Shown here in pieces: positions 1 through 64,000 of a stretch of DNA of 64,000 nt (its first letter is position 1; every line of letters starts with the position of its first letter). The notes under the pieces are model-generated. The model ran no database searches. It saw only the letters and a program-made list of their open reading frames with translations, and was not told where the DNA came from. The DNA comes from Gammaproteobacteria bacterium (lineage in GTDB: Bacteria > Pseudomonadota > Gammaproteobacteria > Eutrophobiales > Eutrophobiaceae), in NCBI GenBank assembly GCA_965221695.1, contig OZ244905.1, forward strand, positions 2,144,001 through 2,208,000, read 5' to 3'. Both the position numbers and the translations under genes were made by a program.

Positions 1-1213
1 TGCTGTCCAGGCGCAGTGGAAAACCGCCGCTGATATTCTTTTTTGCCGCCTCCAGTTCCTCCGGAGTAGGCCCTTGTTCGACAAATTCGCGGATGGTGTC
101 AAGCATGACCTGGCGCGCCTGTTCCTCTTGTCCTCCCCGGGTCTGCAGGCTGGCCGTGAACGGTCCCGCGGCGCGTCTTGGCGCAAAATAGCTGTAGGCG
201 CCGTATGACAGGCCGCGCTTTTCACGGATTTCTGCATACAGCCGTGAGACAAAACCACCGCCGCCGAGGATATGGTTGCCGACGTACAGCGGAAAATAAT
301 CCGGGTCACCGCGCGTCACCACAGCCTGCCCGAGCAGCACATGTACCTGCGACGACGGATGTTCGATGCGCAACTCCCGCTCCTGTTCAAGTTGCTCAAC
401 GGCAGCCAATGGTTCGAGCGCCTGGCCCGGCGCCAGGTCTGCCGTCAAATCCTCCGCCAGCGCTGCGGCTTGCTCTTTGTTCAGGGCGCCCACAATCACC
501 ACTCGCAAGTTACGGGCATTATAGAACTCCTGGTGAAAATTCACGATGTCCGTTCGCTTCAGAGAGGCAATGGTTTCCGGGGCGCCGTCTGTGGGGCGCG
601 CATATGGATGGGCTCCATATATTGCCGCATGGTAGGCGTCTCGGGCAATCTCCGCCGGCGACTGCTGCTTGCGCTCAAGCGCGATCAGCGCGCGCTGTTT
701 CTGTCTTTCCACCGCTTTCATGGGAAATGCCGGGTCCACAATGACTCTGCGCAGATTCTGCAAGGCCGGTCCCAACAATGCCGGTTCTGTTAATGACCGC
801 AGGCTCACGGAAGCGTAATCATGACCCGAATCAGCCTGGTATTGCGCGCCCAGCCGCTCAAACTCAAAACTGATACCGGTAGCGTCCAGCCCGGCCGCGC
901 CCTGGTCAAGCAAGCTGTTAGTCAGCATCGCCAGCCCGTCCTTGCCCGCCGGATCCCGCGCCGCGCCCGCATCAAAGATCAGGCGCACATCCACCATGGG
1001 CAATTCTCCGGATTCAACGAAATAGACCTGACTCTGCGATTGTGTCTGCCAGCTCAGAATAGTGGGAGCTGCCAGGACGACTTGCGCCCAGCACAGCAAC
1101 ATTGCGGGCGCCAGGGTCAGGAAAACCCTGCGGCGCGCGCAGGCGGCTTGCCTGGAACGGAACAATGTTCGGCTCATCCTGCGTTCTGTGTTCTGCCGTC
1201 TGCTATTCGTCAT
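1..1213 (-). CDS. M16 family peptidase, non-catalytic subunit (runs off window start)
   Basis: Not in the ORF track. Read by hand from ATG at 1213 (or 1177): signal-like N-terminus, then QVYFVESGELPMVDVRLIFDAGAARDPAGKDGLAMLTNSLLDQG. M16 fold motifs but no HXXEH. Overlaps the end of the upstream M16 gene. Confidence 0.85.
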   Translation of the reverse strand, partial: MTNSRRQNTERRMSRTLFRSRQAACARRRVFLTLAPAMLLCWAQVVLAAPTILSWQTQSQSQVYFVESGELPMVDVRLIFDAGAARDPAGKDGLAMLTNSLLDQGAAGLDATGISFEFERLGAQYQADSGHDYASVSLRSLTEPALLGPALQNLRRVIVDPAFPMKAVERQKQRALIALERKQQSPAEIARDAYHAAIYGAHPYARPTDGAPETIASLKRTDIVNFHQEFYNARNLRVVIVGALNKEQAAALAEDLTADLAPGQALEPLAAVEQLEQERELRIEHPSSQVHVLLGQAVVTRGDPDYFPLYVGNHILGGGGFVSRLYAEIREKRGLSYGAYSYFAPRRAAGPFTASLQTRGGQEEQARQVMLDTIREFVEQGPTPEELEAAKKNISGGFPLRLDS

Positions 1214-2606
1214 TGCCGGCCCCGCCTGTGTGCCGGCGCTGGTCCTGCCCGCTTTGTCTGGACTGCGGCTGTAGCGTCGCAACCGTCAACCGATCGTCCT
1301 GAAAATATTTGTTTGCCACATGTTTTACCTGCGCGGCGCTAATGGACTGAATTTGCGGAACGTACTCATCGACCAGGCGCCAAGGCAATCCCTCAGTCTC
1401 CAGGGCGCCTAGAATCATCGCCTGGTAGAACATGGAGTCGCGCCCATAGACATTGCCTGAAACTGCCTGCGCCTTCACCCGCGCCAACTCCTCTGCGCCG
1501 ATGTCTTGCTGTTTCAGATCCTCCAGTTGTTCCATTATCGCCTGTTCCACATCACCAACGGATTTCCCCTTGGCTGGAACGGCTTGGATGATGAACAAAC
1601 CATCCAGCCGGCTGGCCAGACCATAGGATGCGCTGATGCTCGCTGCCACCTCCTGATCGCGCACCAGGCGGGTTTCCAGTCGCGCGCTGTGCCCGCCATC
1701 CAGCGCGCTGGCAAGGACTTCCAGCGCATAGGGCTCCCAGGATGCGGGCGCTTCGGCCTGCGGGCGCAGCGCCGGCGTTTTATAGGCCATCAGCAGATGC
1801 GGCAATTCTGCCGGGCGTTTTACTGTAATGCGCTTGGGTCCCTCTTGTGGAGCTTCCTTGATCTCCCGCGGCGGAACTACGGCTCGAGCCTCGATCGGGC
1901 CGAAGTGCTTCTGCGCCAACTTGTGAACGTCTTTATGATGCACATCTCCCACCACCACCAGGATGGCATTGTTCGGCGCATACCAACGGTCATACCATGC
2001 GCGCAGGTCTTCGATGCGCATTGCCTCAAGATCTGCCATCCAGCCAATGATCGGGTGACGGTAGGGCGAGGTCTGATACGCCGTTGCCAACGCGGCCTCA
2101 TACAGGTATGCCTGTGGATTGTCTTCTGTGCGCAGCCGCCGCTCTTCCTTCACCACCTCAATTTCTTTGTCAAATTCCTGCTCCGATAATAGCAGGTTGC
2201 GCATCCGGTCAGCTTCCAGCCTGAAGCTGACTTCCAGTCGGGATTTTTCCATTGTTTGAAAATACGCCGTGTAATCCTTGCCGGTAAATGCGTTTTCATT
2301 GCCGCCGTTTTCTGCAATGATCCTTGAGAATTCTCCGCCGGGATAGTTTTCCGTTCCCTGAAACATCATATGTTCCAGCGCATGGGATATGCCGGTTATG
2401 CCACCATGTTCATAACTCGACCCGACCCGGTACCAGAGCTGGGATACCGCTACCGGGGCTCGGCGATCCTCTTTCACCAGCAGTTTGAGACCGTTATCAA
2501 GCTGATATTCATGCACTTCCGCATGCATGGGCGACGATAACGCCAACGTGGCCACCAAAGCGCCAATCCATAGGCTGTGGTTTAAGATAATTCGAAACTT
2601 CAACAT
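1203..2606 (-). CDS. M16 family zinc peptidase (insulinase/pitrilysin family), catalytic subunit
   Basis: Inverted zinc motif HALEH in GITGISHALEHMMFQGT; ENAFT; YAPNNA; signal peptide; divergent from ftsY as in other gammaproteobacteria. Confidence 0.92.
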   Translation of the reverse strand: MLKFRIILNHSLWIGALVATLALSSPMHAEVHEYQLDNGLKLLVKEDRRAPVAVSQLWYRVGSSYEHGGITGISHALEHMMFQGTENYPGGEFSRIIAENGGNENAFTGKDYTAYFQTMEKSRLEVSFRLEADRMRNLLLSEQEFDKEIEVVKEERRLRTEDNPQAYLYEAALATAYQTSPYRHPIIGWMADLEAMRIEDLRAWYDRWYAPNNAILVVVGDVHHKDVHKLAQKHFGPIEARAVVPPREIKEAPQEGPKRITVKRPAELPHLLMAYKTPALRPQAEAPASWEPYALEVLASALDGGHSARLETRLVRDQEVAASISASYGLASRLDGLFIIQAVPAKGKSVGDVEQAIMEQLEDLKQQDIGAEELARVKAQAVSGNVYGRDSMFYQAMILGALETEGLPWRLVDEYVPQIQSISAAQVKHVANKYFQDDRLTVATLQPQSRQSGQDQRRHTGGAGNDE

Positions 2607-2832
2607 TAATTTATTTTGCTGGCCTACAGCCCTCTAGGATTTGATTTTATCTAACCTCTGACAAGCGCAGGGCGAACAGGTTCAGTTTCCCAGATACAAC
2701 CCGCTACGCGCGGCAACAGTGTCTGTCCCGCATGTGTTATTATTTTACCGGCATGAATATTCATCATCTTGCGCGCCATATTATCATGTTGCCGCTCCCC
2801 TATCAGGCGAATAACAGCCTGATTCTGCGATC

Positions 2833-3798
2833 ATGCCCGGCGTTGTCTTATTGAATATGAAAGCAGCGGACAAATCAGGCAGCGGTTTATTTCACCGACT
2901 TGCTCAAGGGCTGGAGAAGACCCGCGCGCGTTTTCTCGGCAATAAGACCGAATTGATCAGGAGCAGGGCGGGCATTGACAACGCGCTGCTTGAAGAATTG
3001 GAAACACAATTAATTAGCGCTGATGTCGGTGTTGAGACCACAGCCGGGATACTGTCCGGTCTTGAGAATATCTATAAACGGGACGCCCGCCAGCAGCCAG
3101 ACGTGTTGACCGCCCTACAGGAAATCCTCGTGTCCTTGCTCGACGGGGCCGCGCAACCGCTGATCATCCCGGAAAAAAAACCGTTTGTTATCCTGGTAGT
3201 CGGCGTAAACGGCGTCGGCAAAACTACTACCATTGCCAAATTGGCGCAACGTCTGCAACGCCAGGGTCGCTCTGTGTTGCTGGCCGCGGGAGATACCTTC
3301 AGGGCGGCCGCTATCGATCAGCTTCAACACTGGGGAGCCCGAGTCAAGGCGCCAGTGATCGCTCAGCAACCGGGGGCGGATGCCGCGGCGACGCTCTACA
3401 ACGCCCTCCACGCGGCCCAAGCCCGCGGCACGGATATTGTCATCGCGGATACTGCCGGCCGATTACATAACAAAGGCAATCTGATGGAAGAGTTGAAAAA
3501 AATCCATCGGATTATCCATAAGGTCGACTCCCAGATAAGCGTGGAAACCTTGTTGGTAGTCGATGCCGGCGCCGGCATGAACGCCATTGTGCAGGCGCGG
3601 GAGTTTAAACAGGCTGTACCGGTGACGGGTGTGGCATTGGCAAAACTCGACGGCACCGCAAAAGGCGGGGTGGTTTTTGCGCTGGCGCAACAATTATCCC
3701 TGCCCATCCGCTACATCGGCGTGGGCGAAGCGCTGGATGATCTGCAACCCTTCGATGCGCGCGATTTTGTGTCTGCGTTGCTGGATCTGCCCGCATGA
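2833..3798 (+). CDS. ftsY: Signal recognition particle receptor FtsY (short form without acidic domain; start may be 2857)
   Basis: GVNGVGKTTT, DTFRAAA, DTAGR, KLDGTAKGG motifs. Confidence 0.97.
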   Translation: MPGVVLLNMKAADKSGSGLFHRLAQGLEKTRARFLGNKTELIRSRAGIDNALLEELETQLISADVGVETTAGILSGLENIYKRDARQQPDVLTALQEILVSLLDGAAQPLIIPEKKPFVILVVGVNGVGKTTTIAKLAQRLQRQGRSVLLAAGDTFRAAAIDQLQHWGARVKAPVIAQQPGADAAATLYNALHAAQARGTDIVIADTAGRLHNKGNLMEELKKIHRIIHKVDSQISVETLLVVDAGAGMNAIVQAREFKQAVPVTGVALAKLDGTAKGGVVFALAQQLSLPIRYIGVGEALDDLQPFDARDFVSALLDLPA

Positions 3799-4463
3799 TC
3801 AGCTTCACCGATGTCTACATGCGCTATCCGGGAGGCAAGGATATTCTGAAAAATATCAACCTGCATATAGATCAAGGAGAAATGGTCTACCTCACCGGCC
3901 ATTCCGGCGCCGGCAAAACAACACTCTTGCGCCTGATCACGCTCACCGAGCGGCATAATCGCGGTCAGATTATCGTCAACGGACATAACCTGGCGCGTCT
4001 CTCCCAGCGGCGCATTCCACACTACCGGCGCAACATCGGTTTCATGTTCCAGGAACACCGACTTTTGCATGAGCATACTGTCTTCGATAACGTTGCTCTG
4101 CCACTGCGCATCGCCGGTTATCGATATCGGGATATAAGAAAACGCACACATGCCGTATTGGAAAAAGTGGGCCTGCAGACGAAGGAGAAACTTTATCCGT
4201 CCGCGTTGTCCACTGGAGAACAACAGCGCGTGGGCATTGCCCGGGCGGTTGTTCACAGGCCCGCGTTGTTGTTGGGGGATGAACCCACCGGAAACCTGGA
4301 CCCGGCCCTGTCTTGGGAAACGATGAAACTGTTCGAACTGCTCAACCGGGTCGGTGTCACCGTACTGATTGTAAGCCACGATCTGGCCACGATAAAACGG
4401 ATGAACAAAAAAATTATCATCCTGCAGGATGGCTGCCTGCTCCCCGATGAGACCGAAACGTAA
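3795..4463 (+). CDS. ftsE: Cell division ATP-binding protein FtsE
   Basis: Walker A GHSGAGKTT, LSTGEQQRV, DEPTGNLD; ftsYEX order. Confidence 0.96.
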   Translation: MISFTDVYMRYPGGKDILKNINLHIDQGEMVYLTGHSGAGKTTLLRLITLTERHNRGQIIVNGHNLARLSQRRIPHYRRNIGFMFQEHRLLHEHTVFDNVALPLRIAGYRYRDIRKRTHAVLEKVGLQTKEKLYPSALSTGEQQRVGIARAVVHRPALLLGDEPTGNLDPALSWETMKLFELLNRVGVTVLIVSHDLATIKRMNKKIIILQDGCLLPDETET

Positions 4464-5412
4464 CAAAAACAAGCCAATCAGCGCGCGCCACAATTGGTTT
4501 AATCATTGGTGGCTGGAACATGCCCGCGCGTTTTTTTCCAGCCTTGGACAACTGTATAGAAAGCCGGCTGGCGCGCTGATAACTATCTCTGTGATCGGCA
4601 TCTCCCTGGCTCTTCCCGCGGGTTTTTATGCATTGCTGGAAAATGCTCAGCGGGTTACTTCTCAGCTTGACGTTGCTTCCCACATGTCGCTGTTCCTATC
4701 CCCGGACCTGGAGGGCGAGCGCGCTCTGGCGCTTGCGAACCGGTTACGGGCGCGCGCTGATATCAGCCATGTTGACGTGATAAGTCCTGATGACGCCCTG
4801 GCGGAATATAAACAGAATTCAGGTTTTGCCGATGCTTTAGCCGCTCTGGACAAAAACCCATTGCCGTTCGTGCTGGTCATCCGTCCACAATCCGCGTCGG
4901 TAGCGACCCCCGGCAACAAGGCATTGCTGGCGGAACTGAATGCATTGCCGGGAGTCGATTTCGGTCAGTTTGACTGGCAGTGGGCGCAGCGGTTACACCA
5001 GATTATAGAAGTATTTCAACGCGGCGTGATGATCGTAGCGGGTCTGTTTGCCGGCGCTGTGCTGCTGGTAGTCGGCAACACAATTCGGATGTCCGTGCAC
5101 AACCGCCGGCAGGAAATCGAGGTGCATAAATTATTCGGCGCCACCGATGCGTTCATTGCTCGACCGTTCCTGTATTCGGGCATGCTCCATGGCCTCGCCG
5201 GCAGCGTGCTTGCATGGCTGATGCTGGAGGTCTCCATAGGCTTGCTGCAAGGCCCGGTTGCGCGCCTGGCGGAGTTGTACGGCAACCGGTTTTTTCTGGT
5301 GACGCTTAGCGCAGAGGAAGTTCTGGGTCTGCTACTCATCGGGGCAGGACTGGGTCTCATCGGGTCTTGGCTGTCCGTAAAACGCCACCTGCGCTTGATT
5401 GAACCCATATAA
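4447..5412 (+). CDS. ftsX: Cell division permease FtsX
   Basis: Transmembrane segments, [19 protein letters not shown]...[19 protein letters not shown]; follows ftsE. Start 4447 or 4429. Confidence 0.95.
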
Positions 5413-5436
5413 GAACAGCTCTCAGCGGAAAAATTA

Positions 5437-5463
5437 TTAGCGCTCTACCCAAAAGAGCGCTAA
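5437..5463. promoter_or_regulatory. CIRCE-like operator (HrcA site) upstream of rpoH
   Basis: TTAGCGCTC-N9-GAGCGCTAA, a perfect inverted repeat. Differs from the CIRCE consensus TTAGCACTC-N9-GAGTGCTAA by one symmetric substitution pair. Confidence 0.8.
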
Positions 5464-5516
5464 AATATGAGTTATCTGGAGATGCATTATGTTTAATATC
5501 TCTGTGGAGGCTCTTT

Positions 5517-6368
5517 ATGAACAATATTTTAGCATTACAGCCGGCGTTGCCGACCGGCTCTATCGAAGCTTATATCCATGCGGTAAACGAGTTCCCGATG
5601 CTCAGCGCCGAGGAAGAACAGTCGCTTGCGCGGCGTCTGCATGAGTTGCATGATCTCGATGCGGCAAAACAACTGGTAATGTCACATCTTCGCTTTGTCG
5701 TCCGGGTCGCACGCGGTTACCGCGGTTACGGCCTGCCTCAGTCGGACCTGATTCAAGAGGGAAACATCGGCCTGATGAAGGCGGTTAAACGCTTTAACCC
5801 CGAGTTGGGCGTACGTCTGGTTTCGTTCGCGGTGCACTGGATACGCGCGGAAATTCACGAATTCATTCTGCGCAACTGGCGCATAGTCAAGGTCGCGACC
5901 ACCAAGGCGCAACGCAAACTGTTTTTTAACCTCCGCTCCCGCAAAAAGCGTCTGGGCTGGATGAATCGGGACGAGGTAAACGCCGTTGCCAAGGACTTGG
6001 GGGTCAGCGCTGCAGATGTGCTGGAAATGGAGAAGCGCCTGAATGCTTACGACACATCTTACGATGGTCCCGTTGATGAAGACTCAGAGCCTGAAGGCTT
6101 CGCGCCGGCCGGTTACCTGATTGACGACCGGGCATCCCCGGAAGAACAACTGGCTATGGAGCAGACAGACCAGGTCTATCGGCAGAAACTGGGTTCGGCA
6201 TTGCTGTCGCTTGATGACCGCAGTCAGGAAATTATTCGGCAACGCTGGTTAACCGAAGACAAGGCCACGCTGCATACCCTGGCGAGCGAATACGGCGTCT
6301 CCGCGGAGCGCATCCGGCAACTGGAGGCGAACGCGATGAAAAAACTGCGTCTCGCCTTCGCTGACTGA
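5517..6368 (+). CDS. rpoH: RNA polymerase sigma-32 factor
   Basis: RpoH box [23 protein letters not shown]; RBS GGAGG; downstream of ftsX. Confidence 0.98.
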
Positions 6369-6415
6369 TTCGCCGGCATGAAATCCGGGTTAGCGCCCGC
6401 CGGCGCTGACCTGCT

Positions 6416-7327
6416 TCAGACGGCAAGGCGCGTTAGCGCAGGAATGTAGTGGTCAACCAGCAGGATGGCAAACAAGCCCATCAAATACCAGATGGAGTAA
6501 TTAAAGGCGCTCATGGCCGTAGCTTCCTCCCCCGTGCGCAGAAGCTTGACGGTAAAATACAGAAACCCGGCTCCCAGCGCCAGCGCGCCAAACAGGTAGG
6601 CTATGCCGCTCATGCCCGTCAGAAACGGCAACAAGCTGACAACGAACAGCAGTAGGGTGTATAACAAGATGTGCAGCCGGGTGAAATCAAGTCCATGGGT
6701 TACCGGCAACATGGGAATTTCCGCATTTTCGTAATCTTTGCGTCGGGCTATTGCCAGCGCCCAGAAGTGCGGCGGCGTCCAGGCAAAAATGATCAAGAAC
6801 AACAGTAACGCGTGAGGATCCAGGCTGTTGCTAACCGCGGTCCAGCCGAGCACGGGGGGCGCCGCGCCGGCAGCGCCGCCGATCACGATATTCTGCGGCG
6901 TGGCGCGCTTTAAGAACATGGAATAAACCACGCCGTAGCCGATCAGCGACGCAAACGTCAGGCACGCGGTCAAGATGTTCACATAAACGCCCAGGAGGAT
7001 CATGGAGATGGCGCAGAGCGCAGCAGCAAAGACAGCGGCTTCCCGCTTGGACAACTTGCCCTTCGGTAAAGGACGCTTCAGTGTGCGCGCCATAATGCTG
7101 TCGATGCGCTGGTCGACTATATGGTTGATTGTCGCGGCAGACGCAGCCGCCAGACCGATGCCCAAGGACGCGCAGGCCAATAGGGGAAAAGCCACCATGC
7201 CGGGCGTGGCCAGCAACATGCCCACCAACGCGGTAAATACGATCAGGCAAACTATTTTTGGTTTGCACAAGGCCAGATAATCCCGCCAAACCGCCGTTTT
7301 CTCTGTCATTGTCGTCTCAATCTCCAC
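6416..7327 (-). CDS. cyoE: Heme o synthase (protoheme IX farnesyltransferase)
   Basis: DSIMARTLKRPLP, LKRATPQNIVIGG, WTPPHFWAL. Confidence 0.96.
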   Translation of the reverse strand: MEIETTMTEKTAVWRDYLALCKPKIVCLIVFTALVGMLLATPGMVAFPLLACASLGIGLAAASAATINHIVDQRIDSIMARTLKRPLPKGKLSKREAAVFAAALCAISMILLGVYVNILTACLTFASLIGYGVVYSMFLKRATPQNIVIGGAAGAAPPVLGWTAVSNSLDPHALLLFLIIFAWTPPHFWALAIARRKDYENAEIPMLPVTHGLDFTRLHILLYTLLLFVVSLLPFLTGMSGIAYLFGALALGAGFLYFTVKLLRTGEEATAMSAFNYSIWYLMGLFAILLVDHYIPALTRLAV

Positions 7328-8300
7328 TGCCTCGCGCCTGCCGGTAAAGAGTCAATAATGATAACAGCAGCAACGCCGCAACGGAATTGTGCGCAACGGC
7401 GACCGGAAGCGGCAAGCGCAGCAGCACGTTGGCGATTCCCAGCGCGACCTGTACACCCAGGACGAGCAGCAGGACTGTCGCGGCGGCGCGCGGCGGCTTC
7501 CCCGCGCGCAGCAGCGCGCACAGCGCGGCGCTGAGCGTCACCAGAAATGTCAGCAGCGCGCCGACGCGGTGAACCAGATGGATCGCGGTGCGCGCAGGCG
7601 CATCCAGAATCCCGCCCTCGTAATCAATGTCTCCTGCGCGCCAGAAGGTAAAGCCCTCGCTGAAATCCGTCTCCGGCCAATACGAACCGTCACGGCAGGT
7701 GGGAAACTCCGGGCACGCGAGCGCGGCATAATTGGCGCTGGTCCAGCCGCCCGAGAACATCTGCGCGGCAACAACGACCAGTCCCGCCAGCGCCAGCGTG
7801 CGGGTCAACGAATGCCCGCGATAACCGCCGGCGCGCGGCAACTGCCTGAGGACGATCAGGTACAGTATGCCCAGGATCAGCATGCCGCCCAGCAGGTGCG
7901 CGACAACAATAATGGGCTTGAGCAACTCGGTGACGGTCCACATCCCCAATAACGCCTGTAGCGCGACCAGGGTCAGCAGCACGGAGCAAGTGATTTTTTG
8001 TGCGTGTTGCGCGCGCCAGACCCATAGCGTCATCAGTAGAACCAGGATGCCCAGCATGCCCGCAGCATAGCGGTGGATCATTTCCTTCAGCGCCTTGTCC
8101 ATGTCGAACGGACGGGCTTCGCTCGCCTGTTGCGCGGCGGCGACCCGGGTCTCCTCGGTGACAAACAGGTCGCCGTAGCAGCCGGGCCAATCAGGACAAC
8201 CCAGGCCGGCATTGGACAGGCGCACGTACGCGCCCAGCGCCACCACGCAAAAGCCCAGCAGAAACGTGATGACTGAGAGGTTCAGAAAACCGTTTCTCAT
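7317..8300 (-). CDS. ctaA: Heme A synthase (COX15/CtaA)
   Basis: GLGCPDWPGC, EMIHR, HLLGG, ACPEFPTC, HLVHR. Confidence 0.93.
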   Translation of the reverse strand: MRNGFLNLSVITFLLGFCVVALGAYVRLSNAGLGCPDWPGCYGDLFVTEETRVAAAQQASEARPFDMDKALKEMIHRYAAGMLGILVLLMTLWVWRAQHAQKITCSVLLTLVALQALLGMWTVTELLKPIIVVAHLLGGMLILGILYLIVLRQLPRAGGYRGHSLTRTLALAGLVVVAAQMFSGGWTSANYAALACPEFPTCRDGSYWPETDFSEGFTFWRAGDIDYEGGILDAPARTAIHLVHRVGALLTFLVTLSAALCALLRAGKPPRAAATVLLLVLGVQVALGIANVLLRLPLPVAVAHNSVAALLLLSLLTLYRQARGSGD

Positions 8301-8890
8301 CCAATCCGGGAATACTTGAGCAAGCGGCCCAGGTCCTTGATGATGCCTGATGGTTCGGCGTTTCCGGCGTAGCTCATCATCAGGTTCCCCAACGGGTCGA
8401 CCAGGTATAGCCGGTCCGCCGCAAACGGCCGGTCTCCGGCCGAATGTTCGAACAAGGACGTCAGTGCATCGTCATCGATATTTTCAGGGAACAGCAACAA
8501 TTGGCCGGGAAAGTCCCGCCATTGTTCTTGGGTCAGCACATTTCGGTCGCGACCCACCACGAGCATGGCGCGCTGGACGCGGCCGGCGTTTTTGCCTGTA
8601 GCCAGGCGCAGTTGGCGCATTTTGTAGAGGTTTTGAAGACAGACCTCACCGCATTTTCCGGACAGCGGGTATACCAGGGTCCATTTGCCGTGCAAGCGGG
8701 TTGTTGCGCCACCCCGGTCGACCAGCGTCCAGTCAGGCAGCGGCCGGGGCGGGGCAATCAACATGCCGTGCCCGCCCGTGTCCCGTTGTTTCCCCAGGTC
8801 GGTAAAATTGAACGCGTACCAGGACAAAAACGGTGGCAGCGCAAACACCGCGAACAATATAATCAGAATTGCTGGCTTGCGGGCTGTCAT
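8297..8890 (-). CDS. Cytochrome oxidase-associated membrane-anchored thioredoxin-like protein
   Basis: ATG at 8890 overlaps the SURF1 stop. N-terminal TM helix, CxxxC (CGEVC), LVDPLGNLMMSY...IIKDLGRLLKYSRIG, typical of the gene between surf1 and ctaA. Confidence 0.8.
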   Translation of the reverse strand: MTARKPAILIILFAVFALPPFLSWYAFNFTDLGKQRDTGGHGMLIAPPRPLPDWTLVDRGGATTRLHGKWTLVYPLSGKCGEVCLQNLYKMRQLRLATGKNAGRVQRAMLVVGRDRNVLTQEQWRDFPGQLLLFPENIDDDALTSLFEHSAGDRPFAADRLYLVDPLGNLMMSYAGNAEPSGIIKDLGRLLKYSRIG

Positions 8891-9630
8891 CGGCCTGCGG
8901 GGCGTTGTACCCGCCGTTGTCTTATTGTCAGAATAATATAAATAACCAGCACTGTTGCCGCCAGGGCAAACCATTGAAACGCATAACCCAGGTGTCTTTC
9001 CCTGTTGAAGCCGGGTTCTGTTGCGTTCCATACCAGCGCGCCGGGCGCGTCTGCGTCAAGTTGCACCACATAGGGAAGCAGTGTCCAGCCGGTTTGCGCG
9101 GCAATTTGCGCCAGGTCGATGCGCTGTACCCGGACCAGGTTGTCGCTCATGTTTTCGGGGGTTTCCGACGCCAGCTTGATCCCGGCGACCGGGACCGGCC
9201 TGGCAACACCGGTCAGCGTCTGCGGTCCGGTAATGCTGCTGATTTGCGGCGCTTGGCTCCTGCTTCCGGGGGCCGCCACCCATCCCCGATCAACCAGCAC
9301 GGTCGCGCCATCTTCCAGTATGAACCGGGAGAACACCTGGTATCCGACCGTTCCGCGATATACCTGGTTATCCAACAGGAAAATCCTGCCCTTATCGTAG
9401 CTGCCGTTCAGCACGCAGCGCCGCCAGTGCATGTCACGCGCAGTGTCCCGCGCGCCGGTGGCCTGTACGAGGTCAACGGGCGCGGCGCTGATGTGCTGGT
9501 GATACGCGGTTTGCAGCGCTTTTTTTTCGTCTGCGCGGTCCAGTTGCCAGAAACCCAGTCTGGTAAACAACACCAGCGCGACCAGCGCCGCCAACGCGGG
9601 AATAATCTGCGATTTGACATGCGGGCGCAT
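8887..9630 (-). CDS. SURF1 family cytochrome oxidase assembly protein
   Basis: LGFWQLDRADEK, LLDNQ, VLVDRGWV, HLGYAFQWFALA. Start set at ATG 9630. Confidence 0.92.
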   Translation of the reverse strand: MRPHVKSQIIPALAALVALVLFTRLGFWQLDRADEKKALQTAYHQHISAAPVDLVQATGARDTARDMHWRRCVLNGSYDKGRIFLLDNQVYRGTVGYQVFSRFILEDGATVLVDRGWVAAPGSRSQAPQISSITGPQTLTGVARPVPVAGIKLASETPENMSDNLVRVQRIDLAQIAAQTGWTLLPYVVQLDADAPGALVWNATEPGFNRERHLGYAFQWFALAATVLVIYIILTIRQRRVQRPAGR

Positions 9631-9707
9631 CAAGACAGGTGAATATTCAGAAACCTGGAACGGGTAAACAGGATATACTGGCATTGGTAAAGCATGAAAG
9701 ACAGAAC

Positions 9708-9989
9708 ATGAGCGGCGCGGCTATATTTAAACTGGTTGTTATACTACTGCTGGCAGTCATCCTGATCTCCCTGGCTTCAGGGCTGTTCTTCCTGATTCGG
9801 GACAAGGGCAAAAGTGAGCGCACGGTTAAATCCCTTACACTCAGGATCGTCTTGTCCGTCGCCCTGTTTGTCCTGCTGTTCATCGGTTTTATGACCGGCC
9901 TGATCAAGCCCCACGGCATCAACCCGTCCGCGCCACCTGCCGGGACGGGTAACGGGCCGGACACTGGGTCAGGCATTGGGCCGGGATGA
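9708..9989 (+). CDS. Twin transmembrane helix small protein (DUF2909-like)
   Basis: SLASGLFFLIRDKG..RTVKSLTLRIVLSVALF..GLIKPH; opposite strand between cox3 and surf1, the usual arrangement. Confidence 0.85.
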   Translation: MSGAAIFKLVVILLLAVILISLASGLFFLIRDKGKSERTVKSLTLRIVLSVALFVLLFIGFMTGLIKPHGINPSAPPAGTGNGPDTGSGIGPG

Positions 9990-9992
9990 CGC

Positions 9993-10907
9993 CTACAGCC
10001 AATAAACAAATATAAACAGGCCCAGCCAGACCACATCGACGAAGTGCCAGTACCAGGCAACCGCCTCGAACGCAAAGTGGTTCTCCTTGGTGAAATGCCC
10101 TCGGATGGAACGCAGCAGGATAACCGTGAGCATGATCGCGCCCATGGTGACATGGAAGCCGTGAAAGCCGGTCAGCAGAAAAAACGTCGACCCGTAGATG
10201 CCGGAGTTCAGGGTCAGTCCCAGGTCCTGATAGGCGTGAATGTACTCGCCGGCCTGTAATATCACAAAGATGAACCCCAAGAACACGGTCGCAAACAACC
10301 ACCAGCAGAGTCCGGAGCGCTCGTTTTTCTTCAATGCCCAGTGCGCAAACGTTACGGTCACGCCGCTGGACAGCAGGATCAAGGTATTGATCGCGGGGAT
10401 GTCGAATGCGGGGATGACATCCTTGATTTCAGTGAATCTGCTGGTGAGTCCTTCCACGGTCATGTCTGGGGTCGCTAATAGCGGCCATACATTTTCAAAG
10501 GACGGCCACAGAAATTCGTTGGTGGCGGCGCCGGCCCCTTCTCCCCCCAACCAAGGAACGGAGTATACCCGGGCATAGAACAACGCGCCGAAAAACGCGG
10601 CAAAGAACATCACTTCCGAGAAAATGAACCAGCCCATGCCCCAGCGAAAACTGATGTCCACCTGCTTGTTATACACGCCGCTCAGGCTCTCATCAATCAC
10701 ATCCTTGAACCAGACGTAAAACATGTAGAACACCGCGACCAGGCCCAGCAGCAACAGGTGCGAACCAAACCCCGGCATCTCGCCAGTCGCGAGGTACTGG
10801 TTAAACATGAATGCGGTGCCGCAAAAAGCAAGAAACAGGGCCAGCGAAAACAATACCGGCCATTTACTGGGTTCAGGAATAAAATAGGTATCTTGCGGAT
10901 TTGACAT
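9993..10907 (-). CDS. coxC: Cytochrome c oxidase subunit III
   Basis: WFIFSEVMFF, TGFHGFHV, AWYWHFVDVVW. Confidence 0.97.
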   Translation of the reverse strand: MSNPQDTYFIPEPSKWPVLFSLALFLAFCGTAFMFNQYLATGEMPGFGSHLLLLGLVAVFYMFYVWFKDVIDESLSGVYNKQVDISFRWGMGWFIFSEVMFFAAFFGALFYARVYSVPWLGGEGAGAATNEFLWPSFENVWPLLATPDMTVEGLTSRFTEIKDVIPAFDIPAINTLILLSSGVTVTFAHWALKKNERSGLCWWLFATVFLGFIFVILQAGEYIHAYQDLGLTLNSGIYGSTFFLLTGFHGFHVTMGAIMLTVILLRSIRGHFTKENHFAFEAVAWYWHFVDVVWLGLFIFVYWL

Positions 10908-10939
10908 GTGTGTTCCTCGCGTTTCAGCGTTATTCGTTA

Positions 10940-11533
10940 TCAGGAGTTGGCTTCGTGCGCGCCTTGTGTGGATTGCGTGGTTTGCGCGGCTTGTTGCGCG
11001 CCGGGCGCAGCGCTGTCACTGTCCCCCACGTCAAAGAAAGTATAAGACAGGGTCAGCGATGAAAACCGTTCCGGTAAATCGGGATCGACGATAAACCTTA
11101 CCGGCATCGCTTTGCGTTCCCCCGGCGCCAGAACCTGTTCGGTGAAGCAGAAACAGTCCATTTTGCTGACGAAGATGCCGGCCTGTACCGGCGATACGCT
11201 GGGGATAGCGCGCCCGGTTACGGTGCGCTCGGATCGGTTCTCAACCATAAACACCGCCTCGGACAATTCCCCCGGGCGAACCTTTGTTTTGTGTTGCTCC
11301 GCCTTGAAAGTCCAGGGAATATCCCTGGTGTTGGTATCCAGTACCACGGTCACCAGGCGCTCGGCGTCAATCGCGCCCAGCCCGGCATCCGCCTCTGCCA
11401 CGCGTGCGCTGCCGCGCCCGGTAAGATCGCAATAGACCCGGTAAAGCGGCACCAGGGCATAACCAAACGCGAACATGCCGGCGGTTACGAGCAGCAGTTT
11501 GCTGACAGTCCTGTTGACGCTTTTGTCTGACAT
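10940..11533 (-). CDS. ctaG: Cytochrome c oxidase copper chaperone CtaG/Cox11
   Basis: FGYALVPLYRVYC, CFCF motif, LSYTFF. Confidence 0.95.
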   Translation of the reverse strand: MSDKSVNRTVSKLLLVTAGMFAFGYALVPLYRVYCDLTGRGSARVAEADAGLGAIDAERLVTVVLDTNTRDIPWTFKAEQHKTKVRPGELSEAVFMVENRSERTVTGRAIPSVSPVQAGIFVSKMDCFCFTEQVLAPGERKAMPVRFIVDPDLPERFSSLTLSYTFFDVGDSDSAAPGAQQAAQTTQSTQGAHEANS

Positions 11534-11537
11534 AAGC

Positions 11538-11669
11538 CTACAGATGGCTCAGGATGAACCCGAAATACACCGCCGCGGCGAGCAGCGCCAGGCCGATCGC
11601 AACGCGAATATTCGCTTTTCTGCGGCGGGCAAAAAACTCGCGGTCGTCACTGTCAGGCTCCTTGTTCAC
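11538..11669 (-). CDS. 43-aa cytochrome oxidase small membrane protein
   Basis: Below the ORF-track cutoff. GTG start; MNKEPDSDDREFFARRRKANIRVAIGLALLAAAVYFGFILSHL (basic patch plus one TM helix). Fills the coxA-ctaG gap. Confidence 0.7.
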   Translation of the reverse strand: MNKEPDSDDREFFARRRKANIRVAIGLALLAAAVYFGFILSHL

Positions 11670-11678
11670 CCTTGCACG

Positions 11679-13280
11679 CTATGAATGAGCAGTTGCTCCA
11701 TCCACCTTCGGCGGAATGGTGAATGAATGGAACGGCGGCGGCGACGGCAAGGTCCATTCCAGGCCGCGTGCGCCTTCCCACACCTGCTCGTCCGCTTTTT
11801 TGCCTTCGCGCACGCACTTAACGATGACCCACACGAACAATAGCTGGCTGAGGCCAAACGCAAAGCCACCGACGCTGGAAATCATGTTCCACTCGGTGAA
11901 CTGCACGCTGTAATCCGGGATCCGGCGCGGCATTCCCGCAAGGCCTAAGAAGTGCTGCGGGAAGAACAGCACATTGACCGAGATCACCGACAGCCAGAAA
12001 TGGAGTTGGCCCAGTTTCTCGTCATACATGTGGCCGGTCCACTTGGGCAGCCAGAAATACGCGCCGGCCATCAGCGCAAACAGCGCGCCGGTGACCAATA
12101 CGTAGTGGAAATGGGCGACGACAAAATAAGTATCATGGTACTGGAAGTCCGCCGGGGTTATCCCGAGCATCAGCCCGGAGAAACCGCCAATGGAAAACAG
12201 GAACACAAAGGCCAGCGCGAACAGCATCGGAGTTTCAAAGGTCATGGAGCCGCGCCACATGGTCGCGATCCAGTTGAAAACCTTAACGCCGGTCGGCACC
12301 GCGATGGACATGGTCGCATACATGAAAAACAGCTCGCCGGCCAGGGGCATGCCCACCGTGAACATATGGTGTGCCCAGACAAAAAACGACAGGAAGGCGA
12401 TGGCCGCGGTGGCGTAGACCATGGACTCGTATCCAAATAGCGGTTTGCGGGCAAATGTCGGGATGATCTGCGAAACAATGCCGAATGCCGGCAGGATCAG
12501 GATATACACCTCCGGATGGCCGAAGAACCAGAAGATATGCTGGAACATCACCGGGTCGCCGCCGCCGGCCGCAATGAAGAAGCTGGTGCCGAAATACTTG
12601 TCCGTCAGCAACATGGTCACCGCCCCGGCAAGCACCGGCATCGACGCAATGAGCAGGAATGCGGTAATGATCCAGGTCCAAACGAACAGCGGCAACTGCA
12701 TGAAACCCATACCCGGGGCGCGCATGTTGAATACGGTGGCGATAATGTTAATCGCCCCCATGATCGAAGACACCCCGAGAAAGTGCACGGTGAAAATTAG
12801 GAACGGAAACCCGTCTCCAAGCTGGGTGACCAGGGGCGGATACATGGTCCAGCCGCCTGACGGCGCGCCGCCTTCCATGAAGAAGGTCGCCAGCAACATC
12901 GTAAACGCAAACGGTAGAATCCAGAAACTCATGTTGTTCATGCGCGGCAACGCCATGTCCGGAGCGCCAATCATCATCGGGATCATCCAGTTTGCCAGCC
13001 CCACCCCGGCAGGCATGATCACGCCGAATATCATGACCAATGCGTGCATCGTGGTCATCGCATTGAAAAACTGCGGGTCGACAAACTGCATGCCCGGCTG
13101 GAACAGTTCGGCGCGAATCACCATGGCCATGGCGCCGCCTATGAAGAACATGATCAGCGAGAATACCAGGTACATGGTACCGATATCCTTATGGTTGGTG
13201 GAAAAAAGCCAGCGACCCAGCCCGGTCGGTTTGTGGTCGTGATCGTCGTGATGGTGTTCGTGTGTAGCAGCGTTGCTCAT
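11679..13280 (-). CDS. coxA: Cytochrome c oxidase subunit I (A1 type)
   Basis: STNHKDIG, WFFGHPEVY, VWAHH, VAHFHYV, GMPRRI. Confidence 0.98.
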   Translation of the reverse strand: MSNAATHEHHHDDHDHKPTGLGRWLFSTNHKDIGTMYLVFSLIMFFIGGAMAMVIRAELFQPGMQFVDPQFFNAMTTMHALVMIFGVIMPAGVGLANWMIPMMIGAPDMALPRMNNMSFWILPFAFTMLLATFFMEGGAPSGGWTMYPPLVTQLGDGFPFLIFTVHFLGVSSIMGAINIIATVFNMRAPGMGFMQLPLFVWTWIITAFLLIASMPVLAGAVTMLLTDKYFGTSFFIAAGGGDPVMFQHIFWFFGHPEVYILILPAFGIVSQIIPTFARKPLFGYESMVYATAAIAFLSFFVWAHHMFTVGMPLAGELFFMYATMSIAVPTGVKVFNWIATMWRGSMTFETPMLFALAFVFLFSIGGFSGLMLGITPADFQYHDTYFVVAHFHYVLVTGALFALMAGAYFWLPKWTGHMYDEKLGQLHFWLSVISVNVLFFPQHFLGLAGMPRRIPDYSVQFTEWNMISSVGGFAFGLSQLLFVWVIVKCVREGKKADEQVWEGARGLEWTLPSPPPFHSFTIPPKVDGATAHS

Positions 13281-13321
13281 GCTGTAATCCTCGTAATAGC
13301 TGTTCTTGTTATTGCCGCGCT

Positions 13322-14461
13322 TCAGCGCATGCCGGCAATCGTGGACGGCTGGACGATGTCACCTGTTTCATTGCCCCAGGAGTTGCGCTCATAGGTGACT
13401 ACCGCGGCAATGTCCACATCATTCAATTGCATGCCGAACGGCGCCATGGCCGTGCCGGCCACGCCGTTCATTACGGTATCGATATGACCTTCCACCGGGC
13501 CGGTCGTAACCGGGCTGCCGACCAGGGGTTTGAAGGCGCCGGGGATACCCATGCCGTTGACCTGGTGGCAGGCAACGCAGAACGTGCCGTACACCTGCTC
13601 GCCTTGTTCCATCAGTTCCTCCATGCTCCATTCCCGATCAGCGCCGACATCTGCGTCCAGGGCCGCCACCATCATGTCTCCGGCCCATTCGTAGTACTCA
13701 TCCTCGCTGACGGCTTTCAGCACAATCGGCATAAACGCGTGGTCGCGCCCGCACAATTCCGCGCACTGGCCGCGGTACGTTCCCTCTTCCTCGATGACGG
13801 CCCAGGACTCGTTGATGAACCCGGGTATGGAATCCCGCTTCCAGCCTAAGGCCGGCACCCACCAGGAGTGGATCACATCGGCGGCGGTGGTCATGAAGCG
13901 GATCTTGGTGTTCACCGGCACGACTACCGGGTTGTCCACTTCCAGCAGATAATTATCTATCTCGTTGGGATCGACTCCCGATTTGAGCTGCCTGGCCGCA
14001 TTGCTCTCCGGCGCAAGAGAACTAAAAAACCCGAAGTCTTCTTCAATATACTCATAGTGCCAGCGCCATTGGTAGCCTGTTATCTTGATGGTCAGGTCGG
14101 AATCACCGGTCGATTCAATAAGTATCAGCGACTTGGTCGCGGGAATAGCCATTAGGATGAGAATCAGCATCGGGATGGCGGTCCAGATAATCTCCACCGT
14201 GGTATTGTGGTGGAACTGGGCCGCTTTGGCGCCACGGGACTTCCTGTGGTGAAAGATGGACCAGAACATGACTCCGAAAACCACCACCGCGATCACACAG
14301 CAGATATAGAAGATCAACATGTGCAGGTCGTAAATATTGCGGCTCAGAGGGGTGACGCCTTCCGGCATGTTCAACGCATACTCCGCCCAGGCCGGCTGCA
14401 ACGCCAACACCAGCAGGGAAATCAACACGCCCCAAAAAGTTTTCATGTGTCCAGCAGACAT
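13322..14461 (-). CDS. coxB: Cytochrome c oxidase subunit II with C-terminal cytochrome c domain
   Basis: DVIHSW; CuA motif CAELCGRDHAFM; C-terminal CVACH heme-c site. Confidence 0.97.
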   Translation of the reverse strand: MSAGHMKTFWGVLISLLVLALQPAWAEYALNMPEGVTPLSRNIYDLHMLIFYICCVIAVVVFGVMFWSIFHHRKSRGAKAAQFHHNTTVEIIWTAIPMLILILMAIPATKSLILIESTGDSDLTIKITGYQWRWHYEYIEEDFGFFSSLAPESNAARQLKSGVDPNEIDNYLLEVDNPVVVPVNTKIRFMTTAADVIHSWWVPALGWKRDSIPGFINESWAVIEEEGTYRGQCAELCGRDHAFMPIVLKAVSEDEYYEWAGDMMVAALDADVGADREWSMEELMEQGEQVYGTFCVACHQVNGMGIPGAFKPLVGSPVTTGPVEGHIDTVMNGVAGTAMAPFGMQLNDVDIAAVVTYERNSWGNETGDIVQPSTIAGMR

Positions 14462-14509
14462 ACCGTGTTCCTCAGCATCATTGTTGTTATCGTCTGTTAC
14501 TCCACGTCA

Positions 14510-14998
14510 TCAGGCATAGTGATGTATTGCGGATCGTAAAATTTGTGCCAGCCCGCGGCGTTCCTGTTCATTCAGGAAACGGCCTACTTCCAATTCCCTG
14601 CCATGGGAACACAACAGCAGCTTGCTCGGGTGCCAAGCCACCCAAGGCTGCCGCAGCACGACTTTCGTCCAGTATCGTTGAAAGTCATGGCGTTGCTCCG
14701 GCTTGCTCCTGCCCGTTTCCACGCAGACACGGTCATCGGTAATCGTGATAACCTCCCGCGCGCCACCACGCCAGGCGCTGATATACAGCGCAATACCCAA
14801 GGCCAGGACCTCCAGCCCGGAAAACGGCAACACCAGCACGAAGCCCTGTATCCAGAAATAAGAGCCGACCGCCAGGGTAACCCCGGCGATACCGCCAAAT
14901 ACCAGCAGCAGCGCCTTCCACGTCATGGAACGATTGGGGGCAACCACAAAAGTCCTGTTACCCTCGCACGCAGCTTGCAGTTCGTGAATCATCCACAC
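14510..14998 (-). CDS. DUF2244 family membrane protein
   Basis: PNRSM, two TM helices, LPFSGLE, HGRELEVGRFLNEQER; first gene of the cox cluster. Confidence 0.85.
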   Translation of the reverse strand: MWMIHELQAACEGNRTFVVAPNRSMTWKALLLVFGGIAGVTLAVGSYFWIQGFVLVLPFSGLEVLALGIALYISAWRGGAREVITITDDRVCVETGRSKPEQRHDFQRYWTKVVLRQPWVAWHPSKLLLCSHGRELEVGRFLNEQERRGLAQILRSAIHHYA

Positions 14999-15004
14999 AC
15001 AGCA

Positions 15005-15030
15005 GTTAATGTCAAGCGTCCAACATTAAC
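15005..15030. promoter_or_regulatory. Palindrome upstream of the cox cluster (candidate operator)
   Basis: GTTAATGT-N10-ACATTAAC, a perfect 8-bp inverted repeat overlapping a minus-strand TTGACA. Regulator unknown. Confidence 0.4.
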
Positions 15031-15102
15031 ACAGTAACCATTTCCCGGCAAACTTCCGTCGAATTGTCGGGAATTTCTCCCGGGCCATCACCCACAGCGC
15101 CA

Positions 15103-16113
15103 TCAGTCATAGCGCAGCGCCGTTGCCTTGCCGCTGAACACGAAATAGCTTAGCGCGGTATAACAAACCAGGACGGGTAACACGATCGCGGCGCCGACCA
15201 GGATGATTAGCAGCGCGGCCGGCGCCGCCGCGGCTTCGGTTATCGTTAATTGTCCGGGCACAATGTAAGGGAAAAAACTGTACGACAGCCCGACAAAACT
15301 GAACAGGAAAATACCCGCCGTCAACGCCAGCGGCAACCAGCAATAGCGGTCGCGGGGAAACGGCATGTGCCGCAAGACCAGGAACAGAGCGGCAACCAGG
15401 ATCCCTGTCGTCACGGGAATCGGCAGCAGCGCCAGCATTGCCGGAAAACTGAACCATTTCTCGAAGATGCGCTCACTGATCAACGGTGTCACCACGGATA
15501 CCGCGACCAGCCCCACCACCGAATTGACCAGGTGGTATCTTGCCCACTTCACGGCTTTCTCCTGCAAACCGCCCTCACATTTCATGATCAGCCAGCAGGC
15601 GCCGATAAGACAATACGCGGACGCGACGGCGACTGCGATCAGGCAGGAAAACATGATACCCGCCCAACTCCGGTCAAACCCGATGACATAAAATCCCAGC
15701 ATATAGCCTTGCGCCAGCGCAGCCAGCAGGGAACCGTAAAAGAAGCGGTTGTTCCAGCGCCATTTCTGCTGATAGGGCGCCTTTGACCTGAAATCAAACG
15801 CAACGCCGCGGAAGATCAGCCCGAACAACATGACCGCGACCGGCAGGTACAGTTCCGCGAGAATCACGCCATGGGCCTTGGGGAATGCCACCAGCAACAG
15901 CCCGACGCCGAGGATAAGCCAGGTTTCATTGGCGTCCCAAAACGGTCCTATGGATGCGATCATCCGATCTTTTTCATGCCCGTGGGCATTATCGATGAGC
16001 ATGCCCACGCCCAGGTCATAACCGTCCAGCGTGGTATACACCAGCACGGACAGCCCCATGAGAAAGGCAAACACATAAGGGAGCCAGCTCCCGTCGGCGA
16101 TGATCTGCTGCAT
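15103..16113 (-). CDS. cydB: Cytochrome bd-type quinol oxidase subunit II
   Basis: LDGYDLGVG, IGPFWDANETW, RGVAFDFR. Confidence 0.95.
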   Translation of the reverse strand: MQQIIADGSWLPYVFAFLMGLSVLVYTTLDGYDLGVGMLIDNAHGHEKDRMIASIGPFWDANETWLILGVGLLLVAFPKAHGVILAELYLPVAVMLFGLIFRGVAFDFRSKAPYQQKWRWNNRFFYGSLLAALAQGYMLGFYVIGFDRSWAGIMFSCLIAVAVASAYCLIGACWLIMKCEGGLQEKAVKWARYHLVNSVVGLVAVSVVTPLISERIFEKWFSFPAMLALLPIPVTTGILVAALFLVLRHMPFPRDRYCWLPLALTAGIFLFSFVGLSYSFFPYIVPGQLTITEAAAAPAALLIILVGAAIVLPVLVCYTALSYFVFSGKATALRYD

Positions 16114-16167
16114 TAGCGGTCCTCCGTCACCGTCTTGCCCGCAGCATGTCAGCCAGGCGCGCGGTCA

Positions 16168-17535
16168 TTACGGCGCCGGCGCCACGGCCATTCGTTCCTC
16201 GCCCACCATCGCCTGTTTTTCCGGATCGCGCCCCCCGCCTTGACCGGCTGCGCCGGCCATGTAAAACAGCGTGGAAATGAACGCAACCGTGAGAAAAACA
16301 TAAATCCCCAGGTAGACGATCAGTGTCGATAACACCTTGCCACCAGCCACCGGCCCCAACGCATCGCGCACGGTCAGCACACCGTACACCAGCCAGGGTT
16401 GCCGACCGATTTCCGTCACGTACCAGCCGGCTATTGTCGCGATACAGCCGATGAACGTCATGCCCACCAACGCCCGCAAGCAGTATACCGGCAGTTTCCT
16501 GTTGCGCAGAAGCAGGACACTGCTGAGCCATGAGGTAGCCAGCATCAGCAGCCCTATGCCCACCATCAGCCGGAATGCGAAAAATACCGGCGCGACCGGC
16601 GGGTGCAGGTCAAAGTCGTTCAAGCCCTTGATCTCACCATCGAGCTTGTGTGTCACAACCAGGCTGGCAAGGTAGGGTATTTCCAGTGCGAAGCGGTTGG
16701 CGCGCCGGGTTTCATCGGGCAACCCCAACAGCACCAGCGGCGCGCCCCGGCGGGTCTCCCAGGCCCCCTCCATCGCAGCCAGCTTGGCGGGCTGGTATTG
16801 CTTGGTATTCAAACCATGTTCGTGCCCGACAAAAATCTGTAGCGGAATCAGGACCGCAGCCAGGTAGACGCCGGTCTTCAGCGTTTTCATCACCGCCGCG
16901 GCGTGACCGCGGCGCAGGAGTCTGTATGCAGACAGCCCAGCGATCAGAAACGCGGCCGTCAACCCGGACGCAAGCAACATGTGTATCAGCCGGTAAGGCA
17001 TGGATGGGTTGAAGATGACCTGCATCCAGCTTGTCACATGCGCCTGCCCGCCGATCATTTCAAAACCCGCCGGGGTATGCATCCAACTGTTCAGGACCAG
17101 TATCCAGAATGCGGAGGCGGTGGTGCCCACCGCAACCAGGATCGTCGCCAGCGTATGCAACCAGTTCGGAACCCGACTGAAACCGAACAGCATGATGCCC
17201 AGGAACGTGGCCTCCAGGAAAAATGCGGTCAGTACTTCGTAAGCCAGTAACGGGCCGGCGATATTGCCCACTGTGAGCATGAATCCCGGCCAGTTCGTGC
17301 CGAACTGAAAGGACATCGTTACACCACTGACCACACCAATGGCAAAACTCAACGCAAACACTTTGGTGAAAAAGAAATAGGCCTGCATCCATGCCTGGTC
17401 CCCTGTCATGTTGTAACGAACCTTGAAAAACAATACGATCCATCCCAAGGCTATGGTTATCGATGGGAACATGATATGGAAGGTAATGTTCGCGGCAAAC
17501 TGTATGCGCGATAACAGAAACGGGTCCAGTTCCAT
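16168..17535 (-). CDS. cydA: Cytochrome bd-type quinol oxidase subunit I (short Q-loop, CIO-like)
   Basis: SRIQFA..FH, FQFGTNW, QPAKLAAMEG, GWYVTEIGRQPW; only 455 aa. Confidence 0.95.
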   Translation of the reverse strand: MELDPFLLSRIQFAANITFHIMFPSITIALGWIVLFFKVRYNMTGDQAWMQAYFFFTKVFALSFAIGVVSGVTMSFQFGTNWPGFMLTVGNIAGPLLAYEVLTAFFLEATFLGIMLFGFSRVPNWLHTLATILVAVGTTASAFWILVLNSWMHTPAGFEMIGGQAHVTSWMQVIFNPSMPYRLIHMLLASGLTAAFLIAGLSAYRLLRRGHAAAVMKTLKTGVYLAAVLIPLQIFVGHEHGLNTKQYQPAKLAAMEGAWETRRGAPLVLLGLPDETRRANRFALEIPYLASLVVTHKLDGEIKGLNDFDLHPPVAPVFFAFRLMVGIGLLMLATSWLSSVLLLRNRKLPVYCLRALVGMTFIGCIATIAGWYVTEIGRQPWLVYGVLTVRDALGPVAGGKVLSTLIVYLGIYVFLTVAFISTLFYMAGAAGQGGGRDPEKQAMVGEERMAVAPAP

Positions 17536-17616
17536 GAAGCTATGGTGTTCTCAAAGGCAAGCTTTTCAGAGGCAAGCGGATAAATCGGGACCAGTATAAT
17601 CCACCATTAATGAGTA

Positions 17617-18123
17617 TTGCAAATGAAGATCAGAGACAGCGCCAATTTCAACACAAAGCCGAAACCGGTCACGTTTTCTCCCGATGAAACCGTGCGCGCC
17701 GCGCTGGATGTGATGTGCGAGAAAAACATCGGCTCCGTCATCGCCACCAATGAGGACGGCTCGATAGCTGGTATCGTCACCGAGCGCGACATGATGATTC
17801 GCGTCCTCGGAAACAATCTGAATCCCGACGAGACAAAACTGGCAGCGATTATGAACAGCGGGGTACGCGCCGCGAACGAGGACGATGACCTGGTTGATTG
17901 GTTGCGAACCATGTCGAACGAGCGGTTTCGCCACCTGCCGGTCGTGGACGACCAAGGCCGGCTCGTCAACATGATCTCCCAGGGCGACCTGGTCGCGCAT
18001 ACCTGGCCCGACCTGCATGACAAGATCAGACAGGACCTGAAAGACCGCTTGGGGCGGGGTTTGCAGATTCTGTTGGCGCTGCTGACCGTGGTGACGCTGG
18101 GCCTGATCGCGTTCAACCTGTAA
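17617..18123 (+). CDS. CBS-domain protein with C-terminal TM helix
   Basis: GIVTERD, RFRHLPVVD..G.LVNMISQGD; hydrophobic C-terminus. Confidence 0.88.
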   Translation: MQMKIRDSANFNTKPKPVTFSPDETVRAALDVMCEKNIGSVIATNEDGSIAGIVTERDMMIRVLGNNLNPDETKLAAIMNSGVRAANEDDDLVDWLRTMSNERFRHLPVVDDQGRLVNMISQGDLVAHTWPDLHDKIRQDLKDRLGRGLQILLALLTVVTLGLIAFNL

Positions 18124-18216
18124 CGGGCTGCGCGTTAACCTGCGCGCCGGCCCGCATTCCATTGACCCTGTCTGCTTCGGAGCGGGCCGGCGCCGGCCGG
18201 GGCGGCGCGATGACCA

Positions 18217-18888
18217 TTACCAGGGAATGTGATCCAGCCCGGCGCCTATGGCCTGCGCGTCCAGTTTGTCCAGGTAGGGAATGCAGCCCCACAACGGCGC
18301 CGGTAGGTGTGTACACAGGTAATTCAACGTCGCCTGTTTCTCCGCATAATCCGTACACAGGCTGTTTGCGATCCAGCCGGCAAAAGCCAGCCCGGATGCC
18401 TGTATCGCTTCGGCGCTCAACAGCGCGTGGTTGATACAACCCAGGCGCAGACCGACGACCAGTACGACGGACAGATCCAGCCGCCGCACCAGGTCCTCGG
18501 TCTGGATACCGTCCGCCAGCGGCACGCGCCAGCCGCCGACACCTTCGACGATGATTTTGTCGGCGCCATTGGTCAGGGAAGAATAGGCCGAAGCCAGTGT
18601 TTCCAGTTCAACCTCGACACCCGCGTTGCGGGCGGCAATGTGCGGCGCAATCGGTTCCGCAAACGCGTAAGGATTCACCAGCCGGTAGGACACCCGCCGG
18701 CTGCACCGGTCCCGGATCTGCACGGCATCGTCATTCCGCAACTGCCCGCGCTGCCGGCTGCTGCCGCTCGCCACCGGCTTCATGCCATTGACCACCTTGC
18801 CCTGTGCCTGGCCGGCCGCCATCAATCCCAGCGTCGCCCAGGTTTTACCCACGCCGGTATCCGTACCGGTAATGAACAGGTTACCCAT
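18217..18888 (-). CDS. bioD: Dethiobiotin synthase
   Basis: FITGTDTGVGKT, KPVASG, VEGVGG, LGCINHA. Confidence 0.97.
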   Translation of the reverse strand: MGNLFITGTDTGVGKTWATLGLMAAGQAQGKVVNGMKPVASGSSRQRGQLRNDDAVQIRDRCSRRVSYRLVNPYAFAEPIAPHIAARNAGVEVELETLASAYSSLTNGADKIIVEGVGGWRVPLADGIQTEDLVRRLDLSVVLVVGLRLGCINHALLSAEAIQASGLAFAGWIANSLCTDYAEKQATLNYLCTHLPAPLWGCIPYLDKLDAQAIGAGLDHIPW

Positions 18889-18908
18889 GCCGGCCGCCGG
18901 TCTTCCCG

Positions 18909-19802
18909 TTAGCTCGGATCCAGCTTGCCCGTGCCGGGGCGCGCCCGAAACGCGACGGGAAAGACGCCGGGTTCCAACTCCTCGCGGCGTTCTTGTTTTA
19001 TCTCCGGCACCCAGGCATGGCCATACACGGCCTCAAACGTTGCAGGCAACCCGTCATTGCCGTAGCGGCACTGGTAGGCGGCCAGCATAGCCTGAAGATT
19101 CTGCTTGCCTGTCAGTGATTTGCGCCGGCCTGCATTGACGTTGCCGGCGCCCAGGGCCTTCAGTTCGCGCAGTAGGGCGCGGCCATCGTCATAGACCAGG
19201 GTAAACGTCTCCGTCTCCATCACCGGGTCAACAAACCCGGCCCGCACCAGCGCATCGCCCACATCATGCATATCCGTAAATGCGTTGACATGAACATGGT
19301 CATCCACCCCGGACCAGCTCTCCCGCAGTTCCGCCAGGGAATCCGGGCCGAAGGTGGAAAACAGCAACAGGCCGCCGGGGCGCAGCGTGCGAAAGGTTTC
19401 CTCCAGCGCCCGGTCCAGCCGGGCGACCCACTGGAACATCAGGTTGGAAAAAGCAAACTCCACGGTCTCATCAGCTATGGGCAACTGTTCCGCGTCCGCA
19501 CAAATGCGCGCGCCGGCAACATCCGTGTTCGTGCTTGACTGTTTCAGCATGTTGAACGACAGGTCCAGTTCAACCACCCGGGCAGCAACGTAGCGTTGCG
19601 CCAGTTGCGCTGACAAGCGTCCGGTTCCCGAACCCAGGTCGAGTATTTGCGCCGGCTCAAGCCGGATTGCGTGCAGCCGATCCAGCAGGCGCTCCCCAAT
19701 GGTTTGCTGCAATACGGCAACCTGGTCATAGCCACCGGCTGCGCGATTGAAATTGCGCCGAATGCCCGTCTTGTCCCGCTGGTACGGATCAGTTATTGCC
19801 AT
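18909..19802 (-). CDS. bioC: Malonyl-ACP O-methyltransferase
   Basis: SAM motif LDLGSGTG, FSNLMFQW, HVNAFTDMHDVGD; bio operon context. Confidence 0.94.
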   Translation of the reverse strand: MAITDPYQRDKTGIRRNFNRAAGGYDQVAVLQQTIGERLLDRLHAIRLEPAQILDLGSGTGRLSAQLAQRYVAARVVELDLSFNMLKQSSTNTDVAGARICADAEQLPIADETVEFAFSNLMFQWVARLDRALEETFRTLRPGGLLLFSTFGPDSLAELRESWSGVDDHVHVNAFTDMHDVGDALVRAGFVDPVMETETFTLVYDDGRALLRELKALGAGNVNAGRRKSLTGKQNLQAMLAAYQCRYGNDGLPATFEAVYGHAWVPEIKQERREELEPGVFPVAFRARPGTGKLDPS

Positions 19803-20980
19803 AACCGTTTTGCCTGTTGTTCCAGCGCATCCAGCAAGTGGTCAATCTGTTCGTCGTTGTGGGCGGCGCTCAGACTTATTCTCAAGCGCTCGGTGTTTTT
19901 TGCAACCGTTGGCGCCCTGATCGCGCTGACCCAGATTCCCTGCGCGCGCAAGCGCTCGCCACTGCTGACTGCGGCCTCGACGCTGCCGACGATCAGGCCT
20001 TGTATGGGTGTTTCTGAAGGAATGACCGGCAGGCCCAGTTGTCGCGCGCCGCGCTCGAAACGGGCAATCAGCGCGCGCAGTTTTTCCCGGCGCCAGGATT
20101 CCTGCGCGACGATGGCCAGGGATGTATTGATTGCGGCAGCTAAGGCGGGCGGCATTGCGGTCGTGTAAATATAGGGCCGGCCTGTTTGAATCAAGGTCTC
20201 AATCACGTCATCAGGGCCTGCCACGAACGCCCCCGATACCCCGCAGGCCTTGCCGAATGTGCCCATCAGCACGGGAACTAGCGCCTGATCCAGAGAATAA
20301 TGCTCTGGAGTGCCGCCGCCATTATTGCCCAGGACGCCGAAGCCGTGTGCATCATCCACGGCAAGCAATGCGTTGCTGCGCGCACAGAGCGCGGCCATTT
20401 CCGGCAATCGCGCAATACTGCCGTCCATGCTGAACACGCCGTCCGTGGCTACCAGGGCGCGCGCATTGGCGCACAACAGGCTTTCCAGTTGCGCCACGTC
20501 AAGATGCCGGTATCGGCGCAGACGCCCGCGGGCCAGTAATGCGCCATCGATCAATGATGCATGGTTTTCCCGGTCCATCACAATCGCATCCTCACGGCGT
20601 GCGGCAAACGCAGTGACCACCGCGAGATTGGCCAGGTATCCGCTGGAAAAAAGCACGACACGGGAACGCTCCAGTTGCTGCGCCAGCGTTTGTTCCAGTT
20701 GTTCATGTGCCTGGCTGTACCCGCAAAGCAGTTGTGAGGCGCCGCTGCCCACCCCGTAAACCTCCGCGGCGGCCCGGAGCGCTTGCACCACCCTGGCGTC
20801 ATTGGCCAGGCCGAGGTAGTCATTGCCGGAAAAATTGATATAGTCCCGCCCTTCTGTCCGGATCTGTGCGCCTTGTGCCGAGGTGACGGTTCGCCGGCGG
20901 CGGAAGCGGCCGGCGGCCCTGATGTTGTCCAGGCCTTTAGCGAAGGAAAACGGATCGGCCGGCAGGGTGTGGGACATCAC
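19793..20980 (-). CDS. bioF: 8-amino-7-oxononanoate synthase
   Basis: NFSGNDYLGL, NHASLIDG, VFSMDG, DDAHG, GTFGKA. Confidence 0.96.
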   Translation of the reverse strand: MMSHTLPADPFSFAKGLDNIRAAGRFRRRRTVTSAQGAQIRTEGRDYINFSGNDYLGLANDARVVQALRAAAEVYGVGSGASQLLCGYSQAHEQLEQTLAQQLERSRVVLFSSGYLANLAVVTAFAARREDAIVMDRENHASLIDGALLARGRLRRYRHLDVAQLESLLCANARALVATDGVFSMDGSIARLPEMAALCARSNALLAVDDAHGFGVLGNNGGGTPEHYSLDQALVPVLMGTFGKACGVSGAFVAGPDDVIETLIQTGRPYIYTTAMPPALAAAINTSLAIVAQESWRREKLRALIARFERGARQLGLPVIPSETPIQGLIVGSVEAAVSSGERLRAQGIWVSAIRAPTVAKNTERLRISLSAAHNDEQIDHLLDALEQQAKRLWQ

Positions 20981-20982
20981 TG

Positions 20983-21996
20983 CTAGTGCGCAGCCGCGTC
21001 TCCGGATGCTGCTTCCGTATCGGCAACCAGTCCTAGCCGATTAAACAGCGATTGATCCTTGGAAAACTGCGGGTTTTCGGTAGTCAGCAGCTTCTCTCCG
21101 TAGAAGATGGAGTTGGCGCCAGCGAAAAAACACAGCGCCTGGGTCGAGTCGGTCATCCCGGTTCGCCCCGCGGAGAGGCGCACATAGGCCCGCGGCATCA
21201 GGATGCGGGCGCACGCGATCGTCCTGACCAGCTCTATCGGGTCCGTATCTTCTTGTTCGGCCAGCGGCGTGCCGGCGACCTTGACCAGGGTGTTGATGGG
21301 CACGCTTTCCGGGTGTTGGGGCAGGTTCGCCAGGGTCTGCAGCATCGCCGCCCGGTCTTCGACCGCTTCGCCCATGCCAATTATGCCGCCACAGCAGACG
21401 TTAATGCCGGCGTCGCGCACCTGTTGCAGCGTGTCCAGCCGTTCCCGGTAGGTCCTGGTGCTGATGATTTTGGAGTAGAAACTCTCCGAGGTGTCGAGGT
21501 TGTGGTTATAGTAATCCAGGCCGGCTTGCTTCAGCCGCTCCGGCTGGCCGGGCTTGAGCATCCCCAAAGTAACACAGGTTTCCAATCCGAGCGCGCTGAC
21601 GCCGGAAATCATCTCGGCAACCCGGTCGATATCCTTGTCCTTCGGGCCGCGCCAGGCCGCGCCCATGCAAAATCGGCTTGCCCCGGAGGCCTTGGCGCGC
21701 CGCGCTTCCGCCAGCACCTGCTCGCAGGACATTAGCGCTTCACTGTCCACGCCGGTGTTATAGCGCACGCTTTGCGGGCAGTACGCGCAGTCTTCCGGGC
21801 AGCCGCCGCTCTTGATATTGACCAGCGTGCTTAGCTGTATGCAGTTGGGATCGAAACTGTGACGGTGAACCGCGTGCGCGCGGTGTAACAAATCATTCAA
21901 AGGCTGCCGGTAAAGCGCTAAAATCTCCGCCTGGCTCCAGTCATGTCTCGGGGTCGCAAAAGGAGCGCTCTTCAACGCTTTTTCATTAATGGACAT
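20983..21996 (-). CDS. bioB: Biotin synthase
   Basis: Radical [26 protein letters not shown] at 21996 preferred over the track start at 22032. Confidence 0.97.
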
Positions 21997-22025
21997 GGAT
22001 GAATATGTTATCGAATTGCCCCAAG

Positions 22026-22058
22026 TTGTCAACCCCAGCAGCTATTTTTAGCTGACTA
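22026..22058. promoter_or_regulatory. Probable BirA operator between bioB and comF
   Basis: TTGTCAACC-N15-AGCTGACTA resembles the TTGTAAACC-N14-16-GGTTTACAA bioO consensus. Overlaps a minus-strand TTGACA. The right arm is degenerate. Confidence 0.5.
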
Positions 22059-22080
22059 CTTTCCTGTGTAAACAAGCGGC

Positions 22081-22767
22081 ATGCTCATCAAGAACCAATG
22101 CATTCTTTGCGCCGCGCCGGCTGATTTGTCCGCCGGCCGGTTCTGTCGGGATTGTGTTACGGAATTACCGCGGCAGCCTGTGGGCGCTTGCCCAGGTTGC
22201 GGATGTCCGGCGGTCAGCGCCACCAATTGCATCCGTTGTTTCCCGCGCGCGCCGGCGTTCGATGCCTGCTTCTCCGGCTACCTTTACCGTTATCCCGTTG
22301 ACCAGATGATAAAAAACTTGAAGTATCAAGCCCGCTTGGAACTCGTTCATGCGTTGTCCGGGGCTTTGCTTAAAACTCTCGGGCGAGATCTGGCGGTGGT
22401 CCCCGACTGTCTGGCGCCGATGCCCATGCATCGCGCGCGCTTGCGCCGCCGCGGTTTTAATCAGGCGCGAGAGGTCGCGCGCGTGCTATCTGAATATATG
22501 TCCCTGCCTGTGGATGAGTGTCTGGCGCGCAGACACAAACCGACAGCATACCAGTATGAGTTGCGCCCTGAACAGCGCAAAAGAAATGTAAGAGGGGCAT
22601 TTTCTTTAATGAAAACAAATTGTTACAATAATATTGCTATTGTCGACGACATCCTGACAACGGGCGCTTCCGCGCACGAACTGGCGGGCCTGCTTAAACG
22701 CCACGGCGCGCGGCACGTTCAGGTTTGGTGTCTGGCGCGGGCTGCGCCGGTCTCTCTGGGTAACTGA
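22081..22767 (+). CDS. comF: ComF family phosphoribosyltransferase-like competence protein
   Basis: N-terminal CxxC repeats, RGFNQA, VDDILTTGAS; divergent from bioB. Confidence 0.93.
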   Translation: MLIKNQCILCAAPADLSAGRFCRDCVTELPRQPVGACPGCGCPAVSATNCIRCFPRAPAFDACFSGYLYRYPVDQMIKNLKYQARLELVHALSGALLKTLGRDLAVVPDCLAPMPMHRARLRRRGFNQAREVARVLSEYMSLPVDECLARRHKPTAYQYELRPEQRKRNVRGAFSLMKTNCYNNIAIVDDILTTGASAHELAGLLKRHGARHVQVWCLARAAPVSLGN

Positions 22768-22797
22768 GTCAGGGTGGCCTCACCCGCCACCAGTTCT

Positions 22798-25212
<2,415 letters not shown>

Positions 25213-25424
25213 TTATCAGAAAAGACCCATTTTATCATGAAGCCTTTGTTCACCGCAATATATCCAGGCATCTCTCTTAACTAACTGGCTGTTCTGTCCC
25301 GGACGTTTGTCGCTAACGGAAAAATGATTGGCGTCAATGGGTTATGCTGATATTTCTCCTTTATCGTCCCTTCGCGCAGAGGCGGCGCTGTGCGTTCTTC
25401 GTTTGCGCCAGCGCAATATTCAGG

Positions 25425-26483
25425 TTAAACGAACTGCCCTTGTTCCACGTGAAACATTTTTGCTGGCAAGTCTTCGACTGAAGGGAAATTTCCCGCAGTT
25501 GTTATAAAAACTTGTCCTCCCTGCCCGGCCAAAGCTTGAATGATGCGCTGTTGTCCGGCATTGTCCAGTTCCGCAGGCAAGTCGTCCAACAAAATAATAG
25601 GAGAACGGTCTGTTCTGTTTCTGAACACGCTGTCCAAAGCCAGCGAAATGGCCACGATACATAGCTTGATCTGTCCGCGCGAATAAAATTGTCCGATTTC
25701 TCTGCCGTCCTGACAAACAGTAATATCGCTCCTATGCAGCCCATAGCGGGTCACGCCTTTCTCCATATCCGCCCGTCGCTGGGCCGCCAGAAAGCGATCC
25801 AGGTCAACATCTGCTTGCCAACCACAATTGTACTCAATTGTCATCGGTGGTATTCGGAGCCGTTCTATCACCGAATCCAGCGCATCACACAACTCGTTTA
25901 TGAATATTCGCCGCTGTTCAGTCATCGCTTTTGCTGCCTGCCACATCGCATGTTCCCATGCGCCGAGTTGATCGGCTTTGTTTTTTCTAAGTAAGCTATT
26001 GCGACTCTTCAATGCCTTGTGGTAATCCCTCCAGGTCTCAATATATCGTGGTTTCACGTGAAACATTGACCAATCCAGCCAGCGTCTGCGAAAGACTGGG
26101 CTTCCTGAAACAAGCCGTTGGCTTTCGGGCGTGACTGTGATAACCGGAATTAACGCTGCCTGATCCGAAACTTTTCGCACTGTTCGATTGTTATAGCGGA
26201 TATTCAACGCTGACCGGCTGCGTTCTACGCCGGACACCACTAGTGACCGATCGGGCAGGCGCATTCCGGCGCTGATTTGCAATTCTTTTTGATGATAGCG
26301 GATAACGCTTTGGATCACTGCCGTGCGGAATGACCGGCATCGCCCCAAAATATGGATGGCTTCCAACAGCGCCGTTTTCCCGCTGCCGTTGGGTCCGCAA
26401 ATCACATTCAGAACCGGGCCCGGTTCAATTCTCTGCTCGATTAGATTGCGAACGTTTCTGACTTGCAGCCATTCAATACGCAA
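25425..26483 (-). CDS. recF: DNA replication/repair protein RecF
   Basis: GPNGSGKT, SRGQIK, LLDDLPAELD; lies between dnaN and gyrB. Confidence 0.96.
   Translation of the reverse strand: MRIEWLQVRNVRNLIEQRIEPGPVLNVICGPNGSGKTALLEAIHILGRCRSFRTAVIQSVIRYHQKELQISAGMRLPDRSLVVSGVERSRSALNIRYNNRTVRKVSDQAALIPVITVTPESQRLVSGSPVFRRRWLDWSMFHVKPRYIETWRDYHKALKSRNSLLRKNKADQLGAWEHAMWQAAKAMTEQRRIFINELCDALDSVIERLRIPPMTIEYNCGWQADVDLDRFLAAQRRADMEKGVTRYGLHRSDITVCQDGREIGQFYSRGQIKLCIVAISLALDSVFRNRTDRSPIILLDDLPAELDNAGQQRIIQALAGQGGQVFITTAGNFPSVEDLPAKMFHVEQGQFV
25441..25456. promoter_or_regulatory. parS centromere site (within recF 3' end)
   Basis: TGTTCCACGTGAAACA matches the parS consensus TGTTNCACGTGAAACA. Confidence 0.85.
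26050..26065. promoter_or_regulatory. parS centromere site (within recF)
   Basis: GGTTTCACGTGAAACA, one mismatch to TGTTTCACGTGAAACA. Confidence 0.8.
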
Positions 26484-26500
26484 AGGATTTGATCTGGCGC

Positions 26501-27601
26501 CTACAGCAACAGCGGCATGACGATGTACTTACACTCCTCCTCTTTCTCAGGCAGGAGCAGACAGCCGCTCTTCGGGGACGAAACAGAAAGCCTTACCTTG
26601 TCTGATTCAATGTTGCTGACAGCATCAAGCAGATAACTTACATTAAACCCGACTTCTATGTTTTCTCCTGAATATTCCACATCGATCTCATCTTCCGCCT
26701 GCTCCTGTTCCGGATTGTGCAGCAATGACCTGAGTTTGCCCTGCTCCAATACGATTTTTACTCCGCGGTATTTTTCACTGGAGAGGATTGACGCCCTGCT
26801 GAGACTTCTTTTCAGCGTCTCCCTTTGCGCTACAACGGGCGTTACTGACAACTCCGGAATAACCCTGTTGTAGTCCGGGTATTTGCCATCAATCAGTTTG
26901 CTGGTAAAGATCAGTTCATCCAAGACAATCTGAATGTGGCTTTTACTCATGATGACTTCCATGTCCGTTTCTTTTTCCTCTACCAGTCGCACCAACTCTT
27001 GCACGCCTTTTCTTGGAATGATCAGTTGTTTCTGCTCTGCTGCAGGGATTGTTGCGCTGACATTGCACAGGGCCAGTCTATGTCCGTCTGTGGCCACTGC
27101 CCGCAAGCTGCCCTGTTGCGTTTCCAGTAAAACGCCGTTCAGGTAATAACGCACGTCTTGTTTTGCCATGGCAAAGGCCGTTCTGTCCAGCAAAGACTTG
27201 AACTGTTTCTGTGAAATGGTGAACCTGATATCCTCTTCGCCAGGGTTAACCAAAGGAAACTCCTGCGCCGGCAATGATAACAGCGAGAAGCGGCTTCTTC
27301 CCGAGGAAACAGTGATTCGTTCGTCCTCTGAGGATATCGTGAGTTCAGCCCCTTCTGGCAGGCTTCGACAAATATCCAGCGCTTTGCGCGCAGGGAGGGT
27401 AATTTCTCCTGTTTGCCCAAAATCTCCTGCTATAGACTCGGTGAGCTGAACTTCCATATCTGTTGTTGTCAAACGCAACTGTTGAGGGGAAACATTCAAC
27501 AAGACATTAGCAAGGATCGCCAGAGAAGGCCGATTTTCCACGACCCCATTGAGGTCATTCAACACAGGCAGAAAAACATCTCTATTAATAGTAAGATTCA
27601 T
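26501..27601 (-). CDS. dnaN: DNA polymerase III beta clamp
   Basis: QDVRYYLNG, ATDGHRLA, SKLIDGKYPDY, GFNVSYLLD, YIVMPL. Confidence 0.98.
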   Translation of the reverse strand: MNLTINRDVFLPVLNDLNGVVENRPSLAILANVLLNVSPQQLRLTTTDMEVQLTESIAGDFGQTGEITLPARKALDICRSLPEGAELTISSEDERITVSSGRSRFSLLSLPAQEFPLVNPGEEDIRFTISQKQFKSLLDRTAFAMAKQDVRYYLNGVLLETQQGSLRAVATDGHRLALCNVSATIPAAEQKQLIIPRKGVQELVRLVEEKETDMEVIMSKSHIQIVLDELIFTSKLIDGKYPDYNRVIPELSVTPVVAQRETLKRSLSRASILSSEKYRGVKIVLEQGKLRSLLHNPEQEQAEDEIDVEYSGENIEVGFNVSYLLDAVSNIESDKVRLSVSSPKSGCLLLPEKEEECKYIVMPLLL

Positions 27602-27960
27602 TATATATGATAGTTTTTATAGAGCGGCGCCGAATCCGGCATAAAATAAAAAACCATTTAAAATCAAAAAGATAAATCATTTATTGAGTAGAACTGCATA
27701 GCAGATTCCCGTTTAATTCCCTGTTGATAACCTGTACCCACAAAATAGAGACTATATTTCATACAAATTGTTCACAGCTTGCTCTACCGGTACATAACAA
27801 TCAATTCTATGTCCAGAAAAGAAGCTTCAGTATAGCATAATATGCGGTTTCTGATGGATTTCAAAACGGTAGGCGGAAAAGAGAAGTATAAAAAAAATAA
27901 TACAGGAAGGTGACACGAAATTTGAGGACGCTATAATGTCAACCAATGTGATCGTTCAAA
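27602..27960. other. Probable replication origin (oriC)
   Basis: AT-rich non-coding region upstream of dnaN. DnaA-box-like 9-mers: TGTTGATAA 27722-27730, GTACCCACA 27734-27742, TTGTTCACA 27768-27776. Gene strand bias switches here; parS sites within about 2.3 kb. Confidence 0.6.
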
Positions 27961-27978
27961 AAACCGGGGCAGAGAAGT

Positions 27979-30462
27979 ATGTGTAACAAAAACAGCGAAA
28001 ACAGATGGTTGCCGGTCGCATTCATTGTTGCGATGCTCACAAACGTGACAGTAGCGGCAGCACAGGAGCGGGAATACTTGGAAGAGGTTATCGTTACCGC
28101 GCAGAAACGGGCCCAGAACATACAGGAAATCCCGGTCGCGGTCACCGCCCTGTCCGGCGAACATCTGGTTGAACATGGCATCACAGACATGTTTGACTTG
28201 CAACAGACTGCGCCAGGACTCATCGTCGACCAGAGCCAAACCGCCACCACAGCGAACTTTTCCCTGCGCGGCATCGGCACCAGCTCCCAGAACTTTGGCT
28301 TAGAGCCGTCGGTTGGCCTGTACGTAGACGGAGTCTACAGGGCGCGCCAGAGTTCTCTCATCAATGAACTCGTCGATGTGGAACAAGTGGAAGTGTTGCG
28401 CGGCCCACAGGGAACCTTGTTTGGCCGCAACTCGTCCGCAGGCGCGGTATTGCTGAACACGGTGGCTCCCTCACACGAGACGGATAGTTACCTGGAACTG
28501 AGTTACGGTAACCTTGATCTGTTCAGCGCCAACGGCGCCTTCGGCGGTTCCCTGGTGGAGGGTGTGCTGGCGGCCCGGGTGACGGGCTTCATGACCAGTC
28601 GAGATGGATTTGTCGATGCGCTCGGTGAGGGCGATAACCTGCTCAATGACCGAGATCGATACGGCGGGCGGGCGCAACTGCTGTACACGCCGACAGCAGA
28701 CCTGTCTCTGCGCGTGATCCTGGACTATGCCGAGATCGACGAAGTGTGCTGTGCCGCAGCCACATACCTGAGCAATTATTTCTCGTTTGACGGTCGTCCG
28801 GGTTCAGATGCCCTGTTGGCCGGCCTGGGCGTTCCGTTGGTGAATGATGATGAATTCAACGACTATGTTGTGCGCATGAACCAGTTGCCGGAATCAAAAA
28901 ATGAGGACAGTGGTATATCGGTGGAACTGAATTGGGACCTGGGTGCAGCAGACACGCTTACCGCGATCAGCGCCTACCGAACGTTCAACACGACAGATGA
29001 TGCTGATGTGGATTTCAATGCTGCTGATATTGCTATCCGAGTCAACCGCGGAGAGTCCGAAGTGTTCACCCAGGAGCTGCGTCTAGCCGGCAGTCGAGGA
29101 CGTGTCGATTACCTGGCCGGCGCCTATTATTTCAACCAGAACCTGAACAGTTGGACAGCCACCGCGCTCGGCGCGGATTTTGAAGCGTTTGTCGTCAACG
29201 GCAACCCGGATCTTGGCGCGGTGATCAATGGAGTCAACCTGGTTTCCGCGCTGACCGGCGGATTGATCCCTCGGCCCGGGCCGGCTGTCCCGCCCGGCGG
29301 CAGAGCCTTAGATGTTATGTTGCAGGATCATGAAGCCTGGGCCTTGTTCGGCCAGGTTGAATACCAATTGCTGGAGCAGTGGCGTCTCTCGGCCGGATTG
29401 CGCTACACCGATGAGAAAAAAAAGCTGAACGGATCTTTTTATCAGGATACCACCGCCCCCCCACCGGATTTCGCCGCGATAGGCGCGAACCTTGTCCTGG
29501 CAACCCAGGGCCTGGCTCCCCTGAACCCGGCGCTACTGGCGCAACTTGCCTACCCGGGATGGGGATTTTATCTGCAGCCCGTGTTTGCGCCTCGCCCGAA
29601 TGTGGATGAAACGCTTAAGGACGATCAGATCACCTGGAACGCCAGGCTTAGTTGGACCCCGAGCGATGACATGTTGCTGTATGCCGGGTACGCTACCGGC
29701 TTCAAGTCGGGCGGCGCCAATACTGACCGTATCCCGGCCGCGTTCAGCCAGGTGTTCGGCGCCGAGAAGTCAGACTCGTTCGAAGCGGGCATGAAATTGC
29801 TCTTCCCGGCGCAGAGTCTGCGCGTGAACCTGGCGCTGCATTACACGACTGTTGATGATTTCCAGAGCAATGCATTCACCGGAACCGGTTTCAACCTGCG
29901 CAACGCGGGAAAAGTGGAGGCCAGGGGCGGCGAACTGGAGATCGCCTGGGCGCCGCTGGAGGGCTTGGCAATCAGCGGGGCGTATGTCTACAACGACACC
30001 GAATTTAAAGACTTTGAGCAGGCCAATTGCTGGGTGGCGACCCCGTTCCAAACCGGCATGCCGGATCCGGGTCAGCGCAACCCGACCGATCGATTTTGCG
30101 ATCGTTCGGGCGATCGGACACAGTCCAACCCGACGCATACCGTGTTGCTGTCCGCGACCCTGTCCCGTTCCATCAGTGACAGCCTGAGCGGCTATGTCCA
30201 TGCGGACTACAACCACCGGAGCAGCATCTTCATGGACGCAAACATCGATCCCCTGAAACGCCAGGGCGGATTCGGACTGCTCAACGCCCGCGCCGGACTG
30301 GTATTGGAAGCTCTTGATCTCGATGTTTCTGTGTGGGCGCGCAACCTGCTGGATGAGAATTACCACGGCGCGGTCTTTGATGTGCCACTACAGGACGGAA
30401 AACTCGCCGCATACCTGCGCGAGACGCGCACCTACGGAGTCACCCTGCGCAAACAATTTTGA
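27979..30462 (+). CDS. TonB-dependent receptor
   Basis: Signal peptide, EEVIVTAQKR, VEVLRGPQGTLFGRN plug motif, C-terminal Phe. Confidence 0.93.
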   Translation: MCNKNSENRWLPVAFIVAMLTNVTVAAAQEREYLEEVIVTAQKRAQNIQEIPVAVTALSGEHLVEHGITDMFDLQQTAPGLIVDQSQTATTANFSLRGIGTSSQNFGLEPSVGLYVDGVYRARQSSLINELVDVEQVEVLRGPQGTLFGRNSSAGAVLLNTVAPSHETDSYLELSYGNLDLFSANGAFGGSLVEGVLAARVTGFMTSRDGFVDALGEGDNLLNDRDRYGGRAQLLYTPTADLSLRVILDYAEIDEVCCAAATYLSNYFSFDGRPGSDALLAGLGVPLVNDDEFNDYVVRMNQLPESKNEDSGISVELNWDLGAADTLTAISAYRTFNTTDDADVDFNAADIAIRVNRGESEVFTQELRLAGSRGRVDYLAGAYYFNQNLNSWTATALGADFEAFVVNGNPDLGAVINGVNLVSALTGGLIPRPGPAVPPGGRALDVMLQDHEAWALFGQVEYQLLEQWRLSAGLRYTDEKKKLNGSFYQDTTAPPPDFAAIGANLVLATQGLAPLNPALLAQLAYPGWGFYLQPVFAPRPNVDETLKDDQITWNARLSWTPSDDMLLYAGYATGFKSGGANTDRIPAAFSQVFGAEKSDSFEAGMKLLFPAQSLRVNLALHYTTVDDFQSNAFTGTGFNLRNAGKVEARGGELEIAWAPLEGLAISGAYVYNDTEFKDFEQANCWVATPFQTGMPDPGQRNPTDRFCDRSGDRTQSNPTHTVLLSATLSRSISDSLSGYVHADYNHRSSIFMDANIDPLKRQGGFGLLNARAGLVLEALDLDVSVWARNLLDENYHGAVFDVPLQDGKLAAYLRETRTYGVTLRKQF

Positions 30463-30584
30463 CAAAATTGTGAGTTTTCTCACATTTTTGCTGATTTTTT
30501 TCTTGCCAGTCAGCGCGGCGCTGATACACTTTTCTATGTGGTCCAGGATCACGGAATTCAATACTCAAACATTTGGAGACCATT

Positions 30585-30857
30585 ATGAAAACGTTAAAAT
30601 ATCTCGCCTTTTCCCTGCTGTTCTGCTTTTCTCTTACCCTGTTTGCCGGCGACGCAGTCGACCTTAACGGGGCCGACAAGGAAACGCTGATGGGCCTGAA
30701 CGGTATTGGTGAGGCGTTCGCGCAAAGGATTATAGAATACCGGGAAGAAAACGGCGGCTTCAAATCCGTGCAGGAACTGACAAACATCAGGGGCATCGGA
30801 CAGACCCTTCTGGAGAAAAACAGAGACCTGCTGACGGTGGGAGACGCTACCAAATAA
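30585..30857 (+). CDS. comEA: ComEA-like helix-hairpin-helix DNA-binding protein
   Basis: Signal peptide, VDLNGAD, LNGIGE..AQRIIEYRE.NGGF, IRGIG; RBS GGAG before ATG 30585. Confidence 0.9.
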   Translation: MKTLKYLAFSLLFCFSLTLFAGDAVDLNGADKETLMGLNGIGEAFAQRIIEYREENGGFKSVQELTNIRGIGQTLLEKNRDLLTVGDATK

Positions 30858-30865
30858 CATAACGC

Positions 30866-30926
30866 GTAGGCGGGACGGATTCTGCGCGTCTCCCCAGGGA
30901 TCAAAAGTCGCGTTCCGTCCCGTTAC
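30866..30926. repeat. REP-like inverted repeat
   Basis: GTAGGCGGGACGGA ... TCCGTCCCGTTAC, with a GTAG-initiated arm. Only one copy seen in this window. Confidence 0.35.
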
Positions 30927-30998
30927 ATCTTTCAGGCTTGTCCATCACCGCCTCGGCGCTGTATGCTTTGCCGCCTGATGCAAGCAAAAACAGACGTG

Positions 30999-33590
30999 AT
31001 GGATGTAGCATACCAGCCCAGGAAAATTGAACCTGAAGTCCAGGCCGCGTGGGAAACGGCGCGCGCCTTCAAGGCAACCGAGAAACCCGGCAAGGAAAAG
31101 TTTTATTGCCTGTCCATGTTTCCCTATCCCAGTGGCAAGCTACATATCGGCCACGTGCGCAATTACACCATCGGCGATGTGATTGCTCGCTACCAACGCC
31201 TGAAGGGCAAGAATGTGCTCCAGCCCATGGGTTGGGATGCCTTCGGTCTGCCTGCGGAGAACGCGGCAATAGAAAACCGCGTAGCGCCGGCCCGATGGAC
31301 TTACCAGAATATCGACTATATGCGCGCCCAGTTGAAACGGTTGGGCTTTGCCTATGACTGGGATCGGGAATTCGCCACCTGCGCGCCTGATTATTACCGC
31401 TGGGAACAATGGTTTTTTACCGAGTTATACAGGAAGGGGCTGGTTTACAAGAAGACCGCGCCGGTTAACTGGGATCCGGTCGACCAGACCGTGTTGGCCA
31501 ACGAGCAAGTCATTGATGGCAGAGGTTGGCGTTCCGGGGCCGTAGTGGAACGACGGGAAATTCCGCAATGGTTCCTGAAGATCACAGATTACAGCCAGGA
31601 GTTGTTGGAAGAACTGGACAACTTGGATGGCTGGCCCGATTCGGTGCGCGCCATGCAACGCAATTGGATCGGACGTTCGGAGGGGTTGGAAATTGATTTC
31701 CCGATCAATGATGGGTCGGAAAAACTGACAGTGTTCACCACTCGGCCTGATACATTATTTGGCGTCAGTTACATGGCGGTAGCCATTGAACACCCGCTTG
31801 CGCTGGCCGCTGCAAACCGGGACGCCGAAGTCGCGACGTTTCTGCAAAAACACCACAATGCCGGCGCCACCGAGGCGGAACTGGAAACCATGGAGAAAGC
31901 CGGTGTTCCCTTGGGCCAGCATGTCACGCACCCGCTAACCGGGGAAGCATTGCCGGTATGGGCAGCCAATTTCATCCTGATGGGTTACGGAACCGGCGCG
32001 GTGATGGGAGTGCCGGGACATGACGCGCGGGACTGGGAATTCGCAAACAAACAGGGACTCCCGATCAAGCCGGTGATCCGCCCGAAAGATGGCGGCGAGA
32101 TAAACCTGACAGCGAGCGCGTACCTGGAGCAAGGGATTCTCGAAAACTCCGGCGAATTCGATGGCCTGACCTCCGAACAGGCATTTGCTGCGATAGCGGA
32201 CCGCTTGGAAGGAGCGGGGTTGGGACGGCGCAAGATCAACTACCGTTTGCGTGACTGGGGCATTTCCCGGCAACGCTACTGGGGCTGCCCAATCCCCATG
32301 ATAACGGACGAAGCAGGCCGCGCCGCGCCACCGCGCGCGACGGATCTACCGGTGACTCTGCCGGAAAATGTCGAGTTTTCCGGCGTGCGATCGCCGTTAA
32401 ACGACATGGACGAGTTTATCTACGCCACCCATCCTGAAACCGGATTGCCCGCGCGCAGGGAGACCGATACCTTTGATACGTTCTTCGAATCCTCCTGGTA
32501 TTTTGCGCGCTTCTGTTGTGCCGACAACCATGAATCCATGCTGGATGAGCGGGCCGATTACTGGCTGCCGGTGGACCAGTACGTTGGCGGGATAGAGCAC
32601 GCGGTGCTGCACTTGCTCTATTCGAGGTTTTTTCAAAAGCTGATGCGCGACTTGGGACTAACCCGACATGGGGAACCGTTCAAAAACCTCCTGACGCAGG
32701 GCATGGTGGTCGCGGAGACCTTTTATCGGGAGCAGCAAGGCCGCAAGACCTATTACAACTTCAAGGACTTGGAATTCGACCGGGACGACAAAGGTCGGAT
32801 CAGCGCTGCCCGGCTCAAAGCAGACAAGCAACCGGTTTCTATAGGCAAACGGGAGAAAATGTCAAAATCAAAGAACAACGGCATCGACCCGCAGGACATC
32901 ATCGACCAGTATGGCGCGGACACCGTGCGCTTGTTCATCATGTTTGCCGCGCCGCCAGAGCAGAGCCTGGAGTGGTCGGATTCGGGTATCGAGGGCGCCT
33001 ACCGGTTTCTTAAGCGGCTCTGGAAATTTGCCCGCGACAACTGCCGCGCGGCGCAGGCCGATGCCGCAGCGCAGACCAGGCAACAACGGGACGCGCGCCG
33101 AAAAATCCACCAGACCATCGTCAAGGTGAACGACGACATCGGCCGGCGCTACACTTTCAATACCGCCATTGCCGCGGTCATGGAGCTGCTGAACGTGTTG
33201 AGCCGCTTGAACGAACAGTCCGCCAGCGCCGCGGCCGTGCGCCGCGAAGGACTGGAGGTCATGATCGTGCTGCTCTCGCCGATCATCCCCCATATCACCG
33301 ACGCAATCTGGTGCGCTATGGGCAAGGAGACGGCGCTCATAGACGCCGATTGGCCGCAGGCAGATGAAACGGCGCTGATCGAGGATGAGTTGCAATGGGT
33401 AGTTCAGGTAAATGGCAAGAAGCGCGCGCAGATTCTTGCCGCGCCGGACGCCAGTGAACAAAGCATACGCGCCAGTGCTCTCAGCGATGAAAATGTACAG
33501 CGGCATATCAGCGGAAAAACCGTGACCAAGGTCATAGTTGTGCCAAAACGCCTGGTCAACATCGTCGTGTCGGAGCGCGCCGCCGCCTGA
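30999..33590 (+). CDS. leuS: Leucyl-tRNA synthetase
   Basis: [28 protein letters not shown]. Start between 30963 and 30999. Confidence 0.99.
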
Positions 33591-33633
33591 TTTTCCTTGT
33601 ATCGTATTGCGTATCGCCGTATCCTTTGCGGGA

Positions 33634-34137
33634 ATGAAAATCTCTGTGTTGCATATTGTTCTATTGGTCGCAATCCTGGTTCAGGGCTGCGGTTACCATT
33701 TGCGCGGCCACAGCCCGCAGGTCAAGGCCGAAGGGGGTTACAGCGTCCACATCGACGCGCGCGCCGGCGCGCTGGCTGATGCGGTGAAATCGCAGCTCAC
33801 TGTGTCCGGCATCAGGGTGGCAGACCGTATCAAGGGAGCAGACTATGTGTTGACCCTTTCCAATGGAGAATTTGAGCGCCAGGTCGTTAGCGTGTCGCCC
33901 GAAACCGGCAAGGTTGAAGAATATCTGGTCGTTTTCAGCGCTCGCGTCAGCCTCAGCGATGCCAATGGGGAAGCGCTGGTTGCCGGCCAGGTTGTTCGGG
34001 TCAGCGGCGATTACACCTTTGATGAAGACGCTGCGCTGGGAAAATTCTCCGAGGAGGAGACTATCAGGGAAGAGCTTGTCGAACAAGCTGCCACACAGAT
34101 CATACGGCGATTGAATACGCTGGCAAACAGAAATTGA
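33634..34137 (+). CDS. lptE: LPS assembly lipoprotein LptE
   Basis: Lipobox VQGCGYHLRG; lies between leuS and holA. Confidence 0.9.
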   Translation: MKISVLHIVLLVAILVQGCGYHLRGHSPQVKAEGGYSVHIDARAGALADAVKSQLTVSGIRVADRIKGADYVLTLSNGEFERQVVSVSPETGKVEEYLVVFSARVSLSDANGEALVAGQVVRVSGDYTFDEDAALGKFSEEETIREELVEQAATQIIRRLNTLANRN

Positions 34138-35166
34138 ATGCGGCTGCGCTCAGAACAACTCCCGACGCATCTGAACAAAGCCAACCTGCTGCCGGTCTAT
34201 TACGTCAGCGGCGACGAGCCGTTGCAATTACAGGAAGCCGGCGACCAGATTCGCGCCCGCGCCCGCGAGCTGGGTTATGAGGAACGTATAGTCCTGGATG
34301 TGGATGGAGGGTTTGACTGGAGCCAGTTGCGGGAAGCCAGCGCCAATCTGTCCCTGTTTTCCAGCAAACGCATCATCGAACTGAGGCTGGGCGGCCACAA
34401 GCCGGGCAGGGAGGGCGGCGCGGCGCTGTCCGACTACGCAAACAACCATTACCCTGACAACCTGTTGTTGTTGACCTCAGAGCGCGTTGACAGGAAGGCC
34501 CAACAGACAAAATGGTTCAAAGCGCTGGATCAATGTGGCTGCTGTATACAGGTTTGGCAGGTAGGGCCGGCCGAGTTGCCGGGTTGGATTATCGCCCGCT
34601 GCCGACGCCGGGACAAGCGAATTGCCCGAGGCGCCGCCGAACTTATAGCGCAACGGGTCGAAGGAAATCTGCTAGCGGCACAACAAGAAATAGACAAACT
34701 GGCGCTGCTGGTGGATCAAGCTGATATTGATAGCGACGCGGCGCTGAATATGGTGGTGGACAGCGCCCGCTACAATGTGTTCGACCTGATTGACAATGTT
34801 TTTGCCGGCAAACCGGAACGCGTTTCAAGGATGTTACGCGGCCTCAGAGATGAAGGGATCGAAGCGCTCAACGTTTACGGCGCACTGATGTGGGGATTTC
34901 GCCGGGCAGCGTCTGTTTCCCATGAACTGGCCCGGGGCAAACCCAAAGAACAGGTGTTTGGCGCCCATAGGATACAGGAACGGCAAAGGAAGAGCATCAA
35001 TATGTTGTTAAGACGCTTCAGCCCGGATCGGCTGTCGGCGCTGCTGGCTGAGGCGCTGGAAATCGACAAGGCCCTGAAGGGGGTCGTCGAAACGGATAGC
35101 TGGCGCCTGTTGGAGCAATTTATGTTTGCCTTAGCCGGCTACCGGCTAAGAAAAATGACGGGCTGA
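34138..35166 (+). CDS. holA: DNA polymerase III delta subunit
   Basis: SGDEPL, SLFSSKRIIEL, VEGNLLAAQQEIDKL. Confidence 0.95.
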   Translation: MRLRSEQLPTHLNKANLLPVYYVSGDEPLQLQEAGDQIRARARELGYEERIVLDVDGGFDWSQLREASANLSLFSSKRIIELRLGGHKPGREGGAALSDYANNHYPDNLLLLTSERVDRKAQQTKWFKALDQCGCCIQVWQVGPAELPGWIIARCRRRDKRIARGAAELIAQRVEGNLLAAQQEIDKLALLVDQADIDSDAALNMVVDSARYNVFDLIDNVFAGKPERVSRMLRGLRDEGIEALNVYGALMWGFRRAASVSHELARGKPKEQVFGAHRIQERQRKSINMLLRRFSPDRLSALLAEALEIDKALKGVVETDSWRLLEQFMFALAGYRLRKMTG

Positions 35167-35181
35167 ACAAGATCTGACAGG

Positions 35182-36438
35182 ATGAATATCCACGATTACA
35201 TGCAAACATTGGGCAAGAGCGCCGGGGACGCGGCGCGCGCTATGGCGCGCGCCGATGCAGGGAGCAAAAACGCCGCGCTGACAGCCATCGCCGAACGGCT
35301 ACTGGAACGGCGCGCGCAATTGTCCGACGCAAACCGCGCAGATCTTGCCGCAGCGCGGGAAAATCGGCTCGCATCAGCGCTGCTCGACCGTCTCGAATTG
35401 ACTCCTGCCCGAGTGAAAGCTATGGCGGATGGCCTGATGCAAGTCGCCGGGCTGGCCGATCCCATCGGGGAGCTCTCCGGGATGAATTACCGTCCGAGCG
35501 GTATCCAGGTGGGGCGTATGCGGGTCCCGCTGGGGGTGGTGGGAATCATCTACGAATCCCGGCCCAACGTTACTGCGGATGCTGCAGGGCTGTGCATAAA
35601 ATCGGGCAATGCGGCGATACTCAGAGGTGGATCGGAAGCGATCCGCTCCAATCAAGCCATCGCCGCCTGTATTGTCGACGGTTTACAATCCGCCGGCTTG
35701 CCGGGCACGACTGTACAGGTGGTTGAAACTACTGACCGGACCGCGGTCGGGGAAATGCTGGCCCTGAACGAATATATCGACGTGATCATCCCGCGTGGCG
35801 GCAAGGGGTTGATTGAACGGATCAGCAACGAGGCCAAGATGCCGGTGATCAAGCACTTGGACGGGGTGTGCCATGTTTACGTGGACAGCCATGCGGACGT
35901 GGACAAGGCGGTGACCATTGCCTATAACGCCAAGACACAGCGTTACGGCACCTGTTGCACAATGGAATGTCTGCTGGTGGCGGCAACGCAGGCCGAACCA
36001 ACGCTGGCGCGCCTTGGACCCATGTTGGAGTCGGCCGGGGTGGAGATACGCGGCGACGAACGCGCCAGGCAGATCCTGCCTGGTATAACCGCGGCAACCG
36101 AAGAGGACTACTTCACGGAGTACCTGGCGCCAATCATGTCGTTGAAGATTGTCGACGGGCTGGACCAAGCCCTTGCGCATATCGAGTATTACGGTTCCCG
36201 GCATACCGACGCCATCGTGACAGAGAATGTAAGTCACGCGCGCCGCTTTCTGGCCGAGGTCGATTCCAGCTCGGTGATGGTGAATGCTTCGACCCGGTTC
36301 GCAGACGGATACGAGTACGGTCTGGGCGCGGAAATCGGCATCAGCACGGACAAATTTCACGCCCGCGGGCCGGTCGGACTCGAAGGGCTGACTTCACAGA
36401 AGTTCATAGTTATCGGTGACGGCCATATCAGAAAGTGA
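35182..36438 (+). CDS. proA: Gamma-glutamyl phosphate reductase
   Basis: [39 protein letters not shown]. Confidence 0.97.
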
Positions 36439-36460
36439 TTTCAGGCTCCGTGTGGATTGA

Positions 36461-37105
36461 GTGAGTAACGGGAAACCCATCGGTTTGATTGGCGGCGCAT
36501 TTGATCCGGTACATATCGCCCATATCGGCATCGCTCTGGAATGCGTGGCAGCGTTGAACCTCGAAAGGGTCGACTTTATCCCGACCAACATCCCTCCGCA
36601 TAAGGCCGAAACCCGCGCCGCGCCGCGCCATCGGTTGGCCATGTTGCGGCGCGCGTTGAGACCCTATCCGCAACTGTCAGTCAATGACCTGGAACTGAAG
36701 CGGGGCGGCATATCGTACACGATCGATACCTTGATCGCGCTACGTGCAGATGAACCGCAACGCGCGTTCTGCTTTATTCTGGGCGCAGACGCATTTGCGT
36801 CGCTGCCAACCTGGCGCCGCTGGCAGGAACTGACGGATTACGCGCACCTGGTAATTGTCAGCCGAAAGCGCCGGGGCGGGACGAATTGGGCGCCGGAACT
36901 GCAAGAGCGATACGCCGCGCGCGCCTGCGCCTCGGCGCTGGAGTTGCACACGCGCCCCAATGGCTGTATCCACAAAGCGGCGGTCTCCGTCCCGGATGTT
37001 TCATCCTCCCAGGCGCGCGCCTTGTTGAACGGAGAGCAGGACACGGAAAACATACTGCCCCCCGGTGTTCGGGACTACATCAGAGAGAACAACTTGTACT
37101 CATGA
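36461..37105 (+). CDS. nadD: Nicotinate-nucleotide adenylyltransferase
   Basis: GGAFDPVHIAH, SYTIDTL, FILGAD, YIRENNLY. Confidence 0.95.
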   Translation: MSNGKPIGLIGGAFDPVHIAHIGIALECVAALNLERVDFIPTNIPPHKAETRAAPRHRLAMLRRALRPYPQLSVNDLELKRGGISYTIDTLIALRADEPQRAFCFILGADAFASLPTWRRWQELTDYAHLVIVSRKRRGGTNWAPELQERYAARACASALELHTRPNGCIHKAAVSVPDVSSSQARALLNGEQDTENILPPGVRDYIRENNLYS

Positions 37106-37437
37106 ACAATATTGCCCGTTTGATCATTGATACGATGGAAAGCCTGAAAGCCCAGGATGTACAAACACTGGATGTGCGCGCCTTCACCACCATGACTGAC
37201 TACATGATCATCGCCAGCGGGCAGTCCGACCGCCAGGTCAAGGCGATAGCCGACAAGGTTATCGAGGCGGCGAGAATCAAAAAGATAAAGCCACTAGGAG
37301 TAGAAGGACAACAGCAGGCGGAATGGATCCTGATTGATTTTGGCGATGTGATTGCCCATGTCATGCGCCCCGATACCAGGGAATATTATCAACTCGAAAA
37401 ACTTTGGTCCATGGCGCAACGCGCCGGCAACGGCTGA
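37102..37437 (+). CDS. rsfS: Ribosome silencing factor RsfS
   Basis: ATG 37102 overlaps the nadD stop; LKAQDV, DYMIIASG.SDRQV, WILIDFGDVIAH, YYQLEKLW. Confidence 0.95.
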   Translation: MNNIARLIIDTMESLKAQDVQTLDVRAFTTMTDYMIIASGQSDRQVKAIADKVIEAARIKKIKPLGVEGQQQAEWILIDFGDVIAHVMRPDTREYYQLEKLWSMAQRAGNG

Positions 37438-37480
37438 CGATTTGGGCAAACAGTCAGCGTTGCCTTGCCGTTTGATCGGT

Positions 37481-37954
37481 TCAGAGCCGGTTGAAATAGC
37501 GTCGCAGGCAGATGCCGTAGTAGTGATCTATGATGTAATAATAAATGCCGGTCCAGCTCGGTCCGCCGTTCTCATCGGTGGGCCACCACATTTTTCTGTT
37601 CCGCCAGTAATCATGGAAGTGGCCCGCGCAATAATCGACGGTTTCCCCATCATAATTCAATTCCTTGTTGCCGGCCGCGTGTTCTGCGTCGATGTAATCG
37701 CGCAGCGCCTGTTTGTAGGCGAGGTCCAGTCGCGGCATGCCGTTCTCTTCCAGTTCGTTCCTATCAGCGCGCGCGCCGAATCGGCGCGCCAGCTTATCCA
37801 GCAACTCGAGTCTACCGGACCCGGTCTGCGCACGCTCAAAGCGTTCACAGGCCGCAGCATCGCCGGCGTTGCATTTCCTCTCCCATAACTCGAGCGCGGA
37901 GAATTCGCGTGGCGCATTGAGGACGACCAGGAAAATGAGCAAGGCTGAAGACAT
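37481..37954 (-). CDS. Hypothetical exported protein
   Basis: 157-aa ORF 19 bp downstream of hppA on the same strand. Hydrophobic N-terminus, CNAGDAAAC, aromatic-rich C-terminus. No family recognised. Confidence 0.65.
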   Translation of the reverse strand: MSSALLIFLVVLNAPREFSALELWERKCNAGDAAACERFERAQTGSGRLELLDKLARRFGARADRNELEENGMPRLDLAYKQALRDYIDAEHAAGNKELNYDGETVDYCAGHFHDYWRNRKMWWPTDENGGPSWTGIYYYIIDHYYGICLRRYFNRL

Positions 37955-37973
37955 GCCGCATTTGCCAGGGGCG

Positions 37974-39986
37974 CTATATCAGAGGCACGATCAACAGCGC
38001 GACGATATTGATAATTTTGATGAGCGGGTTGACTGCCGGGCCGGCGGTATCCTTGTAGGGATCGCCCACAGTATCCCCGGTTACCGCAGCCTTGTGGGCC
38101 TCGGAACCCTTTCCGCCCAGGTTGCCATCCTCGATATATTTTTTTGCATTATCCCAGGCCCCGCCGCCAGCAGTCATGGAGATGGCGACGAACAGGCCGG
38201 TAATGATAGTCCCCAACAACAGCCCGCCCAAGGCCACTGGGCCAAGTAGCTTGCCCACGATCACAGGCGCCAATACGGGTAGCAGAGAAGGAATAATCAT
38301 TTCTTTGATAGCGGATTTGGTCAACAGGTCCACGGCCCGGGAATAATCCGGTTTGCCCGTGCCCTCCATGATTCCCGGTATTTCCCGGAATTGGCGGCGC
38401 ACTTCCAGCACGACCGAGCCGGCTGCGCGCCCCACTGCTTCCATGGCCATTGCGCCGAACAGGTAGGGAATCAGCCCGCCGATAAACAAGCCGATGATGA
38501 CCATTGGGTCGGACAGGGAAAACTCCACAAGTATGCCAGCCTGTCCCAGGGCATGGGTGTAGTCGCCGAACAGCACCAGGGCGGCAAGGCCGGCAGAGCC
38601 AATGGCATAGCCCTTGGTAACGGCCTTGGTGGTATTCCCCACGGCATCCAGCGGATCGGTGATGTTGCGGATTTTCTCATCCAACTCCGCCATTTCGGCG
38701 ATGCCGCCGGCGTTATCGGTAATGGGGCCGAAGGCGTCCAGCGCGACGATGATGCCGGTCATGGACAGCATGGCGGTCGCGGCAATGGCAATGCCGTAGA
38801 GTCCGGCCAGCTCATACGCGCCCCAGATACTGGCACAGACTGCCAACGCCGGCAGCGCGGTCGATTTCATGGACACGCCGAGCCCGGCAATAATGTTGGT
38901 GGCATGCCCGGTCTCGGAGGCGGCGGCCACATGCTTGACCGGCGCGTAATCGACGCCAGTGTAATATTCCGTAATCCAGACCATGGCCGCGGTCAGGGCG
39001 AGGCCGATCAGCCCGCAACCGTATAACGCGCCGGCAGATATGCCGGCGATATCCGACATCATCCAGTTGGTGACCGGGTAGAACAGGATGGCTGCCAGTA
39101 TCCCGGCCACGAGCAAACCCTTGTACAAGGCGCCCATGATGGAGCCGCCTTCTCCCGCCCGGACGAATAAGCAGCCTATGACGGAGGCAATAATGGATGC
39201 GCCGCCCAGCGCCAGCGGATAGAGTATTACGTTTTCGCTTCCCTCGACTACCAGGCTGCCCAACAGCATGGTGGCGATTACAGTGACAGCGTAGGTTTCA
39301 AACAGGTCGGCAGCCATGCCCGCGCAGTCACCGACATTGTCGCCGACATTGTCCGCGATCACCGCGGGGTTGCGCGGATCATCCTCCGGGATGCCGGCCT
39401 CAACCTTGCCCACCAGGTCCGCTCCGACATCGGCGCCCTTGGTGAAAATGCCGCCGCCGAGGCGCGCGAAAATGGAAATCAAGGAACCGCCAAAGGCCAA
39501 CCCCACCAGGGCATGGAGGATAGTATCTGGATCTGCGCCCAGACCTTGCAGCGCGGCATAATAGCCCGCCACGCCCAGCAGTCCCAGCCCGACGACCAGC
39601 AGGCCTGTAATCGCCCCGCCCCGGAAGGCTACCGTCAAGGCCGCGTTCATACCTCGGTTGGCGGCTTCAGCGGTGCGCAAGTTGGCGCGTACGGAAATGT
39701 TCATACCGATATAACCGGCGGCGCCGGAGAACAGCGCGCCGATCAAAAATCCGAAACCGGTGTACCAGTCGAGCGCGAGCCCCAGCACGATGAACAATAT
39801 GACACCGACCACACCGATAGTTGTGTACTGGCGGTTGAGGTAGGCGGAAGCTCCCTGTTGGATGGCCGCGGCGATTTCCCGCATACGTTCGTTGCCTTCC
39901 GGCTGCGCAAGTATCCAGCGCACCGAGACGATGCCATACAAGATGGCGACAACACTACAGATCAGGGCGATGTCCAATGACGACAT
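37974..39986 (-). CDS. hppA: Membrane H+-translocating pyrophosphatase (K+-independent type)
   Basis: [26 protein letters not shown] (Lys at the K+-dependence position), GDPYKDT. Confidence 0.96.
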
Positions 39987-40094
39987 AGTATGTTCCTCTT
40001 TGAGATTAATGGTTGATAATGTAATGAAAAAACCGCATGGTAAAGCCGTGCTCCCAGTTGCTTGCGCTTAAAAGCCCAATAGTTTATCGATTCA

Positions 40095-41363
40095 TCAGGG
40101 AAGTTCAAACCCGGATGTTGTTTTTTTTGCAACTGGCGCGTTCCTGAGACGCACATAATCTGGCAAACCGTTGCGGTAAGGCGGGTAGTCTTCCCCTTGG
40201 ATCAGCGGTTCCAGGTAGGCGCGGCACGCGGGGGTGATGCCGAAGCCGTCTACGCTGATGAATTCTCTGGGCATAAACTTTTCCGCGTTGGCCACATCGG
40301 CCAAGTCCGCCTGACCGATTTCCCAGCGGTAGGGATGGTCGGAGAGGCGGGTTATGATCGGCATTATCGCGTTTTTCCCGGCCAGGGCGAACTCCACCGC
40401 GGCCGCGCCCAAGGCATAGGCCTGCTCCACATCCGTTTTCGAGGCAATGTGACGCGCAGACCGTTGCAGGTAATCGGCCACGGCCCAGTGATATTTATAT
40501 CCCAGGCCTTGTTTGACCAGGGCTGCCACGACCGGCGCCGCGCCCCCCAACTGTGCGTGACCGAACGCATCCGTGTTGCCCTGTTCCGCCAGGAAACGTC
40601 CGTCAGGCCAGCGCGCGCCTTCCGACACGACAACGGAGCAGTAATCGTGACGTTCAACACAGTCCTGCACCCGAGCAAGAAACCGTTCCTGGTCAAACTC
40701 GACCTCCGGAAACAGGATCACCACCGGGATGTCGTTGGCCTGATCCGCGGCTAGCCCGCCAGCGGCGGCAATCCAGCCGGCGTGGCGCCCCATGACTTCG
40801 AGAATAAACACCTTGGTGGATGTCCGGGCCATTGAGCTGACATCGTAGGACGCTTCGCGTACGGAGATAGCAATATATTTCGCCACGGATCCGAAGCCTG
40901 GGCAATTATCGGTGATGGGCAGGTCGTTATCGACCGTCTTGGGAATATGTATCGCCTGTATCGGGAAGCCCAATTGCGCAGACAGTTGCGAAACCTTGTG
41001 GCAGGTGTCCGCGGAGTCGCCGCCGCCGTTATAGAAAAAATACCCGATGTTATGGGCCTTGAAAACCTCGATCATACGCGCATATTCGCTCCTGCTTTCA
41101 TCCAGCCCCTTCAGTTTGTAACGGCAGGAACCGAACGCGCCGGCAGGCGTATGCCGCAATGCGGCTATAGCTTCCGGCGGCTCCTGCCCGGTGTCGATCA
41201 AGTCCTCAGTCAGCGCTCCGATGATGCCATTGCGACCGGCATAGACATTGGCGATTACGCCAGGATTGCGGCGCGCGGCCTCCAGCAAGCCGCAAGCGGT
41301 GGCATTGATCACAGCGGTTACCCCGCCGGATTGCGCGTAAAATGCGTTTTTGGCCTGAGCCAT
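40095..41363 (-). CDS. pfp: Pyrophosphate-dependent 6-phosphofructokinase
   Basis: QSGG, GGGDS (Asp at the PPi-specificity site), PKTVDND, EVMGRHAGW. Confidence 0.88.
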   Translation of the reverse strand: MAQAKNAFYAQSGGVTAVINATACGLLEAARRNPGVIANVYAGRNGIIGALTEDLIDTGQEPPEAIAALRHTPAGAFGSCRYKLKGLDESRSEYARMIEVFKAHNIGYFFYNGGGDSADTCHKVSQLSAQLGFPIQAIHIPKTVDNDLPITDNCPGFGSVAKYIAISVREASYDVSSMARTSTKVFILEVMGRHAGWIAAAGGLAADQANDIPVVILFPEVEFDQERFLARVQDCVERHDYCSVVVSEGARWPDGRFLAEQGNTDAFGHAQLGGAAPVVAALVKQGLGYKYHWAVADYLQRSARHIASKTDVEQAYALGAAAVEFALAGKNAIMPIITRLSDHPYRWEIGQADLADVANAEKFMPREFISVDGFGITPACRAYLEPLIQGEDYPPYRNGLPDYVRLRNAPVAKKTTSGFELP

Positions 41364-41500
41364 TGAAAAAATACCTCCAACCCGGTGAAAAATACGGGCT
41401 TAGCAACGAAATAGCGGTAAAATGAGGTATGTTACATGCATATGCCGCGTTTCTCACTAGCCCGAGTGACGCAGCGTGCTGTCCCGTGGCGCCGTAAACG

Positions 41501-41528
41501 GGAACTTCGCCAAGCCGGTTAACTCGAA
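41501..41528 (+). promoter_or_regulatory. Probable sigma-E promoter of bepA
   Basis: GGAACTT-N16-TCGAA; bepA/yfgC is a sigma-E regulon member in E. coli. Confidence 0.6.
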
Positions 41529-41559
41529 GATAATAGTGATCACCGTTAATACCAGCCAG

Positions 41560-43026
41560 ATGACACGAACAATAATACATCTACTACTGGCATGTTGCCT
41601 GTGCGCTCCGGTCGCAGCCGAGGTAACGACCTTGGATCTGCCTGATATCGGCGATTCAACCGGAGGGTTGCTAAGCCCGGAGTTTGAGCGGCGCCTGGGC
41701 CAGGCGTTTCTCAGCCAGGTAAGAAAACAGGCAGACATCGTCTCAGACCCGGAGATCAACACCTATATCGAATCGATTGGCTATCGGTTGGTTTCCCAGA
41801 GCGACAACAATGAGCAGCAGTTTACGTTTTTCGTTATCAACGACCCTTTGATCAATGCGTTTGCCGCGCCCGGCGGCATTGTCGGGATTAACAGCGGCAT
41901 CATCATGAATGCCGAAAACGAGAGCGAGCTTGCCGGCGTCATCGCCCATGAAATCGCCCACGTGACCCAGAAACATATGGCCAGGTCAGTGGAGATGTCA
42001 AAGAAAATGAGCATACCGACACTGGCTGCTATGCTCGGGGCGATCCTGGTAGCCACCCAGAACCCTGAGGCTGGGCAGGCCGCGCTGATGGCAGTACAGG
42101 GCGCTTCGACACAAGCGCAGATCAATTTCACCCGCGCCAACGAGCAGGAAGCGGACCGCATTGGCATCCAGTTGCTTGCGCGTTCAGGCTTCGACCCCAG
42201 CGGCATGACGGATTTTTTCAAGAAACTGCAGCAAAGCTCGCGTTTTTCTGCCCAGGCGCCGGAATTTCTCCGCACCCATCCGCTGACTACGCGCCGGATT
42301 GCTGACGCCGCGGCGCGCGCGGCAGCCTATTCCGGCGCCGCCAACAGCCACAACGAAAGCCAGAGTTTTCTCCTGGTACGGGCTAAGCTGAAAGCAAGGT
42401 CCTATGCTTCCACACAGGAGGCGGTAGATTATTTCGCCGGCCGTATTGCTGACCCGGGGCGGGCGAGTAACCGCGCTGCGGACCGTTACGGTTATATCAT
42501 AGCGCTGACCGAGGATGGAAAATATGCGATGGCGCGGGAGCAAGCGCGGCTGTTGCTGGCAAATGACCCGGAAAATATCGCATACCTGCTTGTCGCGGCG
42601 GACATCGAGGTCAGACAAGGGCATTATGATGCGGCGTTTTCGATTTTCTCAAAGGCGGAACGACTGTATCCGGACTATCGTCCGCTGATGTTGAATTACA
42701 GCAATGCGCTGTTAAAAGGCGGACAACCCTACCTGGCTCGCGATAAGCTGCGTGAGTTCGGCAGGTTCCACACCCCGGACATTACTTATTATGATTATCT
42801 GACCCGCGCCGAAGCTGAAGCCGGCGACCAAGTTGAGTCAGGTATTGCCAATGCCGAATATTATTTCCTTACCGGTGAAACCCAGGTGGCCATAGAACAG
42901 CTCAAACAAATTTTGCGACAGGGAGTTCCCCGTCCGGATTATTACCAGGCAGAACGCATTGAGGCCCGGATGGCGTTCCTGCAGGACGAGTTGCAACTGG
43001 AGCGGGACATGAAACTGAGGAAATGA
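41560..43026 (+). CDS. bepA: M48 metalloprotease/chaperone BepA (YfgC) with TPR domain
   Basis: Signal peptide, LPDIG, INAFAAPGG, HEIAH, EQEADRIG, FLRTHP. Confidence 0.92.
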   Translation: MTRTIIHLLLACCLCAPVAAEVTTLDLPDIGDSTGGLLSPEFERRLGQAFLSQVRKQADIVSDPEINTYIESIGYRLVSQSDNNEQQFTFFVINDPLINAFAAPGGIVGINSGIIMNAENESELAGVIAHEIAHVTQKHMARSVEMSKKMSIPTLAAMLGAILVATQNPEAGQAALMAVQGASTQAQINFTRANEQEADRIGIQLLARSGFDPSGMTDFFKKLQQSSRFSAQAPEFLRTHPLTTRRIADAAARAAAYSGAANSHNESQSFLLVRAKLKARSYASTQEAVDYFAGRIADPGRASNRAADRYGYIIALTEDGKYAMAREQARLLLANDPENIAYLLVAADIEVRQGHYDAAFSIFSKAERLYPDYRPLMLNYSNALLKGGQPYLARDKLREFGRFHTPDITYYDYLTRAEAEAGDQVESGIANAEYYFLTGETQVAIEQLKQILRQGVPRPDYYQAERIEARMAFLQDELQLERDMKLRK

Positions 43027-43697
43027 AAACAGGCTGCCTCTGCGCCCTTGTTTTCCTGTTTGCTTGCGGCTGCGCCGCGCCAGAGTCGGGTTATTTTCCG
43101 ACCGCGCCCGGACATGAATGGACCTATGACATAAGCAGAACAAGTACGGAAAACCAAATCCCGATCAAACAAAAATCCATTGTTCGCAACTTACCGGCCA
43201 GGATGATAGATGGCATCGTCTACCACCCGAAGATATATGCGAACGGCAAAGAACATTATTTTACCCGTTCAACCCAGGGGATCAGTCACACAACCTCAGG
43301 ATTTGAGCGCACAGAACCTGTTATCGGATATCCATTGAACGTGGGCAATGAATGGAACGCCGGCTCTCGACTTTACTTGTTCGACCTGCCGAGAAAACTG
43401 GCTGGCGCTTGGGACAGGCTCAGTCGCGGCCTGGTATTGGATTACACCATTGCCAGCCTGGACGATCCTGTGGATGTGCCTGCCGGATATTTCCCCCGTT
43501 GCCTGCGTATCGACGCAGTCGGTTTCCTGGATCTGCCGCGCCGCCTCATGCTTGGCATCCGGATCATCAAGGTTGAGCAGAGCCAGTGGTACGCGCCGGG
43601 AGTCGGCCTGGTCAAGATGACCCGCAAGGAATATGCCATCCCGAATCTCTACCCAAGCGAATATACCCAGACACTTGTCTCATTCAAACGGAAGTAA
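43023..43697 (+). CDS. Hypothetical lipoprotein
   Basis: Lipobox-like LFACGC, YFP..PG.EWTY, VPAGYF..C, WYAPGVGLVK; overlaps the bepA stop. Confidence 0.75.
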   Translation: MKTGCLCALVFLFACGCAAPESGYFPTAPGHEWTYDISRTSTENQIPIKQKSIVRNLPARMIDGIVYHPKIYANGKEHYFTRSTQGISHTTSGFERTEPVIGYPLNVGNEWNAGSRLYLFDLPRKLAGAWDRLSRGLVLDYTIASLDDPVDVPAGYFPRCLRIDAVGFLDLPRRLMLGIRIIKVEQSQWYAPGVGLVKMTRKEYAIPNLYPSEYTQTLVSFKRK

Positions 43698-43771
43698 TAT
43701 GCCGGCAACATGGCGCAACCAACAGATATGCGTTTGCCCTGGCTTGCTCAAGGAAATTTTAACTCAACTAT

Positions 43772-43800
43772 TTTACCGCGAACAGAATCTCCGGTATCAT
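43772..43800 (+). promoter_or_regulatory. Candidate sigma70 promoter of tRNA-Lys
   Basis: TTTACC-17-TATCAT. Confidence 0.45.
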
Positions 43801-43861
43801 CTCTCCTTGATGCGATTGTCATGGGCGTCCCCCCGCCGTAACGCATGCTGATGTTATTCCC

Positions 43862-43934
43862 GGGTCGTTAGCTCAGTCGGTAGAGCAGCTGACTTTTAAT
43901 CAGTTGGTCGCAGGTTCGATTCCTGCACGACCCA
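43862..43934 (+). tRNA. tRNA-Lys (anticodon TTT), CCA not encoded
   Basis: GGGTCGT acceptor, anticodon loop CTTTTAA, GTTCGATTC T-loop. Ends ACGACCCA, followed by TCT instead of CCA. Confidence 0.97.
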
Positions 43935-44124
43935 TCTTTACCGGTCCGGACAGTTTCAACCCGTTGTGCCGCGGCAAGCCGCGCAGGCGCGACGCTTGAA
44001 AAATTCGTTTTGGAATAATAATTCACCTATAATGTAGGAAGCTCTGGCTGAATCAGAGGTTTCTGTAGCTAAAACGCCGGGATGCACTGTCCGGCGCGGC
44101 CCGCCACTCCAACAGGAGAGTGTT

Positions 44125-44682
44125 ATGCTTGTTAAAAATACCGAAAAAGAATACGGACTGGTCAGTAAAACCTGGCATTGGCTGGTCCTGGCCATCGTCA
44201 TCGTGCTGATCGTCATTGCCTCCATGTCCGAGGAGCTTCCTCAGGGACAGGAAAAACTGGAACTTGTGCTGTTGCACGCCTCATTCGGCTTGCTGCTCCT
44301 GTTCGTTCTGGCAGCGCGCCTGCTCTGGCGCTGGACGAACGTCACGCCGGCGCGCCTGCCGCACGTGCCGACCTGGCAGCATATCGCGTCCCGGGTTGTC
44401 CACTACAGCCTCTATATCACGCTGTTTGCCCAGGCCCTGAGCGGTATGGCCCGGTTTGCCACGGCCGGCTACAAGGTACCTTTCTTCGGACTGTTTGAAG
44501 TGGCCTTCCCGATGGACAAGAACGAGGCCATGAACGAACTGGTCGGGACCCTGCATGAGATATTTCCGATCATACTGCTGGCGTTGCTGGCGCTGCACGT
44601 GTGCGCCGCTCTGTACCACCATTTCCGGTTGCAAGATGACACGCTCAGGCGTATGACTTTCGGCATGAATTCGGGAAAATAG
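44125..44682 (+). CDS. Cytochrome b561 (CybB/YceJ family)
   Basis: YG.VSKTWHW, LHASFG, VHYSLY, LHE, LHVCAALYHH..QDDTLRRM; four TM helices. Confidence 0.9.
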   Translation: MLVKNTEKEYGLVSKTWHWLVLAIVIVLIVIASMSEELPQGQEKLELVLLHASFGLLLLFVLAARLLWRWTNVTPARLPHVPTWQHIASRVVHYSLYITLFAQALSGMARFATAGYKVPFFGLFEVAFPMDKNEAMNELVGTLHEIFPIILLALLALHVCAALYHHFRLQDDTLRRMTFGMNSGK

Positions 44683-44916
44683 ACAGTCGCCCGCGGCGCT
44701 AAGCAATCGAGCGCTTTTCTTTTTCCTCTCCCAGGGAAATAAGCAACCGGTGTCTGGCGCTTAAACGGCAGCTCGGGGATCAGGATTCAAAACATGCGCG
44801 GCCCTAATCGCAGATAGAATCTGCGGTTGCTGAAATACATTTTGCCAGTCTGTGGTAAACTACGCGCGTTTCTGGTCTGTCAGGAGCCCATAAGATACCC
44901 TGGGGAGATAAGCGAA

Positions 44917-47409
44917 ATGATTAATTCAAAGCGTGGGCTGTCACATTACTCGCTGGCGTTGCTCGCGAGCGGATTCCTGGTCGCGGCAAGCGGCGTTGCC
45001 GGCGCTCAGGGCATAGAGGAAATCATTGTTACCGCACAGAAACGGGAACAATCCTTGCAGGATGTGCCCATTTCCATTTCCACTTTCAGCGGAGAGTTTC
45101 TGGAGGATTCGGGCATCGACACCCTGCAGCAACTCGGACAGTATACACCGAACCTGAGCCTGGCCTACTCCAGCCAGTTGGCGAACAATCGCATCATCCT
45201 GCGCGGGGTCGGATCGGTGGGCAACAGCGCTATAGAACCCAGCGTAGCGGTATTCGTGGATGGGGTTTATATCCCGCGACCGTCATCGGTTATTGGCACC
45301 CTCACGGACCTGGATATTGTCGAAGTCCTGCGTGGTCCCCAGGGCACGTTGTTCGGGCGCAACGCCTCCATGGGCGCGTTAAATATCCGCACCAGGAAGC
45401 CCGAAGAGGAATTCTCCGGGAACATCCGGGCCAGTTACGGAAATTATGACCACGCGCAGGTGTCTGGCGCGCTGAGCGGCGGCTTGGCGCCGGGCATAGC
45501 CGGCCGCCTGGCTTTTCAGTATTCCGACCGGAATGGCTATGGCGAGAACAGCTTCACCCGGGATGGCAGCGACAGCGATGTGGGCGATTGGGATGACCTT
45601 GGCCTGCGCGCAAAGCTGTTTTTTGAGCCGTCCACGGAGCTTGACATTGCCCTGACGGCCGATTACTCCCGGATCAATAATGGCGGTAGTGTGATTGAGG
45701 CGCTGTCGGACACGGTGTTGCCGGAATATTTGGGGATTCTGCGCGCGATTCTGTCTCCCACCGATATTCTCACCATGCCCTCCGGCGAACTGCCGGAAAC
45801 GGTGGATAGCTTTGATAACAATGTCCACCAGGACCACCGGGACGATGCCAAGGATGAGCAATGGGGCATCGCCGGCAATATCGACTGGCGCCTGGGCAGC
45901 CATAGCGTCCGTTCCATAACCGGCTACAGGAAATGGTCCAATGACACACTGGATGAATCTATCCTGCGGCTACCGATGGACTTGATCCGGCGCATCACTT
46001 TCTACGATGTGGAGACCGTGTCCCAGGAACTACAGATACTATCACCGACCGGCGGATTCATCGAGTACGTTGCCGGCGCGTATTTCTACCAGGAAGATTA
46101 CGAAATCGACCAGTCTTTCGACCAGGGACCGGACTTCTGCACGCCGGTTGTCAGCAACCTGTTCACGAGTAACTTTCTGAGTTTCAACCTCAGTCCCCAG
46201 ACTGCCCAATTTCTCGCCGCCGGTGTAGGCAGGGACTGTGATGAAGCGGCGCAAACCAATGCTCTGTTTACCCGTTTCAGACAGGAAGTCAGCAACTACG
46301 CACTGTATGGCCAGTTGACTGTCAATGTTACGGACCAACTGCGCGTAACCGGGGGGGTTCGCTGGACCGACAGTAACAAGGATGGGAGCTTTCTCAGCGT
46401 GGTCAACAACCCGATTTCCGCGCCGCCTTCGCCTCAGAATCCCTTCACCATCGACTTGCGCATACCGGAACAGCATCCGGACCTTAAATATGATGAGGAA
46501 GAGCTGACCTGGTTGGCAAATATCAGTTATTCACCCGTCGATGGCGTAATGCTGTTTGCCACCTATGCCACTGGTTTCAGGTCAGGCGGTTTTAACCCCG
46601 AAGGCTTTGATTCCATTGCCGCGGCTACCGGCGCTGACCGGGTGTATGAGACGGAAACGGTGGACAATATCGAAATTGGCGCCAAGGGAGGGTTGTTTGA
46701 TAACCGGGTAGTGGTCAACCTGAACTATTTTCATACGGAAATCGATGATCTCCAGGATCGCAAGTTCGACGGCGTAAATTTCCTTATGCAGAACGTCGAA
46801 GAGCTCACCCAGCAAGGTGTTGAGTTGGACATCCAGGCGCGCCCTGTGGAACAGCTTTATGCCGTTCTGGGAGTGAGTTACCTGGATTCCGATTTCGGCA
46901 ATTTTCCCGACGCCACCAGCCAGCCGGCCGACATCGCCGCTTACCGGAGATCCGTCCAGGTGAGCCGGTTTCTGGGCACCCCCGTGGCGGAGTTGGCGCC
47001 TCGGGACCTGACCGGAGACAGGAACCACTTCTCGCCGCAGTGGCAATTGTCACTCGTAGCCGAATGGTCTGATCGTCTCCCGATTCACGGTCTGGGCTGG
47101 TTTGCGCGCGCGGAATACCAGTATGTTTCCGAACAGAATGTCGGTTCGGACACGAACCAGTCGCCGCAGACGATGCAACCGGGCTACGATATCGTTAACG
47201 CTCGCTTGGGATTGCGCGGCGCCGGCGATAAATGGGAAATCTCCGGCTTCGCGCGCAATATATTTGATCAGGATTATTGTCAGGTGATATTCATCCAGCC
47301 CCTGGCCACCTCGCTGAACCTGGTTGACCCGGTAACCGGGGGTGGCATGCAGCGTTGCGTTGTCGGAGCGCCGCGGGTATGGGGAGTGGAAGTGGCATAC
47401 CGTTTCTGA
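44917..47409 (+). CDS. TonB-dependent receptor
   Basis: Signal peptide, EEIIVTAQKREQ, VEVLRGPQGTLFGRN, C-terminal AYRF; RBS GGGGAG before ATG 44917. Confidence 0.93.
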   Translation: MINSKRGLSHYSLALLASGFLVAASGVAGAQGIEEIIVTAQKREQSLQDVPISISTFSGEFLEDSGIDTLQQLGQYTPNLSLAYSSQLANNRIILRGVGSVGNSAIEPSVAVFVDGVYIPRPSSVIGTLTDLDIVEVLRGPQGTLFGRNASMGALNIRTRKPEEEFSGNIRASYGNYDHAQVSGALSGGLAPGIAGRLAFQYSDRNGYGENSFTRDGSDSDVGDWDDLGLRAKLFFEPSTELDIALTADYSRINNGGSVIEALSDTVLPEYLGILRAILSPTDILTMPSGELPETVDSFDNNVHQDHRDDAKDEQWGIAGNIDWRLGSHSVRSITGYRKWSNDTLDESILRLPMDLIRRITFYDVETVSQELQILSPTGGFIEYVAGAYFYQEDYEIDQSFDQGPDFCTPVVSNLFTSNFLSFNLSPQTAQFLAAGVGRDCDEAAQTNALFTRFRQEVSNYALYGQLTVNVTDQLRVTGGVRWTDSNKDGSFLSVVNNPISAPPSPQNPFTIDLRIPEQHPDLKYDEEELTWLANISYSPVDGVMLFATYATGFRSGGFNPEGFDSIAAATGADRVYETETVDNIEIGAKGGLFDNRVVVNLNYFHTEIDDLQDRKFDGVNFLMQNVEELTQQGVELDIQARPVEQLYAVLGVSYLDSDFGNFPDATSQPADIAAYRRSVQVSRFLGTPVAELAPRDLTGDRNHFSPQWQLSLVAEWSDRLPIHGLGWFARAEYQYVSEQNVGSDTNQSPQTMQPGYDIVNARLGLRGAGDKWEISGFARNIFDQDYCQVIFIQPLATSLNLVDPVTGGGMQRCVVGAPRVWGVEVAYRF

Positions 47410-47431
47410 TTCCAGGAATTCTTTTTGAAGA

Positions 47432-47460
47432 CTTGAAATTCCGCTAAGCCGACACTATTT
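47432..47460 (+). promoter_or_regulatory. Candidate sigma-32 promoter
   Basis: CTTGAAA-N14-CACTATTT versus consensus CTTGAAA-N13-14-CCCCATNT. Confidence 0.4.
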
Positions 47461-47493
47461 TTCCTGCTGTTCTATCAATCAGAGGGCCGCGCC

Positions 47494-47862
47494 TTGCCAA
47501 TTTATGAGTACCAATGCCGTAATTGCGGTCATAAGCTCGAGAAATTGCAGAAGATCTCCGATCCGCCGCTGACGGATTGCCCGGCCTGTGGGCAACACAG
47601 CCTGCGCAAACTAGTGTCTCCGGTTGCTTTCCGGCTCAAGGGTGGCGGCTGGTACGAAACGGACTTCAAGGAAGATAAATCCCGCAGAAATCTGGCCAAG
47701 GATGATGACAAAAGCGCAGATTCCGACACCGCCAAGACCGCGGGAGACGAGAGCAAAACCAAGGCGAAAACCACAGAAAAAGTTACCGGCAGCGCCAGCG
47801 AGACAAAGACCGCCGCGCAGCCGTCTGACAAGCGCGCCACGCCGCCCGCTCCCGCTGGCTGA
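47494..47862 (+). CDS. FmdB family zinc-ribbon protein
   Basis: MPIYEYQCRNC...CPAC...FRLKGGGWYETDF; low-complexity tail. Confidence 0.92.
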   Translation: MPIYEYQCRNCGHKLEKLQKISDPPLTDCPACGQHSLRKLVSPVAFRLKGGGWYETDFKEDKSRRNLAKDDDKSADSDTAKTAGDESKTKAKTTEKVTGSASETKTAAQPSDKRATPPAPAG

Positions 47863-47918
47863 GCAAGTTAAGAATATGGTATCCTGCACCGGTTTTATGC
47901 CGGGGCGCCGGCTTTTGC

Positions 47919-47953
47919 TTAGGAACCTCTGATAAAGTCAGAGTTTCCCTTAA
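47919..47953. repeat. Short inverted repeat (possible MITE/IS scar or hairpin)
   Basis: GGAACCTCTGA-N5-TCAGAGTTTCC (10/11 match), flanked by TTA and TTAA. Confidence 0.35.
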
Positions 47954-47966
47954 TATATACATATAA

Positions 47967-48611
47967 ATGACTGCTTTGCGGAAATACATAATAGCTGGTT
48001 TGCTGGTTTGGCTGCCTCTGGTCATTACTGTAGCCATCATCAAGTTTGTTATCGACCTCCTGGATGGCACTATTCTGTTGTTGCCGCCGGAATATCGACC
48101 AGAAGCATTGTTGGGTTTCAGCATTCCGGGTGCGGGTATTGTTCTTGCGTTCGGCGTTCTGGTTCTCACTGGAATGTTTGCCGCCAACCTGCTGGGCCGA
48201 CGCTTGGTAAAGTTGTGGGAGACGGCGTTGGGAAAGATTCCGCTGGTGCGGAACATCTACAACAGCGTGAAGCAGATAGCTACTACCCTGCTGGCCTCCC
48301 AGAGCAAGTCATTTCGCAAGGTGGTCCTGGTCGAGTATCCGCGCAAGGACAGTTGGTGTATCGGCTTCCTGGTAAATGAGCAGCTTGATACCGACCACGC
48401 GATCACCGACCTGCAACTGCAGTCCATTTATCTGCCGACAACGCCCAACCCGACCTCCGGTTTCAACCTGCTGCTGCCACAACGGGACATCATAGAGCTG
48501 GATATGTCGGTGGAAGACGGGTTCAAGTTCATCATCTCCATGGGAGTCATTGTCCCCGACGGCAAGATCAAACGTCTCATGCAGGAACACGCCGGCGCAG
48601 CCGGTTCCTGA
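47967..48611 (+). CDS. DUF502 membrane protein
   Basis: AGLLVWLPL, IPLVRNIY, VLVEYPR, YLPTTPNPTSGF; usual position before aspS. Confidence 0.92.
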   Translation: MTALRKYIIAGLLVWLPLVITVAIIKFVIDLLDGTILLLPPEYRPEALLGFSIPGAGIVLAFGVLVLTGMFAANLLGRRLVKLWETALGKIPLVRNIYNSVKQIATTLLASQSKSFRKVVLVEYPRKDSWCIGFLVNEQLDTDHAITDLQLQSIYLPTTPNPTSGFNLLLPQRDIIELDMSVEDGFKFIISMGVIVPDGKIKRLMQEHAGAAGS

Positions 48612-48641
48612 TCGGCGCGGTTTACCGGGCAGGAGCGACCC

Positions 48642-50417
48642 ATGCGCAGCCATTATTGCGGACAACTGACGGCAGCCATGATCGGTGAGGAGGTTGCGCT
48701 ATGCGGCTGGGTACACCGGCGGCGGGATCATGGCGGGGTAATTTTTATCGACTTGCGCGACCGGGAAGGACTGGCCCAGGTGGTCTATGATCCCGACCGC
48801 GCAGAATCCTTTGCCGTGGCCGAATCGCTCAGAAATGAGTACGTGGTGCGCGTGACCGGACGGGTGCGCCGGCGCCCGGAGGGCACGCTCAACCCGAATA
48901 TGCCGACCGGCGAGGTGGAAGTGCTGGGGCACACGCTGGAACTGTTGAACAAGGCCAGGACCCCGCCGTTCCAGTTGGACGATGAGAACGTGCAGGATGA
49001 TATACGCCTGCGTTACCGCTACGTGGACTTGCGCCGTGAGACCATGCAGGAAAATATCAAGTTACGCAGCCGGGTCACCCGCGCCATCCGCGCGTACCTT
49101 GACGAGCGCGGTTTTCTTGATATTGAAACCCCGGCGCTGACCCGGGCAACCCCGGAAGGCGCACGCGATTACCTGGTACCGAGCCGGACCCAGCGCGGCG
49201 GCTTCTTCGCGCTGCCGCAATCGCCGCAGTTGTTCAAGCAGCTACTGATGATGTCCGGTATGGATCGTTACTACCAGATCGTCCGCTGCTTCCGCGACGA
49301 AGACCTGCGCGCGGACCGGCAACCGGAATTTACCCAGCTCGATATGGAAATGTCGTTTGTTGATGAGGCCGACATCACCGCACTGGTGGAGGGCATGATC
49401 CGCGACCTGTTCAGGCAGGTGAGGGGTATTGAACTGGCGGACCCGTTCCCGCGCATGACGTACCATACAGCGATGCAACGCTACGGCACGGACCGTCCGG
49501 ACCTGCGCAACCCACTGGAACTGGTCGAGGTCGGCGACCTGATGCAACAAGTGGAATTCAAGGTGTTTTCCGGCCCGGCAAACCAGGCAAACGGCCGTGT
49601 GGCCGCGCTGCGCCTGCCCGGCGGAAATAGCCTCACGCGCAAGGAGATCGACGATTATACCGCGTATGTGGCGAAGTTCGGCGCTCGGGGACTTGCGTAT
49701 ATCAAGGTCAATGACCTGGACAAGGGCAAAGACGGGCTGCAGTCACCCATCCTGAAATTCCTGCCCGGGGAAACGGTCCAGGCCGTATTGCAGCGTACCG
49801 GGGCGCAGACCGGGGACCTCGTGTTCTTCGGCGCCGACAAGGCCCGCATCGTCAACGACTCGCTCGGCGCGCTGCGTACAGCGCTGGGTGAGGACCTGAA
49901 GTTGCTGCAGGGAGACTGGGCGCCACTCTGGGTCGTCGATTTTCCCTTATTCGAATATAACGACGCGGAACAGCGCTGGGATTCCCTGCACCACCCGTTT
50001 ACCGCACCGCAGGCGCAAGAGCCGGATGGCGACCTGCATCAGGGCTTGTCGCGCGCCTACGACCTGGTACTTAACGGTATGGAGCTGGGCGGCGGTTCGA
50101 TCCGTATCCATGAGCCGAAAATGCAACTGAAGGCGCTGCAACTGCTGGGCATTGATGAGGAGCAGGCGCGGGAGAAGTTCGGTTTCCTGATTGATGCCCT
50201 GTCATATGGCTGCCCGCCCCACGGCGGCATCGCGCTGGGCCTGGATCGTATCGTCATGATCATGGCCGGCGCCAAAGGGATCCGGGATGTGATCGCGTTT
50301 CCCAAGACCCAGACCGCCAGTTGCCTGCTCACGGACGCCCCCGCTGCTGCTTCGCCGGAACAGTTGCGTGAACTGGGGATAAGACTGGTCTATAATTCCA
50401 AACAAGCATCTGACTAA
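48642..50417 (+). CDS. aspS: Aspartyl-tRNA synthetase (probably non-discriminating Asp/Asn type)
   Basis: MRSHYCG, RRRDHGG (His seen in non-discriminating enzymes), [26 protein letters not shown]. Confidence 0.98.
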
Positions 50418-50461
50418 GTCAGGGTTTGAAGCCATACTCAGGAGAGAAGCTAAATAAAGTC

Positions 50462-53400
50462 ATGATTCGGCAGTCTGTCATCGCGTTGTTTCTGCTTGTT
50501 TGCGGTCTGCCGAGCCATGCCGAACAGGCGACCAACCAGGCCGAAGAGCAACAACCCCAGGCTGCAGAGAAGCTAGAACAGGAACCCGCTCAACAGGATG
50601 AAACGCAGCAAACGGAACAGGACGCCGAGCAACCTGGCGGGGACACAGCGACGGCGCCGGATGCAGAAACCGACGAAGAACCCGCACAGCCTGTTGTCAC
50701 CGAGGCGCCGGAGGAAATTATCGTCACCGGATCGCGCATTCGCCGCGATGCGTTCACATCGGCGCTACCGGTAACCGTCATCACCGAGGAAAGCGCGATC
50801 CTCGCGGGCATGGCCAATACCGCAGAGGTTCTGCAATCCAGCGCACTGGCCTCCGGCCCCCAGATCGACAACAGTTTCGGCGGGTTTGTCGTGTCGGGCG
50901 GCCCCGGGGTGAACACCTTTGGCCTGCGCAGTCTGGATCCGGGCCGAACGCTGATGCTGGTGAACGGCAAGCGCTTTACCCCGGCAGGCACCCGCGGCCA
51001 GGTAAACAGCGTCGACCTGAACTCGATCCCGGATGTCGCGATTGACCGCATCGAAATATTGAAGGACGGCGCTTCCTCGATCTATGGCGCGGACGCGATC
51101 GCCGGGGTGGTGAACATCATCACCAAGCGGCGTTTCGATGACGTCATTGTTGAAGGCTATTACCAGGATGAGTTGGATTACGGTTCCGTGAGCGGACTGT
51201 TCGGCAAGACCTGGGACCGCGGCTATGTTGACGCCGCCATCGAATTTACCACCATGGGGCCGGTAGGCCGGGACGAACAGGCGTACAGTTTCTGCAATGA
51301 ACGCCCGCTGACCAACGGCGATATCCATCCATCGCTGTATGCGCCGACCCGTGGCCGGTGTTTCGGCTCAGTGTACGGGTTCGTGGATGTGTACGGGTTG
51401 GGCCCGGTGGTTAGCACGGTACGTGATCCCGGCGCCAACTTTGCCGGGATCGGGATCCCCTGGCGCGAATTTGGCATCATTAACGGCGAAGAAACGCCGG
51501 AAGAAGGCTACCGGGACGACCGCAACTGGGGCGTGGAACACATGTTGCCGGAGCGCCGGCGCATCCAGGCGTACAGCGACGGGGGGCTGGATTTCGACTT
51601 GGGCGGGTTGCTGGGGACGGTCAGCGCCGGTTATGAATTCTATTTTACCCATCGTGATGACAACAATAACCGCGGCTACCGGCAGTTCTTCCCTTATGTC
51701 CACCCGGCCAATCCAACCAACCCGTTCGGAAGTATCGGCGGAATCGCCCAGCCGGTGCTGATGAGCTACGACTTGCTGAGCCCGATCACCGAAGTGCGCA
51801 ACGATGTGGGCGCCCTGCGCCTGGCCCTGGAAGGCGACCTGGGCCAGTTTACCTGGAAGCTGGACGGCGGTTATTCCTGGAGCCGCGGAGAATGGACCTA
51901 CGATGTGTTGCTGAAGGACAAGGTGGCGCGCGCCCTGTCCGCTGCCATTGGGCCGGACGGCAACCTGCAGTGTGTGCTGAACCCGGGCCAACTGCAGTTC
52001 GGCGCCAATTTCGATGGGGCGACAGTAGCGCGCGTCCTGGCAGAAGGCCCGGACCCGAACTGTATTCCGCTGGACTTGTTCAGTGAAGACGCGTTGCAGC
52101 GCGGCGCCATTCCCGCAGCCGCCGCGGACTATATCACCGACCGGCAGCAGCTCAAGACCAGTTATGATCTCTGGATCGCAGGGTTTTCCATGGAAGGGCG
52201 GCTGTTTGACCTGCCTGCCGGCGAAGCGCGCGCGGTGGCGGGCATGGACTGGCGCAGCCGCAGCCTGAATGACCGGCCGCCGCCGGCGTCGATCGAAGAC
52301 AACCAATGGGGCTTTACTTCTTCCGGGGTCACCAAAGGCAATGACCGTGTCATCGAAGGCTATACGGAAGTGGAACTGCCGCTGCTATCCGGTTTCAGGG
52401 TCGGCGGCGTCAGCCTGGCGGAAGAACTCACGGTGAACGGCTCTTATCGCTATACCCATTACAGCTCCTACGGCAGTGAATCCACCTGGCGCTTGCTGTT
52501 CAATTACGCGGTCAACCCGGTATTGCGCGTGCGCAGCGCACTCGGCACCTCGTTCCGCGCCCCGGCGCTGTTCCACCTGAAGCTGGCGCCGGTGACCGGC
52601 TTTGTCGCGTCCAGGGCCGACCCTTGCGACCGCTTCCGCGACCCGGCCCAGGACGTGGACCCGAACAGCAACCAGTACCGGAATTGTGAAGCGCTGGAGA
52701 ACCAGGGCGTTATTCCTGCCGATTATTCGCCCACATCAAGCATCCGGGTCACCTCGGGGGGCAATCCCGAACTTGAGGCGGAGTCCTCGGACTCCTGGTC
52801 CCTGGGATTTGTCGTCACACCGGACCTGGCCGGCATGTTTCCGTCCCTGGGCCTGGACCTCAGCGTCGCGTTTGACTACTACGACATCGACCTTGAGAAC
52901 TCGATCTCCCGGCTTAGCGCCAGCGACATCCTGTCGCGTTGTTACAACTCATTGAACTTCAGCGCGGAGGAATGCAGCCTGGTCGGCGCGCGCCGGGAGA
53001 GCGGCGAGCTCGACGGCGTCAATTCCTCGTACATCAATGTCGCGGTGGAACGCTCATCGGGGTATGACATCACGGTGCGCGCCGATCGCGAGTTCTCGTT
53101 CGGCGACCTCAGCGTGGATATCCTGGCCACGCGCCTGCTCGCGTACCAGTACGGCCTGGGCGATGAGAAACCAACCAATTACGCCGGCCGGCACGCGTAT
53201 GCAAGCTGGCGCGGCGAGTCCGATGTGCGTTTTCAGTGGCGCGATTTCACCTTCGTCTGGACCACCGACTACATAGGTTCCACCGACGAGGAACCGATCT
53301 ATACGCTGACCGGGGACAGCAACGTTACCAACGTCGTTGACGCGGATGACCGCTTTTTTCACAATTTCTCCATCCGTTACCGCGACCCGAACCGCCGGTT

Positions 53401-53581
53401 CTACGTGGTGGTGGGCGTGCGCAACCTGTTTGACACGTCCCCGCCGGTAGTGGGTTGGGGACCAAACAGCCCGTCCACTGCGACGGTTGTCGACTACAAT
53501 GTCCCGCTTGGCGCCGGTTACAGCTTGCTCGACCGCAGGATCTTCGCTTCGTTCAGTTATGATCTGTCCTCGTTGTTCTGA
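50462..53581 (+). CDS. Large TonB-dependent receptor with Gln/Glu-rich N-terminal linker
   Basis: Signal peptide, EEIIVTGSRI, RIEILKDGASSIYGADAIAGVVNIITK, SFRAP, NPELEAE, C-terminal Phe. Confidence 0.93.
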   Translation: MIRQSVIALFLLVCGLPSHAEQATNQAEEQQPQAAEKLEQEPAQQDETQQTEQDAEQPGGDTATAPDAETDEEPAQPVVTEAPEEIIVTGSRIRRDAFTSALPVTVITEESAILAGMANTAEVLQSSALASGPQIDNSFGGFVVSGGPGVNTFGLRSLDPGRTLMLVNGKRFTPAGTRGQVNSVDLNSIPDVAIDRIEILKDGASSIYGADAIAGVVNIITKRRFDDVIVEGYYQDELDYGSVSGLFGKTWDRGYVDAAIEFTTMGPVGRDEQAYSFCNERPLTNGDIHPSLYAPTRGRCFGSVYGFVDVYGLGPVVSTVRDPGANFAGIGIPWREFGIINGEETPEEGYRDDRNWGVEHMLPERRRIQAYSDGGLDFDLGGLLGTVSAGYEFYFTHRDDNNNRGYRQFFPYVHPANPTNPFGSIGGIAQPVLMSYDLLSPITEVRNDVGALRLALEGDLGQFTWKLDGGYSWSRGEWTYDVLLKDKVARALSAAIGPDGNLQCVLNPGQLQFGANFDGATVARVLAEGPDPNCIPLDLFSEDALQRGAIPAAAADYITDRQQLKTSYDLWIAGFSMEGRLFDLPAGEARAVAGMDWRSRSLNDRPPPASIEDNQWGFTSSGVTKGNDRVIEGYTEVELPLLSGFRVGGVSLAEELTVNGSYRYTHYSSYGSESTWRLLFNYAVNPVLRVRSALGTSFRAPALFHLKLAPVTGFVASRADPCDRFRDPAQDVDPNSNQYRNCEALENQGVIPADYSPTSSIRVTSGGNPELEAESSDSWSLGFVVTPDLAGMFPSLGLDLSVAFDYYDIDLENSISRLSASDILSRCYNSLNFSAEECSLVGARRESGELDGVNSSYINVAVERSSGYDITVRADREFSFGDLSVDILATRLLAYQYGLGDEKPTNYAGRHAYASWRGESDVRFQWRDFTFVWTTDYIGSTDEEPIYTLTGDSNVTNVVDADDRFFHNFSIRYRDPNRRFYVVVGVRNLFDTSPPVVGWGPNSPSTATVVDYNVPLGAGYSLLDRRIFASFSYDLSSLF

Positions 53582-53648
53582 GCGCCGGGGACTTTCGCCA
53601 ACGGCAGGCATATTGCCGACCGGCGGCCACGGTTCTGACGGCCGGGGG

Positions 53649-55766
53649 TTGCGATGGTTCAGGTCAACGCCGCGCGGAATTGCCGTACCCGCAGCCGCTC
53701 CAACAAATTCTGCGCCGGTTGGCCCGGCAATCAAGTCAGCGCCGCGCGGATTTATCCTGCCCGCGCTGGTAACCCTGCTCCTGTATGCGGGCGCGTCCAG
53801 CGCGTTGGAACCGCCGGCCCTGGAAGAGTTTGCGATGCTGCCGATGGTACGGGATGTGGATTTGTCCCCGTCCGGTGAGCATGTTGCCGTGATGCGCCTG
53901 CCCGGCCCCGGTCAGAACTATGTGGTGGATGTCTACGAGACCGCCCGACTTGATGAAGACCCGTATACCCTGGGCTCGGAACACATGGATATCGTCAGGG
54001 TCGACTGGGCCAATGACCGGCGCTTGCTAATCATCACGCGCCAGCCGGTGGAGGTGCCGGGACGGCGTGTTGGCTACAACAGGCACAGCGTCGGCGCGTC
54101 CGGCAAGGTAAAGACCTACGCGTGGAAGCTGCTGTCGGTAGGCATCGACGGCGGGCGCTGGGTCGAGTTGCCGAGCAAGTCCAATATTACCCGCTTCGCG
54201 TTCGAGACCTATGTGCAGCGTCTGTTCAGGCCCAGGATGATTTCGCGTCTTCCCAAGGAAGAGGATTGGGTGTTACTGGAGTGGGCCAATTCCGAGAAGA
54301 GTGGCACAGAGGTGTTTAAGGTGAACGTGAACAACGGCCAGGCGCGCCCGGAGTTCAAACACTCGGCGGACTTCCTCGGTTACGTGTTCGACAAAGAAGG
54401 AGACGCACGCGTACGCAGCCGCGCCAACCGGAACGACAATACCGTTACCCTGCAATTCCGCACCGGCATAGAAGGCGGCTGGAGCGATTGGACCGACTGG
54501 CTGACTTGGGACGTGGATGCGGATCGCTACGTGGAAGTCCTGGCTTTTGAGTCACCGGACTACAACAGGGCCTATGTACGCTGGGCCAGGGACCGTGACA
54601 CGCAAGGTATCTACCTGTTCGACATGAAGAATCCAGACGCGGAACCGGAGCTGCTGTTCGCAATCGACCGTTATGACGCCCAAGATGTTGTCGTCGCCTG
54701 TGTGTCGCAGGAGTGCGTGGATGGAGACGAGGACCCGCCAATAGTCGGGTTTTATTACGTGGGCGATGGCCCCAGCATTTACTATGTTGACGAGGCCGCC
54801 GCGGCCTTGCAGGCGTCCATTGACGCGGCGCTGCCGGCGGGCAATTTCAATCGCATTCATGACCGGGCGAAAGAGGACAAGTACATCATCATCCGCTCCA
54901 TGGGGCCGCAAGAGCCGGGCCGTTACTACCTGTTGGAGGACCGTTCCCGGCTGCGGTTGCTGGGCCGGGCATCCACGATAGAACCCGAACAGTTCGGCGA
55001 GCGCAAGGTCATCTGGTACGAGGCCCGCGACGGCATGAAGCTGAACGCGGTGCTGACCTTGCCCACCCACGGCGAACCGCCGTATCCGGCCATTGCCCAC
55101 CCGCACGGCGGCCCGCGCAGCCGCGATTCCCTGCACTGGAACTCGTCTTTCTGGGACGAGTGGCCACAATTGCTGGCGACCCGCGGCTACGCGGTGCTGC
55201 AACCCAACTACCGCGGCTCCACGGGCTTCGGTTTCGACTATTACAGCGCCGGGAACAAGGAGTGGGGTTACAAGATGCAGGACGATGTGGACGACGGCAT
55301 GCATTACCTGGTGGAACAGGGCATCGCCGACCCGGACAGGATGGCGATCTTCGGCTGGAGTTACGGCGGCTACTCGGCGATGGTAGGCGCGCTACGCGAT
55401 CCCAATATCTACCGCTGCGCGATCCCGGGCGCCGGGGTCAGCAGCATGGAGTTGATCGAGAAGGAAGCATGGCATTACCGGTTCCGGGACGTGATCCAGA
55501 TATGGCGCGGCGGACTGTCTCCGCTCCGCCATATGGACGCGGTGAATGTGCCCGTGCTGCTGGTGCACGGCGATCGCGACCTGATTGTGCCTATCAAGCA
55601 CAGCGACCTGTTTGCCCGGGAACTGGAAAAACGCGGCAAGCCCTACAAGTACCTGAAACTGGTGGACGCCGCACACACGGTCGACACCCTGAGCTACCGC
55701 CATTACCTGGAGTTCTACCGCACGCTGCTGGATTTTCTGGCCGATGATTGCGGGTTGCAAGGTTGA
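53649..55766 (+). CDS. S9 family (prolyl oligopeptidase / acylaminoacyl) peptidase, exported
   Basis: HPHGGP, QPNYRGSTGFG, nucleophile GWSYGG, HGDRD, AAH. Start uncertain (TTG at 53613 or 53649). Confidence 0.9.
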   Translation: MRWFRSTPRGIAVPAAAPTNSAPVGPAIKSAPRGFILPALVTLLLYAGASSALEPPALEEFAMLPMVRDVDLSPSGEHVAVMRLPGPGQNYVVDVYETARLDEDPYTLGSEHMDIVRVDWANDRRLLIITRQPVEVPGRRVGYNRHSVGASGKVKTYAWKLLSVGIDGGRWVELPSKSNITRFAFETYVQRLFRPRMISRLPKEEDWVLLEWANSEKSGTEVFKVNVNNGQARPEFKHSADFLGYVFDKEGDARVRSRANRNDNTVTLQFRTGIEGGWSDWTDWLTWDVDADRYVEVLAFESPDYNRAYVRWARDRDTQGIYLFDMKNPDAEPELLFAIDRYDAQDVVVACVSQECVDGDEDPPIVGFYYVGDGPSIYYVDEAAAALQASIDAALPAGNFNRIHDRAKEDKYIIIRSMGPQEPGRYYLLEDRSRLRLLGRASTIEPEQFGERKVIWYEARDGMKLNAVLTLPTHGEPPYPAIAHPHGGPRSRDSLHWNSSFWDEWPQLLATRGYAVLQPNYRGSTGFGFDYYSAGNKEWGYKMQDDVDDGMHYLVEQGIADPDRMAIFGWSYGGYSAMVGALRDPNIYRCAIPGAGVSSMELIEKEAWHYRFRDVIQIWRGGLSPLRHMDAVNVPVLLVHGDRDLIVPIKHSDLFARELEKRGKPYKYLKLVDAAHTVDTLSYRHYLEFYRTLLDFLADDCGLQG

Positions 55767-55825
55767 CAGTCCAGGCCGCCGCGACACCCGGATACCGTGT
55801 CGCCCTTCGGGTGCCCCTTTATCCA

Positions 55826-55850
55826 CTGGATACCCGTTTCCACGGGAATG
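55826..55850. repeat. Degenerate palindromic intergenic repeat
   Basis: CTGGATACCCGTTTCCACGGGAATG resembles the widespread ATTCCC-N8-GGGAAT (dRS3/RPE-like) palindromes. Confidence 0.4.
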
Positions 55851-55958
55851 GGGCGGGGGCGCGACCCGTTTCATCTGAGAACTTGGCTGCGACCCGGAAC
55901 CGCTTGTGTGCTAAACTAGGACTGGAGTGTAAACAGTCCGACAGCTCTTGAGCATGGT

Positions 55959-57083
55959 ATGAGCAGGGAACATCACATGCCGCCGGCTGGAGGCAGAGGT
56001 TCCGAAGAAATGCACAGTGTTGTAACCCCCCCGGATTTTCGGCTGCCGCCGGAACAGGTTCCCGAGACGGTTGTCGAACACCTCGCGAATGAGGAGCGGG
56101 ACGCGTGTATGCGTCAGATCAAGCGGCTGCTGCGGGAACAGAATGCCGTATTGGTCGCGCATTACTACACTGACCCGGATCTGCAACGGCTCGCGGATGA
56201 AACCGGCGGCCATGTATCCGATTCCCTGGATATGGCGCGCTTTGGCCACGAATCCGACGCGACCACGCTGGTCGTCTGCGGCGTGCGTTTCATGGGCGAG
56301 ACGGCAAAGATACTGAACCCGGAAAAACGGGTGCTGATGCCGGAACTGCAAGCTGATTGCTCCTTGGACCTGGGTTGCCCCGGTGACGCGTTCAACGCCT
56401 TTTGCGACAGCTATCCGGACCGTACCGTCGTGGTCTATGCCAATACCAGCGCCGCAGTGAAAGCGCGCGCCGACTGGATGGTCACGTCTGGCAGCGCGGT
56501 GGAAGTGGTCAGACACCTGGCGGAACAAGGAGAAAAAATCATCTGGGCGCCGGATAAGTACCTGGGCGAATATGTGCGTGAGCAATCCGGCGCGGACATG
56601 ATGTTATGGCAAGGTAGTTGCATCGTCCACGAGGAGTTCAAGGGCAGGGAGCTGGGAGAACTGAGACAAAAACACCCCGCCGCCAAGGTATTGGCGCACC
56701 CGGAATCACCGGCCCCGGTCATTGCCCAGGCCGACGTGGTCAGTTCCACCACGGGCATCATCAAGGCGGCGACCGAACTGGCGTCCGATACGTTCATTGT
56801 CGCAACCGATAAGGGCATCTTCTACAAGATGCAACAGGCCGCGCCGGACAAGACCTTTATCGAAGCGCCCACAGCCGGCCGGGGAGCCACCTGCAAAAGT
56901 TGCGGCCACTGCCCGTGGATGGCGATGAACAGCCTGACAAAGCTGCTGGAAACACTCCGTTCGGGCGCCAACGAGGTATTTGTCGAAAAGGAGATCATCG
57001 AACGCGCCCGCATACCGATAGAGCGGCTGCTGAACTTTGCCGCGCAACGCAAACAGGTCATCTACGGCAACAGCGACGCCTGA
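55959..57083 (+). CDS. nadA: Quinolinate synthase
   Basis: [40 protein letters not shown]. Confidence 0.97.
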
Positions 57084-57125
57084 CCCAAGCGTCATAATCG
57101 CACCGCCCAGATTTTTTCCGTTTTT

Positions 57126-57141
57126 TGTGAGTTTTATCACA
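57126..57141. promoter_or_regulatory. CRP-family binding site
   Basis: Perfect TGTGA-N6-TCACA core, centred at 57133.5. Confidence 0.65.
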
Positions 57142-57159
57142 AAAACGCGAAAGTTTTCT

Positions 57160-57188
57160 TTGCCGAACAGAACATCTTTTCTCAGAAT
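57160..57188 (+). promoter_or_regulatory. Candidate weak sigma70 promoter reading into the tRNA-like array
   Basis: TTGCCG-17-CAGAAT. Predicted +1 at about 57195 places the CRP box at -61.5. Confidence 0.5.
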
Positions 57189-57196
57189 GGGCTGAT

Positions 57197-57227
57197 AAAA
57201 AACCCGTCCCCCTAAGGAGACGGGTTT
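57197..57227 (-). terminator. Intrinsic terminator, unit 1 (minus strand)
   Basis: Minus strand reads CCCGTCTCC-TTAG-GGGGACGGG-TTTTTT. The C-A mismatch on the + strand is a G-U pair on the - strand. Confidence 0.8.
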
Positions 57228-57232
57228 ATTCT

Positions 57233-57335
57233 GCCCAGGTGGTGAAATCGGCAAACACAGGGGACTGCCACTCCCCCGGCCTCTGTAGCGAAACCTACAT
57301 GCCTTACGGGTTCGAGCCCCGTCCTGGGCACACCA
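57233..57335 (+). tRNA. Atypical tRNA-like gene: tRNA-Leu-type body with GCC (Gly) anticodon
   Basis: Acceptor GCCCAGG/CCTGGGC; D arm GTG/CAC with GG; anticodon stem GGGGA/TCCCC with loop CT-GCC-AC; 29-nt variable region; T arm ACGGG-TTCGAGC-CCCGT; A73, then CACCA. Confidence 0.65.
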
Positions 57336-57350
57336 TAGGCGCCAACAGCC

Positions 57351-57379
57351 ATTATCGTGGCCGGCGCAGGACTTGTCAA
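57351..57379 (-). promoter_or_regulatory. Sigma70 promoter, unit 1 (minus strand)
   Basis: TTGACA (57379-57374), 17-bp spacer, GATAAT (57356-57351). Confidence 0.8.
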
Positions 57380-57385
57380 TATGAT

Positions 57386-57417
57386 AAAAAAACCCGTCCC
57401 CCGAAAGGGACGGGTTT
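57386..57417 (-). terminator. Intrinsic terminator, unit 2 (minus strand)
   Basis: Minus strand reads CCCGTCCCT-TTCG-GGGGACGGG-TTTTTTT, with a UUCG tetraloop. Confidence 0.8.
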
Positions 57418-57422
57418 ATTCT

Positions 57423-57525
57423 GCCCAGGTGGTGAAAACGGTAAACACAGGGGACTGTCACTCCCCCGGCCTCTGTAGTCAGACCTACATGCCTTACGGG
57501 TTCGAGCCCCGTCCTGGGCACACCA
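57423..57525 (+). tRNA. Atypical tRNA-like gene: tRNA-Leu-type body with GTC (Asp) anticodon
   Basis: Same cloverleaf as 57233-57335; anticodon loop CT-GTC-AC (anticodon 57457-57459). Confidence 0.65.
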
Positions 57526-57540
57526 TAGGCGCCAACAGCC

Positions 57541-57569
57541 ATTATCGTAGCCGTACAGGGGGCTGTCAA
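57541..57569 (-). promoter_or_regulatory. Sigma70 promoter, unit 2 (minus strand)
   Basis: TTGACA (57569-57564), 17-bp spacer, GATAAT (57546-57541). Spacer sequence has diverged from unit 1, but both hexamers and the spacing are kept. Confidence 0.8.
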
Positions 57570-57679
57570 CAACATTTCGCGTACAGAAATCCGCGCGCAA
57601 TATATCAAGATATGCGTCTGCCCTGACTTGAATTATAAAACCATAAATGGGAACATTCCGTTAAAACCCGGAAAGAGAT

Positions 57680-58426
57680 ATGGCAGGACACAGCAAGTGG
57701 GCGAACATCCAGCATCGCAAGGGCCGACAGGACGCCAAGCGAGGTAAATTATTCAGCAGGTTGATCCGCGAGGTCACGGTATCCGCCCGGCTCGGCGGCC
57801 CCGACCCGGACGGTAACCCGAGGTTGCGCGCGGCCATCGACAATGCGCTGGCCGGCAACATGCCCAAGGACACCATCGAACGGGCTGTGAAGCGCGGCGC
57901 GGGCGGCGCGGAAGGCGAAAGCCTGGAAGAAGTGCGCTACGAAGGATACGGACCGGGCGGGGTCGCGGTAATGGTTGATTGCATGACTGACAACCGTAAC
58001 CGCACTGTCGCTGAGGTGCGGCACGCCTTCTCCAAATGTGGCGGCAATCTTGGCACTGACGGTTCCGTCGCATACCTGTTTTCCAAGGTTGGGCAGCTTT
58101 CCTACCCGTCTGGCACCGATGATGACGCCTTGTTGGAGGCTGCGTTGGAAGCGGGCGCGGAGGATATTGCAAACAATGATGACGGAACCGTTGACGTCTT
58201 GACCACACCGGAAGACTTTCTCGACGTCAGGGACAGCTTGGTTGAGACAGGTTTCCCGCCCGATGCCGCAGAGGTAACGATGCGCGCGGCAACCGGGCAG
58301 ACGCTGGACTTGCGTGGCGCGCAGACCATGACGTTGCTACTGGACACGCTGGAAGACCTGAACGATGTGCAGAAAGTGTATTCCAACGCGGATATTCCCG
58401 ATGAAATCCTGGCCCAGCTTGATTGA
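57680..58426 (+). CDS. yebC: YebC/PmpR family protein
   Basis: [30 protein letters not shown]. Confidence 0.97.
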
Positions 58427-58472
58427 CTGTGGAACTGGCGCGCGCCAGGCGGCGCGCAAACGTTGACAACCC

Positions 58473-59018
58473 ATGACTGATACCGGCGTCAGGCGCGAAA
58501 CGATACGAATTCTCGGCATTGACCCCGGGTCTTTGCATACCGGGTACGGTCTCATCGACATGGACGGAAATCGGGCCGTGCATGTCGCGCACGGCCAGAT
58601 AACAACCCAGGCAGGAGAGTTGTCCGATAAACTGCGTCAGATCTTCCGCGGCATCAGCTCGGCAATCAGCGAATTCGAGCCGGACGAATGCGCGGTGGAA
58701 AAAGTCTTCATGTATCGCAATGCCGATTCGGCGCTGAAACTGGGACAGTCGCGCGGCGCCGCCATCACCGTTTGCGCCGAGCGTAACCTGCCAGTGTTTG
58801 AATATACGGCCAACCAGGTCAAACAGGCCACCGTGGGCAAAGGTCATGCGGAGAAAGCTCAGGTGCAATACATGGTCAAAGTCCTGTTATGCCTGGCCAG
58901 CATTCCCCAGTCGGATGCCGCGGACGCGCTGGCGGTCGCCCTGTGCCATGGGCATTCGCGGGAGAACCTGTTGCGCCTCAAGCAAGTTTCAACGGCCCGG
59001 CCGGGACGCTCCCTGTGA
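58473..59018 (+). CDS. ruvC: Holliday junction resolvase RuvC
   Basis: ILGIDPG, AVEKVF, LKLGQSRG, DAADALAVALCH. Confidence 0.97.
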   Translation: MTDTGVRRETIRILGIDPGSLHTGYGLIDMDGNRAVHVAHGQITTQAGELSDKLRQIFRGISSAISEFEPDECAVEKVFMYRNADSALKLGQSRGAAITVCAERNLPVFEYTANQVKQATVGKGHAEKAQVQYMVKVLLCLASIPQSDAADALAVALCHGHSRENLLRLKQVSTARPGRSL

Positions 59019-59629
59019 TCGGTTTTTTGCGCGGCAGGATAGTGACAAAACAACCGCCAGGATTGCTCCTGGATGTGCATGGGATTGGCTACGAACTGGA
59101 GGCGTCGATGAATACGTTCTACCAGTTGCCGGACCCAGGCGAGGAAGTCGAACTCCTGACTCACCTGTCGGTACGAGAAGATTCCCATACTCTGTACGGC
59201 TTCAGCAGCGAGGATGAGCGCGGCCTGTTCCGCGCGCTGATCAAGGTCAATGGGGTGGGAGCCAAAATGGCGTTGACGATCCTATCGGGAATCAGCGCGG
59301 CGGAGTTCGGAGATTGTATCGAAATGGGCGATGCGGTCCGGCTTCAGCGTCTGCCGGGCGTGGGAAAAAAGACCGCGCAGCGGCTCATTGTGGAACTGCG
59401 CGACCGTCCGGATGACTGGCGCATCGCCGGCGCGCCTGGTAAGGATGCCGACGGACCCCGTTCCAGGGCTGTTGACCCGGTCAACGAGGCGGTAAGCGCC
59501 TTGATTACCCTGGGCTACAGGCCCCAGGAGGCCAGTCGCATGGCGCTTCGGGCTGCTGAGGATATGGGCGCCGACGATATGAATAGCGAAGCCCTGATCC
59601 GCTCTGCCTTGAAGGCCGCGCTGATGTGA
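59015..59629 (+). CDS. ruvA: Holliday junction DNA-binding protein RuvA
   Basis: GTG start overlapping the ruvC stop; [35 protein letters not shown]. Confidence 0.97.
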
Positions 59630-59643
59630 AAGCGGGCGCGAGT

Positions 59644-60696
59644 ATGAGCGAACCCAATCCGGTTATTTCAGCGCGCAGCTCAGCGGAAGACGTCGCCGCG
59701 GAAAATACCTTGCGGCCGCGCCGTCTCAGCGATTATCGCGGCCAGCCCGTGGCGCGCGAACAGATGGAAATTTTCGTCAGCGCCGCCAGACAACGATCCG
59801 AGGCCATGGATCACGTGCTGATTTTCGGTCCTCCCGGCCTTGGAAAAACGACCCTGGCGCATATTATTGCCAATGAACTGGGCGTGAACTTGCGCCAGAC
59901 TTCAGGCCCGGTGCTGGAACGCCCCGGCGACCTGGCGGCGCTGCTGACCAACCTGGAACACAGAGATGTGTTGTTTATCGACGAAATTCACCGATTGAGC
60001 CCGGTGGTGGAGGAGATTCTCTACCCGGCGATGGAGGATTACCAGATAGACATCATGATCGGAGAAGGGCCGGCGGCGCGGGCCATCAAACTGGATGTCC
60101 CGCACTTTACGCTGGTCGGCGCCACCACTCGGGCGGGCCTGCTGACGTCCCCCCTGCGCGACCGTTTCGGCATCGTGCAGAGACTGGAGTTTTATTCCAT
60201 TGAAGACCTGGCCGATATCGTGATGCGTTCAGCGAAAATCCTGGGTGTGCCTACGGTCCCGGCGGGCGCCAGCGCTATCGCCGCCCGCGCCCGCGGGACA
60301 CCGCGAATTGCCAATCGCCTGTTGCGTCGGGCGCGTGATTACAGCGAAGTCAAGGAGGACGGCAGCATCAGCGAAGCGACCGCTTCCCGCGCCTTGGATA
60401 TGCTGAATGTAGACGGCTCCGGGTTTGACATGATGGATCGCAAATTGCTGCTGGCCATCATAGAGAAATTCGACGGCGGGCCGGTAGGGATAGACAGCAT
60501 TGCCGCGGCGCTGGGAGAAGTCAAGGATACGATAGAAGACGTCATAGAACCTTATCTGATACAACAGGGCTTCATAATACGCACGGCCCGCGGCCGCATG
60601 GCAACCCGACATGCCTGGACACATTTCGGCCTGCCCGTGCCGAAAAGTCGAATGGTTGAGGAGGATTTATTTGATCAAATCGACACGGATGGATAA
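59644..60696 (+). CDS. ruvB: Holliday junction helicase RuvB
   Basis: [37 protein letters not shown]. Confidence 0.98.
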
Positions 60697-60762
60697 TCTT
60701 AACGGCGTTACAACGTTACAGACAAAACCCCATGCCCCAATCAATCATTACGGACTCTAATC

Positions 60763-61437
60763 ATGACTCCTGACATGTCTTTTTTTCACCTGATTGTCAA
60801 TGCCAGTATTCCGGTACAGGCAGTCATGCTCATGCTCGTCGTCGCTTCCATCATGTCCTGGACGATGATATTCAAAAAACGCGTCACGCTGAACCAGGCC
60901 AAGCGCGCAGCCGACGCATTCGAGGAGCAATTCTGGTCGCTGGATGAGTTGACCCCCCTGTATGAGCGCATTAATCGGCAGCGCCATGAAGCCAGCGGTA
61001 TGGAACTCCTGTTTGAGGCCGGCTTCAGGGAGTTTGTGCGCCTCCAGAAAAACAGCGGCGTGGTCGCGGAGGCGATCATGGAAGGGTCGCAGCGCGCGAT
61101 GCGGGTTGCGCTCAACAGAGAACTTGAAGAGTTGGAGGCGCACCTGTCATTTCTTGCCACCGTGGGCTCAACCAGTCCCTATGTGGGCCTGTTCGGCACG
61201 GTATGGGGCATCATGAACAGTTTCCGCGCGCTGGGGAATGTGCAGCAAGCGTCGATTTCAATGGTGGCGCCAGGCATTGCCGAGGCCTTGATCGCGACGG
61301 CAATGGGCTTGTTTGCCGCAATCCCGGCGGTGATAGCCTATAATCGCTTTTCCAATGACGTGGAACGGTTAATCAACCGCTACGATACGTTTATTGAAGA
61401 GTTTTCTGCGATACTCCATCGCCAGGCGCACGGTTGA
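60763..61437 (+). CDS. tolQ: Tol-Pal system protein TolQ
   Basis: LATVGSTSPYVGLFGTVWGIM, APGIAEALIATAMGL. Confidence 0.96.
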   Translation: MTPDMSFFHLIVNASIPVQAVMLMLVVASIMSWTMIFKKRVTLNQAKRAADAFEEQFWSLDELTPLYERINRQRHEASGMELLFEAGFREFVRLQKNSGVVAEAIMEGSQRAMRVALNRELEELEAHLSFLATVGSTSPYVGLFGTVWGIMNSFRALGNVQQASISMVAPGIAEALIATAMGLFAAIPAVIAYNRFSNDVERLINRYDTFIEEFSAILHRQAHG

Positions 61438-61444
61438 AGCGGCT

Positions 61445-61873
61445 ATGATGCGTTCCCGAATCCGCAAACGCCCCATGTCCGAGATCAACGTTGTGCCCTA
61501 TATCGACGTGATGCTGGTATTGCTGATCATCTTCATGATCACGGCGCCGCTGCTCAGCCAGGGAGTAAAGATAGATCTGCCGCAAGTCCCCTCGGAACCA
61601 TTGCCGGCCAGCGACAGCGACCCTGTGATCATCAGTGTGGATGTGGCGGGTAACTTTTTCATCAATTACGGAGAGAATCAGGATCAGCCTGTCTCGCCCG
61701 AGGTTCTGGTGAACAGAGTTAGCGCGTTGGTTAAATACCGCCCCAAGCTCCCGGTGCTGGTAAAAGGAGATACAGATGTGAATTACGGGCGCGTGGTTCA
61801 GGCTATGGCGCTGCTGCAAGGCTCTGGCGTGAAAGGCATAGGATTGATCACCGAACCGCCGCCGGAACAATGA
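61445..61873 (+). CDS. tolR: Tol-Pal system protein TolR
   Basis: SEINVVPYIDVMLVLLIIFMITAP. Confidence 0.96.
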   Translation: MMRSRIRKRPMSEINVVPYIDVMLVLLIIFMITAPLLSQGVKIDLPQVPSEPLPASDSDPVIISVDVAGNFFINYGENQDQPVSPEVLVNRVSALVKYRPKLPVLVKGDTDVNYGRVVQAMALLQGSGVKGIGLITEPPPEQ

Positions 61874-61879
61874 TATGCC

Positions 61880-62764
61880 ATGAGATTTCTGCCGCTTCGT
61901 CCATTTTTATACTCGCTAGCGCTGCATATCTTAGTGATCAGCGCGTTGGTCGTTAATTTTGACACCCGGCGCGCGCCCGTTTTTAAGCCCAAACCCAGGG
62001 AAAACATCGTTGAGGCAGTGACAGTCGATGACCAGGCTGTAGAAAACGAATTGCAACGGCTCAGGGAGCAGGAGCTGGAAAAACAGCGAGCCATGGAAAA
62101 AAAGCTGAACGAGCTGGAGCAACAAGCCAGCGCCGCGGAAGAGCGACGCAGACAAGAGGAAAAAAAGAAGCAGGCAGCGGAACGTAAGCGCAAGGAAGAA
62201 GAACAGCGCAAGCGCGAGGCAGAGAAACAGCGTAAGGAAGAAGAACGCAAAACCGCAGCAGAGCGCAAACGCATCGAAGCGGACAAACGTAAGGCCGAAG
62301 CGGAGCTAAAACGAATAGAAGAAGATAAACGCAAGGCCGAAGCGGAACGCAAACGTATCGAAGAAGAAAAACGCAGGGCCGAGGCGGAGCGGCAAAAGAG
62401 AGCAGAAGAAAAGAAGAAACAAGAGGCGGAAGCTGCGCGGCGCAAACAACTCGCGCAGGAACAGTTGGCGCGGGATAAAATACTTCTGCAAAATATCGTC
62501 GCGGAAATTTATCAGGCGGTGGTCGGAAACTTTAACAAAACCGGTTTGCCTAAAGGACTGGAATGCGTATTATCAGTGCAAACCATACCTGGTGGCGAAG
62601 TGATCAACGTGACCATTAATAAACCTAGCGGCAATGAAGTATTTGACAGAAGAGCCGTCACCGCGGTCGAGAAGGCCTCGCCGTTGCCGTTGCCTTCGGA
62701 CCCGGCAGTTTTTGAGCGCTTGCGCCTGAGGAAGTTCAATTTCATATTTAAACCCGAGGACTGA
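61880..62764 (+). CDS. tolA: Tol-Pal system protein TolA
   Basis: TM helix with SLALH, Glu/Lys/Arg/Ala-rich helical repeats, C-terminal SGNEVFDRRAVTAV. Confidence 0.93.
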   Translation: MRFLPLRPFLYSLALHILVISALVVNFDTRRAPVFKPKPRENIVEAVTVDDQAVENELQRLREQELEKQRAMEKKLNELEQQASAAEERRRQEEKKKQAAERKRKEEEQRKREAEKQRKEEERKTAAERKRIEADKRKAEAELKRIEEDKRKAEAERKRIEEEKRRAEAERQKRAEEKKKQEAEAARRKQLAQEQLARDKILLQNIVAEIYQAVVGNFNKTGLPKGLECVLSVQTIPGGEVINVTINKPSGNEVFDRRAVTAVEKASPLPLPSDPAVFERLRLRKFNFIFKPED

Positions 62765-62768
62765 TAGC

Positions 62769-64000
62769 GTGAGACTCATCGGCTGCCTGTTCATTCTGTT
62801 CCTGTTGCTCTCGATACGGGCGCAGGCCCAGGGTGAACTGGAAATTATTATCGATACCGGCATTGAAAACACCTTACCGGTTGCGATTATCCCTTTTGGT
62901 TGGAACGGGGCGCCCGGCGAACAGCCGATTGATCTGCATACGACCATTGCTAACAACCTGTCAAGAAGTGGACGTTTTGCCACTATGAACGTGAACGAAA
63001 TGCCGCAGCGACCGGTGGAATTCGGACATGTCAGTTTCAGGGACTGGCAATTGCTGCGCATGGAAAACATCGTCATCGGCAACCTGACACAGACGCTGTC
63101 CGGGGACTACGAGATTGAATTCAGACTGTTGGACGTGTATAAGGCAAGCCAGTTAACCGGATTCCGGCTCAAGTCCACACGCGCGCAATTGCGCCGGAAC
63201 GCGCACCGCATCAGCGATATCATCTTTGAAAAACTCACCGGCGTGCGCGGCGCTTTCGATACCCGTATCGCCTACGTAACGGTGACGCAGGATTCGACCG
63301 GACAAGCGCGGCACAGCCTGCAAATCGCTGACGCTGACGGCTTCAATCCGATAACGCTGCTCGAATCGGAGCAGGCGCTGATGTCGCCGGCCTGGTCGCC
63401 GGATGGAAAATATCTCGCCTATGTTTCCTTTGAAGGGAACAACTCCTCGGTCTTCGTACAAAATATCCGCACCGGCCAACGGGAAGAGGTGGCTGCCCAC
63501 GCAGGCATCAACAGCGCGCCGGCGTTCTCCCCGGACGGCAGCCGGCTGGCCCTGACCCTGTCAAAAGACGGCAACCCGGAAATCTACTTGCTGCGTTTGG
63601 CCGATAATACGTTGCAACGCATCACCCGCCACCGCGCCATAGATACCGAACCGAACTGGTCGCCGGACGGCAGCCGGCTTGTTTTTACCTCCGATCGCGG
63701 CGGCACGCCGCAGATCTATGAAATCGACCTGCAAGACGGCGCGCCGAAACGGCTTACTTTCGAGGGATCATATTTCGCACGGCCGCGTTATTCTCCCTAC
63801 GGCGCCGGCATTACCATGGTTTACGGGTCTAAAGGAAAGTATCGGATAGCCTATCTCGATCTTGGTAACGGCAGTCTGAGCATCCTGACAAATAATCGCT
63901 TGGATGAATCCCCCAGTTTTTCCCCCAACGGCAGTATGATCATTTATGCCACCACCGGCCGCTACGGTTCCGAGCTGGCGGCAGTTTCCGCGGATGGCGA
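62769..64000 (+). CDS. tolB: Tol-Pal system protein TolB (runs off window end)
   Basis: Not in the ORF track. Read from GTG 62769: signal peptide, PVAIIPF, LTGVRGAFDTRIAYV, MSPAWSPDG and repeated SPDG beta-propeller motifs. Confidence 0.95.
   Translation, partial: MRLIGCLFILFLLLSIRAQAQGELEIIIDTGIENTLPVAIIPFGWNGAPGEQPIDLHTTIANNLSRSGRFATMNVNEMPQRPVEFGHVSFRDWQLLRMENIVIGNLTQTLSGDYEIEFRLLDVYKASQLTGFRLKSTRAQLRRNAHRISDIIFEKLTGVRGAFDTRIAYVTVTQDSTGQARHSLQIADADGFNPITLLESEQALMSPAWSPDGKYLAYVSFEGNNSSVFVQNIRTGQREEVAAHAGINSAPAFSPDGSRLALTLSKDGNPEIYLLRLADNTLQRITRHRAIDTEPNWSPDGSRLVFTSDRGGTPQIYEIDLQDGAPKRLTFEGSYFARPRYSPYGAGITMVYGSKGKYRIAYLDLGNGSLSILTNNRLDESPSFSPNGSMIIYATTGRYGSELAAVSADG

Follow-up and report, generated by a model that had tools for sequence, protein, structure and literature searches.

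What does a bacterium do with tRNA genes whose body belongs to one amino acid and whose anticodons belong to two others? The question is raised by two tandem tRNA-like copies in a stretch of 64,000 nucleotides of gammaproteobacterial DNA (the whole of which we call the window), in which a leucine-type body carries a glycine anticodon (GCC) in one copy and an aspartate anticodon (GUC) in the other. A sequence-only reading of this DNA had reported the conflict between body and anticodon, and both the Rfam tRNA matches and a family covariance model indicate that it is real, conserved as a family and more than chance. Judged by their sequence context, the two genes look like tightly controlled tRNA mimics and not like ordinary tRNAs.

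Two leucine-type bodies with glycine and aspartate anticodons

Both copies lie on the plus strand and match the Rfam tRNA family RF00005, copy 1 (57233..57330) at 52.1 bits and copy 2 (57423..57520) at 53.3 bits, for a gathering score of 29 and an E value of about 1e-8 for the 64-kb window. tRNA alone reached its gathering score when the window was scanned against Rfam, the sub-threshold matches being driven by terminators. ARAGORN called neither copy in its scan of the window, probably because of a 27-nt insert in the variable region. The host genome has a full canonical set of 44 tRNAs besides the tRNA-like copies.

Each copy forms a class II cloverleaf of the leucine type with a 29-nt variable region, and the 167-nt repeat units to which the copies belong are 94% identical. 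The anticodon loop is CUGCCAC (GCC, Gly) in copy 1 and CUGUCAC (GUC, Asp) in copy 2, the latter identical to the loop of the host genome's own tRNA-Asp(GUC). The features that the sequence-only reading had listed are all seen in the sequence: U8, A14, G18G19, U33, A37, G53-C61, the TTCGA T-loop, A58, a 3-bp D stem and A73. The tertiary nucleotides among them (U8, A14, G18G19, U33 and A58) are joined in both copies by T54, T55 and C56. The core differences between the copies are where that reading had placed them, solely in the D loop (positions 16 and 20), the anticodon (position 35) and the variable-arm loop.

A conserved family in one genus

A covariance model search placed the two copies, at 114.7 bits (copy 1, family model R1) and 115.0 bits (copy 2), in a family of 34 matches of at least 104 bits in 13 of the 23 genomes of one genus of uncultured marine Gammaproteobacteria. 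The next-best matches, in all 23 genomes, are genuine tRNA-Leu(UAA) genes at 70-76 bits; on this sequence comparison the family is derived from tRNA-Leu(UAA), its nearest real gene. A scan of metagenome contigs added five stretches with seven copies, all with GCC or GUC, a scan of viral contigs gave no matches, and truncated copies occur as well (L029). We aligned 36 distinct cores, and counted 37 family copies for flanks, promoters, CCA and anticodons.

The anticodon is GCC in 18 and GUC in 17 of the 37 copies, that is, one or the other in 35, and a tree of 34 copies forces at least eight switches between the Gly and Asp anticodons. Positions 32 and 38 co-vary with the anticodon, with C38 in most GUC copies. 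The acceptor/T-stem configuration is 7/5, with each pair supported. Across 29 pairs and 36 cores, 96.8% of the 1,044 pair cells are paired, and compensatory changes affect three pairs (24 cells), which none of 500 shuffles reached. Wobble pairs on the tRNA strand occupy 18 cells in five pairs, three of which show wobble in at least three distinct cores, and each of the six C.A or A.C cells is a singleton. As evidence on strand, wobble is modest, with about five independent events on the sense strand versus six on the antisense strand, and persistence across copies alone differs.

The variable sites of the family are those that vary in tRNAs (16, 17, 20, 32, 35, 37/38, 59, 60 and the variable-arm loop), and U8, A14, G18G19, A21, T54, T55, C56 and A58 are invariant across the 36 cores. 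A73 is found in 35 of them, and A15/U48, G18G19, A20a and U54:A58 are kept in every one. The outer arms read GCCCAGG / CCTGGGC and variants, and position 33 is C instead of U in three cores. The D loop reads GGYAAAC in all 36 cores, against GGYAGAC in five of five genuine tRNA-Leu genes. When compared with the 44 tRNAs of the host genome, the T arm is closest to that of tRNA-Asp(GUC), at 16 of 17 positions, with tRNA-Gly(GCC) in a four-way tie for second (14/17); its identity to the parent tRNA-Leu(UAA) is 13/17.

At the 3' end, the canonical order of discriminator and then CCA directly is broken in both window copies. N73 is directly followed by CCA in the host genome's Leu, Asp, Gly(GCC) and Tyr tRNA genes and in three of its four Ser genes. 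Each window copy is instead followed by CACCA (57331..57335 after copy 1 and 57521..57525 after copy 2, both on the plus strand), and because A73 is succeeded by CA and only then by CCA, the CCA is 2 nt out of register. Across the 37 family copies, CCA comes directly after A73 in 15, one nucleotide later in nine and two nucleotides later in 11, and is absent from two.

Predicted convergent transcription around each copy

Each copy is predicted to be overlapped by an antisense unit that gives a fully complementary RNA of about 150 nt. For copy 1, a candidate promoter on the minus strand (57351..57379; TTGACA at 57379..57374, a 17-nt spacer and GATAAT at 57356..57351; 11/12) would start, about 7 nt after the -10, an RNA of about 148 nt (57197..57344, minus strand) covering copy 1 and the leader hairpin. 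That hairpin (57197..57230), flanked by an A-tract and a U-tract on opposite sides, is the predicted terminator of the antisense RNA (U6 on the minus strand) and would also form the 5' leader hairpin of the sense transcript. For copy 2, a second candidate promoter (57541..57569, minus strand; TTGACA, a 17-nt spacer and GATAAT), the spacer sequence of which is unlike that of the first, would give another RNA of about 148 nt (57387..57534, minus strand) ending at a second hairpin (57387..57420), in which 12 pairs are followed by a T run on the minus strand (predicted terminator, U7). The hairpins lie just 2-4 nt before the tRNA-like 5' end and have a partial U-tract on the sense strand, which could end sense transcripts early.

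All 37 copies of the family have an exact TTGACA and a spacer of exactly 17 nt, the sequence of which diverges. The -10 follows the pattern NAYAMT (GATAAT in 26 copies, GATACT in six, CATAAT in two, GACAAT in two and AATAAT in one), and a U-tract of at least 5 nt is found on the antisense strand in 36 of the 37. As a control, none of the 44 canonical tRNA genes has an antisense promoter of at least 10/12 within 90 nt, and the whole genome contains 13 sites in which TTGACA and 17 nt are followed by a hexamer matching at least 5/6.

The complete module measures about 270 bp, with the antisense unit on one strand and a palindrome and weak sense promoter on the other. The best sense promoter, and the one we propose for the tRNA-like RNA, lies at 57160..57188 on the plus strand (TTGCCG, a 17-nt spacer and CAGAAT; 8/12). 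Upstream of it, centred near -61.5, the palindrome TGTGAGTTTTATCACA (57126..57141, plus strand) is a putative activator site, and matches the Crp-type TGTGA-N6-TCACA consensus of E. coli CRP; two Crp-family proteins are encoded in the host genome. In the window the sense promoter precedes the first copy alone, and copy 2, with no palindrome upstream, is without a sense promoter of its own.

Of the 37 copies, 30 have the palindrome, and the seven without a match include four inner copies of tandem arrays and one with a one-base variant. Counted on the sequences, its centre is at about -61 in a long form and about -41.5 in a short form (L010, L015, L016 and L046_923), spacings that would correspond to a class I or a class II distance from the weak sense promoter. 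A -10-like hexamer (TATAAT, TAAAAT, TACAAT, TAACAT or CAGAAT) stands 10-11 nt ahead of the hairpin A-tract in most copies. Genome-wide there are nine palindrome sites against 2.6 expected, eight of them with an extended motif in common, and this motif lies 18 nt before a -35 at a comEA-like HHH_3 gene, a class II aaRS gene and a PrmC-like methyltransferase gene; an Rfam scan of the other palindrome-bearing loci gave no matches. Overlapping convergent promoters are thus found on both strands at the level of motifs, and we treat the sense and antisense promoters alike as predictions from those motifs.

A regulated tRNA mimic as the preferred explanation

The best reading of these data, which we hold tentatively, is that each unit is a small convergent sense/antisense module around a tRNA mimic from tRNA-Leu(UAA). 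The weak promoter with its upstream Crp-consensus site would produce a hairpin leader followed by the tRNA-like RNA, and the window transcript would span both tandem copies. From the 3' side of each copy, the near-consensus and presumably constitutive promoter would produce a perfectly complementary RNA of about 150 nt from the opposite strand, ending at the same hairpin. The antisense RNA, together with promoter collision, would hold the tRNA-like RNA low until a Crp-type activator turned the sense promoter on. The tRNA-like RNA would then act as a mimic, Leu-type in body but with an anticodon loop and T arm like those of tRNA-Gly(GCC) or tRNA-Asp(GUC). Our guess at its role is a decoy that engages either enzymes that read anticodons or, at GGY/GAY codons, the A site of the ribosome. 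Given that the CCA is 2 nt out of register in the window genome, a non-decoding or harmful mimic appears more likely there than routine decoding. What is observed are the sequence features and their conservation; we infer that the two RNAs exist and interact, and also whatever the effector does.

Which strand carries the function

The same module can be read from the opposite strand. If the antisense RNA alone mattered, it would be an sRNA of about 150 nt that might pair with the canonical tRNAs for Asp, Gly or Leu, or with precursors of these, and the tRNA-likeness of the sense strand would be inherited or imposed by complementarity. Consistent with this idea, no features outside the tRNA-like core are better conserved than the antisense promoter and terminator, a variable CCA register would be irrelevant, and C.A mismatches in the sense hairpin turn into G.U pairs on the antisense strand (L013, L056 and L033_6599). 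All 7 nt of the antisense loop are complementary to the anticodon loop of the host genome's tRNA-Asp, and the antisense T-arm segment complements 16 of 17 nt of the tRNA-Asp T arm. A stable fold is predicted (-69.9 kcal/mol and z -3.55 for antisense RNA 1; z -3.55 for antisense RNA 2); the sense cores give z -1.2 and -0.7, and these scores, the antisense value being helped by the terminator, do not separate the strands.

However, an antisense-only function would leave unexplained the conserved layout of the sense promoter, which is common to real genes, and would turn the three wobble variants that recur in several distinct cores into A.C mismatches. Conservation also tracks the pattern of tRNA tertiary interactions, and an Rfam scan of the antisense strand of the module gave no credible family match. 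We consider it unlikely that the antisense RNA is all that matters, and retain the regulated mimic as the preferred reading.

Linkage to RTX genes and the case for decoding

The module was inserted into a nadA-yebC spacer, which measures about 105-195 bp without it in 10 other genomes of the genus that keep the synteny. In G000 this spacer gives no simple alignment with the empty sites, and a target-site duplication could not be defined. The module copies of G000 and G008 are 96-98% identical, compared with 90% for the adjacent yebC region.

Paralogous Gly/Asp-rich RTX genes precede the module by 120-550 nt in eight other genomes. In these genes GGY makes up 14.0% and GAY 14.7% of codons (28.7% together), against 6.1% and 6.3% in 12 window ORFs. 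Among the 23 genomes, ten have both the element and the RTX C-terminal domain, three the element only (G000, G008 and G011), six the domain only and four neither; because co-occurrence at the genome level is incomplete, the linkage is positional and not obligatory. Co-regulation of the RTX genes through the palindrome was rejected, as none lies upstream of three of them (L085-L087).

That the anticodon matters in translation is suggested by the RTX link, by a T arm like that of tRNA-Asp and by the way positions 32 and 38 co-vary with the anticodon; these fit a decoder better than a decoy. Functional anticodons are a distinct possibility, if not a likely one, and could take either of two forms: class II Gly/Asp tRNAs dedicated to RTX translation, or a toxic Leu-accepting tRNA with a cis-antisense antitoxin, released by a Crp-type signal.

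In the first form, the RNAs would be additional isoacceptors, class II in shape but charged with Gly or Asp through the anticodon, that supply the GGY/GAY demand of the neighbouring RTX genes. The position of the module, the codon usage of those genes, the choice of anticodons and a T arm nearer to tRNA-Asp and tRNA-Gly than to tRNA-Leu(UAA) all agree with this. So does the review PMC9976931, according to which C38 is an Asp determinant, the G1-C72 and C2-G71 pairs are Gly identity elements and, in a marsupial mitochondrial tRNA, a single body serves Gly and Asp by position 35. By contrast, the discriminator is A73 where the same review gives U73 for bacterial Gly and G73 for Asp, and the CCA register is irregular. 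G000 and G008 have modules with no match to the RTX C-terminal domain, the three RTX genes checked lack the palindrome, the antisense unit is left unexplained, and duplication of a tRNA-Gly or tRNA-Asp gene would be a far simpler evolutionary route. Dedicated isoacceptors are thus decidedly unlikely.

The second form starts from what the sequence-only reading had proposed, natural missense tRNAs. After maturation, LeuRS would recognise A73 and the Leu-type core and charge the RNAs, which would then place Leu at GGY and GAY codons; the antisense RNA would in that case be an antitoxin-like brake on a toxic tRNA. The premise of the sequence-only reading that E. coli LeuRS does not read the anticodon agrees with the review PMC9976931, in which A73 and hinge and tertiary nucleotides (A15/U48, G18G19, A20a and U54:A58) are needed and the anticodon and variable arm are dispensable. 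The copies keep the needed nucleotides, so that the E. coli leucine identity rules fit, and C2-G71 would block SerRS according to the same review. Moreover, CCA comes right after A73 in 15 of 37 copies, tight antisense control, as predicted, would suit a harmful product, and the tRNAProX family provides a precedent (PMC10404621).

Against missense decoding, CCA is out of register in 20 of the 37 copies, both window copies included, and absent from two. C33 occurs in three of 36 cores, one D-loop position sets all 36 apart from the five genuine tRNA-Leu genes, and the T arm is closest to the host genome's tRNA-Asp. The antisense transcription unit predicted over every copy argues against routine decoding, and Leu insertion would do most harm to the products of the adjoining RTX genes, with their 28.7% of GGY/GAY codons. 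Pfam scans of 58 neighbouring proteins (14, 5 and 39) revealed no synthetase gene, dedicated or otherwise, beside any copy. Nor was a common unknown protein partner found among 13 unannotated neighbouring ORFs, most of them apparently spurious. From these sequence features, Leu-charged missense decoding seems very unlikely, and is not the best reading for the window copies. The sequence-only interpretation is supported in part, in its Leu scaffold with Gly and Asp anticodons.

Mobile elements near the copies

Some copies have as neighbours tyrosine recombinases (L033 and L034), IS110, IS21 and Mu-type transposases, and toxin-antitoxin genes; 5-kb cargo segments are flanked by two copies in L034 and L035; and a GGCACCA motif recurs immediately 3' of many copies. 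Two candidate mobility systems were rejected. An adjacent tyrosine recombinase, as a dedicated enzyme, is found in 14 of 23 genomes, distributed as nine with both, four with the element only, five with the recombinase only and five with neither. An integron attC/cassette array, considered for the 10-copy array in G003, was dismissed on core sites unlike RYYYAAC ... GTTRRRY and on recombinases at 44-50 bits against an NCBIfam cut-off of 220. That the copies are non-functional relics, whether pseudogenes from tRNA duplication or what is left of the attachment sites of mobile islands, would account for such neighbours, for the truncated copies, for the bracketed cargo and for GGCACCA, but is highly improbable in view of the compensatory changes in the stems, an antisense promoter kept in 37 of 37 copies while its spacers diverge, modules more conserved than the neighbouring gene in G000 and G008, and a recombinase that does not co-occur with the family.

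Implications

The family combines a Leu-type 7/5 scaffold and an oversized variable arm with a strict Gly/Asp toggle and a perfectly conserved cis-antisense unit, as well as a sense promoter, apparently regulated, of a kind common to real genes and, in eight genomes, a linkage to RTX genes in which 29% of codons are those read by the two anticodons. If the RNAs decode, they would bring about a regulated, codon-family-specific reprogramming of translation: functional anticodons would be a new bacterial way to modulate the decoding of two codon families on demand, and a toxic tRNA would follow toxin-antitoxin logic with a tRNA as the toxin. If they do not decode, they would be either tRNA mimics or small RNAs directed against tRNAs, of a new kind in both cases. 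A literature search of main texts returned no description of the family.

Comparison with known systems

Type I toxin-antitoxin and other cis-antisense pairs have convergent overlapping transcription, in which the antisense promoter is strong and constitutive and the sense promoter weaker and regulated, and are often multicopy in variable regions. The family resembles them in its predicted convergent overlap, in a strong antisense promoter facing a weaker sense promoter and in its many copies in variable regions. It differs in having no toxin ORF. A tRNA-like cloverleaf occupies the overlapped region, and a tRNA-like RNA would be what the sense strand yields. No start codon is conserved from copy to copy, and the G003 copies lack the short AUG frame that the antisense leader has in the window.

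Bacterial tRNA-like genes with a conflict between body and anticodon are rare; in the literature found, allo-tRNAs and tRNAProX alone are described, and their biology is largely open. Allo-tRNAs, as described in PMC5389517, are likewise bacterial, with a long variable arm, a mismatch between anticodon and body and GUC among their predominant anticodons; they are often near toxin-antitoxin systems and transposable elements, and some were judged to be unused in translation. Their acceptor/T stems, however, are 8/4 or 9/3 and their identity is mostly Ser (PMC5389517), whereas the family is 7/5 and Leu-derived, with A73 and C2-G71, and is restricted to GCC or GUC in 35 of 37 copies, with a conserved cis-antisense promoter and a Crp-type sense promoter, both predicted.

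tRNAProX of Streptomyces and Kitasatospora (PMC10404621) also places the anticodon of another amino acid on a body of one identity, and its expression is toxic in E. coli according to the same source. The tRNAProX genes adjoin a dedicated ProRS isoform (PMC10404621), whereas the family has no synthetase among the neighbours scanned and an irregular CCA register. The Bacillus cereus pseudo-tRNA tRNAOther (PMC3399842) lies at the edge of a genomic island and affects cell physiology with no function in translation; it is a single gene on a different scaffold, and its abstract mentions no antisense partner. The marsupial mitochondrial tRNA-Asp/Gly described in PMC9976931 shows the same toggle as the family, reading as Gly with GCC or as Asp with GUC by position 35. 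In that tRNA a single gene with an ordinary class I body is switched by RNA editing (PMC9976931), whereas the family has separate gene copies for the two anticodons, on a Leu-type class II body.

Two extra tRNA-like genes belong to a family within one genus

The two tRNA-like units that the sequence-only reading had located were recovered on the plus strand by the Rfam tRNA model, copy 1 at window positions 57233–57330 (52.1 bits) and copy 2 at 57423–57520 (53.3 bits), well above the gathering score of 29. ARAGORN made a single call in the window, a tRNA-Lys at 43862–43934, and called neither copy. Alignment to the tRNA model gives both a regular 7/5 cloverleaf, in which the variable region carries 27 inserted nt, with the anticodon loops CUGCCAC (copy 1) and CUGUCAC (copy 2). 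The repeat unit is 190 bp, with 94% identity over the 167-nt aligned units, and core alignment bore out the earlier observation that the two cores are identical except for D-loop positions 16 and 20, position 35 and the variable-arm loop. Because the canonical tRNA set of the source genome, G000, is complete (n = 44, including Gly GCC, UCC and CCC, Asp GUC and five tRNA-Leu genes), the copies are extras. The earlier reading had missed that two bases, CA, separate A73 from the CCA; in the G000 genes as printed, N73 adjoins CCA without a gap in the Leu, Asp, Gly(GCC) and Tyr tRNA genes and in three of the four Ser genes.

A third G000 copy (G000:C1:285519–285702) lies upstream of a genuine tRNA-Leu(CAG), in the same orientation. 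A covariance model built from 36 distinct cores and searched in 23 genomes of the genus returned 34 copies at 104 bits or more in 13 genomes, ten of them within about 10 kb in genome G003; the copies are mutually related, so counts across them overstate independence. After a clear gap, the next matches were the genuine tRNA-Leu(UAA) of every genus genome (70–76 bits) and then tRNA-Leu(GAG) at about 54 bits. Judged by sequence similarity, tRNA-Leu(UAA) is the nearest real gene and the probable parent. With the anticodon loop left free, a pattern scan of 185,579 species genomes yielded 22 stretches, 19 of them titled as uncultured Gammaproteobacteria bins, one a short contig labelled Enterobacteriaceae and one labelled Acidimicrobiia; it also matched five stretches in metagenome contigs and none in viral contigs. 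The 3,037-bp contig L046, labelled Acidimicrobiia, holds three module copies, including the sole AUC and GCU variants; it was probably mis-binned and belongs with the gammaproteobacterial genus.

Predicted convergent antisense and sense promoters

Our statements on promoters, terminators and processing are based on motifs and their conservation. In all 37 unique copies examined with their flanks, the strand opposite the tRNA-like gene carries an exact TTGACA and a spacer of exactly 17 nt, the sequence of which differs among copies, followed by a −10 of GATAAT (26 copies), GATACT (6), CATAAT (2), GACAAT (2) or AATAAT (1). The predicted antisense transcript would start 10–20 nt past the CCA, run through the entire tRNA-like gene and end at the leader hairpin, which on this strand is followed by 5–8 U in 36 of the 37 copies. 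As a control, a search up to 90 nt from the 3′ end of each of the 44 canonical G000 tRNA genes found no antisense promoter matching at 10 or more of 12 positions, and the entire genome contains 13 sites combining TTGACA-N17 with at least five of six matches to TATAAT. Outside the tRNA-like gene itself, this putative promoter and terminator are, in our view, the features of the module with the best support.

On the tRNA strand, the palindrome TGTGAGTTTTnnCACA lies upstream of the hairpin in 30 of the 37 copies; four of the seven copies without a match are inner members of tandem arrays (window copy 2 among them) and one is a one-base variant. A −10-like hexamer stands 10–11 nt ahead of the hairpin. 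By our own count on the sequences, the palindrome centre is about 48–49 nt before the −10 (near −61) in a long form and 29 nt before it (near −41.5) in a short form, found at loci L010, L015 and L016 and in copy L046_923. We take these to be the class I and class II activator positions of E. coli CRP, the consensus of which is TGTGA-N6-TCACA. This consensus occurs at nine sites in G000, against 2.6 expected, and the genome encodes two Crp-family proteins.

The extended motif has eight sites in G000, two at tRNA-like loci and six elsewhere, and in all but one of the latter it lies 18 nt upstream of a −35. Within the window, AAAATTGTGAGTTTTCTCACATTTTTGC (30469–30484) precedes by 18 nt the TTGCCA −35 ahead of a comEA-like HHH_3 gene (ORF at 30573–30857, plus strand), which encodes a 94-aa protein with a signal peptide and a ComEA-type HHH_3 domain; this site suggests a small regulon with a common operator. 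At the L076 site (G000:C1:1442746), the palindrome stands ahead of a gene for a class II aminoacyl-tRNA synthetase, by eye resembling proS, with a leader of about 370 nt in between; at the L075 site (G000:C1:925265), it lies about 270 nt upstream of a PrmC/PrmB-like methyltransferase gene, and no −35 could be assigned. Translation-related genes thus share the operator with the tRNA-like modules. Behind the palindrome at loci L073 and L074 are three copies (G000:C1:424821, 427661 and 828838) of an unannotated sequence of about 200 nt with a promoter, TTGTCA/TTGGCA-17-TAAGAT, a closing stem, CCGAACG ... CGTTCGG, and no Rfam match, which may be a small RNA family not yet described. Because the palindrome–(−35) arrangement also occurs at real genes, the putative tRNA-strand promoter is of a type that real G000 genes use. 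In genome G014, palindromes at positions 7689, 10074, 16125 and 17380 of locus L033 have no adjoining core, so partial modules, or other such promoters, are common in its variable region of RTX (Gly/Asp-rich repeat protein) genes.

A convergent pair, in which a regulated mimic is opposed by its own antisense, covers most of the evidence and is the reading we tentatively prefer, at rather less than even confidence. A regulated promoter would drive the tRNA-Leu-derived mimic, the anticodon loop and T arm of which are of Gly or Asp type, and a strong promoter would drive its perfect antisense, an arrangement reminiscent of type I toxin–antitoxin logic.

Evidence of selection on the fold

Pairing is kept in 96.8% of the 1044 pair cells of the 36-core alignment. 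Both-side changes at pairs 5-68, 6-67 and 31-39 affect 24 cells, a value reached by 0 of 500 shuffles. Single-sided changes kept as wobble on the tRNA strand account for 18 cells at five pairs, and some recur in several distinct cores (U11.G24 in three, G28.U42 in four and a variable-arm U.G in nine). All six unpaired cells are C.A or A.C singletons, which would be wobble pairs on the opposite strand. The number of events is about equal between strands (about five on the tRNA strand versus about six on the other), and their persistence modestly favours the tRNA strand as the one selected. Unpaired variation sits at the tRNA-variable positions 16, 17, 20, 32, 35, 37/38, 59 and 60 and in the variable-arm loop, and U8, A14, G18G19, A21, T54, T55, C56 and A58 are invariant. 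The leader hairpin behaves oppositely to the core: wherever L013, L056 or L033_6599 has a mismatch in it, the tRNA strand shows C.A or A.C and the opposite strand a G.U pair. These strand patterns bear on the strongest alternative, albeit an unlikely one, that function resides in the antisense RNA alone, which might pair with canonical tRNA-Asp or tRNA-Gly; the hairpin and the antisense promoter sit well with it, and the wobbles of the core sit better with a folded sense RNA.

Two recurring anticodons

The anticodon triplet is GCC in 18 of the 37 copies, GUC in 17, and AUC and GCU in one each; all seven copies on the five metagenome stretches have GCC or GUC. In a 34-copy tree computed with the anticodon loop masked, the anticodon label clusters no more than shuffled labels, and well-supported branches force at least eight switches, so either position 35 switches between C and U with unusual frequency or both states are being retained. 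Both types occur together in six of the seven multi-copy genomes. The family T arm is closest, among the 44 G000 tRNAs, to that of tRNA-Asp(GUC) (16/17), followed at 14/17 by tRNA-Gly(GCC), both tRNA-Glu genes and tRNA-Arg(CCG), with the parent tRNA-Leu(UAA) at 13/17. These patterns suggest selection on the anticodon, or on its complement in the antisense RNA, and a tie to Gly and Asp.

GGY and GAY make up 14.0% and 14.7% of codons in the RTX neighbours, versus 6.1% and 6.3% in 12 window ORFs, as might be expected of Gly and Asp cognate isoacceptors serving RTX genes, an explanation that we consider improbable. Slightly more doubtful still is the proposal of the sequence-only reading, a Leu-charged missense tRNA, for which the antisense RNA would be an antitoxin-like brake. 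Under E. coli identity rules, as set out in the relevant part of PMC9976931, A73, the hinge nucleotides and C2-G71 make the body a fit for LeuRS, and the anticodon, C38, G1-C72 and C2-G71 fit AspRS/GlyRS in part, the discriminator not; charging cannot be predicted from sequence. Routine decoding is opposed by four features: the CCA directly follows the discriminator in 15 of 37 copies, follows one extra base in nine and two in 11 (both window copies included) and is missing in two; C33 replaces U33 in three of 36 cores; all cores differ from the five genuine tRNA-Leu genes at one D-loop position; and a hairpin with a partial U-tract lies 2–4 nt before the tRNA-like 5′ end.

Genomic context

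In G000 and genome G008, modules lie between nadA and yebC, a spacer of about 105–195 bp without a module in ten other genus genomes keeping this synteny; the modules of the two genomes are 96–98% identical, versus 90% for the neighbouring yebC region. In eight other genomes, a module lies 120–550 nt downstream of a gene from one RTX-repeat paralogue family, the proteins of which share 39–59% identity and contain 16–20% Gly and 14–17% Asp; there the predicted antisense RNA is co-oriented with the RTX gene, beyond that gene's own terminator. Other neighbours are HigB-like and HTH genes, a ParE toxin gene, IS110, IS21 and Mu-type transposases, Fic, NYN and AAA_15 genes and two tyrosine recombinases. 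Strict genome-level co-occurrence with the family was seen for neither the RTX domain nor the recombinase.

The ten-module array of G003 (L032, G003:C1:1143000–1158000) starts after a full RTX gene; some of its modules are 420–620 bp apart with no intervening ORF, and others are parted by a HigB-like/HTH pair, small coiled-coil ORFs or a 178-aa RTX C-terminal fragment. At a syntenic site by an ABC transporter gene (L034 2001–7422; L035 2249–7161), about 5 kb of cargo is bounded on each side by a module copy, the two in direct orientation. In one genome the cargo comprises NYN, an AAA_15 ATPase and DUF3226, and a tyrosine recombinase lies immediately outside; in the other it comprises Fic and an RTX-type M10 protease. 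The site has the appearance of a recombination hotspot. Many copies also have, 3′ of the CCA (window 57336–57350 and the equivalent site elsewhere), a second GGCACCA-like heptad resembling a tRNA 3′ end (for example, ...GGGCAGCCAAAGGCACCAG), which may be left over from an ancient attachment-site duplication or may belong to the 5′ end of the antisense RNA. That the modules are mobile-island attachment-site relics, as recombinases and cargo might hint, is the least probable explanation, set against their conserved promoters and fold.

Comparison with known systems

A full-text literature search, covering main texts, found no description of this tRNA-like family. The Bacillus cereus pseudo-tRNA, as portrayed in part of PMC3399842, offers a functional analogy only. 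tRNAProX has a dedicated synthetase adjoining it, according to the relevant part of PMC10404621, whereas none was found among the 58 neighbouring proteins of the family that were scanned. The closest described RNAs are allo-tRNAs, which, in the sections of PMC5389517 that characterize them, have 8/4 or 9/3 stems, unlike the 7/5 of the family, but share a long variable arm and mismatched anticodons, GUC being among the commonest; they lie near toxin–antitoxin and transposon genes, and some of them play no part in translation.
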